A stretch of DNA of 14,666 nucleotides. Origin: Candidatus Zixiibacteriota bacterium (GTDB lineage: Bacteria; Zixibacteria; MSB-5A5; GN15; FEB-12). The position numbers and the translations under genes are program-made. Below, piece by piece: positions 1-14,666 of this stretch (position 1 is the stretch's first letter; every line of letters begins with the position of its first letter). Where the stretch lies: contig JBGSIV010000246.1 of the NCBI GenBank assembly GCA_041742355.1, forward strand, positions 1-14,666, given 5' to 3'. The notes below the pieces were generated by a model. That model had not been told where the DNA came from, ran no database searches, and worked only from the letters and a program-made list of their open reading frames with translations.

Positions 1-2
1 GC

Positions 3-1007
3 GGCACGAGCGACGGTACGCCGACGCCCGGCTCTCGTCGGGGCGGGGGGGCGACGCCGGTCGAGGCGCTGGTCATCCAGACCCAGCCTATCGAGAATAC
101 CATATTCACGACCGGTACCCTTCTGGCCAACGAGGAAGTCGAGTTGAAGCCGGAGATTTCCGGCCGGGTTACGAAGGTACACTTCGACGAAGGTGCGGCG
201 GTCGGGCGCGGAGACCTCCTGGTGAAGATCAACGATCAGGAATTGCAGGCCCAGCTCAAACGCAAGCAGTTCGAGGAGAAGCTGGCTGTCGATGAAGAAC
301 GCCGCGCCCGGGCGTTGTTCGACGCCAAGGGGATCACTCAGGAGGAGTATGATCGCATCGCCAGCAAGCTCGACATTGTCCGGGCCGAGGAAGAAGTGAT
401 TCAATCCCAGCTGGCCAAGACGGAGATCCGGGCGCCGTTCGACGGCAAGATCGGCCTGCGCTATATCAGTGAAGGTTCTGTCCTCTCCCCCGGCACGCTG
501 ATCGCGACGATGCAGGACACCGATCCGATCAAGGTCGAGTTTTCCATTCCCGAGAAGTACGCCGGCCTGTTGACTCCCGGCACCCCGATTACACTTCAGG
601 TAACCGAGAACCGGGAAGTGTATCAGGGTTCCGTGTACGCGGTCGAAGCCAAGGTCGATCCGGCCACCCGTACGCTCAAAGCCCGGGCGACCGCTCCCAA
701 TCCGAAGGGAGTGCTCATCCCCGGGGCATTCGCCAAGGTCGAGATTACCGTCGAGCGTATTGCCGACGCGGTCGTGATCCCCGCCGAGGCCCTCATCCCC
801 GAATTGGAGGGGGAGAAGGTATTCATCGCCGAGAATGGCACAGCCAGATCAGTCCGTGTCGTCACCGGCATCCGGAGCGAGAGGACAGTGCAGATCACAT
901 CCGGCCTCAAGCCGAACGACACCCTCATTCTCACCGGCCTGATGCAGCTCAATGACGGCAAGGCGGTGGAGCTGAAAACCAGGCCCGCGCCGGAAGTCAA
1001 ACCGTAA
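3..1007 (+). CDS. RND efflux periplasmic adaptor (membrane fusion protein, AcrA/HlyD family), 5' truncated by the window edge
   Basis: The frame is open from position 3 (…TPVEALVIQTQPIENTIFTTGTLLANEEVELKPEISGRV…). It has lipoyl-like halves (ISGRVTKVHFDEGAAVGRGDLL; IRAPFDGKIG), a coiled-coil hairpin and a beta-barrel (VDPATRTLKARA, LIPGAFAKV). It abuts the RND permease. Confidence 0.95.
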   Translation, partial: GTSDGTPTPGSRRGGGATPVEALVIQTQPIENTIFTTGTLLANEEVELKPEISGRVTKVHFDEGAAVGRGDLLVKINDQELQAQLKRKQFEEKLAVDEERRARALFDAKGITQEEYDRIASKLDIVRAEEEVIQSQLAKTEIRAPFDGKIGLRYISEGSVLSPGTLIATMQDTDPIKVEFSIPEKYAGLLTPGTPITLQVTENREVYQGSVYAVEAKVDPATRTLKARATAPNPKGVLIPGAFAKVEITVERIADAVVIPAEALIPELEGEKVFIAENGTARSVRVVTGIRSERTVQITSGLKPNDTLILTGLMQLNDGKAVELKTRPAPEVKP

Positions 1008-1008
1008 C

Positions 1009-4000
1009 GTGAACATATCAGCCCTCTGTATAGAACGGCCGGTGCTCGCCACCGTGTTGTCGATTCTGATCGTGCTTTTCGGTGCGATCGGTTTCCTATT
1101 CCTCGGCGTGCGTGAGTACCCCAGTGTCGATCCGCCGATCGTGACGGTCTCGACCAGCTACACGGGGGCCAATGCCGACGTCATCGAGTCGCAGATCACC
1201 GAACCGCTGGAGGAGTCGGTCAACGGCATCGCCGGCATCCGTTCGCTCACCTCGACCAGCCGCGACGGCCGCAGCACGATTACGGTCGAGTTTGAGCTGG
1301 GTGTCGATATGGAAGCGGCCGCCAATGATGTTCGCGACCGGGTGTCCCGGTCTCTGCGCAGCCTCCCGCCCGATGTCGACCCGCCCACGGTTTCGAAAGC
1401 CGACGCCGACGCAAGCAACATCCTCTCCATTACTGTGCAGAGTGATCGCAGAAGCCTGCTGGATCTTTCCGCGGTAGCGAACGATATCTTCAAGGAGCGC
1501 CTGCAGACCGTTCCGGGCGTGGCTGAAATCCGGATTTGGGGCGAGAAGCGCTACGCCATGCGCCTCAATATCGATCCGGTCCGGCTGGCCGCGCATGGCC
1601 TTACGCCGCTCGATGTCCGCAACGCTCTCAATCGGGAGAATGTCGAGCTTCCCTCGGGGCTCATCGAGGGCTACAATGTCGAGCTCTCTATCCGGACGTT
1701 CGGCCGTATGTCAACGGCCGCCGAGTTCAATGACCTGATTATCCGCGAGACCGACGGATCGGTGGTCAAACTCCGAGACATCGGGGAAGCGGTGCTCGCC
1801 CCGGAGAATGAGCGCACGATTCTGCGCGGCAACGGCGGCATTCCGATGGTCGGCGTGGCCATCACGCCGCAGCCCGGGTCGAACCACATCGCTATCGCCG
1901 ACGAGGTCTATCGCCGTGTCGAGCAGATCAAGCAGGAACTTCCGGAGGATATCCGGCTGAATGTCGCGATGGACACGACGGTCGGGATCCGCAAAGCGAT
2001 CACGGAGGTCGAGGAGACGATCCTCATCGCGTTTATTCTCGTGCTCCTCGTCATTTTCGTCTTCCTGCGCCACTGGCGCACCACAATTATCCCCATGCTG
2101 GCGATCCCGATCTCGCTGGTCGGCACCTTTTTTATCATGTACGCGGCCGGCTTCTCGATCAACATCCTGACCCTGCTGGGGATCGTGCTTTCCACCGGCA
2201 TTGTGGTCGACGACGCCATCGTAGTGCTGGAGAATATCTACAAGAAGATCGAGGATGGGATGCCGCCGCACGAAGCCGGGCATCGAGGGTCGAAGGAGAT
2301 TTACTTCGCCATCATCTCCACGACCATTACGCTCGCGTCGGTCTTTCTGCCGATCATTTTTCTGCAGGGGTTGACCGGGCGCCTTTTCCGCGAATTCGGC
2401 ATTGTGGTCGCCGGCTCCGTGCTCATCTCCGCCTTCGTCTCCCTGACTCTCACCCCGATGATGGCCGCCCGCTTCCTTCACAAGAGCAGCCACGAGAACC
2501 GCTTCTTCCTCTGGAGCGAACGGATGTTCAACCGGCTGTCCGAGAACTACCGGAGGCAGCTAACCCGGTACATTCGCCGACGCTGGCTGGCCCTGGTCAT
2601 CATGGCCGGTTCGCTGGCGCTGATCGTAGGGGTCGGCGCCCTGATCCCCGCGGAACTCGCCCCCATGGAGGACAGGAGCCGGCTTGTCGTCAATGCCACC
2701 GCGCCGGAGGGTACCTCATATGAAGCGATGCGCAATTACATCGGGCGTATAATCAATATTGTGGATACGCTGCCGGAACGGGACGTCATCCTGTCGGTGA
2801 CCGCTCCCGGTTTCGGCGGCTCGGGTTCGGTCAACAGCGGCTTTGTCCGGATGAATCTGGTGCCGCCCGACCAGCGCACCCGCACCCAGCAGGAAATCGC
2901 CGATCAACTCATGGCCCGCCTTCGTTCCGAGACGTTTGCCCGGGCGTTTGTCACGCAGGAGCAGACGATTGGCGGCGGCCGGGGCTCCGGGCTTCCGGTG
3001 CAGTATGTCATCCAGGCTCCGACCATGGAGAAGCTCCGGGAAGTGATCCCCCCGTTCATGGATCGGGCGCAGGCCGATTCGACTTTCCAGATTGTGGATC
3101 TCAACCTCAAGTTCAACAAACCCGAGCTGACGGTTGAGATCGATCGCGCGCGCGCCCGCGCCCTGGGCATCACTGTCCGTGATATCGCCGAGACCCTGCA
3201 GCTCTATTTCAGCGGCCAGCGGTACGGTTTCTTCATTTTCAACGGCAAGCAGTATCCCGTTATCGCGCAGGCCAACCGTTCCAACCGGGATGAACCGATC
3301 GATCTGAGCTCCCTGTATGTTCGCAATACGCGTGATGAGCTGATTCAGCTCGACAATGTCGTGACTCTCTCCTACCGCAGCAGCCCGCCGCAGCTCTACC
3401 GGTACAACCGTTATGTGGCCGCGACTGTCAGCGCCTCGCCGGCCCCCGGCTATACGCTCGGGCAGGCGATCGAGGCCATGGATGCCATTGCCGAGGATGT
3501 CCTCGACGAGTCTTTCTCGACTACTCTCGCCGGCACCGCCAAGGAGTACGCCGAGAGCTCCAACACGCTGCTGTTCGCCTTCCTTTTGGCGCTGATCCTG
3601 GTGTACCTGATCCTTTCCGCGCAGTTTGAGAGTTTCCGCGACCCGCTGATTATCATGCTCACGGTGCCGCTGGCTCTTGCCGGCGCGGTGTTGTCGCTGT
3701 GGTTGTTCGGGCAGACGCTGAATATTTTCAGCCAGATCGGGATTATCGCTCTCGTCGGTATTGTAACGAAGAACGGTATCCTGATTGTCGAATTTGCCAA
3801 CCAGCGGCGCGAACAGGGGTTGGCCCTGACCGAGGCTGTGATTGATGCCGCGGCCCAGCGGTTCCGTCCCATTCTTATGACCAGTCTTGCGACGGTGTTT
3901 GGGGTGCTGCCGATCGCGCTGGCTCTCGGCGCCGCCGCCCGGAGCCGTGTCTCGATGGGGATCGTGATCATCGGCGGGCTGCTCTTTTCGCTCGGGCTGA

Positions 4001-4101
4001 CCCTTTTCGTGATTCCGGCGCTGTACACTTACCTGTCATCGAAGAAAGCCCGGACGGCACTGCCGAAAGAGATCGAGGAACCCCGGCCCGAGCCGGTGTA
4101 A
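1009..4101 (+). CDS. RND efflux transporter permease (AcrB/AcrD/AcrF family), 1030 aa
   Basis: N-terminus is CIERPVLATVLS…VREYPSVDPP. Proton-relay motifs GIVVDDAIVV, TKNGILIVEFA and RFRPILMTS are present. The hydrophobic pattern fits 12 TM helices with two large periplasmic loops. Confidence 0.97.
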   Translation: MNISALCIERPVLATVLSILIVLFGAIGFLFLGVREYPSVDPPIVTVSTSYTGANADVIESQITEPLEESVNGIAGIRSLTSTSRDGRSTITVEFELGVDMEAAANDVRDRVSRSLRSLPPDVDPPTVSKADADASNILSITVQSDRRSLLDLSAVANDIFKERLQTVPGVAEIRIWGEKRYAMRLNIDPVRLAAHGLTPLDVRNALNRENVELPSGLIEGYNVELSIRTFGRMSTAAEFNDLIIRETDGSVVKLRDIGEAVLAPENERTILRGNGGIPMVGVAITPQPGSNHIAIADEVYRRVEQIKQELPEDIRLNVAMDTTVGIRKAITEVEETILIAFILVLLVIFVFLRHWRTTIIPMLAIPISLVGTFFIMYAAGFSINILTLLGIVLSTGIVVDDAIVVLENIYKKIEDGMPPHEAGHRGSKEIYFAIISTTITLASVFLPIIFLQGLTGRLFREFGIVVAGSVLISAFVSLTLTPMMAARFLHKSSHENRFFLWSERMFNRLSENYRRQLTRYIRRRWLALVIMAGSLALIVGVGALIPAELAPMEDRSRLVVNATAPEGTSYEAMRNYIGRIINIVDTLPERDVILSVTAPGFGGSGSVNSGFVRMNLVPPDQRTRTQQEIADQLMARLRSETFARAFVTQEQTIGGGRGSGLPVQYVIQAPTMEKLREVIPPFMDRAQADSTFQIVDLNLKFNKPELTVEIDRARARALGITVRDIAETLQLYFSGQRYGFFIFNGKQYPVIAQANRSNRDEPIDLSSLYVRNTRDELIQLDNVVTLSYRSSPPQLYRYNRYVAATVSASPAPGYTLGQAIEAMDAIAEDVLDESFSTTLAGTAKEYAESSNTLLFAFLLALILVYLILSAQFESFRDPLIIMLTVPLALAGAVLSLWLFGQTLNIFSQIGIIALVGIVTKNGILIVEFANQRREQGLALTEAVIDAAAQRFRPILMTSLATVFGVLPIALALGAAARSRVSMGIVIIGGLLFSLGLTLFVIPALYTYLSSKKARTALPKEIEEPRPEPV

Positions 4102-4207
4102 GCGAGCGGCTGTACTCTGTCGCGAGGCGCCGCCTGACTCCATATTTTTCACAGGTTTTTCCAACACAGACGTCATGTAAGCTCCCCGGCGAGCGTCCTA
4201 ACCGCGA

Positions 4208-4750
4208 ATGACAAACGACCGAGGGTTGTTCTGGAGACTGGCCGAACCCGAGATGACGCGGGCTAACCTCTTCTGCCGCAAACTGACGGGGAGCCGCGAC
4301 GAGGGGGACGACCTCTTCCAGGACGGCCTGGTCACCGCCCTGACCAAATTTGCCGACCTGCGCGACCACGCGGCGTTCCGGGGATGGCTGTACCGGATCC
4401 TGATCAACACGTACCGCAGCCGGATGCGGCTCAAATGGTGGCGCCGACTGGCGCCGTTGACCGAGCCTATGGAGTCCACCCTGCCCGGTGATGATCCCGG
4501 TGAACGGTACACTGCGCGGCGCCGGCTGGAGCGCGGATTTCGGGTGCTGACACATGAGGATCGCACGCTGATCGTGCTTCACGAACTTGAGGGATGGCCG
4601 CTGGCCGAATTGGCGGCTGTCTACGGCAAGTCCGAAGGAGCGCTGGCTGCCCGCCTCGCCCGCGCCCGGAAGAAACTGAGGGAACGGCTGGATCCGGGGA
4701 TCACCACGATTCGCAAACCGGATCCGTCGCCCGTGGAGGAGGACCGATGA
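4208..4750 (+). CDS. ECF-type RNA polymerase sigma-70 factor
   Basis: 180 aa. Region 2: GDDLFQDGLVTAL…FRGWLYRILIN. Region 4 HTH: LIVLHELEGWPLAELAAVYGKSEGALAARLARARKKL. Confidence 0.92.
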   Translation: MTNDRGLFWRLAEPEMTRANLFCRKLTGSRDEGDDLFQDGLVTALTKFADLRDHAAFRGWLYRILINTYRSRMRLKWWRRLAPLTEPMESTLPGDDPGERYTARRRLERGFRVLTHEDRTLIVLHELEGWPLAELAAVYGKSEGALAARLARARKKLRERLDPGITTIRKPDPSPVEEDR

Positions 4751-5343
4751 ACTGCCGCGAAGTACAGGATTATCTGAACGGCCTGCGAGGGGTCGACTGC
4801 ATCGATGATGATCCAGCGGTCGGCGCTCACCTCGCTGTGTGCCCGACCTGCGCGGCCGCGGCCGAGAAGACACGGCGGCTGCAACAGGTCTTGCAGGCAG
4901 CGTCAATCGACGATCCCGATCGGTTGAAATCACCGGCCGCCCACCGGGTCGAGGTGGCCGCTCGCCTGACCCAAAGTCAGGCCGGGCAGCATCGGCATCG
5001 CCGTCAGTTCGCTGTCGGTTCGGTCATGGTTACCGCCCTTGTTCTGATCGGTCTCTTCGCGCCGCTTCGGCATGAACCGGTCGATGGTTACAGGATGTCG
5101 GTTGACGGTGTCAGTGTTGAACTGGCCGGGGATCATGAGCGCCTGTGCGACATGCTCTTCGCCCTCGGCGCGGTCAACGCCGGGGTCGATGTCGGCGCGT
5201 GCGATACGACCTGCACCGTGGTGATCTTCGACCTGCGCACGCGGGACGAGGCCCGGCTGGTGGAGGCCGCTATCCGCAACCTGAGCCCGGGGGACGTTAC
5301 GGTCGATGTCATTCCCGTGAGGTACCGTTCGGCTGAAAGCTGA
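4747..5343 (+). CDS. Zinc-binding anti-sigma factor (zf-HC2/ZAS) with one TM helix and an extracytoplasmic C-terminal domain
   Basis: ATG overlaps the sigma factor stop codon (ATGA, 4747-4750). MNCREVQDYL…HLAVCPTC matches the ZAS HxxxCxxC motif. TM segment FAVGSVMVTALVLIGLFAPL. Confidence 0.88.
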   Translation: MNCREVQDYLNGLRGVDCIDDDPAVGAHLAVCPTCAAAAEKTRRLQQVLQAASIDDPDRLKSPAAHRVEVAARLTQSQAGQHRHRRQFAVGSVMVTALVLIGLFAPLRHEPVDGYRMSVDGVSVELAGDHERLCDMLFALGAVNAGVDVGACDTTCTVVIFDLRTRDEARLVEAAIRNLSPGDVTVDVIPVRYRSAES

Positions 5344-5404
5344 TCGGGCGAGAACACCGGTGCGCTGCGGCGTCCGGTCCACTCCACTGAAGGAGAAGAT
5401 GAAC

Positions 5405-6136
5405 ATGCTGACACGACTGGTACTCAGCGCGAGCCTGGTCCTGAGTCTGACCCTGATCGCTCCGGTTGCCTATTCCGCGCCGGCCGCCGTGGTCGACGAA
5501 ACCGCCTTTGATTTCGGCTATGTCCCCCAGCAGGCGAAGATCTCGCACGTTTTCAAGATCAGGTCGGTTGGGGACGATACTTTGAAGATCATGCAGGTGG
5601 TTCCCGGCTGCGGTTGCACCAAGGCGCCGCTCGAGAAATCTGATTTGGCCCCCGGGGAGAGCACGAACCTCGAGGTTGTTTTCAGCACCGGGGCCTACCA
5701 GGGACGGGTTTCCAAGCATCCGAAGTTCGTGACCAACGAGACATCCCCGGAGCACAAGCTGGAGTTTTTGTCCACTGTCCTCGTTCGGCCGGATTCCAGC
5801 TATCCGCTGGTGATTCAGCCGCGCATTCTCGACTTTTCCGGCGGTGGGGCAGATGCCCCGGGAACGCTGACGGTGCGCCTCACTAATGTCTCGGAGTCGG
5901 CTGTCAGTCCCAGTCTGATCGAGACCCCGGCGGGGTTGTTTGAGATTGTACTTCCCGGGTCGATTCCCGCCGGTGGCAGCGCTGAGGCGACCATTCGGCT
6001 GAGCGATGATGCCCGCGCGTCGTTCGAGAAGTCGTTCACGTTCCAGTTAAACGATGCGCAGGCCTCGAGATATACGGTTCCGGTCAAAAGGACTGCCGCC
6101 GCAAGTCCCGCTCCGGCGGCGCCGGTTGGCCAGTAG
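5405..6136 (+). CDS. Secreted DUF1573 (Ig-like) domain protein
   Basis: AGGAG at 5391-5395 precedes ATG 5405 (alternative ATG 5399). Signal peptide MLTRLVLSASLVLSLTLIAPVAYSA. DUF1573 signature FDFGYV…HVFKIRSVGDDTLKI…PGCGCT…LAPGES, followed by a second Ig-like segment. Confidence 0.85.
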   Translation: MLTRLVLSASLVLSLTLIAPVAYSAPAAVVDETAFDFGYVPQQAKISHVFKIRSVGDDTLKIMQVVPGCGCTKAPLEKSDLAPGESTNLEVVFSTGAYQGRVSKHPKFVTNETSPEHKLEFLSTVLVRPDSSYPLVIQPRILDFSGGGADAPGTLTVRLTNVSESAVSPSLIETPAGLFEIVLPGSIPAGGSAEATIRLSDDARASFEKSFTFQLNDAQASRYTVPVKRTAAASPAPAAPVGQ

Positions 6137-6162
6137 CCATCCAGCGAGGCGATCAAATCGAC

Positions 6163-6194
6163 GAGACCCCGCCGATCCACAGGCGGGGTTTCTT
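6163..6194 (+). terminator. Probable intrinsic terminator after the DUF1573 gene
   Basis: Stem GAGACCCCGCC / GGCGGGGTTTC with an 8-nt loop, followed by a short T-rich tract. Confidence 0.6.
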
Positions 6195-6357
6195 GTCAGC
6201 TGGGGCTTCTTTTTCAGAGACAGAGGGACTTCTGGGATTCGTTACGGGCGTAGATCCTGGGGTGATCCATTTATGGAACATACTGGCGACTATTACGTTA
6301 GAAAGTTCGCTGGCGGGAATTGGCGGCGGGCAGGGGTGAAAATAATCCTGAAGCCGA

Positions 6358-6386
6358 TTGAATAATTGCCGATCTCAGCGTATACT
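6358..6386 (+). promoter_or_regulatory. Putative sigma70 promoter of ssrA
   Basis: TTGAAT (6358-6363), 17-bp spacer, TATACT (6381-6386), about 60 nt upstream of the tmRNA 5' end. Confidence 0.6.
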
Positions 6387-6448
6387 GTAGTTGACAGCTC
6401 CAAAGCGGGCGGATGGTGAGTTGGACACTATCCGTGCCGATCGAAATC

Positions 6449-6817
6449 GGGGGTGACTTGGTTTCGACGGGTTTAGCGAGGAGTTGCTGGCGTGCCGGGG
6501 ATGTCTGGAACCCCGTTACCAATTCAGGCAAACCAATAATTGGCGAATCCAATTATGCCATGGCTGCCTAAGCTACAAAACGCTTAGGTTAACAGCCCGT
6601 CGCACCCGGTTGAGCCTCTTGGGCCGGGAATCGCGGCGTCGATAACGAGGGGATCGGCCTGTTGATGTCTCTAAGGCAGGCTTAAAATTCGGAGGCTGGC
6701 ATTGAACGTGGCCTGTCGGTCGGCAGCGTTCAGGGCGAGAACTTATAGACTGACTACGCACGTAGTTCGGCGGCTTGGCGTTGAATTCGGACGGGGGTTC
6801 GATTCCCCCCACCTCCA
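6449..6817 (+). ncRNA. ssrA: tmRNA (transfer-messenger RNA)
   Basis: 5' end GGGGGTGACTTGGTTTCGACGGG. The acceptor stem GGGGGTG/CACCTCC has the G3-U alanine identity pair and discriminator A6817. T-arm GGGGG-TTCGATT-CCCCC. The tag reading frame 6542-6571 encodes GESNYAMAA*. Confidence 0.97.
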
Positions 6818-6820
6818 ATT
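6792..6820 (+). repeat. att core, left copy: 29-bp direct repeat of the tmRNA 3' end
   Basis: CGGGGGTTCGATTCCCCCCACCTCCAATT, identical to 13913-13941. Confidence 0.95.
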
Positions 6821-6902
6821 TATTGTCTCCCTTTAAGTTACCGTGGCACAAGGGGTAGGACGAATTGCCTATTCCCCCGTCCCCTCATGTCCCACAACGA
6901 AT

Positions 6903-6915
6903 TATCAACAACTTA
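6903..6915 (+). promoter_or_regulatory. IHF-consensus site in the island left arm
   Basis: TATCAACAACTTA is an exact match to WATCAANNNNTTR, and lies between the att core and the GTCAC arm repeats. Confidence 0.6.
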
Positions 6916-6926
6916 CGAGGACGATG

Positions 6927-6946
6927 GTCACGATTTGGTCACAGTG
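6927..6946 (+). repeat. Putative integrase arm-type site, copy A
   Basis: GTCACGATTTGGTCACAGTG, a tandem GTCAC with 11-bp period. It is 18/20 identical to 13863-13882 and to 14060-14079. Confidence 0.7.
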
Positions 6947-7242
6947 GGTTTGTTATTATTGATAGATAATGCCACGTTCGGCGTGTCTGGTCTAGTGGCC
7001 AACAGATAGGATTCTAAATGAGGAGTTGACCGAGCTTGAGTCTCGACTCCTCATCACTATACTCTATACTCTCGACGAATTCCAGAATAGGTCGCACACG
7101 ACGCCAGGAAGTATTGCGGAGACTTTGAACTTCACCCAAATTGGACGTCACACTGTGCCCGCTCTTTGATCCGGGGCAAAGAACCTGGCAGTGCTCTTGT
7201 CGATGTCTCGACATGACACTGATATTGACTATTATTCAACTA

Positions 7243-7260
7243 TTGTGAATACTATCACAA
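7243..7260. promoter_or_regulatory. Rex-operator / CRP-FNR-family palindrome upstream of the peroxidase-porin operon
   Basis: TTGTGAATACTATCACAA has one mismatch to the Rex consensus TTGTGAAnnnnTTCACAA and contains a perfect TGTGA-N6-TCACA. It lies just downstream of TTGACT (7225-7230). Confidence 0.7.
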
Positions 7261-7327
7261 AGCGATCGTAGCCGCATGTTCTTTTCAGGAGCGGGTAATT
7301 TGGCCCGTTAGGAAAGGAAGGGATGAC

Positions 7328-8398
7328 ATGAGAAAACTTGCCGCCGCATTTTTTATCGCCGGGATGCTATTTTGCTCTTTGCTCTTAGCTGCCGACAATT
7401 CGGCACCGGCGCTTACGACAGTGAGCGCTCATTCTCTGGGACCGGAGCGACTCGGAAATCTGCCACCGGTTCTGGTACCGGGTAATAATCCCCAGACTGA
7501 TGCGAAAATCTTATTGGGTAAACAGCTCTATTTTGATACGCGCCTGTCCAAAGATAATACCATCAGTTGCGCGACCTGCCATGATCCTGCGCTGGGTTGG
7601 TCCGACGCCGGCCCGACAAGCTCAGGAATAAATAGTCAGCGTGGGGGACGACGAGCGCCACCCGTGTCAAATGCGGCACACAGCCCGCTCCAGTTTTGGG
7701 ATGGGCGGGCCCCAAGTCTCGAAGAACAAGCCAAGGGGCCGATCGCCAACCCCATTGAAATGGGGAATACGCACGACGCGATGCTTCGTACTGTTGACCA
7801 CCTCCCGGGCTATGTTGATGCGTTTAGGAAGGTCTTTGGTGATGTCCCAATTACGATTGACTTGGTTGCTCAAGCTATAGCGGCTTATGAGCGGACCATA
7901 GTGACTACTGACTCTCCATTCGATCGGTTTGTGCGTGGCGATCAAACCGCTCTGACCAAGCAGGAGAGAAGCGGGCTGGAGATCTTTAACGGCAAAGGGC
8001 GTTGCACCCTCTGCCACTGGGGCGGGTATTTTAGCGATGGTCGCTTTCACAATCTGGGTGTTGCGCCCGCACCCGGAGAGAAGCCGGATGAAGGGCGTCA
8101 AGCTGTAACCAAGGATCCTCTTGATGCAGGCAAGTTCAAGACGCCAACGGTGCGGGATGCGTCCAAACGTCCTCCCTATATGCACAACGGTACTGAAGCT
8201 TCTCTGCTCGATGTTGTACGTCTCTACAATCGCGGTGGCGGCACAGACGATGCGAACCTCGATCCGCTAATGTTCCCGCTGGGACTCTCTCACCGGGAGA
8301 TAGAGGCTTTGGTGGCTTTCATGAGTAGAGCCATGGTCAGCACAAATCCATCGGTAGCCAGCGAAAAGCCGGTTGCACCCGAAGAACTACCGAAGTGA
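7328..8398 (+). CDS. Periplasmic di-heme cytochrome c peroxidase, bCcP/MauG superfamily (MauG-like)
   Basis: Signal peptide. Heme motifs CATCH (aa 81-85) and CTLCH (aa 226-230). Family motifs LGKQLYFDTRLS, QFWDGRAPSLEEQAKGP and GKFKTPTVR…PYMHNG. Confidence 0.93.
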   Translation: MRKLAAAFFIAGMLFCSLLLAADNSAPALTTVSAHSLGPERLGNLPPVLVPGNNPQTDAKILLGKQLYFDTRLSKDNTISCATCHDPALGWSDAGPTSSGINSQRGGRRAPPVSNAAHSPLQFWDGRAPSLEEQAKGPIANPIEMGNTHDAMLRTVDHLPGYVDAFRKVFGDVPITIDLVAQAIAAYERTIVTTDSPFDRFVRGDQTALTKQERSGLEIFNGKGRCTLCHWGGYFSDGRFHNLGVAPAPGEKPDEGRQAVTKDPLDAGKFKTPTVRDASKRPPYMHNGTEASLLDVVRLYNRGGGTDDANLDPLMFPLGLSHREIEALVAFMSRAMVSTNPSVASEKPVAPEELPK

Positions 8399-8409
8399 AG
8401 GAGACCATC

Positions 8410-9666
8410 ATGAGCAGAACTATTAGAGCATTCGTGATCGTGACGGGCATTCTCCTGATGATACCTCAGGTAAGTCAGGGGATTCCCGCTTTCGCGCGTA
8501 AGTACGGCTTCAACTGTAATATGTGCCACACTGCCTATACTAAGCTGAACGATTTCGGCCAGCGATTCCGGAATAGCAATTATCAGATTCCTGGACAGGA
8601 AGGACTGGAGAAGAACGTTTTTGAAACTGCTCCACCGTTGGCTCTGAGGACAAGCTTCGGCCTGTTGTCGAGCCATACAAAAGCGGCGAACACGTCCGGA
8701 TTTGTATTGAACGGACTTGACCTGTTGTCAGCCGGAGTCCTGCACAAGAATATCTCCTATCTCCTGATCTACACCCCCCGTCTTGACGAGCCGGCGGCTG
8801 ATCACACTGGCTCGGCTGCGGGGTCCAACCCCAGCCAACTGGGGGCGCTCGAATCGGCGAGCTTGGTGTTCAGCAATCTGGTGAAGGGTGCGGTCAACCT
8901 GCGGGTCGGACGGTTTGAACCATCATACAAGCCCTTCAGCAGCAAGAGGTCATATTATCTGATTCAGCCCTACGACATTTACTCGTTCACTACACCGTCT
9001 AACGATTTTGTGTTCGATGATAACCAGATGGGACTGGAGGTGGCTGGGCATTTCAAGAGTGGGTTTCGCTATGCCTGCGGTATAGTCAACGGAAGCGGTG
9101 CAAATCCTGACAATAGTAGGGCCAAGGATCTTTACGTTCGTGCTGCTCAGGTCTTTGGCAGAGGCGAAGGGCAGAATGCCGGACAACGCGTCGGTCTTTT
9201 CGGCTATTTCGGCTGGATGCCGACGGTGTCTGATGATTCCACATTTGATTTCGCCGGTCAAGGAAACGGCAGTTCCCATGAGCCCTTTCGTCGAATTGGT
9301 TGCGATGTCAGTTTGAACTGGCAGACTTTCAATCTTCACGGAATGTTTATGCAGGGGTCGGACGACAAGGGAATTGACAGCGGTGCAACCGAAAACTATA
9401 AGTTCACCGGCGGTTTCACCCAGCTTGATTATGCCGGGCTCATGAATAACCGCATGGTTGGTTCAGTAGTCTATAACTGGATAACTCCTCCGAAGTCCGA
9501 TGAGGAGCGACGGAGTAGCTCCTTCTCTGTCCTATTGCGATATTATCTCGGAGATTGGACAGCCGTAAACGTAGCCTTGCACGCCGAGTATACGCATCGT
9601 GAGGAAGGAAAGGTCGAAAAGGTCAAGACCGATCAACTGGGTTTGCTAGTAGATTTCGCTTTCTAG
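8410..9666 (+). CDS. Cyc2-like fused monoheme cytochrome c / outer-membrane beta-barrel porin
   Basis: AAGGAG at 8398-8403 precedes ATG 8410. After the signal peptide comes IPAFARKYGFNCNMCHTAYTKLNDFGQRF, i.e. PxFAR[K/Q][Y/T] followed by CxxCH. The remainder has amphipathic beta-strand character and ends in Phe (LLVDFAF). Confidence 0.78.
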   Translation: MSRTIRAFVIVTGILLMIPQVSQGIPAFARKYGFNCNMCHTAYTKLNDFGQRFRNSNYQIPGQEGLEKNVFETAPPLALRTSFGLLSSHTKAANTSGFVLNGLDLLSAGVLHKNISYLLIYTPRLDEPAADHTGSAAGSNPSQLGALESASLVFSNLVKGAVNLRVGRFEPSYKPFSSKRSYYLIQPYDIYSFTTPSNDFVFDDNQMGLEVAGHFKSGFRYACGIVNGSGANPDNSRAKDLYVRAAQVFGRGEGQNAGQRVGLFGYFGWMPTVSDDSTFDFAGQGNGSSHEPFRRIGCDVSLNWQTFNLHGMFMQGSDDKGIDSGATENYKFTGGFTQLDYAGLMNNRMVGSVVYNWITPPKSDEERRSSSFSVLLRYYLGDWTAVNVALHAEYTHREEGKVEKVKTDQLGLLVDFAF

Positions 9667-9695
9667 CACTCAGTATCGATTTCTGTTGATCCGGC

Positions 9696-9731
9696 GAGCG
9701 GGAGGCCGACTGGTCTCCCGCTCATTATGTT
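9696..9731 (+). terminator. Stem-loop / probable terminator after the porin gene
   Basis: 12-bp stem GAGCGGGAGGCC / GGTCTCCCGCTC (one G-U pair), loop GACT, then the AT-rich tail ATTATGTT. Confidence 0.6.
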
Positions 9732-9909
9732 AATGAAAGAATGCCTCTGGAATGTGTGAACTTCAATAACCGCTCATTTGCCGGTAGCTGGTGCGAAAGC
9801 GAAGCACCTTGGATAAGACACTGATTTCCCCCTTTTCTCTTTGTTGTATATTCGTACTTTCTTCTTGTAACACATGGTCCCATGTCAACATTTGCCACAA
9901 GGAGTGAAA

Positions 9910-12480
9910 TTGGATACGTCCACGGCTACAAACATCGATCTGAGTACAATAACGGGATTGTCCGAAAGCGAAGCACTCCGGCGGCTACAAGCCGAGGGTT
10001 ACAACGAACTTCCCTCCAGTAAGAAGAGAACTGTATTGGCCATCGCATGGGACGTGGTCCGCGAGCCCATGTTCCTCCTTCTTGTGGCATGCGGCACGCT
10101 GTATCTGTTTCTGGGTGACATCCAGGAAGCCATCATGCTGCTCGGATTTGTGCTCGTGGTAATGGGCATAACGCTTTATCAGGAACGAAAAACCGAGCGT
10201 GCCCTGGAAGCTTTGCGGGACCTCACGAGCCCTCGTGCGTCGGTTGTCAGAGGGGGAGAACAAAAGCGTATCGCCGGTCGAGAAGTAGTCACCGGTGATG
10301 TCGTGATCCTGCATGAGGGGGACCGCGTGCCGGCAGATGCCGCACTGATCTCTTGCATCAATCTCTCGGCAGACGAATCCCTATTGACCGGCGAATCGGT
10401 CGCGGTGCGAAAGACAATCTGGAATGGTAAGGACCAGTCCTTGCGACCGGGAGGTGACGACCTCCCTTTTGTCTATTCCGGTACGATGGTAGTGGGAGGT
10501 CAGGGGGCGGCCAGGGTCCACGCTACTGGTGTCAAAACCGAGATTGGCAAGATCGGCAAAGCGCTGCAGGCGGTCGAGACCCAAAGCACACCTTTACAGA
10601 AAGAGACAGGTCGTCTCGTCCGGAATCTGGCAATTGTAGGTCTCTCCCTGTGTCTTCTCGTTATAGTCATATACGGGCTGACGCGCCACGACTGGCTGCA
10701 TGGCCTGCTCGCGGGCATCACACTGGCGATGGCCACCCTGCCTGAGGAATTCCCAGTGGTTCTGACGATCTTCCTCGCGCTTGGGGCCTGGCGCCTTTCA
10801 CAGAAGCAGGTGCTTACGCGTCACGTTCCCGCCGTTGAAACGCTTGGCTCGGCTACCGTTCTCTGTGTTGACAAGACCGGTACGCTGACACAGAACCGAA
10901 TGACGGTTAAGAGCATAGTTGTTAAAGAAGAGACATTTGATGCCGAGAACCTCACTGGTCACGGATTGCCGGAAACATTCCATGAGATTGTCGAGTACAG
11001 CATTCTCGCCAGCAAGCGGGATCCATTTGACCCGATGGAGAAGGCCTTTAAGAAGCTGGGTGAAGATCAACTTGCCAATACCGAACACCTGCACGGCGAC
11101 TGGCACCTGTTGCAGGAGTATCCGCTATCCAAGGATCTGCTGGCACTTTCTCATGTCTGGCAATCGCCGGCTGGGACTGATTTCATCATCGCAGCCAAGG
11201 GAGCTCCTGAGGCAATATTCGATCTCTGTCATTTGGACGGGACACAAGTTGACAAGCTGAACAAAACTGTTGCCGGTCTTGCCGCCCGAGGTCTTCGCGT
11301 GCTGGGAGTTGCCAGAGCAAGTTTCAGCAGCGATTCGCTGCCCGAGATCCAGCATGACTTCACCTTCAGACTCCTGGGACTCGTCGGACTGGCTGATCCA
11401 ATCCGGTCGACCGTTCCAAGCGCGATCAAAGAGTGTTACACCGCCGGCATCAGAGTGGTGATGATCACTGGGGATTACTCAGGGACAGCACAGAGCATCG
11501 CCCGCCAGATAGGCCTCAGATCCGTGGACAATGTTCTCACGGGAACTGATCTGGATGGTATGTCTGACGAACAGCTTCAGGTGCGTATACGCGATGTCGA
11601 CATATTTGCCCGAGTTGTTCCCGAGCAGAAGCTGCGACTCGTCAATGCGCTGAAGGTCAACAAAGAAGTCGTGGCGATGACCGGCGATGGTGTCAATGAT
11701 GCGCCTGCCCTCAAATCCGCGCATATCGGCATTGCCATGGGAGGGCGCGGAACCGACGTCGCCAGAGAATCATCGTCCCTGGTTCTCCTGGATGATGACT
11801 TTTCATCCATCGTTGGCGCCGTGCGGCTCGGAAGACGGATCTTCGACAATATCAAAAAAGCCATGGCCTACATCGTTTCGGTTCACGTGCCAATAGCGGG
11901 TATGTCGCTGATTCCGGTTGTCATGCAGTGGCCGTTGGTGCTGTTACCCATGCACATTGTCTTTCTGGAACTCATCATCGACCCCGCCTGCTCTGTTGTA
12001 TTTGAGGCGGAAGTTGAAGAGTCAAATATTATGCAACGCCCCCCTCGCGATCCCAAGGAGCCACTCTTCGGCAAGAGCATCGTCTTTATCAGTCTCCTGC
12101 AGGGCATCTCGGTACTGGTTGTTGTTCTTCTAGTTTACCTCTTGGCGCGCGGCCTCGGACGCGTCGAAGATGAGGTCCGAGCACTAACCGTAGTTACGCT
12201 TATCCTCTCCAATCTGGCATTGATTCTCACTAACCGTTCTTGGACTCGTACCATCTGGGGAATGCTAAAGTCGCCAAATGCGGCTCTTCTATGGGTGCTG
12301 GGAGGGACGATTACTTTTGTCCTGGTGATCTTGTACGTGCCGTTTCTGAGGTTCTTGTTTCGATTCGCGTTCCTGTACCCAGCAGACCTGCTAATGTGTG
12401 TAACGGCCGCTGCCGTGAGTATTGCGTGGTTTGAGGCGCTGAAGGTTTTCAGGAACCGTCACCTTGGGACCGCTGAATGA
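9910..12480 (+). CDS. Cation-translocating P-type ATPase (P2-like)
   Basis: Motifs DESLLTGES, PEEFP (TM4), DKTGTLT, KGAPE, MITGD and TGDGVNDAPALK. Likely TTG start at 9910 after AAGGAG (9899-9904); the ORF is open from 9874. Confidence 0.95.
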   Translation: MDTSTATNIDLSTITGLSESEALRRLQAEGYNELPSSKKRTVLAIAWDVVREPMFLLLVACGTLYLFLGDIQEAIMLLGFVLVVMGITLYQERKTERALEALRDLTSPRASVVRGGEQKRIAGREVVTGDVVILHEGDRVPADAALISCINLSADESLLTGESVAVRKTIWNGKDQSLRPGGDDLPFVYSGTMVVGGQGAARVHATGVKTEIGKIGKALQAVETQSTPLQKETGRLVRNLAIVGLSLCLLVIVIYGLTRHDWLHGLLAGITLAMATLPEEFPVVLTIFLALGAWRLSQKQVLTRHVPAVETLGSATVLCVDKTGTLTQNRMTVKSIVVKEETFDAENLTGHGLPETFHEIVEYSILASKRDPFDPMEKAFKKLGEDQLANTEHLHGDWHLLQEYPLSKDLLALSHVWQSPAGTDFIIAAKGAPEAIFDLCHLDGTQVDKLNKTVAGLAARGLRVLGVARASFSSDSLPEIQHDFTFRLLGLVGLADPIRSTVPSAIKECYTAGIRVVMITGDYSGTAQSIARQIGLRSVDNVLTGTDLDGMSDEQLQVRIRDVDIFARVVPEQKLRLVNALKVNKEVVAMTGDGVNDAPALKSAHIGIAMGGRGTDVARESSSLVLLDDDFSSIVGAVRLGRRIFDNIKKAMAYIVSVHVPIAGMSLIPVVMQWPLVLLPMHIVFLELIIDPACSVVFEAEVEESNIMQRPPRDPKEPLFGKSIVFISLLQGISVLVVVLLVYLLARGLGRVEDEVRALTVVTLILSNLALILTNRSWTRTIWGMLKSPNAALLWVLGGTITFVLVILYVPFLRFLFRFAFLYPADLLMCVTAAAVSIAWFEALKVFRNRHLGTAE

Positions 12481-12535
12481 CCTTCTCTTTATCATGGCTG
12501 GTTCGATATTGATTGAATGACTGGAGCTTTCGGAC

Positions 12536-13645
12536 ATGTTCATGACATTGTTCTTAGTTGTCTGGACCGCACTGCATCTTTATGTGTTCTGGCGTTTGTC
12601 CTCGATACCGGCCATAGATCGGCATATATCGCGCAAGCTGTTGGTTGTGATAGCTGCGATATGCTGGGCAAGCAGTCTTCTGCGGCGAGTTTTGGACAGT
12701 CGTGATCTGGAATTGCTGGCACAGCCACTGGAAATGTTCGTAATGAACTGGCTGGGTATTCTGTTCCTTGTTTTCTTCTGTCTTCTGATCGTAGATGTCT
12801 TCACTGTATTCGGCTTCTTCCTACGGGGCTACGTCCCCGGACTGCGTAGTGTCGGGTTACTGGTGGGAGTTCTGCTAGCCTCGGTGGCACTCGTACAGGG
12901 CCTGCGTCCACCAGTAGTCGTTGACTATGAAGTCCGGCTCGCCGGATTACCAGTCGAAAACGATAACCTTGAGATCGCAGTGCTATCTGATATGCACGTT
13001 GGGGAATTGATAGACGGACACTGGCTGGCCTCGCGAGTTGAACAAGTCAACGCGATTCACCCCGATATGGTGATCTTGCTGGGTGATTTGTTTGAAGGCG
13101 ACAGCAGGTCCGAACGTCAGAACTGCATGAACGACATATTGCAGGGCATTTCTGCCCGATACGGTGTTTGGGCGGTCATTGGCAATCACGAATCGCACGG
13201 CGGCAGAGAATCCAGCGTGCGCTTTTTGGAAGACGCCGGAGTACATGTACTTCATAACGAATGGAGTCAGGTTCAGCCCGGAATCGCAATCGGCGGCATC
13301 GATGATGGCGGCCACCAGCAGTCGTTCTCAAGCTCCTCTGACCAGGCGATGCAGATGCTGGCATGCAGACCATCTGGTGCCGCAACCGTATTTTTGTCCC
13401 ATCGACCCCAGATGACTCACGAGATAGCATCCGCCGGCGTGGGACTTATGTTGAGTGGCCATACGCACGGCGGTCAGATCTGGCCATTCAACTACGTCGT
13501 TGGCATCGTGAATCCTTTCCTCGCAGGAAGATATGAAGTAAACAACATGCCTTTGATCGTGAGTCGGGGAACCGGAACTTGGGGACCGCGAATGCGCCTT
13601 TGGTCTCCGGGTGAGATTCTCAGGATCACTCTGCGGGCTCAGTAA
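12536..13645 (+). CDS. Membrane-anchored calcineurin-like metallophosphoesterase (YkuE/YaeI-like)
   Basis: About four N-terminal TM helices, then SDMH, LLGD, GNHE, LSH and SGHTHGGQ metal-binding motifs, with a C-terminal SRGTGTWGPRMR. Confidence 0.92.
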   Translation: MFMTLFLVVWTALHLYVFWRLSSIPAIDRHISRKLLVVIAAICWASSLLRRVLDSRDLELLAQPLEMFVMNWLGILFLVFFCLLIVDVFTVFGFFLRGYVPGLRSVGLLVGVLLASVALVQGLRPPVVVDYEVRLAGLPVENDNLEIAVLSDMHVGELIDGHWLASRVEQVNAIHPDMVILLGDLFEGDSRSERQNCMNDILQGISARYGVWAVIGNHESHGGRESSVRFLEDAGVHVLHNEWSQVQPGIAIGGIDDGGHQQSFSSSSDQAMQMLACRPSGAATVFLSHRPQMTHEIASAGVGLMLSGHTHGGQIWPFNYVVGIVNPFLAGRYEVNNMPLIVSRGTGTWGPRMRLWSPGEILRITLRAQ

Positions 13646-13862
13646 CTTTGAAAAGAGTTCGGATCACAGATTCAGTCAAGTTGCCGTAGAAGACTGTTTC
13701 GTGGTAAGCGTCAATTCTCTGTGAACGCTGTGCAGAATTCATGTTCTGATCCACTGAGTGTTGGGTGATGGTAGATTCAGTAGACTGCAAATTCCTTTCT
13801 GCATGCGGGTCAGTCCGAGACTGAGGCGGTGAGATACGCCCTGATGTCACCGCCGAGAAAGC

Positions 13863-13882
13863 GTCACGATTTCGTCACACTG
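13863..13882 (+). repeat. Putative integrase arm-type site, copy B (right end of island 1)
   Basis: GTCACGATTTCGTCACACTG, 18/20 identical to 6927-6946. It ends 30 nt before the second att core. Confidence 0.7.
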
Positions 13883-13912
13883 ACCCGTAAGTCCTTGTGC
13901 CACATAGCGAGT

Positions 13913-13941
13913 CGGGGGTTCGATTCCCCCCACCTCCAATT
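13913..13941 (+). repeat. att core, second copy: displaced tmRNA 3' fragment forming the junction between tandem islands
   Basis: Exact 29-bp copy of 6792-6820, with no tmRNA 5' part upstream. Confidence 0.95.
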
Positions 13942-14059
13942 ATTATAACTCTCCACCAACCAATCAAGTACAACGACTACATAGCCCGGACGAATCCCCC
14001 GAACCCCCGTCCACCCCCCCATATCCTGCAATAAAATAGAATATCATGAAACGGAAAAC

Positions 14060-14079
14060 GTCGCGATTTGGTCAGAGTG
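14060..14079 (+). repeat. Putative integrase arm-type site, copy C (left end of island 2)
   Basis: GTCGCGATTTGGTCAGAGTG, 18/20 identical to 6927-6946. Confidence 0.68.
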
Positions 14080-14108
14080 TTCCTTTCTCTCGTCGTCAAA
14101 AAAGACGC

Positions 14109-14172
14109 TTGCATCCCGTTGTTCAACGCGGTATAATATGTCGGCAGTTACTAATATATGCCGACATATTAT
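14109..14172 (+). promoter_or_regulatory. sigma70 promoter with an overlapping 14-bp inverted-repeat operator (AbiEi autoregulation site)
   Basis: TTGCAT (14109-14114), N17, TATAAT (14132-14137). Perfect inverted repeat ATAATATGTCGGCA (14133-14146) / TGCCGACATATTAT (14159-14172). Confidence 0.82.
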
Positions 14173-14189
14173 GCATTTGAGACTTGCCT

Positions 14190-14666
14190 ATGAACAAGCA
14201 GATTATCGACAGGATCATTCAAGTTGCGGGAAGTCTTGGTGTCATCAGACCCAAGGATATGGATGAATACGGCATCCATCGCAAGTACGTGCATATACTC
14301 CATCGCCGGGGTATACTGAATCGAGTTGGGCGTGGTCTCTATGTCCTTGCTGCGTCAAAGCCGTCCGAATACAGAACTATTGCCGAGGCTTGCAAGAGAG
14401 TATCTTCAGGTGTAGTCTGTCTCCTTTCAGCTCTTAGGTTTCACGATCTGACGACTCAATCGCCATACGAGATCTGGATGGCCATTGATCACAAGGCACG
14501 TCGGCCGAAAGAGCCCGCGATCCCGATACGCATTGTCAGATTCTCTGGAAAAGCGCTGTCCTCGGGAATAGAAGAGCATGAAGTAGAAGGTGTAGCCGTT
14601 CGTGTTTACAGCCCGGCGAAAACTGTAGCCGACTGCTTCAAATTTAGAAATAAGATCGGCCTGGAT
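14190..14666 (+). CDS. Type IV toxin-antitoxin AbiEi-family antitoxin, 3' truncated by the window edge
   Basis: Absent from the ORF track because there is no stop codon in the window. Manual translation: MNKQIIDRIIQVAGSLGVIRPKDMDEYGIHRKYVHILHRRGILNRVGRGLYV…GVVCLLSALRFHDLTTQSPYEIWMAI…VRVYSPAKTVADCFKFRNKIGLD. It has the wHTH RxGRGLY, SALxFHxLT and KTVADCF motifs typical of AbiEi. Confidence 0.9.
   Translation, partial: MNKQIIDRIIQVAGSLGVIRPKDMDEYGIHRKYVHILHRRGILNRVGRGLYVLAASKPSEYRTIAEACKRVSSGVVCLLSALRFHDLTTQSPYEIWMAIDHKARRPKEPAIPIRIVRFSGKALSSGIEEHEVEGVAVRVYSPAKTVADCFKFRNKIGLD

Follow-up and report, generated by a model that had tools for sequence, protein, structure and literature searches.

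An integrase-less cargo unit at the tmRNA gene of a Candidatus Zixiibacteriota genome and its place in a putative phylum-wide cassette family

Described units without an integrase

In integron arrays, cargo units that lack a recombinase are served by one tyrosine recombinase. For CIMEs, Pavlovic (2004) and Bellanger (2011) are reportedly the sources cited. According to the accessible parts of two accounts, CIMEs keep their att sites, lack mobility genes and measure 1.2-13 kb, with microCIMEs of 130-220 bp (PMC7563491, PMC5704250); the same parts describe their mobilisation in cis (PMC5704250, PMC7563491).

The DNA analyzed here, called the window, is a stretch of 14,666 nucleotides that makes up the entire contig C246 of a Candidatus Zixiibacteriota genome, and holds a 7121-bp unit (unit A) behind the tmRNA gene. 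Unit A and its relatives resemble the streptococcal CIMEs and microCIMEs, as far as the accessible text of PMC5704250 and PMC7563491 describes them: integration and transfer genes are absent, attL and attR are kept, cargo is carried and the units stand in tandem with IMEs at the 3' end of a gene. The accessible text of the CIME survey also lists IMEs with a PF13814 relaxase and a tyrosine integrase, like the helper described below (PMC5704250, PMC7563491). By analogy, unit A appears to work like a CIME; it differs from an IME in that its own integrase is absent, while one is present in the helpers of relatives. The family is set apart from typical CIMEs because its ends appear to form phylum-wide lineages and because recent decay could not be shown. 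In the accessible accounts CIMEs are defined as decayed ICEs or IMEs, whereas the units studied here hold no remnant and their left ends form cassette-only lineages across genera; the CIME range given there is the genus, that of the present family the phylum; and the tandem CIMEs of S. salivarius always lie farthest from the target, whereas here one integrase-less unit, in genome G245, lies between the tmRNA gene and an integrase.

The ssrA islands of Dehalococcoides, in the accessible part of their description, are likewise arranged in tandem at the tmRNA 3' end, and 15 of them, which have no integration module, were suggested to represent CIMEs that move by accretion; they differ in using the serine recombinase DsiB and a 20-bp repeat, where the present family has arm sites and a candidate tyrosine integrase of the lambda type, and in that integrase-less units are the large majority only in the family studied here (PMC3146451). 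In Prochlorococcus tycheposons, again as far as the accessible text goes, cargo is also stacked at tRNA or tmRNA genes, newcomers displace older elements and partial tRNA copies serve as borders, but tycheposons carry their own integrase and often replication genes, and unit A has neither (10.1101/2020.12.28.424599). Compared with integrons, the arrays described here have no fixed intI beside them, no recombinase being found upstream from the tmRNA gene within the window, and apparently no attC hairpins; their units, unlike integron cassettes, are multi-gene, kilobases long and bordered by tmRNA fragments with arm sites.

The tmRNA locus and its two units

ARAGORN and Rfam (RF00023, 189.8 bits) placed an intact tmRNA gene on the forward strand at 6449..6817 (tag GESNYAMAA), whose 3' end forms the first copy of an exact 29-bp direct repeat. 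This agrees with the initial annotation, which had named the tmRNA 3' end as the integration target and the exact repeat as the border of an island: both copies (6792..6820 and 13913..13941, forward strand) are identical, at a spacing of 7121 bp. Contrary to the initial description, the T-arm does not lie at the centre of the repeat but makes up its first 18 bases, followed by the acceptor end and 3 extra bases. By comparison with relatives, the 7-bp crossover would lie in the T-loop, at 6798-6804. The host flank upstream (1-6136) carries an RND efflux pair, an ECF sigma factor with a probable anti-sigma gene and a DUF1573 protein, and shows partial synteny with the tmRNA in G001 and G003.

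A third core copy, of 26 bp, was found on contig C98 of the same genome (3585-3610), and therefore the second 29-bp copy is an internal junction between unit A and a second unit, unit B, and not the end of the array. Behind the tmRNA gene the locus continues with unit A, of 7121 bp, and unit B, of 4334 bp, before the chromosome resumes, both units being without integrase; the initial annotation, taking the island as a single element, had missed the tandem array and the phylum-wide family. The end of C246 and the start of C98 share 4 bases and meet within a single abiEi gene, whose reading frame continues across the overlap. The left end of unit B (13942..14075, forward) has an arm-type repeat at 14060 and is 85% like a cassette left end in G002. 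Its first gene, abiEi (14184..14666, forward; PF13338), runs on into C98, where the rest of the unit (1-3610) comprises abiEii (PF08843), an AEP-TOTE primase-helicase (PF22548), the right end and the third core. A 40-bp inverted repeat ahead of abiEi (14133-14172) is a probable operator. This combination of an AbiEi/AbiEii toxin-antitoxin pair with an AEP-TOTE primase-helicase makes up a whole cassette and occurs in at least 4 other genomes as well. Cassettes of the unit B type are 83-88% alike across three genomes in which recA is 71-76% alike; against G001 unit B is 84% alike, barely above recA at 81%. The tandem arm-like motif has four copies in the genome, one near each end of units A and B.

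From one core to the next, unit A comprises a left end, four cargo genes and a right end. Its interior of 7092 bp is 85% occupied by the four genes, all of them intact and on the forward strand, leaving gaps of 507, 207, 55 and 267 bp. The first gene (7328..8398) encodes a di-haem cytochrome c peroxidase/MauG family protein with two CxxCH motifs (PF03150, E 1.4e-55), and the second (8395..9666) a 423-aa protein with one CxxCH and no Pfam match, which is probably an outer-membrane porin-like protein; its second match set in the Atlas, with Porin_O_P in 20% of members, is a lead only. This peroxidase and porin-like pair (7328-9666) is a two-gene module that recurs across the phylum. The third gene (9874..12480) encodes a P-type cation ATPase with the DKTGT, TGES, PEEF and GDGVND motifs all intact, an 86% identical homologue of which is the last gene of another family cassette in G113; the fourth (12536..13645) encodes a membrane-anchored calcineurin-like metallophosphoesterase (PF00149). 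Unit A as a whole was not found in the other genomes examined, where its cargo is present as separate modules. A promoter and terminator scan of the window added nothing.

Neither a tyrosine recombinase nor a remnant of one was detected in the window when all six-frame stretches of at least 30 aa were searched with a home-built HMM (22 sequences). Among the four genes of unit A there was no relaxase, coupling protein or VirB4, no match to a helper backbone protein and, by Pfam, no phage family. The earlier description of an interior filled by four cargo genes, with no gap large enough for an integrase, relaxase or phage gene, was thus borne out, the largest gap being 507 bp; the PF00589 search suggested along with it, carried out genome-wide, gave only two matches, both on other contigs and presumably Xer proteins, judging from their size.

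The GC content of unit A is 52.9%, against 60.4% genome-wide, and only 0.5% of 838 7-kb windows of the genome are equally low. Its tetranucleotide distance is reached by 2 of 475 windows, that of the left flank by 217 of 475, and GC3 is 0.54-0.61 in the unit A genes versus 0.75-0.79 in two flank genes. Unit A is an imported block, compositionally unameliorated: the GC and tetranucleotide profiles proposed as a check set it apart from the genome in both respects.

In the probable source run, which is not independent and in which no contig bridges a repeat, sequencing depth is 9.89 for unit A and 9.83 for the flank; the tmRNA-to-left-end junction recurs in G002 and G108. Because of the even depth and the shared junction, the repeat is, as far as testable, not an assembly artefact. 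The initial annotation had raised that reservation together with another, that the region might be syntenic in relatives without a shift in composition; unit A is at the tmRNA gene in none of 3 same-genus genomes, and its composition is shifted.

Neither a circle joint nor an empty-site joint was seen in the contigs of 4 of 14 runs, though contigs break at repeats, and in none of 272 loci did the downstream flank adjoin the tmRNA as an exact empty site. Run X5, considered as an empty site, was rejected: it covers the left flank and part of unit B with almost no unit A, at a depth of 1-6 and with no joining contig. In run X3, from a different study, contigs match pieces of unit A at 90-99.7%, with no bridge to any host. 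Folding of the predicted circle junction gave nothing interpretable.

The cassette family and its candidate helper

The left end of unit A (6821..6943, forward) carries an IHF-consensus-like site at 6903-6915 and an arm-type tandem repeat at 6927-6942. It is 88% and 82% like cassette left ends in G108 and G002, where the cargo is different, and 62% like helper left ends. The IHF-like site is the sole perfect match within the window to the IHF consensus (0.18 expected); in a relaxed form, the motif stands at the same position in 10 of 10 helper ends versus 8 of 32 cassettes. The host genome encodes two IHF/HU proteins. The conserved right end (13855..13912, forward), with an arm-type tandem repeat at 13863-13878, is 93% like that of unit B over 58 bp and 75% like that of the G166 helper, the only helper right end compared, over 52 bp. 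Judged by these features, unit A is among the best-preserved units, with its core, both arms and IHF-like site kept.

A 35-letter right-end pattern, searched with up to 2 mismatches in 285 genomes of the host's phylum (probably Zixibacteria), was found in 100 of them, the reversed control in 0. When all species genomes were scanned for exact matches, 55 loci emerged, among which Zixibacteria was the commonest named label (24 of 55, the rest bearing mixed labels); viral contigs gave 0 matches. Within 50 stretches chosen around right-end matches, 93 units were delimited; this set is biased to short units because it was collected via the right-end motif and mostly with 10-20-kb flanks. A tyrosine recombinase was absent from 90 of the 93, and 12 queries, 9 for the helper backbone and 3 for serine recombinases, found no match in these 90. 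The integrase-less units have a median length of 4.3 kb, the shortest measuring 198 bp and the longest 31 kb, and their cargo is unrelated between units; 77 fall within 1.2-13 kb and one, of 198 bp, is empty. Integrase-less units also make up 18 of the 21 complete units adjacent to a tmRNA gene in this short-unit set, three of an original 24 having been dropped as not confirmed by ARAGORN.

Among 32 cassette left ends, 30 are nearer another cassette than any of 11 helper ends. Their similarity to one another ends right after the arm, and they are 53-78% like helper ends. At core-only junctions, a right end accompanies 52 of 63 displaced tmRNA fragments. The 36 internal junctions of this kind have a right end in 28 cases and a left arm in 10 (chance 0.3%), an asymmetry possibly inflated by a left-arm test stricter than the right-end test and by more diverse left ends. 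Core-defined junctions were used for this count, since on motif-defined units the comparison is circular; an IHF-like match in 115 of 132 right ends is circular as well, its letters having belonged to the search pattern, and was left unused.

By these shared ends, unit A belongs to a widespread family of integrase-less cassettes with diverse cargo. No description of the family was found in a literature search that covered few subscription journals, and the accessible part of 10.64898/2026.01.13.699239 contains nothing on integrase-less units.

Several further structures were seen at these junctions. Empty units of about 200 bp, microCIME-like and with left and right arm repeats fused into one, are present at L084 (unit U72) and G026:C2 ~366200. 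Several right ends (G121:C1 ~1697800-1701200; L153) are followed not by a tmRNA fragment but by another repeated sequence, which is identical in two genomes and may be a small insertion element with the core as its target. A short common insert separates the right end from the T-loop heptamer at G029:C80, G032:C3 and L081, and in G031 (L053, 5424 and 5906) the 3' part of the tmRNA is repeated, in diverged form, ~480 bp behind the gene.

In G004 an integrase, P0001, lies behind the tmRNA gene, and its left end has the same arm repeat as the cassettes. Relatives of P0001 (at least 57% identity) occur in at least 12 of 285 genomes, the best 7 candidates per genome having been scored. Ten of the 12 helper integrases stand directly after an ARAGORN tmRNA; in 8 of these 10 a distance of 142-143 bp separates the arm repeat from the core, which is also the spacing in unit B. 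The catalytic residues R-K-H-R-H-Y are invariant. The helper profile matches lambda Int from the N-terminal domain onward, and the structural model, with an N-terminal three-strand sheet and helix, aligns with lambda Int over its full length; the candidate helper is thus predicted to be a lambda-type tyrosine integrase of three domains, the N-terminal one arm-binding. In the single-contig genome G166, a 44-kb element behind the tmRNA gene begins with the integrase (PF00589), contains two PF13814 relaxases and two PF10412 coupling-protein-like ATPases, and is followed by three integrase-less units with the same right ends. Shared ends and position make the helper integrase a candidate cognate of the cassette ends; the expectation of a tyrosine integrase for the tmRNA site is so far matched by a cognate-looking enzyme in relatives. 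The helper integrase was not found in the genome studied here (93.8% complete), nor were a relaxase or VirB4, the relaxase search giving no signal in controls either. The integrases of G148 and G073 (58% identity) are paired with a variant arm, so that arm variants track the integrase subtype.

The tmRNA integrase of G025 and G026 (34% identity to P0001) was rejected as a helper because its arm repeats differ. It marks a second type of element at the same tmRNA site, with another arm repeat, a relaxase and restriction genes (G025:C3 ~22200, G026:C2 ~366400-392000, G001:C35 ~10100, L162), of which collapsed or integrase-less forms occur in G001 and G036. Related integrases were also seen at tRNA-Glu, -Ser, -Asp/Val, -SeC and -Leu (L176-L180, L188, L125, L130), several with a similar arm repeat, which suggests target switching inside one integrase group. 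At G073:C5 ~69500-114700 the first unit measures 45 kb; its integrase is inverted and ~2 kb away from the tmRNA, and the unit also contains a further tyrosine recombinase and two serine recombinases. In the genome of unit A, large serine recombinases beside tRNA-Met, tRNA-Ser and tRNA-Leu (G000:C191, C99, C138; L004-L006) likely mark other islands.

Crossover point and routes of movement

Integration sites within tRNA-type genes have reportedly been divided into classes by Williams. T-loop attB sites are already known, as stated in the accessible part of PMC1762012. A 9506-bp integrase-less unit shows 40 differences (99.6% identity) between G025 and G116, which represent two genera with recA at 78%, and its flanks switch exactly at the 7-bp T-loop heptamer at both ends; both genomes are metagenome assemblies, in which a chimeric assembly of the shared 9.5-kb unit is possible. 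Four right ends enter unrelated DNA immediately after the heptamer, four more being degenerate cores only. Both observations support the proposed T-loop crossover.

We consider it somewhat probable that unit A, as an att-only cassette of cargo genes, hitch-hikes in cis on a helper. The helper integrase would recognise the arm and IHF-like sites of the cassettes in the manner of lambda, crossing over in the T-loop. An incoming helper would integrate at the intact tmRNA gene, in front of the cassettes, and would sometimes excise through the right end of a cassette in place of its own; the composite of helper and cassette could then reach a new cell by conjugative mobilisation. Later excision of the helper alone would leave the cassette directly behind a restored tmRNA, as in this genome, dormant until the next helper. 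New cargo would probably be acquired by recombination of neighbouring units and secondary-site crossovers, the least supported step. Right ends kept at 28 of 36 junctions and left arms at only 10 are to be expected of such units, which would need no more than their right end to travel along with a helper. Arrays in which the helper stands first, as in G166, lend this route indirect support too.

The initial annotation had proposed a non-autonomous, att-bounded island at the tmRNA gene that can be excised in trans; the former part stands and the latter may hold; no cognate integrase was found in the genome, and no circle joint in the contigs, to which that search was confined. On the trans route each cassette would form its own circle, excised by a helper integrase made elsewhere in the cell, be reinserted and reshuffled as in integrons, and spread between cells unlinked to the helper, by phage, vesicles or uptake. 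The preserved core, arms and IHF-like site of unit A speak for this, as do the unit shared by G025 and G116, which has other neighbours on both sides and both borders at the loop, an extra 4.9-kb unit in G025 between two units adjacent in G116, and the 18 of 21 tmRNA-adjacent units without integrase, in a set biased to short units. The 30 of 32 left ends closest to other cassettes would, on the same argument, be under selection of their own. However, repeated cis transfer with helper loss yields the same patterns, and a recognisable left arm is missing in 26 of 36 internal junctions. The trans route is also without a known means of transfer: no common oriT-like sequence was found, and the four non-coding stretches of unit A match no other fetched locus, helpers included, although an oriT can be short. 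The lack of a circle joint in contigs counts weakly. We regard trans excision as rather unlikely. The family is accounted for no less well by co-excision together with a neighbouring helper, and cis hitch-hiking is favoured.

Unit A could also be an inert relic, an integrative mobilisable element that is now fixed, having lost its integrase gene and those for transfer by deletion. CIMEs are classically derived in this way, as far as the accessible text of PMC5704250 states it; a search of this genome revealed no helper, cassette ends share ancestry with helper ends, and the 198-bp collapsed units indicate that deletion between arm repeats does occur. Yet none of the 90 integrase-less units holds a backbone remnant, left ends fall into cassette-only lineages whose conservation stops after the arm, a near-identical unit is present in two genera (G025 and G116), and unit A is unameliorated with four intact genes. 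We consider this origin improbable; the ends of unit A, with no remnant between them, may reflect an ancient rather than a recent derivation from an ICE or IME. A host enzyme, either XerC/D or any of the genome's three large serine recombinases, is very unlikely to be the mover. Xer-sized proteins and serine recombinases are the only site-specific recombinases found here, and such a mover would explain cassette genomes without a helper, but the three serine recombinases adjoin tRNA-Met, -Ser and -Leu, and the arm motif is restricted in the genome to the four cassette ends. Xer recombinases have no arm-binding domain, whereas the arm repeats, at 50-145 bp from the core, point to an integrase that has one, and arm variants track the integrase subtype.

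Significance of the family

Unit A is a known kind of element, found here in a little-studied bacterial group; what is new is a phylum-wide standing family of cassettes with a candidate helper. Since TIGER and Islander require an integrase gene (PMC12424338), island finders of this type cannot list such units, and a large share of the flexible genome of an uncultured phylum would be invisible to them. A more far-reaching reading, doubtful but possible, is that the cassettes are self-sustaining across the phylum and not decay products, ends of about 200 bp capturing chromosomal gene blocks between their arm repeats and a visiting integrase reshuffling the units singly. If so, the tmRNA locus would be an integron-like array without a resident integrase, in which cassettes outnumber helpers about eight to one by genome. 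The family supplies a set of matched parts, namely integrase, target, ~130 natural right ends, ~40 left ends and empty units, with which the persistence of att-only islands as lineages, and their mode of movement, cis or trans, can be addressed directly. It also offers a candidate tmRNA-specific integrase with minimal ends.
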